From an uncultured Nitrososphaerales archaeon (GTDB taxonomy: Archaea > Thermoproteota > Nitrososphaeria > Nitrososphaerales > Nitrososphaeraceae): 64,000 bases of DNA. The notes under the pieces are model-generated. The model was not told where the DNA came from, made no database searches, and was given only the letters and a program-made list of their open reading frames with translations. The stretch is from the NCBI GenBank assembly GCA_963709405.1, contig CAVPXM010000053.1:1-64000 (forward strand). The letters are read 5' to 3'. Every line of letters starts with the position of its first letter. The stretch's first letter is position 1. Shown here piece by piece: positions 1 through 64,000 of the stretch. The position numbers were made by a program, and so were the translations under genes.

Positions 1-164
1 ATTTAGTCTATAGCATTTTATATAAGCATTCTGAATAATTTTCGGAGAGTCAAATTTCATATTAGTCTGTTATAGTTTATTGTAGAGTAACTTTCACTAA
101 ATATAATTTAAATAATAATGTGATAAAATAATTATAATATATACAATTCAAAGTATTTTATTGT

Positions 165-737
165 TTAATTTTCATCGTGCCGATTTAACTGTGTATACCA
201 CTCGGCAAATTTACTAAGAGCTTTTGATCGATGAGAATAATCGTGTTTCCTTTTAAGGGTGCCTAATTGACCGAAGGTGAGATCGCTTTTCATAGGAATA
301 AATATCGGATCGAATCCCCACCCACCCTCCGTTTCATCCTCTTTTATCCATCCACGAGTCTTCCCGGTGAATAAATGTGGTTTCTGACCATTACAATATG
401 TAATAATTGAGGTAAAATAAGCAGATCGATCTTCGCAAGTACGTAATAATTCTAGAATACCTTTAATGCCGATAGTCTTAAAAACAAATGCAGAATATTG
501 GCCTGGAAAGCCATTAAGCTTTTCAATAAATAACCCATCATCTTCTACAATAACCGGACTCTTTATTTTTGAAAATGCATATCGACATTTCTCAAGTGCT
601 ATTTCCTCAAGCGAGTCTGATTGAATCTCCTTAATATCCAGTTTACAAAATGTGACACCCAAGTTGTATTGTTGAAGAATCGATTTTATCTCTGAATACT
701 TATACTGATTAGTCTTAGCAAAGCAAAGTGAATTCAT
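165..737 (-). CDS. rdgB: Non-canonical purine NTP pyrophosphatase (RdgB/HAM1 family)
   Basis: Motifs EIQSDSLEEIA, VIVEDDGLFIEKLNGFPG, GWGFDPIF and SHR. Confidence 0.93.
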   Translation of the reverse strand: MNSLCFAKTNQYKYSEIKSILQQYNLGVTFCKLDIKEIQSDSLEEIALEKCRYAFSKIKSPVIVEDDGLFIEKLNGFPGQYSAFVFKTIGIKGILELLRTCEDRSAYFTSIITYCNGQKPHLFTGKTRGWIKEDETEGGWGFDPIFIPMKSDLTFGQLGTLKRKHDYSHRSKALSKFAEWYTQLNRHDEN

Positions 738-949
738 AGATCAAGGTGTCTAAAACAATGGGAATCTTATAAAACTAGGCCAAGCCATACTAGTAGTATT
801 AATAGCTGAACCGTTTATCTCGATAGAATTTGCACCATCATATGACTTACCAGTCTCAATTTTTTTATATTTTCCTATTACTGATGGTATAGAATTCCAT
901 CATAAAATGTATTGAACGAGCTATGGACTAACTTTTCTTGTTATTTTGG

Positions 950-997
950 AAAAAATAAAAAAAATTTGAAAGATAGAAGAGGAAATTCTTCCTCCTT
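950..997 (-). terminator. Putative nirK terminator (hairpin plus T-tract on the minus strand)
   Basis: GAGGAA-ATTC-TTCCTC inverted repeat next to the nirK stop, followed on the minus strand by long T runs (A runs at about 950-964 on +). Confidence 0.45.
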
Positions 998-2172
998 TAT
1001 CTCATAGGGCTACTAGTCAACGTATTTGGTGAGGGCCGGCCAGTGCGGTCATTTCTTTGGTTGTTGAGTGCTAGTCTACCGATGTCGCTGCCCTTTGGAG
1101 GCACCCATGTTCCTGCTGGATGGTCGGTGTCTGTTGCGTTATTCGAAGCCAAGACTGCAAATGCACCACCCTTTACCACATCAGATAAGGAGTGTTAACA
1201 CCAACGTAGAGTCCAGGTTGCGGGAATGTTGCTTCGATTATAGGACCAGAATCCTGGTGGAATGATCCAAGTATCATCATTCTTGTTGACCAAGCCGTAT
1301 CTATCACCTAGACCTGCACCAGCACTACCATCACGCACAGTTATCATGCTTCCGATGAAGTGGAATGCAAGGAAGTGATTGGGACCGCCATTCGCAATGT
1401 ACCACCTAGTCAGTTCATTAGGTTTCACCATGAAAACCGTGGCATTCTTGTTAAGTTCGATTCTTTGCAATCTTTCCAACTGCTGGAACGTATTTGAATG
1501 CCATGCCGTTTGTAAGCTCTAGGTCATTATTGTTTGCCAACATGTTGGTAAGGTTGAAGTTAGCTGGACCGGTTTGATTCTTACCTGAAAGTGGGGCTGG
1601 AATATTAAATCCATAAATTTCTCCAAAAGCTACATAGATTTCTTTGGCCTTTTCTTCATTTGTCGGATGTACCACTATACCTCCGTACATTCCGCTTGCT
1701 ACATGCTCCCAGATACCGTTGAGTGCATCAGCGCTACAATGATAGAAGAAGAATCCTGGGATAGCACCTACAGTGCTCCATGTCTTGGATTGACCTGGCG
1801 CGACTGGACCTGAATTTGCAGCGGTAGCACCGAAATCCAGCATGATAATCCACACTGTGGACAAGCTTCCCCTCATTCTTAAGTGTGGTTGTTAGGTTAT
1901 CTCCTTGATCGATTGAAATTAACGGACCAGGGATAGTACCGTCGAACACCATTGCATTGTACTTAATTCCGCCTGGATGAAGAGCGTTATCTGGAGCGAC
2001 TTGAACTTCTTTTTCGCTTGCGATAATAGTCACATGTTTTTGTTTGCCCGTTGGCGCCGCCGGACTGAGCATATGCAGAATTAGACTGGGATTTTCCTAT
2101 AAGAGAAGGACCTACTATTAATCCCACTGCCAATACTCCTGCCATTAGGGCTGGTAGAATTAGACGATTCAT
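997..2172 (-). CDS. nirK: Copper-containing nitrite reductase, AOA type, split into about 5 ORFs by frameshifts
   Basis: Signal peptide MNRLILPALMAG (ATG at 2172), VFDGTIPGP, HSVDYHAG, FFYHCSAD...WEHVASGMYG, FHFIGS and GGAFAV found in successive frames. Confidence 0.85.
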
Positions 2173-2349
2173 TAGTTCGAGTGTTACCTGATCGTCATAT
2201 AAAACATTTACTGGTGACATTTGAACATGACATTACAGAAGAATGAAAATTACTTAATTATAGGAGCATATGGAAGAAAAAATCCTCAGTTCGGGGATAT
2301 AAGGTAAAAGTGGAAAACCAAAGAAATTTTCGGGTCAAAGTAACATTTT

Positions 2350-4796
2350 CTAATTGTGGTGGTCACTGCTATGATTATTCGTCTCTTTAAGTTGGTTTGT
2401 AGACCTATCCAGTATATTCAAGTAGTCTGTACTTGAAAGCCCTTCGTTATTTGTTACCGTGAGCTCGAGTTTCAGAAGAGCATCATTTGAAACATCAGGG
2501 AGTTTGAATGACCAGCCTGACGTGTCAGCTCCACTTACAGTTGTGCCCCGAAGGTCCGGCTATTTGATCCCAGTTATAAGACAAATCTCCGCCTGCAGGA
2601 TCGTAACTGCCACTGCCGTCAACAACAACTGTCGACCCCCCATTCGCTATTTGATCTGGGCCCGCTACTGCAACAGGAGGTTCTTTATTAGCAATAGTTT
2701 TTTCAGATAATGTCGAGTCACCTGAAGTGAAGGGAGGGGTAAGTGGAGGAGATAGATTAGATTGGTTCGCTGTCAAATTAGAAGCAAGCTCCTGCGATAT
2801 TGTAGTGTGTATATTATTATTGAACGAATTTGAAGGAATATTTACAATAGACGAATTAATTTGGCCAGCCGTATATGGACTTGGGATATTTACTTGATTA
2901 TTGTCAACTAGAAATTTTGATGGGATATTTTGAGATTGCTCGATTGCTGTGGAAACATTCACGTTCTGATTGCTATTACTAACTTGGACATGACTATTTG
3001 AGTTGGTCTGAGTAATAGAATTAGATGATAATTGGTTAATTGACGATGTAGAAGCAGACGGATTAGTCTTTTTAGCAAGTACATCAACAGTCGCTGAAGA
3101 GGCACGTCCCGCTTTGTCAGTCACCGTTAACCTGTACGCGAAGTGTGTGTCGGACTGAACCTTTGGAACCATAAAGGATAGCACTGGAGAGTCACTACCT
3201 TTCGAGATTATCGATGGACTATTACTGAGTGGTACCCATGAATAAGATACAATTGAACCGCTAGGAGATCTACTAGCCCCTCCATTAAAGGTAACTTGTT
3301 CTTGCCCATTGACAACTGAAGTTGATTGTTTAATAGCGACGATTGGTGGTGAGCCTGCCGCTTGTCTGGACTCCAAGATTAGCTTTTGAATTTGAAGGAT
3401 TCGGTTGAAGTGGCGATGGCTGACTCGGCAAATTAGGACTTTCCAACTCATGGAAAGGCATTGGAAATATTAGACTGGGACCTATTCCGTTTGGTACACT
3501 CCCAGGTATTGAGCCATTCTGGCCTTGATTTTGCTCGTTAATTATTGTGGTGGCGGGACTATTACTTGAGTTATTAGCATTGTTACTTGGAGTATTTGCG
3601 CTAGTTGGATTTTGGTTGTTTGCTGAGCTATTGCTATTATTGATTGAGATTGTAATTGTTGGTTTTGGTGGAATTAATGCAGGCTTTGGCGTCGGCTCGG
3701 CGGTAGATTGTTTCGAGATTACGACTTTGCCTGGAATGATATTAGTAGTATTAGTTGTAACATGATTGCTTACCGAGTTGCTGCCTAGTCGGCTTTGGAG
3801 GAATTAATGTAGTGTCTGGCTTTGCAGGAATTTGATTTGAGATTACGACTTTGCCTGGAATGATATTAGTAGTATTAGTTGTGGTTTGATTACTTGCTGC
3901 GTTAGGACTGTTGTTACTATTAATCGTACCAGAAGTAATTCTGATATTATATGGAGGAACGAACACAGTTCCCTTCTCACTAGCAGACCCTTGATTTGTC
4001 ACGTTTAGTGCATTTTCGATACTATTTTTACGCTCCACAATACTGTTTTTACGCTCCGCAATACCATTATTAACTGTCTTGTTAACTGCGGTTTCGACAA
4101 TCTTTTTATGCTCTTTTATGCCATTATTAACACTGGTTACGGTAGGCACTGGAGTAACATTTTTCTCCACAATACTGTTTTTACGCTCCGCAATACCATT
4201 ATTAACTGTCTTGTTAACTGCGGTTTCGACAATCTTTTTATGCTCTTTTATGCCATTATTAACACTGGTTACGGTAGGCACTGGAGTAACATTTTTCGAC
4301 TTTTTCATCTCGGCAAAATTGACACTTTTTGAAGGAACAATCGGTTTATATGAATTTGATACACCTGTGAAATTTACGCTATAAAACTTGACAGATTGGG
4401 TCGGGCAGGAGCGTTGCTATCTTTTGCATTGACACAGGAAATTTTCGATGTCACTCTATTATTTCCTTCTTTTATCACCGACGTATTAGATGGTGTAAAG
4501 GTATATTTCCAAGAAGAGAAATCCTCTACGCCTTTACCAGTCCCACTGGGTATAACGTTCTTGTACGGTTTAAAGTCATTTATAAGAATCCCAACAGTAC
4601 ATTTGGTGTCAGGTCTGTCTGAGGAAGTCCCTGTAATCGTTAGAATCTTGATTCCATCCGATAACTTCTGTCCCTTGGTGGGAGAAGTAATCTTCACGCT
4701 AGGTGTTGCTGGCTGAGCACTCGCAGCAGTTATTGATACAATAGAGAAAATTATTAACCCAAAGCTTAACATTAACATGAATTTCTCAAGCTTCAA
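2350..4796 (-). CDS. Large secreted or surface protein: N-terminal Ig-like domain, Asn/Thr/Ser-rich repeats, two PKD/K319L-like domains (frameshifted)
   Basis: Signal peptide, VKITSP...ITGTSSD domain, PPVAVAGPDQ...VDGSGSYDP...LSYNWDQIAGP and SIVSYSW motifs; the last frame ends at TAG 2350-2352. Confidence 0.7.
3715..3882. repeat. 44-bp direct repeat inside the surface protein gene
   Basis: GAGATTACGACTTTGCCTGGAATGATATTAGTAGTATTAGTTGT at 3715-3758 and 3839-3882. Confidence 0.9.
4033..4296. repeat. Tandem duplication, 2 x 132 bp (44 aa), in the surface protein gene
   Basis: Unit starting CTCCACAATACTG at 4033 and 4165; encodes KNVTPVPTVTSVNNGIKEHKKIVETAVNKTVNNGIAERKNSIVE twice. Confidence 0.95.
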
Positions 4797-5192
4797 TTAA
4801 TTGACCTTGGGTAGCATGTAAAAATGACTATAAAAATATCGGTTGTTAACAGAATTTGGCTAAGAATAAAAATTACTTTACATGCATATCTGCAAATTTC
4901 GCTTCTAGGTCAGAAATATTGTGCGAGACATGCATATGCCTTTTTCGTGGCGTAGTCATATCGTGTATCTTTATAATGAACAAGCAAATCAGATCACTAA
5001 ATTCAGATTGTGTTTTATAAAGTTAGGTGTCGATAGAGTCGTTATTTCTTTCTTTCTTTCTTTTTTCTCTGTTCCTCTTCACACTTGATCTAATGTTCCG
5101 TATCCAAACCCGAAAATTAGTCATCAGTTTGTGTTAAGAGGGTTAAGACAGTAATTCGAATGACCTGTATACTTCCAACTGGATATAATGTT

Positions 5193-6242
5193 TCAACTAA
5201 AGTAGCCCTTTATCCATCTATCAGTATATCTTACTTTATTTTGTATTACAACAATTCTAGAAATTTCGCTTTCATCCATTATAGAGTATCCTCGTAATTT
5301 CGAACAGAGCAAGCGAGCAAAGTTTCGAACTTCGCTCATCTCCATCATGTTATTCCGTCCAAGCCGCATGGTTGACATTCCTATATTCATGTAAGATTTT
5401 AGCTCTATAAAATGAGGATTACCTTCTTCCATCATTTTCGAAAATTCTTCTACAAAGTCTAAATGATCATTGTAATCCCTGATCAATGTCATACGTAGTA
5501 CTGTTCTAGTTTGCACCGAAGCAAGGAAGTGCAAACTCTTCCACCATCTTTCCCATGCATCCTTGTACCGTGGTCGGTTGATAACAAAAAACATCTTTCT
5601 GTTGGATGCGTTTGTCGAAAGGTATATTTGCGTTGGTAATGCATCTTCATCTTGTAGTCTAGCGAGCATTTCAGGTTCTTGGCCATTAGTGACCAGGAAA
5701 ATTGATTTAGTAGCCCTTAAAGTTTTTAAATACTTGATCAGTTGCGACAACTTTGGATACATCGTTGGTTCACCGGAAAGTGATATCGCGTAATGAGCCG
5801 GAAACAACGACTCATCGAGTTTTTCCTTGCTGTTTTTGGAATGTCCATAAAACCCGCTAATTAGCTTCCTCCTCGCTTCAATTAAATTCTCCACTATAAC
5901 ATCCGGTTCGTCAACCAATTCTGGCGGCATTTGTAAGGTATCGTAGAACTCTGTCGGACGCCAGCAGTAAACACAACGATTTTCGCAATTCATCGCAGCT
6001 GGTGTCATTTCCATACACCGGTGAGTAGATATACCATAAAATTTGTGTTTATAGCAGTCACCCTCATTTGCAAATGATTTCTTTGTCCAGTGACATAACT
6101 CCACTGCCGAATGGTTGTAAACCCCGTACTTTGCTTTCTGTAGCTTCGACTTGATTTGTGGTGTTATCTGAATAAGATTTTCCTCGGTGCTATGGGAGAT
6201 GTATTCGTCAGAGCAACTCATTTTAGATTCTGATAGATTCAT
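5193..6242 (-). CDS. taw1: 4-demethylwyosine synthase, radical SAM (Taw1/TYW1)
   Basis: HSAVELCHWTKKS, GDCYKHKFYGI, CENRCVYCWR, ISLSGEPT. Confidence 0.95.
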   Translation of the reverse strand: MNLSESKMSCSDEYISHSTEENLIQITPQIKSKLQKAKYGVYNHSAVELCHWTKKSFANEGDCYKHKFYGISTHRCMEMTPAAMNCENRCVYCWRPTEFYDTLQMPPELVDEPDVIVENLIEARRKLISGFYGHSKNSKEKLDESLFPAHYAISLSGEPTMYPKLSQLIKYLKTLRATKSIFLVTNGQEPEMLARLQDEDALPTQIYLSTNASNRKMFFVINRPRYKDAWERWWKSLHFLASVQTRTVLRMTLIRDYNDHLDFVEEFSKMMEEGNPHFIELKSYMNIGMSTMRLGRNNMMEMSEVRNFARLLCSKLRGYSIMDESEISRIVVIQNKVRYTDRWIKGYFS

Positions 6243-6356
6243 TTGAATTTAAAGCTTGCAATAGCAATCTGAAAAATCATCCGAAATAATTGATCTCAGC
6301 CACTGTTTCACTTGAGAGCATTTATTAGGAATCACTCGTGAAATACGCGTATTGCC

Positions 6357-7168
6357 TTGGGGATTAACACCGAAGATATTGTTAATATAAGCCTGAATTT
6401 AGTAAATTGGAAAAATTACCTGCAGACAGCAATATACATGTTCAAGGGGATAATATTCACAAGGTTCTGATAGCAATAGATGTGAGCATAGCAGAATTGG
6501 TTCTCGCAAAGAATCTTGGTTGTGATGCCGTGATAGCACATCATCCAATAGGAATCTCCTTGCTCAATTTCCAGAAGGTAATTGATCGGCACACTGATTA
6601 CATGGTTGAAAAAGGGATCCCGAATGATATCGCTGCAGATGCTACACGCAAGCTGAAGGAAAGAGTCAGAATAAAATCTCATGCTAATATTTATGATCAG
6701 GTTGTTCATGCCGCGAAGATGCTGGACTTGCCGCTTGTCAATATTCATCAACCGTGTGACGAGTTTATGCGAAGAAAGCTATTGGAACAAATAATTTCAG
6801 GTAATACAGAATACATCTCAGACGTAATAAACTCAGTCGAATCTATCTCAGAATTCATGAATGTCGATACCAAAGTGGAGGCTGTTTTTGGGAGCATGGA
6901 TAACAGAGTTGGCCGATGGGCTTTAGTCTTAGCTGCAGGAACCAACGGTGGGTTTCCTATCGCAAGGGTATATTTTCAACATGGAATTTCCACTGTAATA
7001 TATCTTCATATCGACTATAGTGATCTACTAAAAATGCAGGAAGAGCAACTGCATGGAAATCTAATTATCCTGGGTCATTTAGCTGGTGACTCCATAGGGC
7101 TTAATGCTCTAGCCGATAAATTGGAAGAAAGAGACATAGAAACAGTCAGATTGGGCATTATACCCTGA
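6357..7168 (+). CDS. Nif3-like dinuclear metal centre protein
   Basis: KVLIAIDV, AVIAHHP, GHLAGDSIG. The likely TTG start at 6357 joins the listed ORF through a frameshift in the A-run near 6411. Confidence 0.75.
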
Positions 7169-7315
7169 AAATGACATAAATACTGAATCGTAACGGTTTG
7201 TTGTGATTGTCGCCGTACTCGGAAATTGCATGATCTTTGTCATGCTCATTTCTGAAGCCTTTTGCAATCTCTTTTCTAACGATTATATAATGTCATATCT
7301 CTAAAGTTGTTGGTT

Positions 7316-7428
7316 GGCCTTCGTAGTATAGCCTGGTTAGTATAGGCGGCTGTGGTCAAGACGAGATAGTTAATCATCAAATTCTTGGAAGAAACCGCTC
7401 GAGGAGGGTTCAAATCCCTCCGAAGGCC
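7316..7428 (+). tRNA. tRNA-His(GUG) with encoded G-1 and a 38-nt intron at 37/38 (7356-7393)
   Basis: Acceptor GCCTTCG/CGAAGGC with C73, anticodon arm GGCGG-CTGTGG/A-CCGCT, T-arm GAGGG-TTCAAAT-CCCTC; intron helix CAAGA/TCTTG gives a relaxed bulge-helix-bulge (BHB). Confidence 0.93.
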
Positions 7429-7527
7429 TCATCATTCCTAAAACTATTCAGAAATATGAGTAAATACGCCTTTTAGAAATAATCGAGCGAGCTTGAAATT
7501 TTAATTATTTAATTCACCAGTTTGATT

Positions 7528-7884
7528 TCAAATTCTAGAAGAACCTTCAAATGCTTCGTGTATTGAAGGGCTGGCTAGCACCCAACCATAATGATTTTCA
7601 TCATGTATGTACCTTACCTCTTTAATATTTGGCTTTAGCTTATTTTTTCTTAGCTCCAAAAGAAATTGAGTTTGTATCGCCATGCCAATTTTTCTACTCA
7701 GTTCAGTCGTCTTGATGTCTCCTTTTGGGAGCAGAAGTCTACAACTAAACTTGTCTTGCCAGCTAGAGTCTCTATATAATTTGACCAACTTGTCAACCAC
7801 GTCATGGACATCGCTAATCCCTTTAACATCAATCGTAGTATTCACTGGAAAATGGAAATAAGATTTGGATTGTGGCATATTCAA
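7528..7884 (-). CDS. Hypothetical protein
   Basis: 118-aa ORF with protein-like composition; no family recognised. Confidence 0.65.
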   Translation of the reverse strand: MNMPQSKSYFHFPVNTTIDVKGISDVHDVVDKLVKLYRDSSWQDKFSCRLLLPKGDIKTTELSRKIGMAIQTQFLLELRKNKLKPNIKEVRYIHDENHYGWVLASPSIHEAFEGSSRI

Positions 7885-8357
7885 TTACCTAGAAAGAACA
7901 TGCCAGGGAAAAACCTTGAGTCTATAAGTGCTAGATAGAAGATATTCTCATTTTGAAATCTTTGCTGGCATATCAAAAGTTAGGATCCTTTAGTAATTTA
8001 CTTCTTTTATATATATATTAAAATTTTTTTCACAATCTTCTTGAATGCACCTTTTCAAATCATGTGCATAATGTAATGGAAGATTAGGAAGATAGCCATG
8101 CAATATTGGTGAATGTCAGGGGAATGACCTCGAATTCGATGTAATATCGGAGACCTATCTCGTGACAGTTACTTTTAGTAGATATCGACTGCTATTACGT
8201 TGGGGGATTTAAATTGAATTATTTCAGATTCATTCAAAAACCAATTTAATGATCTCGACATACTTAACTCAATTTATAAATGGTCAATGAAAAGCGCCAG
8301 ATTTTTCGCTTGCATTCATAGAAGCATCCGTCTTCTTAATATAATCCAAGGATCTAG

Positions 8358-8432
8358 TGCCGGGGGCGGGACTTGAGCCCGCGACCTTTCGATTATGAGT
8401 CGAACGCTCTGGCCATGCTGAGCTACCCCGGC
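8358..8432 (-). tRNA. tRNA-Met(CAU), elongator type
   Basis: Reverse complement GCCGGGGTAGCTCAGCATGGCCAGAGCGTTCGACTCATAATCGAAAGGTCGCGGGCTCAAGTCCCGCCCCCGGCA folds as a cloverleaf; TATA-like tract at about 8472-8479. Confidence 0.92.
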
Positions 8433-8497
8433 AATGCTCAGAGGCCATTTGCTAAGAGAATTCCTTTCTAGTATATATAATAATCATTTCAAACACA

Positions 8498-9171
8498 GGC
8501 TCTGTAAAGTTAAGATAACAAATTATTGTTATGATGACTAACAAATAGATCCAACCATTTTTGTATGTATTGCAATTTACACTTACTTTTTCTACAAGGA
8601 AAATAATCATGGAAATATTCTGTTCTATCTTTGATGTAGTGTACCGTCCTTTCTATGATACTTTTCTCATATGGAGAATGGATGTGATGGTGCAGTCTCA
8701 AGAATCTACAAGCCTGTGGATACCATGTACCTCCCTCAGTTGAAACAGGATGTTCTCAATATCTTTTTACAAGGTTTAATATAAAACGTTCTGCAACAAA
8801 CATGTTTCTCTCTTTTGATATGCATATTTGAAGAATTTCTCGGTTATAATTCATTTTCAATGGCTATCCATAACCAGATATATTCGGAACCAACTTTAAT
8901 GATAGTTTCATCAATTATAAATTCAGTAATACGTATCTTTCTGGAACTTAACATCTCTGGTTTATATTTTTGAATCCAGTCTCTGATGGCAGTATGACTT
9001 CTTTTAACAAATCTAGACACAGCTTTGGAAGTATTTCTTAATGAAAGACCAAGGAAATACAGATACAGAGAATATGCTATATCCTCAGGTTCTGTTCTCT
9101 TTCTTATTTGACACATCATAACCTATATCGGAGTCATAAAGCTATAGATTTTTCCTTAACTTTACAGAGTC
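8498..9171 (-). mobile_element. IS6-family insertion sequence with a broken transposase
   Basis: Terminal inverted repeats GGCTCTGTAAAGTTAAG (8498-8514) and CTTAACTTTACAGAGTC (9155-9171), 16/17 match; transposase fragments FIIDETIIKVG, WLWIAI and EKSIIERT. Confidence 0.88.
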
Positions 9172-9473
9172 ATTTCACTGTATAGTCAAATTCTGCGGTA
9201 AACATGCAGAGGAATATAAACTAGTTCAAAAAGGAGATATTGTGAATAGCTTGGATATTTAGTTCAAAGGGAAGAATTACTATCATCATTAACAGTGGTA
9301 ATATAATAATATCAGAAGATCGCTTAGGAAGATCTCAAAGTGAAGAGACACTGAGACATAAGGATCAGGAATTGTATGAACTATTGCGTCGATTCAAAAG
9401 ATAACATGGAATATATCATGATGTCAGAAATGTCTCAATCGTTTGCCTAGCAGTTTTTTCTATTTGTTCTCAT

Positions 9474-10935
9474 TTATGTATTTTGCACTTCATCCACTAG
9501 CGAGGAGACGTCGGGTAATGGTAGCGTAAATGAAAATGTGGCTCCTTTGCCATCAGGATTATTTTTAGCCCATATTCTGCCATCATGGGCTTCTACAATA
9601 TTCTTGCATATGAATAGGCCTAGGCCAGTACCTTTATTGGATTTTGTTGCAAACTTTGTGAATAACCGCGGAAATATTCCGGCATCGATTCCTGTCCCAC
9701 AATCTTTTATACTGACAGTAACATACTTATCATTACCATCACTTTTCTTTGATGTTGTTGCCGTGATGTTAATAGTTCCCTCATTAGTAAACTTAATAGT
9801 AGATTTGACAGGACCTGATAAATTCTATTTTGATCTGCAATTATCATTAGGTTATTAGTATTATTATGTGGTTCTGTTACAACCGCATCATAAATAGATA
9901 ATAGTTCTATGTGTTTATCAGTCTTACGAAGTTCGTTCTGATAGTCTTGTACCACAGAATTAATAACTTCTCTTAGGCTAAATCCTTCTTTATTTAATTT
10001 AAGGGTATTGGTCTCTATCCGGGTAATGTCAAGTATATCTTCAGTTAGCATATGAATTCTTTTTGCATTTCTAGCAATGGCGTCAAGCATTTCATTTGCC
10101 TTAATTGTATTATTTCCTCTGCCGTAGCTAATTCTAGAACGAAGAGCTTCAGATAGACCAATTATTGGTTGTATCGAAGACCAACTATGGTGATAAATTC
10201 TCTTTGTGATATATTACTAATTCTTGCTTCATCATACAATCCTGTTAGATGTTCATAAAGTTCGCTTTGTTTCCAGAGTGCTTCGAATATGGAAGCACAT
10301 CCTAACACTGTTAGCTTGCTAGTTGAATAACTTGCAAATCCCCCAGCCTCATACGGTGTCTCCTTGTTCTCGTCCGTTACCTCAGTTATTAAGGAGAACT
10401 TTTTGTCTACAATAAGGATTGTCATTCTCGTCTGAAGTAAAGGTTCAATATTTCTTATTTCAATCTCTCCTATTTGTCCAATTTTCCTATGCCAGGCCTT
10501 TATCTCCTCATTTACTGAGGCAAGAATGTTAACTTTTACCTTCCGTATCAATGCGGCTCCTAGAAGTAAGTCCATACTTCCTATTTTTTGTTGTCGAAGA
10601 AATGAACCAGGTATGGAAAACATTATCAAGATCTCATCATTGGCTGATTTTATTAGCTCGAATGCAAGTCTCTGTATCTCATAAGGATCTCTTAGTATTT
10701 CAACTACATCTGGTACGACACCTTCTTCCAATGCTCTGATTCGATATTCTGCTGGTAGGGCCTTAATCCAAAGGCTATCGAAGAGGTATTGCTGCGCTTC
10801 TGCTATGCCCTTGACTGTACTATATATTGCATGCCTGACTGGCTCCGCCTCTTTCTCAATAGCATGTACTATTATGTAAGCATGTTTACCATCTTGTATA
10901 ACAAAATTTCCTTTAACTCGATCCATGTGACGCAT
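9474..10935 (-). pseudogene. Sensor histidine kinase, fragmented
   Basis: Thaumarchaeal-type N-terminal sensor region, ARNAKR...EDILDITRIE, ADQNRIYQVLSNLL, and HATPase GTGLGLFICKNIVEAHDG in different frames; the H-box region is disrupted. Confidence 0.8.
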
Positions 10936-11382
10936 CTGCAGATTTTCTGAGCATAGCAGAATTTTGGGGTCTTTCTAGTTAAAATATGTTATATTCCGCA
11001 ATGAAATTCTTCTTTTTCTTGTCTAATTAATGATATTATTACTAATAGCGCATTCCAACATTGGTTGTACTATTTACGCTGAAGGTGATTTCATTTAGAA
11101 AAGAACGATCTATGTCTGTATAATAGAAGAAGATATCTTTCTATTGTAGAATTAAACATATGATAAGAAATTCCTGACTTGACTGAACGTAAAAGATCGT
11201 TGTGAAGTGGTTTTTAAATGCAATCTCTCATCTACGTTCTCTTTATTAGATTGCCTTTCATCTGTACAAATTCTGCTTCTGTAATTACTCCTTGATCCCT
11301 TAATTTTGCAAGTTTAGATAACTCATCAGCTATGGATGCTACTGGATTACTAATTGGCTGATTTTGTGTATTGGTCCTTTCT

Positions 11383-13128
11383 TTATTGTCTATCGCTTCT
11401 GGATTTACTTGGGCGCATGATTCTTTGATCTTTACCTGGATAAAAACGTCTTAATTCATCGACAGAGTACTCATCTACCCATCTAAACTTTCGTTGCAAG
11501 GTTGCTGTATAGATTTTCTTCCAATCAAGTTGTACGTATTCAAACCACGCTCGCATCACACGCGGATCAATGTAGTTTCTCAGAGAAGTACCTAGGTTAT
11601 AATCACGTGTTTCTTTCTGAAGCTTTAGTTGAACTTGTATCCTTTCTAATCGGCTCTCCAACCTCTTCTTCTGAAGATCAGTCTTCCATTTCTTAGCAGC
11701 GATGTCGTCAGTGACTCTATTTATAGAATCTTCCTTCGATTTTATAGAAATTTCAAATCTTTCTAATGCTTTTTTGCTGGCCGGGTTATTGGGATCTATT
11801 CCCTTTTTGTGATTGCAAGTAATTGCTGCTTTCAGATTTGCCATCTTGGCAATGTATATCTTTTGTGACTCCGAGGTTTGGGTACTAATGTTTATTGAAG
11901 AATTAGCCAGAGCCTCTTTCACTGTTTTTGTAGTAATATATGTTCTGAACACCTTTGCGGTGAGAGCTGGCACACTTTTGCTATCAAGCGTTCGCAGGAA
12001 AGAATTTACCTTATTTGAAGTTATTCCGTCAAAAATCTGATCTCCTTGCTGCTTGCCATCCATAAAGAGTCGCAGATTCTTGTGTAGTCCCTGCATATCT
12101 TTTGACTTCACTTCAAGGGTTTTCTGCCACGGAACACTATCCTTACCCAAAAAATTGAACTCGATAAATTGTACTCCATTTACTTCTGGAAATTTAATAT
12201 GTTCGACGCGCAGAGTCGATGCGCCTACGGTATCTGCCTCCTCAGGATCCTTTTCATCTCCGACCCTCATTGCAAGCTTTGAGATTAGATAGCAGACTGT
12301 TGCAAGCTTTCTATGATTTAAATCACGTGCAGTTAGCATCCTATCTATGATTTCCTTTTCAATCTTGCCGATGTGATTTCCCAGTCTATACGCTTTGTCA
12401 TATTTTTCTCTGTCATTATTTTGTCTAAGTGTCGAAGAATCATGAAGCCAGACATACTTTCTTTTACCGGTCAATACTTCAATCCACGTAGCCAACCATG
12501 TGGAAGCATGATCGTGAACTATTTTTTGCCAGGCTCCTTCAGGTACTGATGCATCCTCACCTAGGTTAAGAATCACATCTTCTGGTCTAACTCGTGGTTT
12601 CCATCTACCACGCAATGGATGCTGTCCTCTACCCATAAATATACCTGGCGGCTCCACCAGCCAATTAGCTATGTCCACTTCTGATCCATCAACAACTGCC
12701 TTGCCAAAAATGGATTTTAATCTTTCTCGTTCTGCCTTTTTTGCAAGAGCTATCCTCTTTTTATCGTCACGACTTAGACCGCGAATTCTCTCAATTTCTT
12801 GTTCTTTGAATTTCCTGTCTTTATCTACTAAAGCCCAGGGACCCTCAAAACTAATCTCGCTAATACTACTGATTTCCTTAAATCTCTCTGGCATCAATTT
12901 CTTGAAATCTGCGAGAAAATTCAGTTGAAAAACTGAATCCCTAACGTAGTGCGTATCCTTCTTTTTTGCCCATGCATAAACTAATTCTTCTTGATCAGGA
13001 CTGAGCATTACCTTTTCGCCTTTAATGTATATGCTCAATCCCTTCGGTTCATAATAAGGTGGAAATGCAACACCATTATGTTGTAATGTACGCCACTTAT
13101 GGGACATCAGCGCAACTGAAGACTCCAT
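11383..13128 (-). CDS. DNA topoisomerase IB (eukaryote-like)
   Basis: WRTLQHNGVAFPP, VEPPGIFMGRGQHPLRG, MRVGDEK, FLGKDSV, TAKVFRTY, CNH, catalytic Tyr in SLRNYIDPR. Confidence 0.96.
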   Translation of the reverse strand: MESSVALMSHKWRTLQHNGVAFPPYYEPKGLSIYIKGEKVMLSPDQEELVYAWAKKKDTHYVRDSVFQLNFLADFKKLMPERFKEISSISEISFEGPWALVDKDRKFKEQEIERIRGLSRDDKKRIALAKKAERERLKSIFGKAVVDGSEVDIANWLVEPPGIFMGRGQHPLRGRWKPRVRPEDVILNLGEDASVPEGAWQKIVHDHASTWLATWIEVLTGKRKYVWLHDSSTLRQNNDREKYDKAYRLGNHIGKIEKEIIDRMLTARDLNHRKLATVCYLISKLAMRVGDEKDPEEADTVGASTLRVEHIKFPEVNGVQFIEFNFLGKDSVPWQKTLEVKSKDMQGLHKNLRLFMDGKQQGDQIFDGITSNKVNSFLRTLDSKSVPALTAKVFRTYITTKTVKEALANSSINISTQTSESQKIYIAKMANLKAAITCNHKKGIDPNNPASKKALERFEISIKSKEDSINRVTDDIAAKKWKTDLQKKRLESRLERIQVQLKLQKETRDYNLGTSLRNYIDPRVMRAWFEYVQLDWKKIYTATLQRKFRWVDEYSVDELRRFYPGKDQRIMRPSKSRSDRQ

Positions 13129-13262
13129 CTACTTTGTAGGAAGTCCTAACTCATCACTCTTAAAGGTTACCAGTTCACCATCTATCTCTACAGGTACTCG
13201 TCTTTACCTAGCCTTCATATTAGTTAGCAAGCTCAATTTATTTAATTATAAGGAAAAGCGAT

Positions 13263-14527
13263 CTACCTTTTTATTGAATGGTATCTGAATTTATCTAGTT
13301 TGATCAATTCATGATACGAACCGAAATTTGTAGGATCGATGTTGTCAAGGGTATTGGCATTAGGATCGTTTACTTCTACCGTTGAACTTATTAAGTTGTA
13401 TAGGGTGGATCTTTGAGCCGGAACCCTTCCCGCAGAGCGAATAATAGTTTGTATTTGCTTAGGCTTCATAAGTTGTCCATGCTGAGCACCTGGCAGCTGT
13501 TGAAATACTTTCATTCATCAATGTTCCTCCGAAATCGTTTACCCCACAATCAAGTAGCAACTGGGACATACGTGGACCTTCCTTTACCCATGAAACCTGA
13601 ATATTATCGATTAATCCATCAAGCATTATTCTGGAAATAGCATGCATCTTGATTATTTCGTTTCCGTCAGGTCCAGGCCGACATGTTTTGCACCAAACCA
13701 AAATTGAACATTGGTGCCTCGTGGTGCACAAAACTTAGTGGAACAAATTCTGTAAATCCATGTTTTGCCTTTTGTAATTCTCTTAGGGTTTCCAGGTGTC
13801 TGGCCTTATGTAGCGAAGTCTCTATATGCCCAAACATAATAGTCGAGGTAGTCGGAATGTTCATAGAATGTGCTGACCTAATCACGTTTATCCAGTCCTC
13901 CACTGATATTCTACCAGGTGAAATAATCTGTCGCAATTCCTGGTCCAAAATTTCTGCTGCGGTTCCAGGCAGGCTTCCTACTCCAGCTTCTTTTAGCCTT
14001 TTTAGATATTCTCCAACACTTACTTCAGACCTGATCGCACCATAAAGAACCTCTTCTGGAGAAAATGCATGTATGTGTATGTCCGGGAGCTCCTTTTTTA
14101 TGGTCTTACATATGTTTACATACAGATCTCCATCCATCTTGGGTGGCAAGCCTGCCTGTATACATACCTCAGTTGCTCCAAGGAGCCATGCCTCTTTTGC
14201 TCTCCTTACGACTTCCTCTAAAGGTAGAAAATACCCCTCCTCTTCTCTAAAGTCTCTGCTGAAAGCACAGAAGCCACATTTCTTTATACATACATTGCTA
14301 AAATTGATATTTCTATTAACTACGTAAGTAACACAGTCTCCAACCTTTTGCCGTCTGAGATCATCTGCGACAAGTGAGACCATGGCCATCTCTGTCGATT
14401 TCGTGTCGAATAGCTCCACCGCGTCCTTCACGGAAATTTCCTTATGACTTAGCGCCTTATTCAATATAGTAGAAATTACGGGATCTATATTTTTGAAAAT
14501 GACATCTAGATTCAATTTTACACACAC
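13263..14527 (-). CDS. cofH: FO synthase subunit CofH (two frameshifts near 13495 and 13675)
   Basis: VNRNINFSNVCIKKCGFCAF, LPGTAAEIL, NIQVSWVKEG, DFGGTLMNESIS. Confidence 0.92.
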
Positions 14528-15699
14528 TCCTTAATCAGTCCTGAATCATCTATCAATGGATCAATGTAAGCTCTCAAACCTTCAGGAACGAAACCCAAAG
14601 ACTTGTCTAGAAATTCTGGATAAACCGGTAACCGGGCTCTAAAACCGTGACCCTTTTTCATGGTAATCCTCCGAATTAGTTCGATATCTGGCCAAGCGCA
14701 TTCTGGATTGACGTAGTCGATGGTAACCGGAGAAATCCCTCCCCAATCATTAATACCTGCGTCTATGAAACTTCCAAGACAACCTCGATTGAGATTAGGC
14801 GGGACTTGAATATTCATGTCGTTCATGATTAGCCGTGCAATTGCCACACATTTTATAAAATAAGAGTGTGGAGGGCTATCAAGCTCGGCCATCGGAGTAT
14901 TTACCTTTGGTGAAAAATTCTGCATGATTACTTCTTGAAGATGACCAAACTTGCTTTGAATCTCCTTAATTACAAACAATGAATCAATTAGCTCTTCAGA
15001 ACTTTCACCTATACCAACTAGCAATCCAGTCGTCATTGGAATTCTCAGTTCTCCTGCATTTTGAATGGTCTTTATCCTCAATTTTGGATTCTTACTCGGA
15101 GCCATTTCATGAGGCATTCCTCTTTCGAGTAGCCTCTCACTTGTTGACTCTAACATGAGACCAAGACTCACATTCGTATCCTTTAAGGTGGACATCTCTT
15201 TTTTTGTAAGACAACCTGCATTGGTGTGTGGTAACAATCCAGTCGTGCCAAGGATCATCTCACTTACTTCTCGAATATAGTCTACAACTGAGGAATGACC
15301 AAGGGATTTGAGCCATGCCCTTGCTTGTTGATATCTTACTTCTGGTCTTTCGCCTGTTACAACAAGGGCTTCTGCGCAGTGCATTCTTTTGCCTCTCTTA
15401 GCGATTGAGAGCACTTGCTCTCTGCTCATCATCGACACGAACTTGTCAGTAGGCTCCTTTTTGTACGTACAATAGGAACATGTGTCACGGCACAAGTTAA
15501 TCAAATTTATAAAAATTTTAGGTGAGTAGGTAATCGGGCCTGGTTTGAACCGGTTTCTAATTGATTTTGCTGTCAGTAAAAGCGAATGTGTATTCTCAGA
15601 ATTGAGGAGTTGATAGGCCTCTGTCCTCGAGATCGATTTCCCTTCTACACACTTGGCCAAGACTTCACCGATCTCTCTTTCAGCAGTACACGAAAGCAT
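14518..15699 (-). CDS. cofG: FO synthase subunit CofG
   Basis: CRDTCSYC, PHTNAG, GLMLES, IQVPPNL, GINDWGGISP. Confidence 0.94.
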   Translation of the reverse strand: MLSCTAEREIGEVLAKCVEGKSISRTEAYQLLNSENTHSLLLTAKSIRNRFKPGPITYSPKIFINLINLCRDTCSYCTYKKEPTDKFVSMMSREQVLSIAKRGKRMHCAEALVVTGERPEVRYQQARAWLKSLGHSSVVDYIREVSEMILGTTGLLPHTNAGCLTKKEMSTLKDTNVSLGLMLESTSERLLERGMPHEMAPSKNPKLRIKTIQNAGELRIPMTTGLLVGIGESSEELIDSLFVIKEIQSKFGHLQEVIMQNFSPKVNTPMAELDSPPHSYFIKCVAIARLIMNDMNIQVPPNLNRGCLGSFIDAGINDWGGISPVTIDYVNPECAWPDIELIRRITMKKGHGFRARLPVYPEFLDKSLGFVPEGLRAYIDPLIDDSGLIKECV

Positions 15700-15835
15700 C
15701 TTTAAATCTTATAACCTAACTCATTATTAATAATTAGCTAGAAAATGTACTTACATGTATTAAAACGGTGTCATTTAAGTTTGGTTGTCCGTTCATTTGG
15801 TGTTCATGTATTCTATAACGGAGAAGACAGCGTTA

Positions 15836-17062
15836 TTAACTAATCGGGTGTTGATCTCTGTTCACTGTGTATTCTCTGCCGCGCCAATTAACTGCATTTC
15901 TCTTGTTTGCATCTAAAGTCGATGAGATAAATGACGTAGATATGACAACACCACCTAAAGGCGAAGCGAGAGCATAAATTGCTTTCTCATGAATGCCAAA
16001 TTTTAATTGGATTGCATCTGTCATGATTATCAAAGAAATTGTTCCCAGATTTAAAAAAATTAAGATAAAAAGAAACAAATTTGCTAAACTGTAATAAAAA
16101 AAAAGCAGCAATAACGTGTAGGGCAATATAATGAACGGTTCAATAAGCAAAAAAAAGATTGCAACCGTCAACAAGATGGTTTGGTTTTTATGTTGTGAAT
16201 ACATAGGAATCATCAATCTTCGCAATCCGTTCCACAAGGTCTTCATGTCTCTAGCCCATACGGCTTTGATTTCACTCTCCCCGCGAAACATTTTCATTTC
16301 AAATTTTCCTAGCTTGACCTTACTTCCTAGAGCCCCGTCCTCTATGAGTTCCTGCTTTACGCCCTCGTGAGTGCCAATTTTTTCGTATGTTTTTCTAGTA
16401 ATTAGAAAGAAACTCCCAAAGAAGTAGCCGATCCTTGTATTAGGATCATTAACTCGGAGTGCAGAAAACCTAGTATGCAGAAAAATTGATAGCATTGGTA
16501 CGGTAATTCTTGTCCAGACATCATTGCACATCAGTCTTGGAACAATAGTTAAAGCCTTTAATTTCTGCACCATCAACACTGTAACAGCTCTGGTCATTAA
16601 TTGAGAGCTATGAACAGTATCAGCATCGGTAAATAACAAAATATCACCACTAGACCTAAGATACCCTTGATAGCATGCCCAATTCTTTCCTACCCAGCCG
16701 TCAGGTGCCGGGCCAATATGTAATACAACAACCCTACGATTATTCTTGGAGTATTGATCCATAATTTCTCCAGTCCGGTCTGTAGAAGAATCATTTATAG
16801 CAATGATTTCAAAATTAGGATAGTCTTGCTTTCCCAAACTATCAAGACATCTTGCAATGTAATGCTCTTCATTAAGAGCTGGTACAATAATACTCACTTT
16901 AGGGTATTCAACTAGCGGAGAAATGGCAGCTTTAATTAACACAGGAGATCTCCTGAAGGATTTCAAAGAATACAGGAAAAGATATACCCATGTGCCCAAA
17001 ATTGCAGCCATAATTACCCCGAGAATAGAGTTGATTATCGTAAAGTCCAAATCCAAATCCAA
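15836..17062 (-). CDS. Membrane glycosyltransferase, family 2
   Basis: VSIIVPALNEE, DSSTD, GWVGKNWAC, FTDADT, ED motif, C-terminal TM helices and WRGR. Confidence 0.9.
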   Translation of the reverse strand: MDLDLDFTIINSILGVIMAAILGTWVYLFLYSLKSFRRSPVLIKAAISPLVEYPKVSIIVPALNEEHYIARCLDSLGKQDYPNFEIIAINDSSTDRTGEIMDQYSKNNRRVVVLHIGPAPDGWVGKNWACYQGYLRSSGDILLFTDADTVHSSQLMTRAVTVLMVQKLKALTIVPRLMCNDVWTRITVPMLSIFLHTRFSALRVNDPNTRIGYFFGSFFLITRKTYEKIGTHEGVKQELIEDGALGSKVKLGKFEMKMFRGESEIKAVWARDMKTLWNGLRRLMIPMYSQHKNQTILLTVAIFFLLIEPFIILPYTLLLLFFYYSLANLFLFILIFLNLGTISLIIMTDAIQLKFGIHEKAIYALASPLGGVVISTSFISSTLDANKRNAVNWRGREYTVNRDQHPIS

Positions 17063-17608
17063 TTCGTTAATGTACGAATACTAAACTATTCGACAGATAT
17101 AGATTGCTATTCTGCTTCTTTCGAAAATCTGCCTAATGCTTCTGGCCTTCCATTCTCAAGGGATTACTCAGAAGCCCAGAGAACATAGAAAGAAACCCAA
17201 GATTTATCTTACAAGATAATTCAACCTTCGTCCTATTATTGTCGAATCGTATCAACACAATCCTTTTGTCCTGACAATAGGACTATCGGTATTGTTTTTG
17301 CATAAATGGTAACAGTCTCAATGCATTTGGAATGTATAAAATGCTAACATTACTTTTCTGCTTATAACATTCCCGTTTCTAATAAAATTCCGTATTATTC
17401 TTACTATGCCAATACGATGCATGCTTGTCAATGCCTACGATTATTTCCCAGGCCCTAATTCAAGTCTGGGACCATTTCTTGTTCCGCATCAATCCTAACC
17501 ATAATTTCATGTCAATTATATGATTTATTGATCGATTGCCAATGCAGTTAAATATCATAAGCTATTGTATTCAGCTAGACATAAATCTCCCTGTATCGAA
17601 GATCTAAT

Positions 17609-17882
17609 CTATCCCCCGCTAGAAGAAGACTTTGTTGTTACAAACGCTTCGCTAATTTGATTATAAATTCTCAAAAAATGAAAGCCTTTTTCAGTAGTAC
17701 TATATGTCCTTTCGCCTTCCTGATAAGTAATCAACCCATTTTGTAAGAGCTGGGACAGATATTCTTTAAGCTGTACATACGATAAGTAGGCTTTGTACAT
17801 GATCCTAATTTGTGTAGCTTTTCTTCCCCTAGCGAATCTCCAAGATCAGCGCAATTATTTCCAGATTATTCCTATTCTTCAC
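17609..17882 (-). CDS. Archaeal winged-helix transcriptional regulator (frameshift near 17835)
   Basis: GTG at 17882 gives KNRNNLEIIALIL, continuing in another frame as ATQIRIMYKAYLSYVQLKEYL...TTEKG. Confidence 0.8.
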
Positions 17883-18378
17883 ATTAATATCATATTTTTA
17901 TACGAGCATTGAATAAAAACATCGTCAAACACTATTATAGAACCGATTACTATATCGAGGTAACAATAAAGTTCTAGTCTTACTAAATCTTAGGAGTGTA
18001 CTATAAGTTTCTTATTTCCACGCATCTTTTCGACTCTTGACTTCAAGTACTCACAATTAGTCTGTCAAAGTAAGCGCGCAAAATCGGGTTCATTTAGAAT
18101 AAGGATCGAAAATCGCATTCTGTTAACCTATCATGCAGGTGGATATTCATATTTAGTAGTAAGAATTTCTTAAAATAATGTATGGAGACAATGGTCCTTA
18201 CAGAATTTCTGCATCAACGAGTTAGATCACATTAACCGTCGAATTCAGATGTATTAGTAGTGGTATGGCTACTAATACTTTCCGTATCTATTTGTTATTT
18301 TTTAAAAATCTACACTAGTAAATATTTGGTGCCTCATTCAAGGGGCTCACAAAGTTGAGAAATAGAATGAATTATTCC

Positions 18379-19098
18379 TCAGCCTATACCTGGACGAAAA
18401 TTTTGCAAATTCTTTTGATTTTGAAGGCCTTGCAGAATAGCTTCATATTGTTTGTCCAATGGTCTTGTATTGAGCGGGATGCCTTCAATTCTTGCGAACG
18501 CGTTAACAATACTCTTAGCTGCCAAAGGTTGTGGCAAAGCTGTTTCAGAAATCTCTCCAAAAAGACCTATCGCAGCTATATCCCTTTCGCCAGCGAGTCC
18601 TAATATTAACCCATTGAACCATGTTATACTTTCAATTTCATTTCCAATGAGATCTATTTTGAACTCGGCTAATATTTTTTTTAGATTCGGATCGCTTACT
18701 ACGCCGTAAACTTTTGGTGCACCGGTTACTTGTTCTCGAAGGTATCCTCCTGCCCCGTACAAAAGCTTAACTTTTCCGATTTCTTGTGTGTAGTCTAGAA
18801 GTAGATTACAAAGTTGGTGAAGCTCTCGAGGATCTTGTGGTTGTGAGTTGCCTGTAAAGATTAGTAGATTAGCATCCTTGCTATAATAAATCTGATAGGA
18901 GTCAACCGTGCACTTTACGACGCCCTCCTTGTACGAAACCCAAGGCTTTTCATTTGATATTATTTCTGCCACAAATTCTGTCTTGAGATTTTCTGCCAGG
19001 TAGGAAGAAGCAATCCCACCAACTTTTCCGATATCTGGTAATGATGCAAATAGAATAAAATTATCTGATTTGATACTTCTTATTTTATTAAATTTCAT
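18379..19098 (-). CDS. PAC2-family proteasome assembly chaperone
   Basis: LPDIGKVGGIA, TGNSQPQ, GLILGLA, QPLAAK. Confidence 0.88.
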   Translation of the reverse strand: MKFNKIRSIKSDNFILFASLPDIGKVGGIASSYLAENLKTEFVAEIISNEKPWVSYKEGVVKCTVDSYQIYYSKDANLLIFTGNSQPQDPRELHQLCNLLLDYTQEIGKVKLLYGAGGYLREQVTGAPKVYGVVSDPNLKKILAEFKIDLIGNEIESITWFNGLILGLAGERDIAAIGLFGEISETALPQPLAAKSIVNAFARIEGIPLNTRPLDKQYEAILQGLQNQKNLQNFRPGIG

Positions 19099-19499
19099 TT
19101 TTGTCTAAATCTAGTGATTACTACCAAAAACGTGACGCATGTCAACAAATTTCAAACTGATGAATTCGAAGATAATATTGGCAGAAATGAAGCCCATCAT
19201 ACTAGATTGAGTTCTACCAAGGTAGATGAGGAAATTATCAGTATACTTATTCGTTCTTTCATAGATGTTTGAGGATTGAATTGGTATGAACTTATGAAGA
19301 TAATGAGTCATATCGATTTTATAGAGTAGCGTGGATAAAAATCATACCATAATCATCATGGATACGAATCCTAAACTACATTCATATATGATAAAATATC
19401 ATTGAATAACCCGACTAGACGCTATCCACGACTAGATTAGATTTAAATCTAGAATACCGAACAAAGTTGATTAAAGATCTACGTGAATTTAGTCTAGCA

Positions 19500-19856
19500 C
19501 TATCGCACTTGTTCGTCTATATTATCGATACATTGTAAATATAATTCACGGCTCCTTTTTATTATCCATTCTGCAAAATCATCTAGACTAAATACATATT
19601 GTTGTTGAAAGCTTGGAGGAATAAAGCCTCCGTGAGTTAACACCTGAACGATTACATATTTCTCATTAATTGTTGCGACTTCTTCCTCGGCAGCGGATTC
19701 TGACTCTTCAACAGTATTCCGATATAGTAGAATCGGTCTATTTTTTTTTCTAGATAAAAGTGATGCATTAGTTAGCTTATCCCTAAATTGCTCAATCAGC
19801 CATCCGTCTAGCGTTACCTGCCTCCTATTAATGGCCAGCTGCTCCTTTCTGATCAA
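19500..19856 (-). CDS. Hypothetical protein
   Basis: 118-aa ORF with a TATA-like tract upstream; no family recognised. Confidence 0.65.
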   Translation of the reverse strand: MIRKEQLAINRRQVTLDGWLIEQFRDKLTNASLLSRKKNRPILLYRNTVEESESAAEEEVATINEKYVIVQVLTHGGFIPPSFQQQYVFSLDDFAEWIIKRSRELYLQCIDNIDEQVR

Positions 19857-20482
19857 AATACTAACTATAATACCTTTGTATTTCCCATATATTATAATGT
19901 AAGTGATAATATTTTTTGACTATGTAAATTGATATGTTTTATTCACCTGAAGTTTTAACTCCCAAAGAGGGCAGTAATAATTGGTCAAATCAGATTTTAT
20001 GCCCAAACATCTTGCCATGTGACCAAGGCTGATGTATATGAATAAACGTAACATCTCTTTAGCCTCCCATCGTCCTGTAATCTAATGGTAGTGCTTCAGT
20101 ATGGATCATAATAGTCATCACTCGTTCATATCTATTATTTAAATCTACGATTTACAGCAGTTTTTTGTTATTGTTTTCGCGAGTTTAAAGCAATCGTTGC
20201 TTGAAAATCATTTATAGATTCCATTGTAGTCATTCCACTGCTATTTTTCACTAATTGGAAGAGACGCTAGCGATACTGAAAATGTAGTCGTTTTTAACCT
20301 CTGTGATAATATATTGATGGTCAAATAAAATATAGCCAAGCATCAACACACTTAAGGGACTCGTTGTAGCGAAGCATTCATTATACATATATCGTTCAGG
20401 ATAGATTTAGCTTTTGCAGATAGAACCACATATAAAGCCTAACTGCCATTTGCTCATACAGACTACATCAACTGACACATTC

Positions 20483-21775
20483 ATGATTCCAATTAATAAG
20501 CCAATGATAGGAGATGAGGAGCGGCGCGAAGTGCTGGAAGTTTTGAATGAAGACTCCGTTCTCACTTCGCCAGCAAAAAATGGTGGTAGAAAAGTACAAG
20601 ATTTTGAGCAACTTTTGCGAGAGTATCTACGTGTTAAGCATGTCGTAGCAGTTAATTCAGGTACAGCAGCTTTGTATTCATCCTTAGTCGCGCTCGGGAT
20701 AAGGCCCGGGGACGAGGTTTTGTTACCATCATTCACATTTGTGGCCACAGCTAACGCGGTCGTCGCTGCAGGAGGTAAACCAGTTTTCGTAGATATTAAG
20801 AAACAAGAGTCTGATTATACAATAGACATTTCAGATTTAAAGTCCAAATTTACGAAGAAAACCAGAGTAGTTATACCTGTTCATCTGTACGGAAATCCGG
20901 CCGATCTAGACGAAATCAGTGAACTTTCACGACGATACTCGAATGGCGATGTCACTATCATCGAAGATGCATGTCAATCACTTGGTTCGACTTATAAGAA
21001 ACAACAGACAGGAACGTTCGGTCTAATGGGTTGTTTTAGTATGTATGCAAGTAAGGTACTGACATCAGGAGAAGGCGGAGCGGTAGTAACCGACAGTGAT
21101 GATATGGCGGATAAGCTCAAGATGATAAGAAATCACGGTATGGTAGAAGGTTATGATACTCGGGTCTTTGGGCTAAATTTGCGATTACCTGAACTGAGCG
21201 CAGCGATAGCCAAGGCCCAGATGAGGAAGCTTCCGGAAATGCTTTATCAAAGAAGGCGCAACGCTAAACTGCTGACCGAGCTCTTATCAGCCGCGGGCGC
21301 TGACTCTACAAAGAAAATTACTAAGCTCGTAACGTTGCCAGCGAATAATAGCGGCAATACGGAGAAGGAATCGAATTGGTATTTGTATACCTTGGCTTTT
21401 AAAATAGATGACATGAGAGATAAGATAAAGGGAAAGTTGATAACCGAATACAAGATAGGCGCAGCAGTCTATTATGACCCTCCAGTTCACAGGACTCCAT
21501 ATTACGAAGAGTTGGCCTCCTTAACACGGACTTCAAGTGATGATAATACAACATTCAATCCTATGAACAAACACTATCTGCCCTCGGCTTCAACATCAAG
21601 ATATTCTACTAAAATTCCCAATTCTGACGAGAATAAAGGCATTATAACGAATAGCAGGGACTTAATAAATACAGATTGGGCAAGTAAGCACGTTTTGTCG
21701 CTACCTGTACATCCGCAGTTAACTGATCAAGATATCAAATACATCGCAGCAAGCCTAATCAAGGCATTATCCTGA
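20483..21775 (+). CDS. DegT/DnrJ/EryC1/StrS PLP-dependent aminotransferase
   Basis: MIPINKP start, VNSGTAAL, PVHLYG, IEDACQSLG, SMYASKVLTSGEGG, LSLPVHP. Confidence 0.93.
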   Translation: MIPINKPMIGDEERREVLEVLNEDSVLTSPAKNGGRKVQDFEQLLREYLRVKHVVAVNSGTAALYSSLVALGIRPGDEVLLPSFTFVATANAVVAAGGKPVFVDIKKQESDYTIDISDLKSKFTKKTRVVIPVHLYGNPADLDEISELSRRYSNGDVTIIEDACQSLGSTYKKQQTGTFGLMGCFSMYASKVLTSGEGGAVVTDSDDMADKLKMIRNHGMVEGYDTRVFGLNLRLPELSAAIAKAQMRKLPEMLYQRRRNAKLLTELLSAAGADSTKKITKLVTLPANNSGNTEKESNWYLYTLAFKIDDMRDKIKGKLITEYKIGAAVYYDPPVHRTPYYEELASLTRTSSDDNTTFNPMNKHYLPSASTSRYSTKIPNSDENKGIITNSRDLINTDWASKHVLSLPVHPQLTDQDIKYIAASLIKALS

Positions 21776-22315
21776 TCAGTTTCGTCGTAACATTACTCGT
21801 TTTTGTAGATAACTAAATATGGCAACTTCGACACACATTGAATCTTTTTCATACGATTTTGTCGAGACGAATTCATGAAGCCTTATGCCTCGCAAATTAA
21901 GGGAGTATCTACAACACTCGAGTCATATTGGTCGCATTAATCAGGCTGTAAGGCATAAATTCATGAGTCATATGAATATTCGTCTGAAAATAACACAGAC
22001 GAAGCTTCTAAATCAAAAGGAGCAATAGCCGCGACAAATTACTGAATGACACATTATCTGAATTATTTAAAATAAGAAACTAGATACCTCAAATAGTTAT
22101 GCTATCAGAACCAATACAGTTTCTCACTTTAATGATGAGAAGTCAGACATCAGATTTTTCTCAGCATCGTAATTGGACAAATTCAGAGCTAGGCAGATTC
22201 TGAGGAGGGTCAGACCCACTATTTATTTTTTAATTAACCTGTAGCAGGAATGGTCTATTTGATATCTAGATCATTCGTCAGTTGCGCTCGCCTCAGGAGT
22301 CAAAACCGCATATGG

Positions 22316-22323
22316 TTTAAATA
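22316..22323 (+). promoter_or_regulatory. TATA box of the ferredoxin gene
   Basis: TTTAAATA about 30 nt before ATG 22354. Confidence 0.55.
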
Positions 22324-22353
22324 ATATGTAAATCGATTAGTTTTAGATAGAAG

Positions 22354-22890
22354 ATGCCAATAGATCTAGACTTTCCGAAAAACCATCAAGTGATTGGTAA
22401 ACATTCGCTTTCCGACGATGAACACTACCATTATGTTTGGGGTCCAGGCAGAGCTGCAGAAGCTACGGAAAACGAAGAAGTTAAAGCAGCTTTTGCTGCA
22501 CGAGGAGAAGAACAAGTTCCACTCGGAGTTCATGGCACCATGGTTGCAATAGATTGGGACTCGTGTGTTGCTGATGGCGCGTGCATAGAAGCCTGTCCAG
22601 TTCAAGTATTCCAATGGTACAGGACAGAGCAAGACGAACCCCCACAACAAATGGTCAATGCTACAAGCTCAGGAACAGGAAGTACCGTGAAGGAAGAGAG
22701 GAAGGATTATACTGACAAGGCTGATCCAATAAGAGAACACGACTGTATTTGGTGTATGGCTTGTGTTTCTGTGTGTCCACCACAAGCAGTAAAAGTAGAC
22801 CAATCAAGCCTCGAATTTCACGAAAAAGCAGCAGGAACGTTCAATGAAGCTCTTTCGAAAGGTAGCGCACCGCCTCCACATGCTCATTAA
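22354..22890 (+). CDS. zfx: Zinc-containing dicluster ferredoxin (Zfx type)
   Basis: His-containing N-terminal extension, GVHGTMVAIDWDSCVADGACIEACP (CxxDxxC) and CIWCMACVSVCP. Confidence 0.85.
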   Translation: MPIDLDFPKNHQVIGKHSLSDDEHYHYVWGPGRAAEATENEEVKAAFAARGEEQVPLGVHGTMVAIDWDSCVADGACIEACPVQVFQWYRTEQDEPPQQMVNATSSGTGSTVKEERKDYTDKADPIREHDCIWCMACVSVCPPQAVKVDQSSLEFHEKAAGTFNEALSKGSAPPPHAH

Positions 22891-23146
22891 TTTACCAAGT
22901 TCTACCTTCTTTATTTTTGAATAAAATCCATAAATTCTTTTTGATTCCAAGAGATATTTTGATTTGCCGATGTAAGTTGTCATCAAATAGATCATGACGG
23001 TAATTCACTACTAAAATTAAAATTCCGTCGATATTTAATTGAACCACTGGTCATATTAATCTCTAAATTGCACGAAAAAATTTACAAAGGTTAAAACGTA
23101 TCTTCAAATCAAAAATATCTAAGAAAATCGCGTAATCATTTTGGAC

Positions 23147-23563
23147 TTATTTTTCCATCCTATCATCGTTGTCTTGCTTTAGTTTGTCAGAAAATGAAAT
23201 CAATTTTCCATGATCTTCAATTTTGATATTACTGTTTACTCTTACACTCAATCCCACAGCTCTAAATAATGTCAATAGTTCTCCACCAGAGATCAATTGA
23301 TTCAATTCTCCGATTTTAATTAATTCTGCAATCTTGTGAATAATCGCTTTGGTTTGAACCGGAAATTGAAATTCTGCTTGACGTAATACCTCATCTCCTC
23401 TATCGTACAAATGTTCTAAAGTGATTTCCCTATCTGATTTACGCGATCTTGATTCGTCTTTTTGCCTTTTCAATTTCTCCCTCTCCATCATAGACATGTA
23501 CTCACGGAGCTCCTTCATCTTACGCGCTTTAATAATGGCTAGGTCCGCATCGTCGTCCGACAT
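23147..23563 (-). CDS. PDCD5-like double-stranded DNA-binding protein
   Basis: DADLAIIKARKMKEL N-terminus, helical core, terminal NIKIE; start overlaps the rtcB stop. Confidence 0.7.
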   Translation of the reverse strand: MSDDDADLAIIKARKMKELREYMSMMEREKLKRQKDESRSRKSDREITLEHLYDRGDEVLRQAEFQFPVQTKAIIHKIAELIKIGELNQLISGGELLTLFRAVGLSVRVNSNIKIEDHGKLISFSDKLKQDNDDRMEK

Positions 23564-25038
23564 TAGCCCTTCATCACTCCAATTGGAACTAACCTTGTCA
23601 CTTTTGTGGCTATGCCAAGTGAATGCGACACATTGACAACAGAGTCTACATCCTTGTACGCATTGGGAGTTTCCTCAACTATCCCATCCTTTGTCAAGGA
23701 TTTTATGTAAATGCCTTTTGATTCAAGAATTTTCCTGACACTATCCACGGTATAGGTTCTTTTTGCGGCAGATCTGGACATTGCCCTCCCTGCTCCATGC
23801 GCAGTCGATCCGAAACTTAAATCCGCAGACTTAGGATTACCTAAGAGTAGCCAGCTTGCAGTGCCCATCGAGCCAGGTATGATCACAGGTTGACCTAGAG
23901 TGCGATATTTGCGGGGTATTTCATTCATTCCTAGAGAGAAAGCTCTTGTAGCCCCTTTTCTATGCACAACAAGATCGCAAATCCCTTTATCATCGACTCT
24001 ATGAGATTCTACCTTTGCGACATTGTGAGAGACGTCGTATACAACCTGCATATCTAAATCATTTTCACTTAGCTTTAACACCCTTTCAAACGTTTTCCTT
24101 ACCCAATGTGTTATCATTTCTCTATTTGACCATGCAAAGTTCAATGCACAAGACATTCCCTTTAAATAGTCTTTGCCTTCTGAAGACTGATTAGGAACAC
24201 AGGCAAGCTCTCTATCTGGAATATTAATGTCATATTTCTTCAATGCCCTTTCTGATATTCGTAGGTAGTCGCTGCAAACTTGATGTCCGAATCCTCTGGA
24301 ACCACAATGAACAAGAATTGCGAGCTGACCCTCTTCTTCAAACCCCATCGCTTTTGTAGCTCTATCGTCAAAGATCTTGTTCACTTTCTGTACTTCAAGA
24401 AAATGATTGCCCGAACCTAAGCTTCCTAATTGATTAATTCCACGTTTTTTAGCCGTTTCAGAGACCGCAGACGGATCAGCCCCGGCCATCATTCCTCCTT
24501 CTTCGCATACTTCTAGATCATTAGTCCATCCGTAGCCGCGAGAAATAACAGATTTCGCACCTTCCACCAGTAACTCATCCAGATCAGACCTAGTTAGTTT
24601 GCTTGCTCCCTCGCTGCCAACACCTGAAGGGATAGCTTTAAAGAGTTCATCAATAAGGGTCTTTATACCACATTTTATGTCTCTCTCAAGCAGGTTGGTC
24701 CTGATTAATCTCACACCGCAGTTGATATCATATCCAACTCCTCCAGGGCTAATAACTCCCTCTTCAAAATCAGTAGCAGCGACTGAGCCTACAGGAAATC
24801 CATACCCTTCATGCCCGTCCGGAAGAACAACGACATGCTTACAAATGCCAGGCAGTGTGGATACATTTGCTGCCTGGTGAATAGTCCTATCCATTAGCAT
24901 TTTTGATAGTAGGTTATCATCCGCGTAAATTGTAACGGGGACCCTCATTCCAAGAGATTCATCTCTTTCCAAGGTGAATTCAAAATCTCTAATTTTTTTA
25001 ACCTTGTGATTACCAACTTTGGTTAATAAATCATACAT
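23563..25038 (-). CDS. rtcB: RNA-splicing ligase RtcB
   Basis: PDGHEGYGFPVG, GYDINCGVR, GSGNHFLEVQ, HCGSRG, HRKGATR, HGAGR, AYKD. Confidence 0.97.
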   Translation of the reverse strand: MYDLLTKVGNHKVKKIRDFEFTLERDESLGMRVPVTIYADDNLLSKMLMDRTIHQAANVSTLPGICKHVVVLPDGHEGYGFPVGSVAATDFEEGVISPGGVGYDINCGVRLIRTNLLERDIKCGIKTLIDELFKAIPSGVGSEGASKLTRSDLDELLVEGAKSVISRGYGWTNDLEVCEEGGMMAGADPSAVSETAKKRGINQLGSLGSGNHFLEVQKVNKIFDDRATKAMGFEEEGQLAILVHCGSRGFGHQVCSDYLRISERALKKYDINIPDRELACVPNQSSEGKDYLKGMSCALNFAWSNREMITHWVRKTFERVLKLSENDLDMQVVYDVSHNVAKVESHRVDDKGICDLVVHRKGATRAFSLGMNEIPRKYRTLGQPVIIPGSMGTASWLLLGNPKSADLSFGSTAHGAGRAMSRSAAKRTYTVDSVRKILESKGIYIKSLTKDGIVEETPNAYKDVDSVVNVSHSLGIATKVTRLVPIGVMKG

Positions 25039-25619
25039 ATGATTATGCTGAATTTCGCTAGGAGTTATTATAAGCGTTCCCTTATTCTATAATGAGAACT
25101 AGCGGTTACGCTCTCGCTGTATGGATGTAGAATTGAAAATTGATTGCAGAAATGATCAAGGCTTCGGAAAATTTTCAGGGATCTCGTAGTCATTTAAAAC
25201 GTCTTCTGAAGATTATTAGCAACATGAGGCATAGGTAATAATCTTAGCAGAACCTAGTAGAGCGTAATAAGACCAAATGTAGAAGAAAAGTGGCAAGCAT
25301 ACGGTCCTTAAGGTTAAGTACGACAACTACGGCAAAAATCGAAGAAGTCTTTCGGAATAGGAAGACTAGGATTAGACACAGGTCTCACCTTGAATGAACA
25401 TTCATCTAAATTCTGAAATTCGGGATTAGAAACATTTGATTTCATCTTTGTATGATCCAGATCACTAATATAGAAATGCGCATCTAAATTTATTCAAATT
25501 CAGTACGTTGCAATAATTACGAACAGTTAGCCTGTCTGTCTTACAGAATTGATATATCTCTGCAACAGATATAACATTGACACTGTAATAAATTAAACTT
25601 AATAAATATGTTAGGGCTT

Positions 25620-26486
25620 CCGATTGGCTTGCAAGATATCATAAAGAAGGTATTGATGGACTTGAGAATAGGCCTAGGAGTGGTAGGCCTTCCAAACTAC
25701 CTGGAGAAGTTGTTGTTAAGGTAAGAAGGAAATTAAAGGAAAGAAAACAAGGCTCGACCACACAGCAGATAAATGAAATGATAGTGAAAGAAGGAAATGT
25801 ACACTACCATCAAATCTATATCTACACATTGCTGCATAAGTGCGGATTCAAACAGAAGGTACCAAAGGAAAGTACATGTTAATACTGCGTCATATGAAGA
25901 TAAAAAGTAGTTCAAAAAAGAGCACAGAAAATACTAGATCGGTTATCTAAGGATTTTACCGTAGTATCATTGGATGAATCATTCTTCTTTTTTGACAGCC
26001 TTGTTAGAAAAATATGGATCTATAAAGATTCCAGACCTGTGGCTACAATAACAGGTTCACACAGGAATTTCTGTATATTTGGTGCTATTACCGTGAAGGA
26101 AAGCAGCTATTCAGACAATTTGAAAGGTTTAGTGAGAAGGATACGTTCTATGAATTGCTAAAGCATGTACATTATAAATTCCCAAAGTCTTACTTATTCT
26201 TAGATAAGGCAACTCAACATCATAAATCCCACAAAGTTAGGAAATACTTTGAAGAACATAAAGTTACTCTAAAACCAATCGACCTTCCAACAGGATCACC
26301 TGAGTTCATGGTACTGGAAGAATGCTAGAATATATCTAAAAATGATCTGTTAGTATTAACATTTTATCGATTATTTATAGAATTTAGAATAAGGTTAGGA
26401 CAGTACTTCAGAACTAAACATTTCAATCCGAATATGAGAAATTATCTAACTGGGAATGTGTCAGAGAACTTATCTTAGTTGGTGTA
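25620..26486 (+). mobile_element. IS630-family element, copy A (5'-truncated, inactive)
   Basis: HTH remnant RPRSGRP, TTCAAAAAAG slippery site, LDESFF, FLDKA, LPTGSPE; right end CTTATCTTAGTTGGTG followed by TA at 26485-26486. Confidence 0.87.
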
Positions 26487-26615
26487 GGTATGAAAGCGAA
26501 TTTAAATTTTTTTATAGAAATGAGTTAAGTGCATATAGTAGATAATAGTTCCTCCAACTAGTAACATAAATCCTCTAAAAATAATTCGTGTTTACTTTGC
26601 AATATATCTACGATG

Positions 26616-27752
26616 CTAGAATTTGTTTATTATTACACGCAAACCAAGGTAATTTTCGGTTGCCAACAATGCTTTTTTTATATCTCCGAGGGAGTAATGA
26701 TGGCTGATAATTTCTGACAATTTGATTTGACCTGTGGACACCAGTTCCGCTCCTTTTTTCAGCATATTGGGCGTAGAGCTAAAACTGCCAGTTACAGAGA
26801 TTTGGTTATAATGTATCCAGTTCAGATCCAATGGTCTGGAGCATCTCCTTGGCATTCCTGCGAATATGTTAATCTTGGAATTCTTGGCGGCAATTCTTAG
26901 CGCAAGTTCATAAGCAGCCGGGCTGCTTGTAGCAATAATAATTGCATCAGCGCCATAACCCTCTGTGTATGACATTATATCTCTCAGTGTATCTTCACTA
27001 TGTCTATTATCATCTGTATCATTCCTGTTGAACATTAAAGCTATATCAGCCCCCAGAGAACTAGCTTTTGACAGTCTTCTAGGGATTTTTCCTACCATAA
27101 TTGTTCTTGCTCCAAATCTTTTTGATAATTGTAGATGAAGTAAGCCGATAGGGCCGTCTCCAATGATTACAATAGTCCATTCTTCGTGAGCCCTCCAACC
27201 AATATGATTTAGACTACTTAAGCAACAGGCTAAAGGTTCAAGTAACGCAGCCTCATCATCATGCATGTTATCTGGGACAGGTATTATCCCACCTATCTTG
27301 ACCACTTCCCTTGGAATGCTAAGGTATTCTGCGAATCCTCCGTTAATGCTTGATCCAATTTCTCTTAAATGAATACAGAGATTATATTCATTCCTATTAC
27401 AATACATGCATTCTAAGCAGGGTACGATAGGCGAAACCGTAACCCTAGTTCCTGCCTTTATCAAAACCTCCCTACCACTTACTTCTGAAAAGATATCTCT
27501 ATTAATTTCCCCACAAATTTCATGTCCCAATATAATAGGAGGAGTAACTTTAAAGTGTCCATTCCGGAATACTCTTACATCATATCCACAAACCGCACAT
27601 GCTTTCAATTTGAGAAGTATCCCTTCTTCATTGTTGTTACAGTTGGGATAAATATCGTTATTGACGATACAACCGGGACCATGGAACACTGCGGCATGCA
27701 TAATTCGATTTGATAACATTGCACCCTTAAAATACGCTACTGTGTTTAGCAA
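26616..27752 (-). CDS. Zn-dependent medium-chain (sorbitol/iditol-type) dehydrogenase
   Basis: CGYD, LGHE, CLECMYC...C, EPLAC, GDGPIG; the real start may be ATG 27701. Confidence 0.9.
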   Translation of the reverse strand: MLNTVAYFKGAMLSNRIMHAAVFHGPGCIVNNDIYPNCNNNEEGILLKLKACAVCGYDVRVFRNGHFKVTPPIILGHEICGEINRDIFSEVSGREVLIKAGTRVTVSPIVPCLECMYCNRNEYNLCIHLREIGSSINGGFAEYLSIPREVVKIGGIIPVPDNMHDDEAALLEPLACCLSSLNHIGWRAHEEWTIVIIGDGPIGLLHLQLSKRFGARTIMVGKIPRRLSKASSLGADIALMFNRNDTDDNRHSEDTLRDIMSYTEGYGADAIIIATSSPAAYELALRIAAKNSKINIFAGMPRRCSRPLDLNWIHYNQISVTGSFSSTPNMLKKGAELVSTGQIKLSEIISHHYSLGDIKKALLATENYLGLRVIINKF

Positions 27753-27927
27753 ACTAAGGGATACTAATTTTGATATGCGAGGCTTCTAAACCTTTGACAA
27801 ATATCGAGTTCTTGTGAATATTCGATAATGAATCTCTTGCAACTGGGGACTGAAATGGAAAGATATTTCTAACATTATATTTCTTGGGCAATTTGCATTT
27901 TAATCCGTTACAATCACTTTGAGAAAC

Positions 27928-29061
27928 TATAACAATTAAGATAAGTATACTCAGATATTATTGATGGAATTGTCATATTCTTCGTACAGGAAGAGCAATA
28001 GCTTTGTTCATTGATCTGCTTTCCTGAATGAGTCTTGAGTCTCAATAAAGGAGAATTAGAAACTCTCTAAAAGAAGGAATCACGTGTCAGACTAAGGAGA
28101 GGCTGTTGCTTGTTCTCCAAGTTGAAGGTGACGGAATGATCCCAGCTCATGTTGCAAAGGAGCTGCACAGAAGCAGGACTTGGACTCGCGATTGGCTTGG
28201 CTTGCAAGATATCATAAAGAAGGTATTAATGGACTAGAGAATAGGCCTAAGGGTGGTAGTCCTTCCAAACTACCTGGAGAAGTTGCTGCTGTTAATGTAA
28301 GAGGGAAATTAAAGGAAAGAAATCGAGGGTGGCCACATAGCAGGTAAATGAAATGATAGTAAAAGAAGGAAATGGACACTACCATCAAATCTATATCTAC
28401 ACATTGCCGCATAAGTGGGGATTCAAACAGAAGGTACCAAGGAAAGTACATGTTAACACTGCCCCATATGAAGATAAAAAGTAGTTCAAAAAAGAGCACA
28501 GAAAATACTAGATCGGTTATCTAAGGATTTTACCGCAGTATCATTGGATGAATCATTCTTCTTCTTTTTTGACAGCCTTGTTAGAAAAGTATGGATCTAT
28601 AAAGATTCCAGACCTGTGGCTACAATAACAGGTTCACACAGGAATTTCTGTATATTTGGTGCTATTACCTTGAAGGAAAGCAGCTATTCAGACAATTTGA
28701 AAGGTTTAGTGAGAAGGATACGTTCTATGAATTGCTAAAGCATGTACATTATAAATTCCCAAAGTCTTACTTATTCTTAGATAAGGCACCTCAACATCAT
28801 AAATCCCGCAAAGTTAGGAAATACTTTGAAGAACATAAAGTTACTCTAAAACCAATCGATCTTCCAACAGGATCACCTGAGTTCATGGTACCGGAAGAAT
28901 GCTAGAATATATCTAAAAATGATCTGTTAGTATTAACATTTTATCGATTATTTATAGAATTTAGAATAAGGTTAGGACAGTACTTCAGAACTAAACATTT
29001 CAGTCTGAATATGAGAAATTATCTAGCTTGGAATATGTCAGAGAGCTTATCTTAATTGGTG
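27928..29061 (+). mobile_element. IS630-family element, copy B (full length, inactive)
   Basis: Left end TA-TAACAATTAAGATAAG (27928-27945) is the inverse of right end CTTATCTTAATTGGTG (29046-29061), 14/16 match; body nearly identical to copy A. Confidence 0.88.
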
Positions 29062-29274
29062 GAAGTTCCATCATGAAACTTCTTAAATCTTTAAAATCTC
29101 TACTGGATAAAGTTGTTGGCGCACAATAACACACTCACTACTCATTACAACTACAGGATTTGTAGATCTTTTCTTCCGTTATCCGAAAGATTTCCAAAAA
29201 AGGAATCAAATTGAATGAATATCGAATAGCTTAAGATTAGAAATCAGAAATACCGAGTATTTACGTTTATGAAC

Positions 29275-30219
29275 TTACCAGTTCTGGTTCTCGTTCTCTC
29301 GCATGTAATAGTACAGGTATTGTTGCGCATAGCCCGAATATTTTCCAAAGTATTGCCTCATCCTTTCTGAAATTCTGTTATACTGAACTGGGGTCAAACC
29401 ACAGTCAGGCTTGACATTATTATTACCATTAATCGAAAAAAGCCATTTATAATATTTGTCTAATGCTCTTGCAATCCAAATGTCGATTGGAAAGGCTTCA
29501 AGCTTTTCTAACGAAAATAACAGTATGCAATCAGCAATCTTGTTTCCAATTCCATATATATTTAATAACTCTTTTTTAGCATCGTAATAGTTCTTATGCA
29601 AAAGATTAGAAATTTCGAGCTCATGTTCGACGATACTTTTCGCGGCTGCCTTAATACCTTTCGCTCGGTATCCAACCCCGCAAGACCTAAGCTCATTTAT
29701 GTCTGCTTTATGTAAACTCTTGATAGAAGGAAAAGTGAAGAAGTCCCTTCCATCCAGATTAATCCTTCGTCCATATTTCTTTGAAAGATTTTTCAGCATT
29801 TTACGAATCATGGATATATTTGTATTACTAGAACACACAAATGATACTATGCATTGACATGGTTCTTGACGCATAATGCGCAGACCATAACCCCTTCTTA
29901 TGGTTCTTGCCAAAACTGCGTCTGTTGATAAATCTGAAAGGATTTTTGAAATGTCATCATCGAATCGGAAGACCCTGCTATGCCAGTTATGCATTTCGGG
30001 AAAAGACTCAAAATGAATTTTCCTACCTCTGATAGCTTTATTACCTAAACTGCTAGAATTGTCATCAAATGGAACAGCGGTATCAGGTGATATTTTTAGG
30101 ATATGGTTACCATATGTACCGTACCAGCTATTATCATGTTTTTCCCATAGGAACATTTGGCCACTATTAATTGTAATTTCTGGGTTGAATAAATTTTCAG
30201 AAAATAAATCATACGGCAA
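29275..30219 (-). CDS. 8-oxoguanine DNA glycosylase (OGG1-like, HhH-GPD)
   Basis: TINSGQMFLW, LRIMRQEP, SSNTNI, GVGYRA, GIGNKIADCILLF, FPIDIW, GYAQQYLY. Confidence 0.9.
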   Translation of the reverse strand: MPYDLFSENLFNPEITINSGQMFLWEKHDNSWYGTYGNHILKISPDTAVPFDDNSSSLGNKAIRGRKIHFESFPEMHNWHSRVFRFDDDISKILSDLSTDAVLARTIRRGYGLRIMRQEPCQCIVSFVCSSNTNISMIRKMLKNLSKKYGRRINLDGRDFFTFPSIKSLHKADINELRSCGVGYRAKGIKAAAKSIVEHELEISNLLHKNYYDAKKELLNIYGIGNKIADCILLFSLEKLEAFPIDIWIARALDKYYKWLFSINGNNNVKPDCGLTPVQYNRISERMRQYFGKYSGYAQQYLYYYMRENENQNW

Positions 30220-30256
30220 AACTCAATAATCAGAGTCCATATCTTGTTTTATAATC

Positions 30257-30466
30257 CTATCTCATTTTATTATGTTGGTCATCCTCTAGTCTCTTGAGAT
30301 CAGTTCTTAAGAGCTCAATTATTCTAGGAATCTCCCTCGTCGCACAGGAGATGCAAATGCATTGTAAAGATAGCGGGTAGGTAAAATATTTCTCATTGAT
30401 TAGGATATTATTCTTGCAGGAAACACACTTTTTTGTTTTATATGGATCGGTATTTTTTATGATCAA
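30257..30466 (-). CDS. Small Zn-finger protein
   Basis: CVSC...CISC pairs in 69 aa; TATA-like tract upstream. Confidence 0.6.
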   Translation of the reverse strand: MIIKNTDPYKTKKCVSCKNNILINEKYFTYPLSLQCICISCATREIPRIIELLRTDLKRLEDDQHNKMR

Positions 30467-31118
30467 ATTTGTCTAATGTGAGTATTATAAATATAAAAAT
30501 ATTGGTTCACATAATATTTCCTAGCCCAAGTCTTAATAATATAAGAACATATTGATATTTATCTGCAAACAACCAGTGTAGGTTTTATGGAACTGCCGCT
30601 TTTTTCATGTCCTTAATCAGAATTATTCCTGATGTCCAGTACTAGCTGCATCCTGATATGCTTGCCTCGAGCAGGCATATCTTAGAATAATTGAGACCCC
30701 TGTCATTAAAAAAACTGGCACATTGCGTATAAACATATGTTAGAAAATGCGATTGAATTTTATTAGAAAATATGCTGAGATGGCGACGTGTATATTCTGT
30801 GAACCTCATCATTTAAATCATATTATTATCGACATTGGGAAATAAAATATAGGCAGTGGAATAGCATAACTTTATATATTTACATTAATGCCGAACAAAG
30901 ATTGGCACAATAGCATGTTAAATCATCCTCCAACTCACCATTTGCATGGTCTGAATACGAGCATTCACATAAATATCGTCATAATTACGTCCAATAAAAT
31001 ACAAATCTTTGAATGGTTCATTGAAACCTCCATCATAGATCCTAGTCTACTCGTGATACCGACATATAGAATCAGATGATATTAATTTTAACCGCTACCA
31101 TTGGCTTAAATATTCCTT

Positions 31119-31319
31119 TTGCCAAGAATATATGTGGTTCTTCAGGCAAAATGTCCAAAATGTGGAAAAAAAGCAGAAATAGATGATGAGACATCTAATG
31201 CGAAATGTCAATTTTGCGGGCTAAGCCTATCCTACGAGTCTTACATAGAATTAATGAAAGAGCGCGCAACCAATTTGGTTACTGATTTTCAATTGAACTC
31301 AGATAAAGATCATGGTTGA
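31119..31319 (+). CDS. Small CPxCG-type Zn-ribbon protein
   Basis: CPKCG...CQFCG; the start may be GTG near 31134. Confidence 0.7.
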   Translation: MPRIYVVLQAKCPKCGKKAEIDDETSNAKCQFCGLSLSYESYIELMKERATNLVTDFQLNSDKDHG

Positions 31320-31454
31320 GTGTATAAAAATTGGTAAATTCACTGTTGATCCTATCACTGGATTTGAATGGTAGTACATTTATGGATCAAAAGATTTACT
31401 AAATATCTGATCAAGCAAAGATTAAATAATGCTTTCCAATTGCTATTTTGGATA

Positions 31455-31859
31455 TTGGCTCAGTTCAAAGTTATTATTTCTGATGCTAAGGGTAGGAGTC
31501 AAGCTCAAGAGATTAAAGATGTAGCAGCTCAGCCATTTTTAGGATCAAAGATAGGAGATTCCATTGACTCTTCTACGGTAGGTATTACTGGTGGCAAGAT
31601 CAGAATCACTGGAGGAAGCGATAGGTCAGGTACACCGATGCGGCCCGATATACACGGCGGTGTCAAGAAATATGTGCTACTGTCAAAGGGAGTTGGTATG
31701 CGCGATATCAAAGATGGCAATAGAATTAGAAAGTTGGTAAGAGGAAATTTGATTACGGAGGAAATCTATCAGCTGAATTGTATGCTGATCGACTGTAACT
31801 TGCCTGACCTATCAGTAGATCAAGGAGATAAACTCGCAAAGGACGATATTAAGAATTAA
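31455..31859 (+). CDS. rps6e: 30S ribosomal protein S6e
   Basis: FKVIISD, KIRITGGSDRSGTPMRPDI, RKLVRGN; in-frame TTG start at 31455. Confidence 0.95.
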   Translation: MAQFKVIISDAKGRSQAQEIKDVAAQPFLGSKIGDSIDSSTVGITGGKIRITGGSDRSGTPMRPDIHGGVKKYVLLSKGVGMRDIKDGNRIRKLVRGNLITEEIYQLNCMLIDCNLPDLSVDQGDKLAKDDIKN

Positions 31860-32079
31860 GTTATTTTCTAGCATCAAACATTTTATTGCAAGTGCATTAA
31901 TTAGGTCAATTTTTCACCTTAGGTTGTTAAGTTATAACTGCAATTATGACAATCTGATTTACTAGGGTATTCCAAATATGACATTATTTAATTCAGGTGT
32001 ATCTTTGTCTAATATTAAAATAATTCTGATTAAAATACGATAATTACCTTAATATCACTCAGTAAAAGTACTATACAGA

Positions 32080-33343
32080 TTGCACTGGAAGGATACACTG
32101 CCTGACTGGTATATCAAAGAATATGGATATCAACCAAATATTAACATAGGCACGTCCGGTCATGTTGACCATGGAAAGACTACTCTAGTAGAGGCTATAA
32201 CTGGGGTTTGGACAAGCGCACATAGCGAGGAATTAAGGAGAGGCATTACTATTAAGGTGGGCTATGCTGACGCAGCTTTTTATAAATGCCCACAGTGTCC
32301 CCCGCCTGATTGTTACTCTACTAATCCAATATGCGCGAATTGTGAAGGAAAAAGCGAGCTGTTGAGAGTCGTAAGTTTCGTAGACTCTCCAGGCCACGAA
32401 AGCCTAATGGCAAACATGTTGTCGGGATCTGCTCTTATGGATGGAGCAATCCTAGTCGTTGCTGCCGAACGATCGAGTTCCCCAACCTCAGACACGAGAG
32501 CACATGCTTGCTCTACAGGTCCTCGGAATTAAGCAGATAGTAATTGTTCAAAATAAAGTAGATTTGACTGACCCGGAAAATGCATTAGAAAATTATGAAG
32601 AGATAAGGGATTTTGTGAAGCATAGTGTAGCTGAGAGTGCTCCGATAATTCCGGTATCTGCACAGCACAAAATCAATATCGATGCCCTGATAGAGGCAAT
32701 AGAGGGAACAATAAAGACTCCTGTTCGAATGAAAAATGCAAATGCAATAATGCACGTCTTGCGCTCATTCGATGTGAACAAGCCTGGAATTAGAATAAAA
32801 CAGGTCAAAGGAGGAGTCATAGGAGGAGCTTTAATTCAAGGCGAATTTAATGTAGGCGACGAAGTTGAGATTCGACCTGGCTTCTTCGACGAAAAGAAAG
32901 GCAAATACGAGCCGATTAATTCTACTCTCGCGACATTGGGTACAGGAGCCGGCTTGGTAGAAAATGTGAAACCAGGTGGACTCATTGCTCTTGGTACTAA
33001 ATTGGATCCAACCTTTGTGAAGAGTGATTCCCTGATCGGCTCCGTTGTTGGGAGGCCGGGAGACTTACCTAAAGATATTGAAGATATATCGGTGGAAGTG
33101 CACCTTTTTGATACCGCGGTAGGTACTCAAGAATTGGTTAAGGTTGATCCCATCAGAGTGAAGGAACCATTGAGATTAAATGTAGGGACAGCAACCGCTC
33201 TGGGAACGGTTGCAGGTACCAGAGATGACAAAGTAGAGATAAGATTGAAGAAACCTGTCTGTATGATGCCTAAGAGCAGGGTAGCTATTAGCAGGAGGAT
33301 AACAGACAGGTGGAGATTAATAGGAGCTGGCATAGCTTCATAA
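32080..33343 (+). CDS. eif2g: Translation initiation factor aIF2 gamma subunit (one frameshift near 32466)
   Basis: [21 protein letters not shown], Zn knuckle, DSPGHE, PQTREH, QNKVD, RWRLIG. Confidence 0.96.
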
Positions 33344-33686
33344 GAAAACATATATTCTCACTCAATGATACAACACCTGACGTAAGATATGTTACGCAAG
33401 ATCAGACAGCATTTCAGGTTTTCAAACCCCTTAAAGTTCCAGGCTGGCTTCTCTCCTCTAGGTCATAGCCAAGATACGCTTACTTATGAATCTCTATTTT
33501 AGAAATTAAATATTTCAAACAAAACTGGTATGTATCGCTTTACGCGTGGAGTAGCATTTATCAGCCTTTCCAAATATTTTTTGCAACATCTCTGGTAACT
33601 CATAATAAATCAGTTTGTCTTCGGATAGCATCGGCTCAGTTTTATGGGAAGGTTTTTAATCTAGAATCAGTCCGTCATAAAGGATA

Positions 33687-34787
33687 ATGAAGGTTCTCGA
33701 TATAGCGAAAACAAAAGTCCTCAGTCTTGATCCTGAAGAGACGGTAGGCAAGGCGTTGAGTCTAATGTATGAAAACAAGATTCATCAAATTCCGATTATC
33801 GACACTGACTCCGTATACAGGGGTATGATATTCGCAAAACAATTTCTAACTGTAAATGCTCTACCACACTCTAAAGTCAAGAGTTTTATTAGTAATACTC
33901 CCTCACTTGATGAAAGTGACGACGTTGAAAAATGTGTCCAACTAATGGTCGTCACTGGAAATAGGGCCTTACCACTGCTTGAAAGTGGAAGACTTACAGG
34001 CCTACTCAGTGAGATTGATATTCTTACGATTTCAGATTTTGGACATGCTATCGTAGACGAAGTGATGTCTGGAGCAATTGTGATCGAAGAACAGACAGCT
34101 CTAGGCAATGCATTGTCAAAGATGCGTCGATATAATATATCACGTCTTCCGGTTATCACTCCAAATGGGATTCTTGTTGGTATTATTAATTCGCTAGACA
34201 TAGCTGAGGTCATTTCCACGCCAATAGAAAGGTCTACGAAGTCTAAGGGAATCGGTGGCTTGGTTGCTATCAGAGATCTTAAAGTGAAATCCATCATGAA
34301 ACGCCCGATTTCTGTTGAAAGGGGTACAAGAGTGAATGATGTCGTAGCCCATCTCAAAAATAGTGAAGAGATTGTTGTTGTTGGGGATAAGAGGCCTATT
34401 GGAATCATTACTCCAAAGGATATCTTGGAACTAATTCTTCCTAGGATGAACAAACCTACGGTCCATGTGGCCCATCTAGATGACGAAAATGCCCGATCAG
34501 AAATCGAGATTCAAATGCACAAATTTTTAGATAAAATTCGGGGAAAAATGGGAGATATTCACCTAGTAGTAGTTTACGCTGATAAACACAAGACTCGTAA
34601 GTATTCTATGCGTGCAAGACTAATCACAACTACAGGAGTAATCGATGCAAAATGTGTTGCATTCGATCCTTTAAGCGCATGTAAAGGAATGATAGCCAGA
34701 CTCGATAGGCGGATAAAATCTGAACATAGCCAAAAGGTCAGAAATAGGCAGCACGCTAAATCGGCGAGAGGTTATGAATTAGAATAG
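33687..34787 (+). CDS. 4xCBS-domain protein with C-terminal HPF/RaiA-like domain (candidate ribosome hibernation factor)
   Basis: Four CBS repeats (IHQIPII, RALPLL, ISRLPVI, PIGIITPKD), then about 110 aa with the beta-alpha-beta-beta-beta-alpha pattern of HPF ending in DPLSACKGMIARLDRRIK. Confidence 0.75.
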   Translation: MKVLDIAKTKVLSLDPEETVGKALSLMYENKIHQIPIIDTDSVYRGMIFAKQFLTVNALPHSKVKSFISNTPSLDESDDVEKCVQLMVVTGNRALPLLESGRLTGLLSEIDILTISDFGHAIVDEVMSGAIVIEEQTALGNALSKMRRYNISRLPVITPNGILVGIINSLDIAEVISTPIERSTKSKGIGGLVAIRDLKVKSIMKRPISVERGTRVNDVVAHLKNSEEIVVVGDKRPIGIITPKDILELILPRMNKPTVHVAHLDDENARSEIEIQMHKFLDKIRGKMGDIHLVVVYADKHKTRKYSMRARLITTTGVIDAKCVAFDPLSACKGMIARLDRRIKSEHSQKVRNRQHAKSARGYELE

Positions 34788-34918
34788 CGCAGATGAGGAG
34801 ATTCGAACTCCTGATCGCCTAGAGGCGAATCGGCTAGCTTTTAGCCCCGTAACTCAAGGCCGACGCATTATTATGTTCATGCTGCTCTGAGCACCGAAGA
34901 CCACTCTGCCACATCTGC
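34788..34918 (-). tRNA. tRNA-Ser(UGA) with two introns: D-loop (34871-34898) and 37/38 (34836-34852)
   Basis: After removing both introns: GCAGATGTGGCAGAGTGGTCTAATGCGTCGGCCTTGAGAGCCGATTCGCCTCTAGGCGATCAGGAGTTCGAATCTCCTCATCTGCG, with long variable arm and G73. Confidence 0.9.
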
Positions 34919-35379
34919 ATGATTCATAACGTCGGCTAACTGATTATTATATGTTAACAAATTATTGATCATTTGGTATATCTAGCAAATCAGTAGTCGG
35001 CATATAACAAAGAATAGCTTAATCAAAAAGTATACAAAATAGAAATAGAAGACTGATATTGAAAAATTAGATGCAGGCATTTGACAATCATGTATTCCAC
35101 ATAAGTGGTCGGTGATATATATAGGATTAAGTTCAATATAGGTAAATCAAAAACCCGCCGACAGTAGGAGAAAAAAAGTTTTTGCAATTAATAATTTCAA
35201 TAATATGCCTGATCTGATCTGATCTGGTTTAACATGATCTAGCATTAGATACTTGAAATGTTAGTTCTCTTTATGTGGAACGTATGTTGTTCAAAATAAT
35301 TCTGAACCTTAAAATCTATATACAAAAGAAGTGGAGAATAATACAAACAATTAATAATTGATCCTTTACCAATTATTTA

Positions 35380-35442
35380 TTACTTTTTTGTCTTTTTTTC
35401 TACCTTCTTAGCAGATTTAGCTGCTTTCTTCTTTGCTGCCAT
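35380..35442 (-). CDS. 20-aa Lys/Ala-rich microprotein MAAKKKAAKSAKKVEKKTKK (below the ORF-track cutoff)
   Basis: ATG at 35442, tandem TAA TAA stop, A-rich BRE plus CTTAAATA box about 28-35 nt upstream. Confidence 0.65.
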   Translation of the reverse strand: MAAKKKAAKSAKKVEKKTKK

Positions 35443-35538
35443 ATTCAAAGATATAAAATAAAGAATTCGTATTTAAGTTTTTTATAACACTAACAAATCG
35501 ACGCTTTTCTGAAAGTTTATAATTTGGTTATTCTCGAA

Positions 35539-36207
35539 TCAGTCCTTGGGGAGAATCTTCGTTTCACAAATTTTAACAAGATTACTAAAGGTTACTGCAT
35601 CTTTTTCAGAGCCCACAATTGTTCCATAATGCATAGGTATAACAAGTTTCGTTGGTCTTATAAGTTCGTTTGTTGCTTTTGCCGCCTCTTCTGCAGTCAT
35701 GACATATGTTCCAGATACCGGCACCAAGGCAATATCTGGTCTCATGAATTCCATTTCTGGGATGATATCCGTGTCACCAGCATGATATAGTCGATATTTG
35801 CTTCCTACAATTATAAAGCCCACCTTATTATCTATCTTGGGATGGAAACTCTTGTTGGTATTATATGCGGAAACAACCTCTATTGGCACACCTTGAATTG
35901 TCAACATGTCACCTGGCACGACTCCTTTCAGTTCATTTGGAAGATCAGTTAACTTTTCAATACATTCCTGCGCGGCTAATATACTGGTATTTGCATTTGT
36001 GATTTCATTCAAATCCTCTGGACTCAAATGATCAAAATGTGCATGTGAAATTAGAACTATATCCGCATCATGGGCATTTTTTTTGGATTCACTCAACCGG
36101 TAAGGATCGATATAAACAGTTTTCTCCTCGTTATGATTATTCATTAATATTATTTTGAATCCATCATGGCCAAGCCATGACAGCCGAATGGAATCATATT
36201 CTAACAT
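35539..36207 (-). CDS. MBL-fold metallo-hydrolase
   Basis: WLGHDGF, IDPY, SHAHFDH, YHAGDT, IPMHYG. Confidence 0.92.
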   Translation of the reverse strand: MLEYDSIRLSWLGHDGFKIILMNNHNEEKTVYIDPYRLSESKKNAHDADIVLISHAHFDHLSPEDLNEITNANTSILAAQECIEKLTDLPNELKGVVPGDMLTIQGVPIEVVSAYNTNKSFHPKIDNKVGFIIVGSKYRLYHAGDTDIIPEMEFMRPDIALVPVSGTYVMTAEEAAKATNELIRPTKLVIPMHYGTIVGSEKDAVTFSNLVKICETKILPKD

Positions 36208-36240
36208 ATCATCTCTTGAGATGCTTTTTAATTTAAAGGT

Positions 36241-36630
36241 TTAATATTGGATATCATTAGCTACTATCAAGCGATTTTTGCTTAGTGTAAATACAAGGAT
36301 TTTATATTGAATTAACTTTCTCTTTAGAACGATATCCAACGTTGCAGCCGCACATCTATTGGTCAAAGCATATTCAACTATCGCATCATCTACAAGATGA
36401 GAATGTGTAAATTTAACTATTTCAAATTTGGAAAGAGCAATTTTAACTGCAGTTCTAGCTGCCATGGATCGTTTTGGTCCTGACATCTTCTGTAAGTGCT
36501 TTAATTCATCCAGTACAATATCTGGAACTAAGAAATTCAACTTACCCAATTCGGCCTCAATTGTATCCAATTGTTTTATTGGATTAGAAACGAGGACCAT
36601 AAGAAAACTAGTATCGCAAATGACCTTCAT
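36241..36630 (-). CDS. PIN-domain protein (Fcf1/Utp24-like)
   Basis: KVICDTSFLM, VLDEL, VDDAI, ATLD. Confidence 0.85.
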   Translation of the reverse strand: MKVICDTSFLMVLVSNPIKQLDTIEAELGKLNFLVPDIVLDELKHLQKMSGPKRSMAARTAVKIALSKFEIVKFTHSHLVDDAIVEYALTNRCAAATLDIVLKRKLIQYKILVFTLSKNRLIVANDIQY

Positions 36631-36866
36631 GATTAGTACAATACAATACTAATTAGTGATAGGACATATATTCTATGAAGATAACAAGAAGTAAAATTCA
36701 ACGGTTCATGAATTTCATCTTTGATAGTCATGATACTACTCAGGCAAATCAATAACTGTATGAACGTTACGGACATAGATATAGCACCTTAAACCAACCT
36801 GACTATTATCCATTGCAAAAAATATAAGTTAAAATTGCATTGCAAATAACTTGCCACACAAGCCTA

Positions 36867-37388
36867 TTGTTTAGAGGAGCATTTATTGGTCGGTTTCAAC
36901 CCTTACATCTGGGCCATCTGGCCACTATAAAGTATGCGCTACGTGGTGTACATGAGCTTATAATTGTAATTGGTAGTGCTCAAAAGAGTCATGAATCAAA
37001 AAATCCGTTCACGGCTGGCGAGCGGATCGAGATGATAAGAGATTCATTGCAGGCAGACCGTGAAATTAACATGGATAAAATATTTTTGATCCCTGTCCCT
37101 GATATTGATATACATAGTCTGTGGACTCATCAGGTAGACCTTCTGGTTCCAAGATACAACGTGATTTTTACCAATGATATATTTACAAGACAATTATACA
37201 TCGAGAGGGGGATCACTGTAATAGAACCCGCAATGTACAGGCGAGAAGAATTTTCTGCCACCGAAGTAAGAACTAGGATAGCAAATGGGCAGGAATGGAA
37301 ACAATTAGTCACTCATCAAACTGCCAAAATTATTGAAGAGATAGGAGGAATTGAACGAATACGCCAGCTTTATAATCTTGCCCAATAG
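36867..37388 (+). CDS. nadM: Nicotinamide-nucleotide adenylyltransferase
   Basis: FIGRFQPLHLGH, GSAQKSH, NPFTAGERIEMI, SATEVR. Confidence 0.93.
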   Translation: MFRGAFIGRFQPLHLGHLATIKYALRGVHELIIVIGSAQKSHESKNPFTAGERIEMIRDSLQADREINMDKIFLIPVPDIDIHSLWTHQVDLLVPRYNVIFTNDIFTRQLYIERGITVIEPAMYRREEFSATEVRTRIANGQEWKQLVTHQTAKIIEEIGGIERIRQLYNLAQ

Positions 37389-37617
37389 TGAATATGGCAT
37401 TTTTGAATATCAGATCGTAGGCCACAATCTCATTATCTCAATTAACTGCATATATTTATAAAAATGTATTAATAATGATATATAATTCTGCAAATATTTA
37501 GCCCTTATAGAAATACTTTGCCATAGTCTTAACAATATATTCAATCTGCTTCAGAATTTGTTTGCTCATCAAAGAAAATGTATTTCTATTTGATAAGTCG
37601 ATATACTATGCATACCA

Positions 37618-38034
37618 TTGAAATCGAAACCTGGTCTTTCAAATAGAAAAACTCGAGAACTCGAAAACACGACTCAAACAATTATTCCTAATAGTGATTC
37701 ATGGTTTACCGACTTGCAAAAGCTGTCTAGTGACGAGTTGGTACGCATGTATAACACTATTAAAAGTAGTGATTATGAGTTCGCAAAAGATGCATGGTAT
37801 AACCCGCTGGAAATCGACAAGAGATGTCCTATCATGGTTGCCAAAGGATATAGAACGCCCGATACTCCGGATAAGATGATCGAATTTCAAGATACAGCGA
37901 AGACACTAGAACATGAATTTCGTGGGTTTATAGATGCATGGGACTTTGGCGTTATATCAATACATGACATTGAAACAGCTATATTATACCTCCTTGAATG
38001 TGGAAGCATAGAAATCAGGGAATATTCTGCGTAG
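37618..38034 (+). CDS. Hypothetical protein
   Basis: 138-aa ORF; no family recognised. Confidence 0.55.
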   Translation: MKSKPGLSNRKTRELENTTQTIIPNSDSWFTDLQKLSSDELVRMYNTIKSSDYEFAKDAWYNPLEIDKRCPIMVAKGYRTPDTPDKMIEFQDTAKTLEHEFRGFIDAWDFGVISIHDIETAILYLLECGSIEIREYSA

Positions 38035-38162
38035 ACGAGAACGCTGAGTTATTAGCGAGACTAGGTACAGGGGGCTCTCCCAGTAAGTAAAAATAAACTT
38101 CAAAATCGAGTAGCTCAAAAGTAGGAATCCATATATGGGAGGTTGTGTTATGACCGGAAGAA

Positions 38163-39540
38163 GTGGGATCGGTAGGATACAAAGGAAAAGCTTCTGAACT
38201 ACTCATCAAATATGGTATCAAAATAGGAGAGAGTGTTAATATTCACACTAGCAGTGGAAAATATTCAGGGATCTTGCTTCCTCGTTATGAATTATTCGAT
38301 AACAATCACGTTGTTATAAAACTAAGGAATGGCTACAACATTGGTATAGATCTGACAAAAATTAAATCAATTGATAAAATAGATATTGGACCTCAGGATG
38401 GTATACTTTTTGGCAGAACTACTTTGGATGATATAGATCAACCTACAGAGCGTCATACCCATATTGATGAACCTAGAGGTGAACGTACACTTCCTAAAGT
38501 TGCACTTATCAGTACAGGTGGTACCATAGGCAGCAAGATTGACTACAGGACCGGAGGTGTTACCTCAGTTTTATCTGCGTCTGATCTTTATGTATCAGTC
38601 CCAGAAATTTCTAGATATGCTTCAATCGACACCGAAATGTTACTAAATGAATATAGCGAAAATTTGAGGCCAGAGCATTGGACTCTCATGGCAGATAATA
38701 TCCTAGAAAAGCTTAGATTGGGTACATATGATGGGATCATTTTGTCACACGGAACTGATACCATGCATTACACTGCTGCCTGCTTTAAGTTTCGCACTTC
38801 ATCACATCCCCATACCGGTCATATTAACGGGGGCTCAAAGATCATCTGATAGACCATCTTCTGACGCCGCGCTTAACTTGATAGGAGCGACAAAGTTTGC
38901 TGTGAAATCCAAATTTTCTGGAGTCTTTATTGTGATGCATGCCGACGCCTCTGACAACTTATTAGCTTGCCACCTAGGTACCCGAGTTCGAAAAAACCAT
39001 ACTAGCAGTCGCGATGCATTTGAATCAATTGATATAAGGCCTGTAGCGTTAATCAATGGGGAGAAGGTCGAGATGCAGCAGAACCCCGGACTAGAATTGC
39101 GAAGACGTGGAGAAACAACTCGCTCTCCATATAAAACGTCTTTTGATAAACATGTGATTTTGCTTAAATATTATCCTGGATTTGACCCGAAGCTCATTTT
39201 ATATCTGGTACGAAGCGGTTACAAGGCCATAATCCTCGAAGGAACCGGTCTAGGTCATATAAGCAATGAGTGTTTCGCACAATTAAGACAAGCAATCGAG
39301 TCAGGAGTGATGATATTTATGACCTCTCAATGTATCTGGGGGCGAGTGAATATGAACGTGTATGATACAGGAAGAGACTTGCTCGGGATGGGGGTCATAC
39401 CCTTATCAGATATGACACCAGAAACAGCATTGGTAAAGGCAATGTGGCTACTGGCAAATATCCAAGATAGTACGAACATTAAAAAAATGATGCAAGAAAA
39501 CATGTGTAATGAGATATCTTCTATTAGCCCTATTCAATGA
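38163..39540 (+). CDS. gatD: Glu-tRNA(Gln) amidotransferase subunit D (frameshift near 38780)
   Basis: KLRNGYNIG, STGGTIGSKIDYRTGGV, HGTDTMHYTA, GAQRSSDRPSSD, EGTGLGH. Confidence 0.95.
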
Positions 39541-39579
39541 GATAAGAAATAAAAGACTTGAATAACTTTCAGATTTCAA

Positions 39580-41488
39580 GTGTTAATAGATTCATTAGAA
39601 ATTAACGTGAAGGTGGGTTTGGAAATTCACCAACAACTGGCGACAAGAACTAAGCTCTTCTGTGACTGCCGCTGTGACGAGAATGAAGAATATAGTATGT
39701 TCCTTTCTCGTAGTTTAAGACCTGCTCAGAGTGAGCTAGGAATAATCGATCCCGCTGCATTATTTGAATTTAAAAAGATCCAGTCTGTAAAATACCATGC
39801 TGCTACCAGAACAAGTTGCTTGGTAGAAGCTGACGACGAACCACCACATCATGTAAATGAAGAAGCGTTTGAATCGTCTATAATTTTCTCAATGGCACTC
39901 AATTCTGACATCATCGACGAAATTCACGTAATGCGTAAAATAGTCATAGATGGATCAAATACTAGTGGGTTTCAGCGAACTATGTTAATTGCTACAGGTG
40001 GTTATATCGAGATCAATGGGAAGAGGATTGGCGTTCAAAGTGTATGTCTTGAAGAGGATGCGAGCGAAATTGATATCAGACAACACCAAACTAAGAGAAT
40101 ATGGACTGGATAGATTAGGAATACCATTAGTAGAGATTGCTCTTGAACCCATAACCGGTAACGCCAACGAAGTAATGCAACTTGCATTGAGTTTAGGAAG
40201 ACTAATGCGGGCAAGCAAACGAGTGGCTCGAGGCATCGGAAGCATACGACAAGACGTCAATATCTCTATAGAAAATGGACATGTAGTAGAAATAAAAGGT
40301 GTTCAAAAATTAGAACAATTAGTCAAAGTAATAAAATATGAAGCTATCAGACAACACGGCCTGATAACTATCGCGAATAAACTAAAAAACGAGAGAGGGA
40401 TTACAGAAGTAAGAATTGAAAATAGAATAGCAGACGTTACAGATATCCTAAGAGAATCATCTTCTAAAACAGTCATTGAATCACTTAAGGATCAGAACAC
40501 AGTATATAGAGCTGTTAAAATAGATGGTTTTGCTGGAATGCTCGGATATGAACCACATGACCATGTTAGACTGGGTAAGGAATTGAGTCATATTGTTCGA
40601 TTTTACGGGATTGGTGGAATATTTCACTCCGATGAGCTTCCAGGGTATGGCATATCAAGGGAAGACGTTGATGACATAGAAAAAAAGCTTGGAATAGACT
40701 CCAAGAATGACGCATTCATAATAATTGGTGGGCCACCAGAAAAGGTGTCTCATGCAATAGAATCTGTGATTCAGAGGCTAAAGATTGTACCTGAAGGAGT
40801 TCCTGCGGAAACACGAGCAGCGACACAAAATGGTGAAACCCTGTACATTAGGCCCAGACCTGGTTCAGCTAGAATGTACCCTGAAACTGATGTCGCTCCG
40901 ATCACAGTTGATAGTGCACTTATTGATTCACTACGTCATAAGATTCCACGACCGATAAAAGAATATACAAACGAGCTAATAAACAGATACGGATTAAACG
41001 AAAAACTTGCCGAGGAGATCTTTGATTCACCATATCTAAACCTCTTTGAAAAGATCGTTTCATCGACGAGAATATCACCTACATTTATCGCATCGAAATT
41101 GACAGAGGATATTACAAATCTAGAGAGACAAGGATACGGTAGTTCTATTTTGACTAATGATAGGCTGTTAGAAATCTTTAACGAGCTTGAGCACGGAAGG
41201 ATCGCAAAGGAATCGGTAACCTTACTGTTCCAGAAACTAATGACTCACGAGATCGAAAATCTAGATGAATTCAAGTCTAGAATTAAAACAATTAGTGAGC
41301 AACAGCTAGAGGAGGAAATTAATACTATTTTATATAAACACCTTGATGTTATAAAAGAGAAAGGGATGGATTCTATCGGTATGCTAATGGGCAGGACTAT
41401 GACTGTCCTGAGAGGTAGGTCAGATGGCCAGAAAATTAACGCAATTCTAAGGTGCAAATTAGAACAAATTGTGTCTTCGATGGAGTAG
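39580..41488 (+). CDS. gatE: Glu-tRNA(Gln) amidotransferase subunit E (frameshift near 40063)
   Basis: KVGLEIHQQL, MRKIVIDGSNTSGFQRT, LDRLGIPLVEI, RQDVNISI, FHSDELP, RPGSARMYPETD. Confidence 0.95.
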
Positions 41489-41559
41489 GTAAAAGAACTT
41501 GAAAAACTAGTTGCAGATTATGATGCATAATTGTAATTGTGAGTAGCAGTCATATACTA

Positions 41560-42576
41560 TCAATGACTATTCATATTTTTGTAAGACACATCAAATTTTT
41601 TGGTTATGCTGCCATAGAGATCATATATCTTTCCGCCCGCATAATCGCTTACATAGTTCCACAGATAATGGTTTATTGGTAGGGATTTAAACGCTAGCTT
41701 CTGTCTTTCATCCAACGAATCATATACCATTTTACCTATTACTATCTGATCTGGCTTTGCCAGTCCAGTCATTTTTGTAGTTATATTGATAGTATAACCG
41801 AGGGCATCGAGGTGAGCCTTTTTCATTATTACCTTTCCATTCCTGTTATACGTATCCCATCCATATTGTACAACTACATTTTCACCAATATCTATTCCAA
41901 TCCTAACCTTAAGCTCTGGATAATCATATTGGTTCAGTATGGGGTTTATTCCTTCGCGATTTACCTTGATCATCGAGCATGCACAATTGACAGCATTGAG
42001 ACATGGCAAATACGCATTCGCTTTATAGCTTTCATCCGTATCATAATCAGGGACAACAAAGAATGCCAAAATGGCATCACCTACATATTTTAAAATATAT
42101 CCACCATAGGCTTGAATCAACATTGACATTTCTTGGGTAAACGCCTGAATTATCGTAGCCAACCTGTGTATAGGAAGCATCATAGAGAGCCTAGTTGATT
42201 CAACAAGATCGATATATAAAATTACAAATGTTACTTTGGATCCTTCATAACTTTCTAAAATATTCTGAGTCTCCTCCATAGAAATATTAAACTGAGGTTT
42301 TACTTTTAGGGCCTGCCAGATTCTAGACTGCGCCTGTTTAATGGCTAGGTCCACATTGACTATCGTATCAAGGTACAGTCCACTCAGTAATGGAGCATCT
42401 CTTAGCCTTTTCTTGGAAGTCCTTTTATTCGTCTTGTGGCTATTAGCTTCATTTATTATATTCATGACATTTTCTTGATTCAAATCCATTTGTAATGCTA
42501 TTGTGTCTGGCGATATCCCAGACTTGTGCAAATTAATTATGGTTTCCCTTTGTTCTAGTGATATATTTGATATCAC
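41560..42576 (-). CDS. Class III adenylate cyclase with N-terminal HTH-like segment
   Basis: LYIDLVEST, KYVGDAILAFF, VRIGID, DALGYTIN. Confidence 0.88.
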   Translation of the reverse strand: MISNISLEQRETIINLHKSGISPDTIALQMDLNQENVMNIINEANSHKTNKRTSKKRLRDAPLLSGLYLDTIVNVDLAIKQAQSRIWQALKVKPQFNISMEETQNILESYEGSKVTFVILYIDLVESTRLSMMLPIHRLATIIQAFTQEMSMLIQAYGGYILKYVGDAILAFFVVPDYDTDESYKANAYLPCLNAVNCACSMIKVNREGINPILNQYDYPELKVRIGIDIGENVVVQYGWDTYNRNGKVIMKKAHLDALGYTINITTKMTGLAKPDQIVIGKMVYDSLDERQKLAFKSLPINHYLWNYVSDYAGGKIYDLYGSITKKFDVSYKNMNSH

Positions 42577-43085
42577 CTTGCCATTCGAACTGAATATCTA
42601 TTGTATAACATGTTTTCTATTAAATTGATCCCTTCATATTATTATTGTGATTAAATTAATAAGTAAATTAATGACTAATGCACTCCAACTATATGGCCGA
42701 CCTTCATGTAATTACTGGATGATGGTTAATTTGCGTAGTAGCTGTTCTACCTAAATCAATAGGTTTAGCGTCGTTGATAGGTCAACTGAGCATTCGGATT
42801 TGCGCTCAAAAACCTGAACGCGGTCTCATATTTATCAGGATTAATTATGTCTCATCTATCTAGAATCCACAATCAGATTCGCCGATAAGAACCAATGATA
42901 TCTCAAGGTAGAAATAGGGCTAGAATTACCCTCATCATAGATAAACCGCTACACTGGGTAATGGTCACGTTTTGGATTATGCTTAATAAGTCGCTTTGTA
43001 TAGATAGGACTGGTTAACAGGTCGTTGCTGTTCCATACAAAAACACATATCAGAGCAGTAAACAAATGTCATAGGATAGCTCTTC

Positions 43086-43445
43086 ATGGTTATGCCAGAT
43101 GACGTGACTAAGGCTAAGATCGTCTATATGATTCTGAATGGCAAGACTGAAGAAGCATTACATCAACTTAGCAACTTCTACAATGTTACCCCGCCCGAAG
43201 TAGTCGTAGGTACTATCAAAGGGAAAAGGAGAAGTGTATACGCTGTATATGTTCAAAAAAACATGAAGATTTATACCATAAACTCCGATATATTTTATAA
43301 TCCTTTTGTCATATTACATGAATTTTATCATCACTTGAGGACATTGGGAGGAGAACACAGAGGTGCCGAGAAGTATGCAAACAGGTATGCCATGAGTTTC
43401 ATCTCCTCGTATAATAATCTAGTACGGGATATAAACTTAATATAG
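43086..43445 (+). CDS. Small HExxH (zincin-like) protein
   Basis: VILHEFYHH followed by EKYANRYA. Confidence 0.7.
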   Translation: MVMPDDVTKAKIVYMILNGKTEEALHQLSNFYNVTPPEVVVGTIKGKRRSVYAVYVQKNMKIYTINSDIFYNPFVILHEFYHHLRTLGGEHRGAEKYANRYAMSFISSYNNLVRDINLI

Positions 43446-43814
43446 AAAATCATAACGTGATCCTAAATATATATCATTAAACATTTGCTCGTTATTTCAG
43501 GATATTCACTACGTTATAATGAATCATTGGCAGAACAGGTTCATGTGACTTTTCAGTAAGCCAAGCTAGTTAGATAAGTAAAAATGATCTGCTAATTATG
43601 TTATTATTAAGAGTAACTAGTTTTCAATTTATACATCTTATATTATTCAATTAAGCAAAATGTCACCCCAGTCAAATTTAGTTGTCGAATGCAATCGTGA
43701 ATTTTGTTTTAAAAGCTCCTGCGAAGGAGGTGAGTTGATCTGAAGGTCAGATCAAAGTACTGGGATATGTTTGCGTCAAGAATACCTGGAGAAAATTCGA
43801 CATCAAATGCTGTC

Positions 43815-45383
43815 TTAGTTTTTTGGAATCTTCACAGCATCGGAATTTGCGTTATTCTCATAAAAAAGGCCAAGAGAAGACAGTATTTTTTTTCCTCCAC
43901 TGGTTGAAGATAATTGAGAAACTATGTCACTAATTCTGACCATATATTCTTCTCGCTGCTTGTTAGGTGCATCATAGCGTAAAATTAATTCACCTTTGAT
44001 GGGACTTTTTACTATTAACATTTGTATTAATGACGCAAAACCAGAGGCTATTGATCCCAAAAATGAGATTATTAAATCCTCATCATATGACAAATGGTTA
44101 CCTGCCGTTTGATCATTATTTAGAACAGCTGCTTCTTTATCGCTGACTCTAATGGAATAGAGCTTCACATGCGAAGACATTATACGAGAGTCCAATACCT
44201 CTCGCAGTTTCTCCTCAAGTTTACTTCCCATATTCATGATGCATGAAATATCGGTAGCCCGATAAAACTGCTTCTGAAGCAGGTCTATCCGGCGGGTTTC
44301 TTTTTCATCGACATACTCGACTCTAGGGACTTTACCTTCAGCTATTAGTCGTGTATAATTGGATGATCTCGCTGATACTGTTGAGAGCTCAGTGTCAGCA
44401 TAAAGATCCTTCAAATCGTACTCGATTCTTAGAACTTTGTCTGTAGGCCTTGATTCATCAGAAAGTATCACCGATAAGGACTTCCCACGTTCCAATTTTG
44501 CATGTGTGATATAATAATTCTCGGCTGAAATAAGATCTAGTTCTCTTTCAGAATCGCTTTGCTCGCTGGAATGGCCTAATCTAAAGGATCTTTTTAATTT
44601 CTCCGAGATAGAGGTTTTAAAACCAATTGGAATAGACATTTGATCTATTCCTAGGTCAAGTACCTTCCTATTGCTATTCCAAAAACCTACAATAGAGGTA
44701 TCAACATAAAATGAGTATGAAACTGAAGGGGTCGCTATGTTATCGGTTTCCCGATCTGATCCCAACATGATTTCAGTGGTGCGAGAGATCCTATAGCTGC
44801 CGCCATCCTCCTCCACATTCACTATCAGGACATTTGACGCCTTAGATATTAGTGTACTTGGTAAATTATGTTCATCCTTTGATAGCCATGCCTGCAGAAG
44901 TATCATAGAACTCATGTAAGAATCCTCCATCTTAGATCTAACGTACCTCTTGTATTCATCAAAGCGGATAGCACATTCTCTTTCCACATCTGTAATAGAA
45001 CGCACTAAGGAATTTTTGATCCTATAAAATGGCTCTGAATCTATTAGATCTGGGAAAAGCACTTTGATCATTCTTTCATAGAATTCCTCATAAAATGTAT
45101 CCATTGCTGATTCGCTGGTGGTCTTAAATAGACTCATCCTTGTGTTTATTCCTTCTTGCAATATCTCTGTGTTCTTCAATAGAAAATTCAATTTATCCAC
45201 GTTTCTGTGAATTTGAAGTACGTGGGCTGAAATCGAAACGAAATCCTTCAACATATCTACAATATTTTTGTTTTCTTCTAACGGCGAATAATCACCAAAA
45301 AGATATTTCCCCTCGCTTAGATTGTTGCTCTGAGAAGAGGTGGCAGAATCAACATTGGTTCGGTTCTTGTTCTCATGTCCCAT
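43815..45383 (-). CDS. Hypothetical protein, 522 aa, helical N-terminal half
   Basis: Long uninterrupted ORF; no family recognised. Confidence 0.8.
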   Translation of the reverse strand: MGHENKNRTNVDSATSSQSNNLSEGKYLFGDYSPLEENKNIVDMLKDFVSISAHVLQIHRNVDKLNFLLKNTEILQEGINTRMSLFKTTSESAMDTFYEEFYERMIKVLFPDLIDSEPFYRIKNSLVRSITDVERECAIRFDEYKRYVRSKMEDSYMSSMILLQAWLSKDEHNLPSTLISKASNVLIVNVEEDGGSYRISRTTEIMLGSDRETDNIATPSVSYSFYVDTSIVGFWNSNRKVLDLGIDQMSIPIGFKTSISEKLKRSFRLGHSSEQSDSERELDLISAENYYITHAKLERGKSLSVILSDESRPTDKVLRIEYDLKDLYADTELSTVSARSSNYTRLIAEGKVPRVEYVDEKETRRIDLLQKQFYRATDISCIMNMGSKLEEKLREVLDSRIMSSHVKLYSIRVSDKEAAVLNNDQTAGNHLSYDEDLIISFLGSIASGFASLIQMLIVKSPIKGELILRYDAPNKQREEYMVRISDIVSQLSSTSGGKKILSSLGLFYENNANSDAVKIPKN

Positions 45384-45616
45384 TGTTGCAAGGTATATAC
45401 ATTTTCAATATATGAATCAAAGTATTCACTGCATTAAGCACTAAGAATCCGAATCGTGCTCGGGGCAAAAGTCTGAATTTGCTTTGTTAAACACTTGTGT
45501 AAATCGCAAATACATCATGATTTTAGTTTCATTCATTGTTAGACCCGTTGCGATACATGAATACTATAAAATCCCCATATTTAATATAATAACAATGGAG
45601 CTAAAATATAGTTCAA

Positions 45617-46560
45617 TCAATTAAGGAAGGGTATCCGAAATGACTTCTCCGTCTCACAATTAGGATTAGGACATCTAATAAACATTATAGGTTGGTTTAC
45701 AGTATTTGCACAAATCATCCGTATTTTGTATTCTAATAGATCAACAGCAATCGGTATATAATATTGACACTTTGTACAATAACCTTCGAGTGCAAGGTTT
45801 AGGGTCATTTCTAACTTAAATAGTTTTTTAATTCTTATCATTGTTTACTTGCAAATCCATTCTTCTTTCTCAATCCCTTTAAATTGAACTACTAAATTCT
45901 GGATTTCAGGTTCTAATCTTTCTCGCATAAAATGAATTTTAATCGTCAGTCAAGATCCTTGACATCAACCCTGGATTTGTTCGTTAATTTCTCTGACCGT
46001 AGTTACGGTCGGATTGTCAGATAACAGTGTCGTTTTAATTAGATCAATTATATCCTGAAACATTCAGCTGTTTACACATATTGAAAAAATCTGAATAGAA
46101 TATCGAAGAAGATGGTGCGTGTAGTCCGGTACGAAAGATTGATTGAATTGAATCATATGCCCCTGAAATGATATCATCTATATTATATTCTCTATCACTC
46201 CTCAACGACCATGCAATTAAGAATCCGAATGGAGTATAAGCATAAAGCTTAACTACTCCTCCTCCTTTCCTATTTTGTCTTGTGCCAAATGGTTTAATCA
46301 ATTCGAGTTTTATAAAATTTTCAATCTTGCTTTTAATACTCATTAGCAGACTTTCAATTTCTGTCTGTGGGCTAGATAACGGCTTCTTATTATACCTATC
46401 AACATAATTTTTATTATTGTATCTTAACCATTTAGTAACGTCATATATGCTGAATGAATAATGCTTACTATTTTCACTCTCTTTTGATTTTTTAGTTACT
46501 ATTGCGTATTTTAAAATATCTTGATAAAGGACAGCTCATCAGCGAAATTCCCAGTATCTC
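45617..46560 (-). pseudogene. Fragmented wHTH...Zn-ribbon protein (paralog 2)
   Basis: Wing-like KLYAYTPFGFLIAW and C-terminal LALEGYCTKC...CPNPNC in separate frames. Confidence 0.55.
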
Positions 46561-46653
46561 TTCAAAGAATGAATCAATCCCAATTGATATCTGTTCGGCC
46601 GTCACGAAGAGTTTGTGGCTTAAGAGAATAATAAATTTAATTAATCAAAATTA

Positions 46654-47300
46654 CTACCTCAAACCTATATGGTAATCAAAGACAGAATAGAAAATACGCT
46701 CTGCAAGCTGTGTACAGTTATGTAAGCATCTTCTTACTTCTACGCAATAGCAACATAGGATCATTGGTAGGAGCTTCGTATTTTCTAAATAAGCCATAGT
46801 TTCTATATGTATAGCCGAGATGCATGGCCACGACTCTGGCAAACTCCTTCCAGTGCAAGAATATTTGGTTGGTCCCTAAGTTCAAAACGCAATTCTTCAA
46901 ATCCTCTAATGTATTTTACCTGCTCTCCCATTATTCCTTCAATTTCTAATTTTATGTGTTGCAGAACACACTTTTTCATTTCTTCATCCAATTCATCCAT
47001 TGTTTCACTCCACAACTGAGAATAAAGATTTGCTTTGCCTTTGTCCGTAAAATGTAGGATTCCCAAGTTCGAAAATAGTTCATTCATATTCATAATTTTG
47101 ACGTTTGAATCATTCATTCTTGCTCTTAAAACATCTATAACAAATTCTCCGAATACTCCTCTTTTCCTATATTTTGTAAATAATCCTAAGGCAAAGATAT
47201 CGTATGAGGAAGCAGTATCTTTATCGTGGATATCTAATAAATTGTATATTTGTTCTTCAGCTAGTATTTTTTTTCTTGATTTAGCGCCCTCTAAAATCCA
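46654..47300 (-). pseudogene. Fragmented paralog of the 45617-46560 gene (paralog 1)
   Basis: IKLEIE...FEELRF...NILALEGVCQ followed by a Cys-rich tail in another frame. Confidence 0.5.
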
Positions 47301-47380
47301 ATGTTACGAGATTAAGCAATCCTCTGGTTCCCATCAGCATCAAAACTATCAATAAAGAAACGGTCGAATAATAGTATCAA

Positions 47381-47592
47381 ATGCCCATCATCTTCCCTGA
47401 CAAACAAGAAGGGAATATTCTAACGACCTCGATCTAGAATCTATAGAGTATACTCCATACAGGTACTACAAGAACGACTTCACCCTAGTTTTGCCTAAAG
47501 AATTTGCCGTTAGATTAGGAATTGGCAAGGGCGATTTTTTGAAATGCAGTGTTGACGGTCAAAGGTTAGTCGTAGAAAAGGTGGAGACCTAA
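47381..47592 (+). CDS. AbrB/MazE/SpoVT-family DNA-binding protein (5' frameshift; absent from the ORF track)
   Basis: Frame ending at TAA 47590-47592 reads FTLVLPKEFAVRLGIGKGDFLKCSVDGQRLVVEKV. Confidence 0.78.
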
Positions 47593-47894
47593 TGGACAAG
47601 CTGAAAATCGAGAAGGCTCGATTTGAAGGTAAATGTTCGAAATGCGAGCGTTATCAGAAACAAATTGACAGATTAAAAAAGGCATTCATAGAGGCAGACG
47701 ATGAAAATGTACGTTGCTGCATGAAATACGAAGATAAAATTTTGAAATTTAAAGCCGAGAAAGAATGGTTAGAAGATGAGCACAGTTCAGCAAGTCAAAG
47801 CAAGAAGAAAGCGTTAGGAAAGGTCGGTAGCCCGAACTCTAATGCCGAATTGCGCGCACCCTCTTCAGTCAGAGGTGAAGAAATTGAGCACTAG
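47592..47894 (+). CDS. Hypothetical CxxC/coiled-coil protein coupled to the AbrB gene
   Basis: TAATG stop/start overlap; CSKC followed by a charged helix. Confidence 0.55.
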   Translation: MDKLKIEKARFEGKCSKCERYQKQIDRLKKAFIEADDENVRCCMKYEDKILKFKAEKEWLEDEHSSASQSKKKALGKVGSPNSNAELRAPSSVRGEEIEH

Positions 47895-48186
47895 AAATAG
47901 ATTCTCTGAGGATAAAGATAAGTCTTCTGTTGGTGACCTAGAGCAGATTATACCAAGCCCAACGACCATATCAGCTAGATCATAAAGCTGCAACCTTACG
48001 GGTCCTACAAGTAATGAGTGATTCTTAAAAATAAGATCAGATCTATAGAACTAACATATCATCCACAGACTTAATTTACATCTTTAAAATAACTTATGAT
48101 TATGGCAAGAATAAAAGGCTTTAATTTATCAAAATACATGAGATCATTAAATGAAAATAAGGCATATCTGATATTGTGATCATTAA

Positions 48187-48917
48187 ATGAAAATAAGATT
48201 GATTTATCTTGGTATTGGGGGGTCTATATTAATAATAATCGTGGTTTTAGTTTACTTAGAGGGTAATGCAGGCGTAAGTAATGGCAATATTAAGAAAGTA
48301 CAAGACGATACTGCGAATAATGTTGCACAGCATTCTGATTCACAAAGAAGCATCAGAATTTCAGTCGCAAACGTAACGGTAAATAAAATTAATAATAATA
48401 ATTCATATATTCAGGTGATTTTTGATGTTAATAATCCTACTGTTATATTTTTTATAGGAGTACTTCAGTAAGTGATTGATATTATTATATCTAGTGCGGA
48501 TTTTGCCGAGACCGGTGATAATTTGCGATGTATGGGTATATGAAGCGAGTTCCTTGACTTATATCACGAATATTTGCATACTTACTGACGAGCAATAGTG
48601 CTATCTGTGGCTATGCAAGTTAGATTTGAGAGCAGATCGACTGGCAGCACAGTAACTCAGGTATACAAGAGTTTATAACTACAGCATATGATTGAGGATT
48701 GTACTTTTGTATGTGGCAGCTAGTTCTCAGCAGGAGGATCAACGAGTTAAACGATCTAGGTCTAAGGCATCACTATAGAAGTTATCTGGCTGACACTTCC
48801 ACAGGCTTACGAGGTATCAAGATATGTAGTGCAGTCAGAGCGTCAGGGAGGGGAACTATAACCCTAGAAGAAATTCAGTATGACATGATGATAGGGAACA
48901 CTCGCTTATCAGCATGA
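48187..48917 (+). pseudogene. Membrane-anchored LEA_2/WHy-like protein gene interrupted by about 400 bp
   Basis: N-terminal TM helix, IQVIFDVNNP (to about 48440), resuming as GTITLEEIQYDM at about 48850. Confidence 0.5.
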
Positions 48918-48924
48918 ATACGTA

Positions 48925-49590
48925 TCTTAGTCTAGTAATCTCTTCCAATTTTCTCACTCTGTACCAGTATTCTCTATGAGCAATTATAGTCGCCTAGCGG
49001 GTAAGCAATAGTCCACCGGCAGAAGCTGGAAACTATTATTGCCGTTCGAAGAAAAAGAAGAAGGACTATTACTATCCCCAGTATCTGCCGTATAGTCACC
49101 CTTTCCTCCCCCGACCAAGGCGCGGGTTTCAACTTTTAATCGAGTATAATCATAATTTACCGGAACTGAACAGCTTGCTAGGACAAAGTCTGCTATGATA
49201 CCATCGTCGTATCTTATAACGTGTTCAAATAGTTCAGTATTCTCCTGATCTTTGCGAAGCTACAGATTTCACTACGTATCTACGTATTCGACTTCTTGTT
49301 CATCTCTTTTGTAGCATCGGAAACCACAGGAGTAAGTCTGTACATCACAGCAACTAGCAAGAGTCTCGGTTATTATTTGAGTTGTAGAATGGAAACTTGG
49401 CAAACTTTTCAACTAATGGCTATGTATAGATATAAGTATTTGATGGATAAAAAATCTATGTCTGGCAAAGGTGTCTTTGGTATAAACACGTGGAACTCTT
49501 TAAAATAAATTCAGTGCTAAATATTTCGCAGATTCTCTGAGCAATTGTCTATGCAATGAGGGCTTCTTGACTCCTTCCGCTGACATCTAT
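48925..49590 (-). pseudogene. Degraded patatin-like phospholipase
   Basis: Minus-strand remnants PRLLLVAV, DGIIADFVLASCSVPVNYDY, GGLL and IIAHREYWYRV across many indels. Confidence 0.65.
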
Positions 49591-49645
49591 TCCTATCATA
49601 GTGTAATAGTTCTGTAATCCTCAAGGACAGGCAAGTAGTTAATCG

Positions 49646-50059
49646 TCATAATTTGGGATAGTATTTTGATACGAGCAGATCATATTTTCCCTGTCTCCAG
49701 CATTCTTCTACAGCATTAAGCTCAGACGAGCCTTTTGGAAAATATATTACTTTCAGAACATCTTTGTTTTGCTCTATGTGTTCTCTTACTATGATGGACC
49801 GGTGATGCTGACGTGCTCTATCTATGAACAGTATTAGTTTTCCAAACTTCTTTTGCACTTGTATGAGATAATGCAGAAAGGTGTATTGGTTAAAGGAATC
49901 ATATTGACGAAAGAGCTGTCTGTCATTCATGCTTAGTGCACCAAATACACAGGTCCTTTGATGTGATCCAGTAATAGTTACAATTGGTCTGATTCTATCT
50001 GCAGTCCACATCTTCCTTCGAACCAAAGACTCATGTATGAAGATGGATTCTCCGTGCAT
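49646..50059 (-). mobile_element. IS630-family transposase fragment, divergent from copies A and B
   Basis: ESIF, TGSHQRTCVFGAL, FIDRARQH, PKGSSELNAVEECW. Confidence 0.85.
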
Positions 50060-50684
50060 TTATCTGGAATAAAATATATCAGGGAAACGCAGAGTACACA
50101 ATAGATGGAACTATTTCATATAAATCTACAACCGGATTAGAATCGAATAGATTAGAGAAGGACTTTAAGTTAACATTTCCTCCCCCGTCGTAATATTGTA
50201 TAACACGATAACGCATGTAGCTTGATTTCGAAATTAGATAGATGAGGATTATCCATCATAGTTCAGAAATCTAGTACGTAAATAAATGTAATTTGTTTGT
50301 CATAAGGTTCAGACACGCGATTCTTGACGTTAAAACTGCAGACCAACTAGGATAGGAGATCATTGTCAATCCCAAAACTAAGCCAAACCTCGCCGGATTT
50401 TATACCATTTAGCAGAATGTTTAGGCCGACAATCCTTGACAATCAGATATAATGTTAGAATGACGATCTCATCATCTTACTTTCAAGATGAATATATATT
50501 TGCAAATAAGTAAATTGGATTCGATACGATAATAATGTCCCGCATTATTTGTTAGTCTTTTTAGTCTTTTCGTACTTTCTAACAGAAATACAGTTCCGAA
50601 GATTTCCATAAACGTTGGATTATTAGTAGTTTAACTAATCAATGATTTACCGAATCAAACGTCAAGTAGAATAGATCAATTCAT

Positions 50685-52094
50685 CTATTCTACAAGTATC
50701 TTGCTTGCCAAGTCTTTAACTGCGACTGACTTGATATTAACAAATTCCTTGATTCCGAATTCAGATAATTCTCTACCGATGCCTGAATATTTTACTCCCC
50801 CGAAAGGCAGCCTTGGATCTGATCGAACCATTTCGTTCACTCTCACTATACCACTCTGAATTTGTCTTGCTAATCTGACGCCCTTCTCTAAATCGTTTGT
50901 CCAAATACTTGCTCCCAGGCCAAATTCAGAGTTGTTTGCCTCTTGGATAGCTTCTGACTCATTATTTACAATTATAACAGGAGCCGCGGGTCCAAATACT
51001 TCTTCTTTTACAACGGCCATATCGGAGGTTACATCTGATATCACAGTTGGCTCGTAGAAATAACCATCACCTGGAATTTTTTTTCCGCCAGTTAAAATTC
51101 TGGCCCCCTTAGTTTTTGCATCATTGATTTGCTGTTCTAAGGCTTGTCTTTGGTTATCTCTGACTAGAGGGCCAACCGTAGTCTTGGGATTCATGGGATC
51201 CCCTACTACCTCATTTCTTGTATTTTCCACAAACAGCCTAAGGAATTTTTCAGCAACATCCTTTACAACAATGAACCTCTTTGCGGCAATACAGCTTTGT
51301 CCCGTGTTTAATAATCTAGACTGTACAGCCAGTTGCGCAGTTTGGATTAGGTCTGCATCCTCAAGTACAATAAACGGGTCACTACCACCCAATTCTAAGA
51401 CTGATTTTTTTAGACTTTTCGACGCGAGTTCTCCGATTCGTCTGCCTGTTTCAACGCTACCAGTCACTGATACTGCGTCAACTCCTGGGGTTTGGATTAA
51501 TGCCTCACCAACTCTATAGTCTCCGATGACAGCTTGAAATACGCCTTCAGGAAATCCAGCATGTTGAAAAGCTCTTTCTATCTCTAATGCGCTGCCTAAA
51601 CAAACGCTAGAATGCTTTAATATTCCGACATTTCCGGCAATCAAAGCTGGTACTGCATAACGCATAACTTGCCAAAAAGGAAAGTTCCAGGGCATAATAC
51701 CCGCAATAACACCTAGAGGTTCAAAAGACACAAAACTTTTGCGAAATTCTGTCGGGATTATTTCGTCTCTAAGAAAAGCCTCGGCGTGTTCGGCATAATA
51801 ATCACAGAGCCATTCACACTTTTCTATTTCAGCCATTGATTGTCTAATGGGTTTACCCATCTCCTCTGTTACTAGAGTAGAATATGACTCCTTATTTCTT
51901 CTTAGCACTTTTACCAAATTTCGGATATAATCGCAACGCTCAGTTATCTCCTTCTTTCTCCAAAGGTCAAAAGCAATCCTTGATTTTTTAACAATTTGAG
52001 ATATCTGTCCTGCGTCCATAACATCAAACGAACGTACTATCTTTCCGGTAGCAGGATTGATTGTCTCAACTTTGCTATTACTGGACATATCCAT
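50685..52094 (-). CDS. NAD(P)-dependent aldehyde dehydrogenase (succinate-semialdehyde dehydrogenase Sad/GabD-like)
   Basis: IMPWNFPFWQ, TGS, LELGGSDP, GQSCIAAKR, EEVFGP, PFGGVKYSG. Confidence 0.92.
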   Translation of the reverse strand: MDMSSNSKVETINPATGKIVRSFDVMDAGQISQIVKKSRIAFDLWRKKEITERCDYIRNLVKVLRRNKESYSTLVTEEMGKPIRQSMAEIEKCEWLCDYYAEHAEAFLRDEIIPTEFRKSFVSFEPLGVIAGIMPWNFPFWQVMRYAVPALIAGNVGILKHSSVCLGSALEIERAFQHAGFPEGVFQAVIGDYRVGEALIQTPGVDAVSVTGSVETGRRIGELASKSLKKSVLELGGSDPFIVLEDADLIQTAQLAVQSRLLNTGQSCIAAKRFIVVKDVAEKFLRLFVENTRNEVVGDPMNPKTTVGPLVRDNQRQALEQQINDAKTKGARILTGGKKIPGDGYFYEPTVISDVTSDMAVVKEEVFGPAAPVIIVNNESEAIQEANNSEFGLGASIWTNDLEKGVRLARQIQSGIVRVNEMVRSDPRLPFGGVKYSGIGRELSEFGIKEFVNIKSVAVKDLASKILVE

Positions 52095-52478
52095 ATATCT
52101 ACTAGTCTCTCTATATTATCTAATCTGCCTGGTAATGATCAGTGGGACCATATTGTGAAATAGATACATCGTTTGGCTGATCATTATGTCAGAATTATCT
52201 GCGAGCAACAACGAAGATACCGTTATTAGATTCACAAAATCGTATGCATCAATAGACTGCAAAGATGATTGCAATTAACGGTGACTTGGTGCGTGAACCA
52301 GATCTGCGAGATACGTTTTCTTTAGTCGTTAATCTTGCAGATTATTCCTCTGAAAAATAGTCTTGGCTATTTGTTCTGAATAATAAAGTAGATGAAAAAA
52401 GGAAAGAAATTGAACACGATCACACTTATCATACTATCTTACCAACTACCTATTAAAAATGCAATCATCTTTGATTCG

Positions 52479-52895
52479 ATGTCTATAGGAAATAGATCGA
52501 CTAGATTCCTGTTTTCAATAGGAACAGCTGTTATGTTAGTCATTGGAGCGTCTTTTGTCCACTATGCTGTCGCTCAAGAAAAAGATGGCAATCATATAAA
52601 AGTTGCAAAATTCGATGTGAAGGTCTCGAAAAGGAATTTAAACGAATTATCAAACTGTGAATCCGATCTGTCTAAGGATGATGGCCAACTGACTTCTGCG
52701 GATGTCCGAGACTGTTACAGCCAAATATTTACAAACTCAAACAATACTGCGGCACAAGCATCAAAAAAGAATTTAAACGAATTATCAAACTGTGAATCCG
52801 ATCTGTCTAAGGATGATGGCCAACTGACTTCTGCGGATGTCCGAGACTGTTACAGCCAAATATTTACAAACTCAAACAATACTGCGGCACATTAG
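52479..52895 (+). CDS. Secreted protein with a duplicated two-Cys module
   Basis: Signal peptide ending AVA-QE; module NLNELSNCESDLSKDDGQLTSADVRDCYSQIFTNSNNTAA occurs twice. Confidence 0.7.
   Translation: MSIGNRSTRFLFSIGTAVMLVIGASFVHYAVAQEKDGNHIKVAKFDVKVSKRNLNELSNCESDLSKDDGQLTSADVRDCYSQIFTNSNNTAAQASKKNLNELSNCESDLSKDDGQLTSADVRDCYSQIFTNSNNTAAH
52634..52891. repeat. Exact 123-bp direct repeat, period 135 bp
   Basis: Copies at 52634-52756 and 52769-52891. Confidence 0.95.
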
Positions 52896-52983
52896 CCAAA
52901 GTCAGCGTCAAATGGCCTACGGAGAAAACTTGACAAGATAAGGCTGAAATAGCGTAAATGAGTCCAGTTCCATAAAACCGTAG

Positions 52984-53673
52984 CTAAATCTTTAACCTTC
53001 TTTTTCTTCTAATAATCGCCTCAAATTTTATGGTGGTTAACAAGTATGAAAGTGTAGGATTGATAGCTGTGATTGCTGCTGGGAATCGTGAGAGTCCTTC
53101 AGTAACACGCAAAATGAGTGTCATATCACATAAATGTGTGAATTCTTTAACCTTAATATCTGCATTAATTAAACCACTCTCTACTTGCTGTAAGACTCTT
53201 TTTGTAATCCAAGTCGCATCTCTAAAATCCGCGATAATATGCAATTTCATTTCTTTACCTGTCCACAACTCTGGCAAATTCTTCAAAAGGTTAGTCACAT
53301 AATCATCATCAGTATCAGAAACACTGATTGCTGTGGATATTGGTACATTATCCTCAGGTGGCAAATCTCTTGTTAAAGAGGTAAGACGCTTATCCGAGCC
53401 TCTATCTTGAGAATAACTCTCATCATGTATATACTCAAGTTCGTTGTTTTCAATTTCTGCTTGAGGTGAAGTTTCATCTGAGTCTGCATTTCTCAATTCA
53501 CGAGATGACTTCGATTCAGTGTTTGGTGAATATTGGGGTTGAGGTTCAACATAGCCTAGGTTCTCCTTATTTTCTTGTGGTTCTGAAAATACTGACAAGT
53601 CTTCATCAGGGGGGTTTTGTTTCAATTTTTTCTGAAACCAGTCCTTAAATCCCACAAGAGTACAATGATACAA
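52984..53673 (-). CDS. Hypothetical protein: acidic disordered N-terminus and a possible SepF-like C-terminal domain
   Basis: Amphipathic start GFKDWFQKKL, long acidic linker, about 90-aa alpha/beta domain. Confidence 0.6.
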   Translation of the reverse strand: MYHCTLVGFKDWFQKKLKQNPPDEDLSVFSEPQENKENLGYVEPQPQYSPNTESKSSRELRNADSDETSPQAEIENNELEYIHDESYSQDRGSDKRLTSLTRDLPPEDNVPISTAISVSDTDDDYVTNLLKNLPELWTGKEMKLHIIADFRDATWITKRVLQQVESGLINADIKVKEFTHLCDMTLILRVTEGLSRFPAAITAINPTLSYLLTTIKFEAIIRRKRRLKI

Positions 53674-53791
53674 CTTCTTAATAGAACTTTTGCGTTCACC
53701 AAAATTATATCCTGGGTTTGACGACTATCCCCAGAACTTTGGGGCAAAACCTCTGATGATTCCCTATTTTGACAATAGTTATCTCAAACAA

Positions 53792-55306
53792 TCAGATATC
53801 ATAATAGTATAGGAATTGTTGCGACTTTGATTTTTCACCGACTTTTTTCGTTTCTTCTTGTTTAATCATTAAATATGTTTCTATTAAATCATTATTATAG
53901 CAAGGTTTAAGGTATTTCGAATCACTCTTCAGCATTTCCAATGAGTCTTGTAGGGAGCGCGGCAACGATCTGATACCCAGACTGATCCTTCTTGATTCCG
54001 ACATCTTGTAAATATTTTCATCAGTAGGAGATCCAGGATCAATTTTTTTCTGGACACCGTCAAGCCCAGCTGCTATTATTGCCGGAAAGACCAGGTAAGG
54101 ATTTGAAGAGGGATCGGGAGCTCTAAATTCGACTCGTTTTGTTCTGTAGTTGTCTTTATCGTTTATCGGAATTCGGATAACTGTTGACCGATTCCCTCTC
54201 GCCCAGGCCACATAAACGGGAGCTTCAAATCCTGGAACTATACGATGGTAAGAATTTACTGTGGGTGCAACTAATGCGGCTAGTGAAGGAGAATGATCAA
54301 GAACGCCCCCAATGAAATACCGTCCTACCTGACTTAGATTAGCGTATGCGTCATTAGCATCATAAAACACATTCCGACTGTTCTCCAGAGATGACCCAAG
54401 TGAAGAGTTTTCCCACAAACTTACACTGACATGCATGCCCGAACCGTTATCCTCTCTACTATCAAAGTGTACTTTCTTTGAAGTCGCAGAACTGTCAAAT
54501 ATTGGCTTGGGCATAAAATTCGCAACTCTGTTGCTTTTTTTTGCCACATTTCTGACTACATCCTTGTAAATCTGAACGTTATCTGCACTCTTGGTTATCT
54601 TGTTATGAACAAAATTTATTTCGATCTGGCCACTACTTGCTACCTCGTGATTCAGGTTTGTTACATTTATGCAATAGTTCTCCTTCAAGATCCTTGCAAC
54701 TTCGAATCTGAAATCTAATAACGAATCTTGGAAGGGAGGTGCATCATATCCCCCTTTTGTTCTAATTGGGTAATTCCCTATCCCAACTTTTTCCTGAGAT
54801 ATAATGCCGGGACCATCTGCAACATTATCGGCTGGGTCCGTATTATCATTAAAAATGATCTTATCAAAGATGAAGCATTCGACCTCCGCTCCAACTTGAC
54901 ATACTAGGCCGTTTTCGGCAAGCTGTTCCTCCATCTTTTGTGAAACGTATCGTGGGTCTTTGAGTAATCTACCTTTTTCATATCCTCGATAAACGTCTGA
55001 GATTACAGTAGCGGTAACTTGATTTGCAAACGGAAATAGTCTAAGTGTATGCCTGTCCGGAATCAACAATAAATCTGAGTCGTTGATCGGCGTAAATCCT
55101 TCGACGGATGAACCATCTGTTCCTATACCGTTTGTGATCAACTTTTGCAGGTGATCATTGTCAGTCATTGCATATTTCGCCAGGAATCTACCGAGTATGT
55201 CCGTATATCTCAACTGAAGAAATTCTACATCTTGCATGTTAATGTTGTTATTTTCAGCAGAATTAAATGAAGATTCCATTATAGAATCATAACTCTTGTT
55301 AGACAT
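53792..55306 (-). CDS. glnA: Glutamine synthetase type I
   Basis: DGSSVEGF, GAEVE, HEVA...QIEI, FMPKP, NGSGMH, NSYHRIVPGFEAP, NRST, EFRAPDPSSNPY. Confidence 0.96.
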   Translation of the reverse strand: MSNKSYDSIMESSFNSAENNNINMQDVEFLQLRYTDILGRFLAKYAMTDNDHLQKLITNGIGTDGSSVEGFTPINDSDLLLIPDRHTLRLFPFANQVTATVISDVYRGYEKGRLLKDPRYVSQKMEEQLAENGLVCQVGAEVECFIFDKIIFNDNTDPADNVADGPGIISQEKVGIGNYPIRTKGGYDAPPFQDSLLDFRFEVARILKENYCINVTNLNHEVASSGQIEINFVHNKITKSADNVQIYKDVVRNVAKKSNRVANFMPKPIFDSSATSKKVHFDSREDNGSGMHVSVSLWENSSLGSSLENSRNVFYDANDAYANLSQVGRYFIGGVLDHSPSLAALVAPTVNSYHRIVPGFEAPVYVAWARGNRSTVIRIPINDKDNYRTKRVEFRAPDPSSNPYLVFPAIIAAGLDGVQKKIDPGSPTDENIYKMSESRRISLGIRSLPRSLQDSLEMLKSDSKYLKPCYNNDLIETYLMIKQEETKKVGEKSKSQQFLYYYDI

Positions 55307-55977
55307 ATATATACAGACTATTTAATCGAATATAACGCTTGTTGTCATAAATTCTAACAATTGATAATGCATGTATCTGAATAAATCGTATTTGTTAAAT
55401 ATTACTTGTTAAAACATACTTGGATAAAACAGATGTTAAAATGCCAAAAGACATTTTGAACAAGTCTCCACGCACATAACTGAATAAACGGAATGTCACG
55501 ACAACAACCAGCTCACAGATTGTTTGGTTATGAAACTCATAGGCTTAAGCAATCAGGTTAACTCATTCTAAATGAAGACCAAATTTATTGTAGAAATCTT
55601 ATCCCCGAATGAACATGTATACGATTTACTCTATCATCGTTTCAACTGACCTGATTAGTATTAAACCAATAGAATTAGAAGCTAGCAGGGATTCATAGAA
55701 ATAGAATTTCGTGCCGAGGTGCCAATATGACGCAGTATTGGTAACAATAGGTAAATAGTGGATTTGATCGAAGATGCTTGATAAATAGAAGATCAAATAA
55801 AAATCTTGAAAAAAGGTTTAGTTACCTAAATTGCAACTCATGTCATAAAGTAATGTCTGCAGTCATACCAGAAAATCTTGATAGCGTGATACATTGAGAC
55901 ACTGGCATATTAGTGAGAAACAGAAGGAAATGAAATATGGGTCGAACATTGATCGGATAGTAATTTAGTATTATATT

Positions 55978-56565
55978 TTAAGAGTGTGTCGATTGCACAT
56001 GTTTTGTAAGTACATCTTTATCACCATATTCTGTCTGGCAATGAGGACAAATTAACTTCGCCCCTTTATCTTTTATATGCGCGGACGCAAATGGATTCAT
56101 AATACACAATGAAGACGTTATATTAGCCGCATTGATCGTCTCCATTGCTGCTTTTTCCATTTTTACCATTATGTCATCTCTACTTACTATACCGTAGACG
56201 CTATTAGAAGTAGATACAACAAGTTGTCTGATAACATGTTTTTCCATAACAGAAAGAGCGTCTACAATAGACATATCAGGAGGAATAGAAATCACAGGTG
56301 CAGACATTACTTCCTTAATCATTATCTTTGCAGGCGATTTGTGAATCGCCACCACCTTAAAAGGTACATCCGTTTTTGAGACTAATCCAATTATCTGTCC
56401 CCCCCGATCTGAGACAAGGATAGAACGCAGCAGGTTATCTTTCATTGCAGTAATTGCCTCAGCAACTGTCCTGGACTGCTCTAATACGATGACATTCGAA
56501 TTCAATGCAAAAGTGACAGGCATTGATAATAAAGATGATCTGTTAAAACTCTTGTCTTCTATCAC
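55978..56565 (-). CDS. CBS-pair protein with C-terminal C2H2 zinc finger
   Basis: Two CBS domains plus CPHC-x12-HVQSTH. Confidence 0.85.
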   Translation of the reverse strand: MIEDKSFNRSSLLSMPVTFALNSNVIVLEQSRTVAEAITAMKDNLLRSILVSDRGGQIIGLVSKTDVPFKVVAIHKSPAKIMIKEVMSAPVISIPPDMSIVDALSVMEKHVIRQLVVSTSNSVYGIVSRDDIMVKMEKAAMETINAANITSSLCIMNPFASAHIKDKGAKLICPHCQTEYGDKDVLTKHVQSTHS

Positions 56566-57076
56566 CCTAATATATTATTAAAAGAATTATTTAAATAAAT
56601 TTCTCGATAGTTTAGTACTTATCAGTTCTGACATACTTTCTATATAAGAAGAGTATCTTTGAGTCCGACTTTATTGAGTTTACTTTCAATACCTTCTGAT
56701 CTAGCTTCAAATACTGTACCTTAAATTTAGATAGATCTTAACAAATATGAAAGATCTACGCATGGTGAAAAACAATTAACCCAGTGAGAAAATTCTAAAA
56801 ATATATCATTTTTTCGATCATACAATTTGAGTGAGATCAAGTCTAAAATATGAAAAAGTTAAAAACGTATAAAATAATATGCCATATAATCATCCACAGC
56901 AACTCAAATTTGTGATATGCCTATCGATGGATGCATCTTCAGCAATATTGACAAGGGCAGAAATTTTTATTTGCTTATTCTATTGCGAATCAATAAATAA
57001 CTTAAAGCTGTTAAACAACTTTTCTTGATGTACAATAACAATAACTCATCCAGTAGATGATACAAAGTATTACAAT

Positions 57077-57760
57077 ATGTCATTTGGAAATAAATGGAGT
57101 CGATCTCAACACGGTGAGAGTGTTAGTGAGAGTGTAAGGAATAAGATTCGCGAAGGTATAAAATCATCAGAGCCGCTAAAGCCGCGAATAGAGGATGCTC
57201 AAAAAAAATTGCAGATGCAGATTTCCAAGTTAGACGCGATATCTACTAAGATGAACGAAAAAGATAAGTTAATTTTTGACCGTGTTATCCAGGCAGTTCA
57301 AAATCATGATAGTCAATACGCCAAATTGTTATCCAATGAATTATCTCAAGTTCGTAAAATGAATAATATGGTCGACTCTACAAAATTGGCATTGGAACAA
57401 ATACAGTTGAGATTAAATACAATGACAGAGCTTGGAGATGTGGTAGTCACTCTAAGTCCAGCCATGTCAGTCATAAAGGGAATTCAAGGAGGATTGTCAT
57501 CTATGATGCCAGAAGCAGATCAGTCGCTAGGACAGATATCAGATCTGTTGGGCAGTATCCTGACAGGAACTGGTCAGGCCATTTCTTCGTCCACAGTAGC
57601 AAAAGAAATAGGAGCTGGAGTTACAGGTCTAGATGAGGAAGCAATGAAGATAATCGAAGAAGCTACCGCAACGGTGGAAGAGAGTACTAGAAGTAAGTTT
57701 CCAGATTTGCCATCGTCAGGTAGCATTCCTTCCAGACGAACTGAAACTTCTGTCTATTAG
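57077..57760 (+). CDS. cdvB: ESCRT-III/Snf7 family cell-division protein (CdvB paralog)
   Basis: PLKPRIE, ELSQVRKM, KLALEQIQLRL, GDVVVTLSPA, terminal KFPDLP. Confidence 0.88.
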   Translation: MSFGNKWSRSQHGESVSESVRNKIREGIKSSEPLKPRIEDAQKKLQMQISKLDAISTKMNEKDKLIFDRVIQAVQNHDSQYAKLLSNELSQVRKMNNMVDSTKLALEQIQLRLNTMTELGDVVVTLSPAMSVIKGIQGGLSSMMPEADQSLGQISDLLGSILTGTGQAISSSTVAKEIGAGVTGLDEEAMKIIEEATATVEESTRSKFPDLPSSGSIPSRRTETSVY

Positions 57761-58071
57761 AACCAACCAAATTTTTTTGGAAACTCGTAAATCTGTACGA
57801 ATCTTTAGTGCCTGCCTTTTTTGATAAATATACAAATCTAACATTAACCTAGAATTATGGAAGGGAATACATTTGTTCAAGATGAAATGGCTTAGATTGA
57901 TTTCAACTGACGAGGTCAATAGTTTGATGTCACCTCAGGAATTGTGTGATTTATCAGAGCTAACTAAAAACCTGACGTGTATAATTTTATTTATTTTTGG
58001 AAGATATCTATGATAATTACAATTATAATTATAAGCATGGATGTACATCAATAGTAACACGGTCACAATTA

Positions 58072-58203
58072 ATGCAAAATGTGTGCTGGCGATGTAAGAT
58101 TCAGAGCAATGAAACATATTCCTGTGAACATACTGATGATAGGCAAATGTGTAAGGAGTGTTATAAGGAAGTACATTGGTTGATTAACGATCATAAGAAT
58201 TAG
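58072..58203 (+). CDS. 43-aa putative Zn-finger microprotein
   Basis: MQNVCWRC...CEH...CKEC...H. Confidence 0.5.
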   Translation: MQNVCWRCKIQSNETYSCEHTDDRQMCKECYKEVHWLINDHKN

Positions 58204-58272
58204 TATACATACATATTTTATTACAATTTTCTCCTACTTTTATCAATCACCTAAGGGTAATGTATATTTTTC

Positions 58273-59440
58273 TTAAAATCTAGAATATTCCTTTCCAGCG
58301 AGAGAAGAGCCCCCTATTTCCTTTAGATATTTCATCTTGATCATTTTCTTGAGTTTGCTCGCGGAATATCCAAATAGATCTAATCCTGATATTCTAGAAA
58401 TCCCAAAGTCTGAACCTATAGAAATTGCATAACTAGATCCAGAGTCACCCGGCTTGTATTCTCGCATTGGTTTGCCCATTATTCTAGCGTAGATATTGTA
58501 TGCAGCAACTTTCCCATGTTCTTTCGCAAAAAATGCAGTGGTTGGAAGAGGTTGTCCATGCCTGTCTAGTATGAGAGCTGAGTCACCAATTACAAATACA
58601 TCATTTTTTCCCTCTGGTTGTAGGTAGTTATTGACTATGACTCTTCCCTTATTACCAGTCTTCAGTCCTATTTGTTTAAGAAGTGGACTGGAGACAACGC
58701 CACCTGTCCAGATGAACAAACTACTCTTTATTTCGTTTCCGTCTATGAGCCGAATCGAATCTGGTCTAATTTCTACGATGGAATAAGCGTTACCTACAAG
58801 TAATTGAACGTTCAAACTGTCGAGGTAAATTTTTGCCCATTTGACCGCATCATTTGGAAATCCAATTAGTAAATTTGATGAGACCAATACGATCTTTGGA
58901 CGATTAGATTTAAAATAATCACTTCTCAGTACCTGTTGCAATTTCTCCAGCAATCTCAACTCCGGTAGCACCTCCTCCACCTATAACAACTGTTTTTCCC
59001 ATCCCTAGGTTAGATAGAGCAATGGCTATCTTTTGAGCGTCTTCTATGCTATTGAATAAAAATGCGTGCTCCTTCATACCGGCTATAGAGGGAACAAATG
59101 GCTGGCTTCCCAAAGAAAGAACTAAAAAATCGTAGTCCAATACACGAGAGATTTGTAAATTTTTTGCAATAGATATTGTCTTAATTTCTAAATTAATATC
59201 TCTAATATCTGCTTGGGTAAATTCAATATTTCTATTTTTTAGAATATCTTTATAATAAATTATGGAAAATCCCCGCTTTGAAATAATTTCAGGCAAACTG
59301 GGGAGTAAAGTATGATATGCTCTTTTGTCGATTAGCACTATTTTTGATTTTATGCCCTTAAGCAAACGATCCAGATGGAGGACAGTTTGCAATCCCGCGT
59401 ACCCACCACCTGCAATTAGGATCTGTATCAAGAAATTCAA
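58273..59440 (-). CDS. FAD-dependent pyridine nucleotide oxidoreductase (NDH-2-like; frameshift near 58930)
   Basis: IAGGGYAG, YDFLVLSLGS, GGGATGVEIAGE, WTGG, VFVIGD. Confidence 0.88.
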
Positions 59441-59822
59441 CTTGTGGATAAGCTACAAATTGATATTAACTATTATGCCACTAATAACTAGAGGTCATGG
59501 AATAAGTCGTCCAGCTGGGACAGCTATGGATAAAGTGTGTCAAGATGGTCTATAGCGTCCAGAAAGAGAGGCAATTGTGGCTACTTGTTTCATTAATCTT
59601 GCGTGCCTATATACTGTGCATAACCAAAAGATAAATTAATTTATGATTTTCATCCATTATCACAATTTCTGAATTAGACACAGATCCCGGTCTGCTCCCT
59701 AGATCCGATTTACTGGCTTTTTGTCATCCGTATCATTATGGATCATTATGGATATACAATAATCAACTTTTGCAGCTACAAATGAACGCGCTTACGAGTT
59801 AAATCCTCATGTTCTTTGTCCT

Positions 59823-60140
59823 TTATTGTAAAGGATTTATAGAGTGTCCTATAACTCGACTTCCTTTCATAATGATGCAGCATGCACATTTCTGCTGGAG
59901 ACAAATTCCTGCTTCGTCATGTTTACAAATAGGGCATGCGCATGCCTCTACATTGGCATCAGTCCTTTTTCTTTGATCTTTTGTTTTTTGATCAGCATAC
60001 AGCCATAAGAGTACTAGTGGTAGGCCAATTATGAAAAATATCATAATTGTTCGTATGGGAATCCGTAGAATAAACAGGCCAATTCCAAAACATATCGTAG
60101 ATATTCCGAGAATGGAGAACCAACGAATAGCAGCGTCCAC
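59823..60140 (-). CDS. Small two-TM protein with Cys-rich C-terminus
   Basis: Two hydrophobic helices, then CACPICKH...C...CACC...H. Confidence 0.7.
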   Translation of the reverse strand: MDAAIRWFSILGISTICFGIGLFILRIPIRTIMIFFIIGLPLVLLWLYADQKTKDQRKRTDANVEACACPICKHDEAGICLQQKCACCIIMKGSRVIGHSINPLQ

Positions 60141-60620
60141 ACATGATTATGATACGCCTCGTTATTGTTCTTTACTCATCCATATTTTATTTCTCGCATC
60201 GTAAGTGATCCATTTGATGATTTTACCTTTTCGCATAGTTACTCTTATCATTCTTTTTTCTAATAATATCGCTACCTCGAATCATTTCTAACCTAGAACG
60301 TATCACATATTTTCTGTAGGGAATCAAAGTGACATACATCACTAGATAGCTGGCACTCTTCTATTGATTATACCTATCCCAGATATCTCAGTCTCATTTA
60401 CCCGAATCATTCTATCGTAGTAGAGGCTCGTAAAGCCTTGCCTAATTTTACAACCATGGATGGAGTGGAAGAGATGTAATCTACAACAAGAAATACACTG
60501 TAGGTCGACTTGCATCTAATGATTACGTTCACGACTTAATTTTTGAGTTAATTCTTGTCACTATCTTATCTACCAGCTTTTATGTACGCCTGCCATGGGG
60601 GAATTGAATGTACTAGTGTC

Positions 60621-61153
60621 CTACATCATTCCTCCTGGCCCATGTCGCATCATACCTGTGTGCGGCAGTCCAGAAATCATACTACCCATCATCATACCAT
60701 GCATCATCATCGCTCCTTCCTTAGAAATTTGCTAAGACAAAATCTTCCTGTTTCCTGCATCAACTAAAACTCTGAAAATTATAATTGCTATCTACGACCC
60801 AAACAGGATATACCAGGTATCCGTTTTCTACACCAATATGTGACTCTAAAGCATGCGAGTTATTACCCACCGATTTTTGTGCAGTTGTAGTAGCTTGACT
60901 TAATGAAATTTTGATCTATGGAGCGAGTGCATTTCCAAATATTGTAGATAATTTCAATGATCCTGTAATGTTTGAGGCGTTACCCATCATCATATCCATC
61001 ATGCCTCTTCCCCCTACCTTACTGTTGTATTGTCCACTAGTCGAAATTTGTTGAGCAGTTGCGCTGAGTACCACTTAGTGCGAATGTTCTAGCCATCAGC
61101 ATTACGACGGACAGCTCTGCTACAATGAAAATTGTCCTAAAGGAAGACTTCAT
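60621..61153 (-). pseudogene. Secreted PepSY-like protein with Met-rich tracts, disrupted
   Basis: Minus-strand reading GMMDMMMG...ISLSQA...ENGYLVY...VLVDAGNRKIL...AMMMHGMMMG with in-frame TAG stops and frameshifts. Confidence 0.6.
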
Positions 61154-61644
61154 CTATAATCTATAAAAGTGACGATTCCAACTACATTAGATTTGCTTAA
61201 CATTCAGACAACATTGATTAAATATGTATTAGACATTCAGACTCGCAAGGATTTCATCCTGAATGGTTGCGTTGATATGATTTATTCTCTAACATATTGG
61301 CAAGATATTAGTCTCATCAATACTGCAGAGTAGGGCACAATTAGAACTCATCCTTCAGACAGCAGAGAGGATATTATAGTCTGGAATCTACGTTTCAACA
61401 AAACAAGATCATTCAATTGAGCGTAATTCCAATTTAATACTCACCAACGCCACATGATTGTCAAGATGTGATGTGATCTGTTACCACATATTATCTGTTT
61501 ATTACTAATCGAACCAGTCGGCAATTAACCCAGTCAAGTTAAAGATGGCACGTTTTTGATTGATCACAAGACATGTGATTTGAGATATGTACCATAAATA
61601 TATTTATATATCAAAATATTAACAATAACTCATCTAGTATAATA

Positions 61645-62629
61645 ATGGTGTATCCAAATCGAAGTTATAATTATATCTCATGAATCAGACCTTGATGGGA
61701 TATATTCAGCCTCCATCGGACTAATACGATACCCACAAGCCCGCCCCTTTTTTCTAGGCTATGGAATAGAACCATTTAAGAAAATGGCAAAATTTCTTCG
61801 AACTGCCGTAAATTCACCGGGAAAAGCAGGGTTAGTTTTGATTTCAGATTTAGGAATGAATGAGGATCGTGATCTGATAGAGATATGCATCGATGTATTC
61901 GTTGATATGGAACAAAATAATTGGAAGATAGTATGGTTAGACCATCATCCTTGGCCGATCAAGGTAGTGAATTCTTTTAGTACTCATGTTGAACTAGTAT
62001 TAGATAATTCTGGTAACAAATGTGCTGCAGACTTAATGTACGACTATCTTTTGAAAGGTAACGCATTGGCTGCAAACCTTGCAAGCATGGCTCACGCCAT
62101 GGATTTTTTTACCAAGACTGAGTATTTGACTCCAGCTGCAGAGCTTATTCGTTACTATAGCAATTTCGAAGATTTCTATGACAGACTTACGAATTTAGCT
62201 CGGAAGGCGTCTATGGGGATACTATGGGATGTAGAAATGCAAATTCAATATAGCGAGTATGCCAGATTGCGTGATTATGCTAAGAAGCAGTCGGTTTCCT
62301 CAATGAGAATCAAGAATGTAGACGGCATCAACGTTGTGTTTGTTAAATCCTCTCCGTATATTCAAAATAGTTTATTTGCTGAAGAATTATTTTCATCGAC
62401 AAAAGCTGACATAGTTATGCTTTACAGTGCGAAGGGAGATGTAAGCATTAGACGAAATACTGATAAGCTTGCATGTAATGAAATAGCGAATAATTTGCAT
62501 TTGGGTGGGGGTCATCAGTTTGCCGCCGGAGCAAGTTTTCATAGTAATCCTCTCGACACTGATGCCGTAATATCAGAATTAGAAGCAGCAATCAGAGCTG
62601 GTCTTTCAAATGGAAAATCGAGCAGGTAG
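61645..62629 (+). CDS. DHH/DHHA1-family phosphoesterase
   Basis: The frame upstream of the listed ORF reads IISHESDLDG; then SDLG, LDHH, SIRR, GGGHQFAAG. ATG 61645 needs a frameshift to join. Confidence 0.88.
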
Positions 62630-63202
62630 ATTTGTAATTGGCCATAGATTATACATAGTTCAGGAATTGCAGTGATAATAAATCTGAATCGATTCAGATT
62701 CAGAAAAGACATTCCTTTGATAGCAATGCTCAGTAAAATATAACCGAAGAGAGCTTTCTATTAATTTTATGCGGTCGAGGCCTACTTTATAATCGACAGT
62801 AGAAGATACTCGCCATAACCAGAATTATAAAATAGAACCAAACAATGACGACGATAACCCCGTTAACTAAATAGTAACTATGTAAGTGGACGGCATCTGA
62901 AGCCTTTAAACTTTAGTGTTTCAGTTGCAGCTCATGACGCCACTTGTAAATTAAGCTATGCTCTTCAGTTAGAACCATTTATACTAGCTAATAGTAAACA
63001 CTATACATTCATACTCCATGGCTTAATCTAATGTCTGAACATAATATTAGATCAGATGTTAGAATATCCTCTAAAAAAGTATGGATAGGCTCAAAAAAGA
63101 AAAATATAGTGAAGATTTTATTTCAAATCTTACTCTGATTTTGGATATCCTGAACTCGGATAAACGAGTTATTGAATACCAAACTTTCTTACTTCTCTAG
63201 AT

Positions 63203-63397
63203 TTAGTGTTTGTTGTATTTGTTGTGGTGGTGATGATGCTTGTGGTGGCGGTTATTATTGTCGTCTCCATGATGATGCTTATGTTTGTATGCTAATGCAT
63301 CGCTTCCAACGAGAGGGCCCGATGCGAAGAGTAGCACCATTGCAGTTATAGCAACAAGACTTAATGTTGTTGCGACGTTTTTGCTTAAAGTCTGCAT
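63203..63397 (-). CDS. Small secreted His-rich peptide
   Basis: Signal peptide ending ALA, mature part YKHKHHHGDDNNNRHHKHHHHHNKYNKH. Confidence 0.72.
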   Translation of the reverse strand: MQTLSKNVATTLSLVAITAMVLLFASGPLVGSDALAYKHKHHHGDDNNNRHHKHHHHHNKYNKH

Positions 63398-64000
63398 ACT
63401 GCATGAATAAAAAACATACTCATTAAGAACTCCATTAGGAAAAATATATATCATATATCAAAAAACCTTCTAATTTTATTGAAATCGGATGCAGATTAAA
63501 ACTTCCACACATAATATAACTATTATCAATAAAATTCTTCTAATCCAATGTTTATGATCAATAAGAAACTCATTTGTGACTCGTGATATTTCCTCGACAT
63601 TACTATCTCTAGGCGACAAGGGCGGAATTTTCTATGGGAATTCTCCTCAGCAGCATAAATTAGGATCCATATATTATAAACGCAGTGCGGCTGAAAAAAT
63701 CCCGATAAAGACATTCGAATCACGAAATCCGAATTTTTGACAATAATATGGGAAAGACTCCTAATTTCAAGAAATTTGCTTCGAATAGTTTATTCCTGTA
63801 CACAAAATATCATGTAGATTACTATAGAAACTTGAAGCAGCATTATCATTCCTCATTACAAACAGCGAGATAATCAATCAATCCCAGATTAATAAGAAAA
63901 TACCACTTAAAGATGCAAATTCACTTGCAGCGAGTATAAATTGGGCAAGATATACAACTCTTCAGCTGAATAATCTAGTATGAACTGGCCACCAGACATT

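Follow-up and report, generated by a model that had tools for sequence, protein, structure and literature searches.

The window analysed here is a stretch of 64,000 nucleotides (contig CAVPXM010000053.1, positions 1 to 64,000, forward strand) from the genome of an uncultured Nitrososphaerales archaeon. On its plus strand, positions 33687..34787 hold an open reading frame with an ATG start that encodes 366 amino acids, and its translation is identical to the one quoted in the original prediction. This frame, hereafter the type 1 gene, is preceded by a small zinc-ribbon ORF, rps6e, aIF2-gamma, and a spacer of 343 bases. Downstream, genes of the metallo-beta-lactamase-fold and PIN types lie on the opposite strand, and a nucleotidyltransferase gene lies farther away on the strand of the type 1 gene. 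The features of the locus are as follows.

31368-31859, Ribosomal_S6e (rps6e), upstream of the type 1 gene
32080-33343, aIF2-gamma (Pfam domains GTP_EFTU and eIF2_C), upstream of the type 1 gene
33643..33662, plus strand, A/T-rich block ~30 nt before the ATG, with TTTTTAA at 33653-33659, a possible promoter of the type 1 gene itself
33687..34787, plus strand, whole type 1 gene (366 aa and stop), encoding a CBS-tetrad-HPF fusion protein homologous to HibA/AHA
33690..34034, plus strand, CBS1 and CBS2, the first Bateman pair, residues ~2-116 (Pfam and model secondary structure; borders approximate and model-derived)
34047..34217, plus strand, CBS3, residues ~121-177 (Pfam CBS; G165 in 37/37 and D171 in 35/37 orthologues)
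34218..34274, plus strand, CBS3-CBS4 loop, residues 178-196, predicted to be disordered (pLDDT, conservation, HibA alignment)
34275..34439, plus strand, CBS4, residues ~197-251 (invariant G-I-[IV]-T-P-K-D motif)
34455..34721, plus strand, predicted C-terminal HPF-like domain (models, Foldseek, C-terminal profile against the PDB, invariant K-Y-S-x-R core)
34722..34784, plus strand, basic extension of the C-terminal helix and tail, residues 346-366 (model)

As judged by its conservation, the ORF is a real gene and not a chance frame. Among 4374 candidates, 441 proteins are homologous at an E value of ≤0.001, and the best 120 of these share 55 to 100% identity with the type 1 protein over 93 to 100% of the query and are 360 to 395 aa long. 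The frame is present in 80 of 80 genome loci that were fetched (55 to 80% identity), whose titles name Nitrososphaeraceae, Nitrososphaera, or Nitrosopolaris in nearly every case, and the starting methionine, M1, is invariant in an alignment of 37 sequences. Pfam finds CBS in four stretches of the protein (E = 2.4e-33, the strongest at residues 123-176) and no other family at E ≤ 10, and NCBIfam returns only CBS-containing families, all below threshold. The expectation that annotation pipelines would recognize only the CBS part holds for the five homologues with NCBI names, all of which are called CBS proteins, but not for JGI/IMG, where 55 of the 120 best homologues listed (counted by hand) are named [quoted passage not shown]

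The host genome (G000) is a Nitrososphaeraceae MAG of 4.83 Mb in 100 contigs and is 91% complete. It contains an archaeal amoA (E = 5e-118), and the host was therefore fairly described as an ammonia oxidiser on the basis of gene content. The gene was also correctly placed beside rps6e and aIF2-gamma, but this arrangement is kept in only 5 of the 80 loci, all from the same genus, and the other 75 have unrelated neighbours, most commonly PQQ-sugar-dehydrogenase-like (52 loci), HMG-CoA reductase (48), HisG (41), and HisD (31) genes, named by eye from translations. Gene context was therefore rejected as functional evidence, and no functional link to rps6e or aIF2-gamma is drawn. The A/T-rich block before the ATG is invariant in all six same-genus loci, while the DNA farther upstream diverges; it may represent the gene's own promoter, which would give a very short leader. 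Contigs from three RNA libraries of three separate studies cover the ORF with 95 to 99% likeness and are a weak hint of expression; they also cover intergenic DNA, including the spacer in one run, and, as they may derive from DNA, they attest presence and do not prove transcription. The parts of the ORF left uncovered in runs X16 and X17 carry no evidential weight. Rfam and tRNA scans of the region from 30.5 to 37 kb found no RNA gene near the ORF.

The original prediction of four CBS repeats followed by an HPF/RaiA-like domain is borne out by the four Pfam stretches and by structure comparison of the C-terminal part, which is predicted to adopt the HPF/RaiA fold. In the AlphaFold model its layout is E258-262, H267-283, E291-300, E306-314, E318-325, and H328-360, the last helix extending to residue 360 with a drop in pLDDT beyond residue 350. 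When the C-terminal 121 residues were modelled alone (pLDDT 80.3) and compared with known structures by Foldseek, as had been proposed for this region, all 34 matches listed within ranks 1 to 39 belonged to ribosome entries or were chains of HPF, YfiA, protein Y, RaiA, RafH, MPY, or plastid pY, with E values of 6.4e-6 to 1.3e-2 and target-normalised TM scores of 0.30 to 0.81. An HPF-type factor or hibernating ribosomes are named in 31 of the titles, the remaining three matches are ribosome entries, and the first unrelated fold appears at rank 40 (TM 0.29).

Sequence comparison places the domain in the same family at the margin of detection. A profile built from 24 sequences of the C-terminal domain alone (A3) matched four of 177,635 PDB sequences at E ≤ 10: the best was residues 287-370 of HibA (9sr9_H; E = 4.3e-4), the second was E. 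coli HPF (4v8h_AX; E = 0.033), aligned over nearly its full length (25-112 versus 10-99), and the third and fourth were irrelevant. The core K-Y-S-x-R is invariant. In contrast, Pfam Ribosomal_S30AE (PF02482; gathering cutoff, 23.7 bits) does not match the type 1 protein at E ≤ 10, and a scan of the whole genome with this model passed over the locus and matched only a paralogue, at ~19 bits. The C-terminal domain as a single sequence retrieved no HPF and no HibA from the PDB (one irrelevant match) and, from 1.84 billion representatives, 18 clusters, none of them recognisably bacterial HPF. The expected HPF/S30AE relationship is thus upheld by structure and profile matches but not by the Pfam model, and the assignment rests on a confidently predicted fold and marginal but specific profile matches rather than on a curated family match.

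Over its full length, the protein is homologous to archaeal ribosome hibernation factors. The two best matches in the 177,635 PDB sequences are both ribosome-associated chains: 9l96_a, a haloarchaeal “CBS domain-containing protein” of 406 aa (E = 2e-19), and 9sr9_H, which belongs to the entry for ribosome-bound HibA (PAB0961) of Pyrococcus abyssi (Madru et al., Nat Commun 2026, PMC13324472). Pairwise comparison with 9sr9_H by phmmer gives an E value of 1.1e-17 (residues 10-352 versus 13-376), and a more diverse full-length profile (A2) aligns with it in a single collinear stretch (2-350 versus 5-374; E = 3e-40). The features of HibA/AHA that can be sought in a sequence, i.e., the CBS tetrad, the loop between CBS3 and CBS4, the HPF domain, and collinearity with HibA, are all present. 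We therefore consider it very probable that the product of the type 1 gene is a ribosome hibernation factor of the HibA/AHA type, in an ammonia oxidiser of the Nitrososphaeraceae.

The remark in the original prediction that CBS-HPF fusions had recently been reported was accurate (Madru et al. 2026, PMC13324472; Souza et al. 2026, PMC13728122), and the type 1 protein is an uncharacterised addition to a family first described in 2025-2026, whose mechanism is already published. For HibA, Madru et al. describe a C-terminal HPF/RaiA-like domain within the mRNA-tRNA channel of the 30S subunit of the P. abyssi 70S ribosome, a CBS module that occupies three positions on the 50S subunit, and a “PTC loop” (residues 190-207) that surrounds a peptidyl-transferase-centre adenine that is universally conserved; translation is inhibited by HibA, which also preserves 70S ribosomes and is reported from 47% of 4026 archaeal genomes (PMC13324472). 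AHA of Haloferax volcanii (HVO_2384, PDB 12DM) has the same architecture, and its knock-out has a stationary-phase phenotype (Souza et al., EMBO J 2026, PMC13728122). Across the two papers, the evidence in print for the family comprises cryo-EM on 70S ribosomes, translation inhibition, knock-out phenotypes, and AMP binding. For the AHA survey of 6968 genomes, one of the HPF-domain queries came from Nitrososphaera viennensis (A0A977ICN8; PMC13728122), which places the lineage of the window within a published survey. A literature search on ribosome hibernation in ammonia-oxidising archaea or Nitrososphaera returned papers on the HibA/AHA family and unrelated ones alone, and no paper was found with ribosome, nucleotide, or phenotype data on any member of the Nitrososphaerales.

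The type 1 protein (366 aa) is collinear with HibA (392 aa) from end to end, and HibA is the best PDB match of its C-terminal profile, but sequence identity is low and the C-terminal domain escapes detection when searched as a single sequence. The hosts also differ, HibA coming from a hyperthermophile and the type 1 protein from a mesophilic soil ammonia oxidiser. The CBS-tetrad-HPF architecture is shared with AHA, although the AHA entry 12DM is not among the PDB matches of the type 1 protein and the haloarchaeal 9l96_a is a different entry. Bacterial HPF, RaiA (YfiA), and plastid pY have the same predicted fold as the C-terminal domain, with TM scores of up to 0.81 (Vibrio cholerae HPF); the type 1 protein differs in falling below the Pfam PF02482 model and in its fusion to a CBS tetrad, and it lacks the dimerisation domain of long HPF. 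Conversely, its CBS tetrad superposes on a SriA/B-complex chain, AMPK-gamma, and Dri, but Dri, SriA-D, and AMPK-gamma are without the HPF domain; in addition, Dri has two CBS tetrads and AMPK-gamma is part of a kinase heterotrimer.

A full-length AlphaFold model built on 37 orthologues (pLDDT 83.5, pTM 0.78) contains four CBS units. Its Foldseek matches, including the SriA/B-complex chain 9znf_4 (E = 5.9e-20), MJ1225, AMPK-gamma chains, and Dri, are CBS tetrads alone and are silent on the HPF part; 9SR9 and 9L96 are absent from the structure library used. The loop between CBS3 and CBS4, though predicted to be disordered (pLDDT < 50 at residues 180-193), ranks among the best-conserved parts of the protein: P179, R182, and K185 occur in 37/37 orthologues, S186 and G190 in 35/37, and E181 in 34/37. 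Residues 178-196 align with residues ~190-207 of HibA, and by this alignment the loop corresponds to the “PTC loop” of HibA and to “loop 3” of AHA.

The canonical motif of CBS domains has the form G-h-h-[ST]-x-x-D, also given as G-h-h-[ST/N]-x-x-D. In CBS4 it is invariant (G239, T242, and D245, all in 37/37 orthologues), in CBS3 it is nearly so, and in CBS2 its aspartate, D111, is found in 37/37; the motif of CBS1 is degenerate. Conservation in CBS3 and CBS4 fits adenylate binding there, as in HibA and AHA, without demonstrating it, and the pair probably constitutes a binding site for AMP, ADP, or ATP.

The genome scan with PF02482 revealed a second CBS-tetrad-HPF paralogue, type 2, of 424 aa (G000:C22:22735-24006; L007:493-1767), which contains CBS and a subthreshold S30AE match (18.4 bits). 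It is 23% identical to the type 1 protein and more distant from HibA (E = 2e-8 versus 1.1e-17). The PDB sequence that its C-terminal profile ranks first is Staphylococcus aureus HPF (E = 0.008), with other HPFs next, and this profile aligns with the type 1 C-terminal profile in hhalign with a probability of 84% and an E value of 7e-6.

The distribution of both types was surveyed in 251 genomes from 20 families of the order, with cutoffs of E ≤ 1e-40 for type 1 and E ≤ 1e-15 for type 2. The figures are given as counts without a statistical test, related genomes not being independent, and they include an unpublished genome (G122), the type 2 match of which is one of the 11 among 13 genomes in family f7. 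Type 1 was found in 37 genomes, namely, that of the window, 31 of the 56 genomes from family f1, and 5 of the 9 from family f4; the other 18 families (185 genomes) had no match, including 0/57 in each of f10 and f13. Type 2 was found in 143 of the 251 genomes and in 14 of the 20 sampled families. Within the 56 sampled genomes of f1, type 1 occurs in 31 and type 2 in 26, so that 55 carry at least one type, 2 carry both (G013 and G174), and 1 carries neither (G218). Similarly, 4 of 10 genomes of genus g2 have a type 1 relative (36 to 40% identity) and the other 6 have type 2, with no overlap. The genome of the window is among the few that carry both.

HPF-like domains also occur as stand-alone ORFs. 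All five genomes of the Nitrosopumilaceae genus g39 have one (L100-L104; G258, G223, G182, G136, and G206), with an open frame of 118 to 134 aa that matches the type 2 HPF profile at E values of 6e-24 to 5.5e-27. For one of these ORFs, the identical database entry is a “hypothetical protein” (113 aa) from Nitrosopumilus cobalaminigenes. Another stand-alone HPF-like ORF, of 119 aa (L099, G027), was found in a different family. These ORFs sit uneasily with a sentence in Madru et al. in which Nitrosopumilaceae are listed among the lineages without identifiable factors (PMC13324472).

The mechanism proposed for the type 1 protein is carried over from the complexes solved for P. abyssi and Hfx. volcanii, and it is from these that we infer ribosome binding. 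The C-terminal HPF-like domain would occupy the 30S decoding region and mRNA-tRNA channel, with the basic tail (residues 346-366) directed towards the mRNA path; the CBS tetrad would cover the tRNA sites from the 50S side, and the CBS3-CBS4 loop would reach the peptidyl-transferase centre. So placed, one protein would staple the empty 70S ribosome, block translation, and shield rRNA in nongrowing cells. The original prediction went further and envisaged adenylate-gated dormancy during ammonia starvation; in a strict form of this idea, the CBS tetrad would sense the AMP/ATP ratio and directly switch ribosome binding on in starved cells and off upon refeeding. Canonical motifs kept in CBS2, CBS3, and CBS4 across the 37 orthologues are consistent with such a switch, as are the reported preference of the HibA CBS module (HibA-CM) for AMP (Kd, 12 uM) over ADP and, last, ATP (PMC13324472), the two AMP molecules at CBS3/CBS4 of ribosome-bound AHA, and an AHA protein level that is constant across growth phases, which suggests post-translational control (PMC13728122). 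Nevertheless, 5 mM AMP or ATP had little influence on the conformations that HibA takes on the ribosome or on how these are distributed, the authors describing no clear effect (PMC13324472). We consider the strict form of the switch doubtful, and ammonia starvation as the trigger is pure conjecture.

A second CBS-HPF paralogue in the same genome means that type 1 need not be the main factor. Type 2 could perform the hibernation function, with type 1 a diverged or redundant copy whose role is modified or partly different, for instance in a different stress or ribosome state or with a partner that sequesters it; the low identity of the two copies, the wider occurrence of type 2 in the order, and the invisibility of the type 1 HPF domain to Pfam would all accord with this. 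However, it is type 1 that is nearer to the solved HibA, its loop and HPF core are strongly conserved, and in 29 of the family's 56 sampled genomes it is the sole CBS-HPF gene found, so that there the function, if performed by any copy, must fall to type 1. We regard redundancy of type 1 as quite unlikely. Less likely still is a CBS regulator with a nonribosomal target, comparable to a transcription regulator or a partner of replication proteins, in which the C-terminal domain would be a look-alike. Stand-alone CBS tetrads do include the transcription factor HhpR, and HibA was pulled down with replication and recombination proteins (PMC13324472). The NCBIfam HhpR model also matches the CBS part of the type 1 protein, weakly (33 bits against a cutoff of 520 bits). 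Set against these points, the 34 C-terminal Foldseek matches listed down to rank 39 are without exception HPF-family or ribosome entries, and collinearity with a ribosome-bound protein extends from end to end, which together make a nonribosomal role very improbable. A hibernation factor of the HibA/AHA type remains our preferred reading of the type 1 gene.

The survey suggests a broader picture, which we put forward tentatively as possible: ammonia-oxidising archaea may have two lineages of HPF-based hibernation factors, separated since ancient times, of which one takes the place of the other. Type 1 would be the Pfam-invisible lineage, confined among the sampled genomes to Nitrososphaeraceae and one sister family, and type 2 would be widespread and, in some lineages, reduced to a stand-alone HPF-like protein of ~110 aa, as in the genus represented by the Nitrosopumilus cobalaminigenes entry. 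If this is true, the near-complementary pattern of the two types would suggest that they are functionally equivalent and have displaced one another repeatedly, and Nitrosopumilaceae would not be without a hibernation factor, contrary to the sentence in print (PMC13324472).

With the family and its mechanism published, the gain lies in annotation and in a lineage-specific picture, not in a new principle. The novelty is modest and consists of a lineage-specific HPF variant that Pfam does not see, near-complementary paralogues in Nitrososphaeraceae, and stand-alone ORFs in Nitrosopumilus-type genomes. Ammonia-oxidising archaea endure long periods of substrate starvation, and the type 1 gene is an obvious candidate for parking and protecting their ribosomes; in cultures of Nitrososphaera or Nitrosocosmicus, it could be targeted concretely by proteomics, cryo-EM, and assays of nucleotide binding.

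Several observations concern the type 2 gene and its surroundings. Its best DNA match lies in another genus (76% identity), which hints at lateral acquisition, and the gene was possibly acquired in this way. Mis-binning of its contig was considered and provisionally set aside: the best DNA matches of a multicopy element beside it are in same-genus genomes (83 to 85%), and proteins at least 90% identical to type 2 sit on contigs of up to 1.09 Mb. The type 2 copy is provisionally treated as genuine in this genome. The element, a stretch of ~780 bases upstream of the gene (L089:24-804, G000:C22), has many copies in genomes of the same genus (70 to 85% identity) and encodes two adjacent short frames that, by eye, resemble a broken radical-SAM-type gene. 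A third, type-2-like copy at G000:C16:18039-19095 is interrupted by TGA and TAG stops and is probably a pseudogene. Exact matching showed that two of the type 2 proteins, one from “Ca. Nitrosocosmicus franklandus” and one from “Ca. Nitrosotenuis cloacae,” bear the NCBI name “CBS domain-containing protein.” The type 2 protein at L092 (G007) is identical to the “Ca. Nitrosocosmicus franklandus” entry, which UniRef names “Inosine 5'-monophosphate dehydrogenase,” likely a misannotation driven by the CBS pair.

Two further observations concern the window itself. Downstream of the type 1 gene, the RNA-library contigs extend to 34819-34907, and the ~740 bases at 34788-35523 have a G+C content of 0.34, with no ORF of ≥60 aa on either strand and no Rfam or tRNA match. 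Upstream, a single additional base at ~32465, relative to three same-genus loci, breaks aIF2-gamma into two frames that overlap. This base is absent from the contigs of all four runs (three RNA libraries and one DNA run), and an error of assembly or consensus is the most likely cause of the split, rather than a real frameshift in an essential gene.
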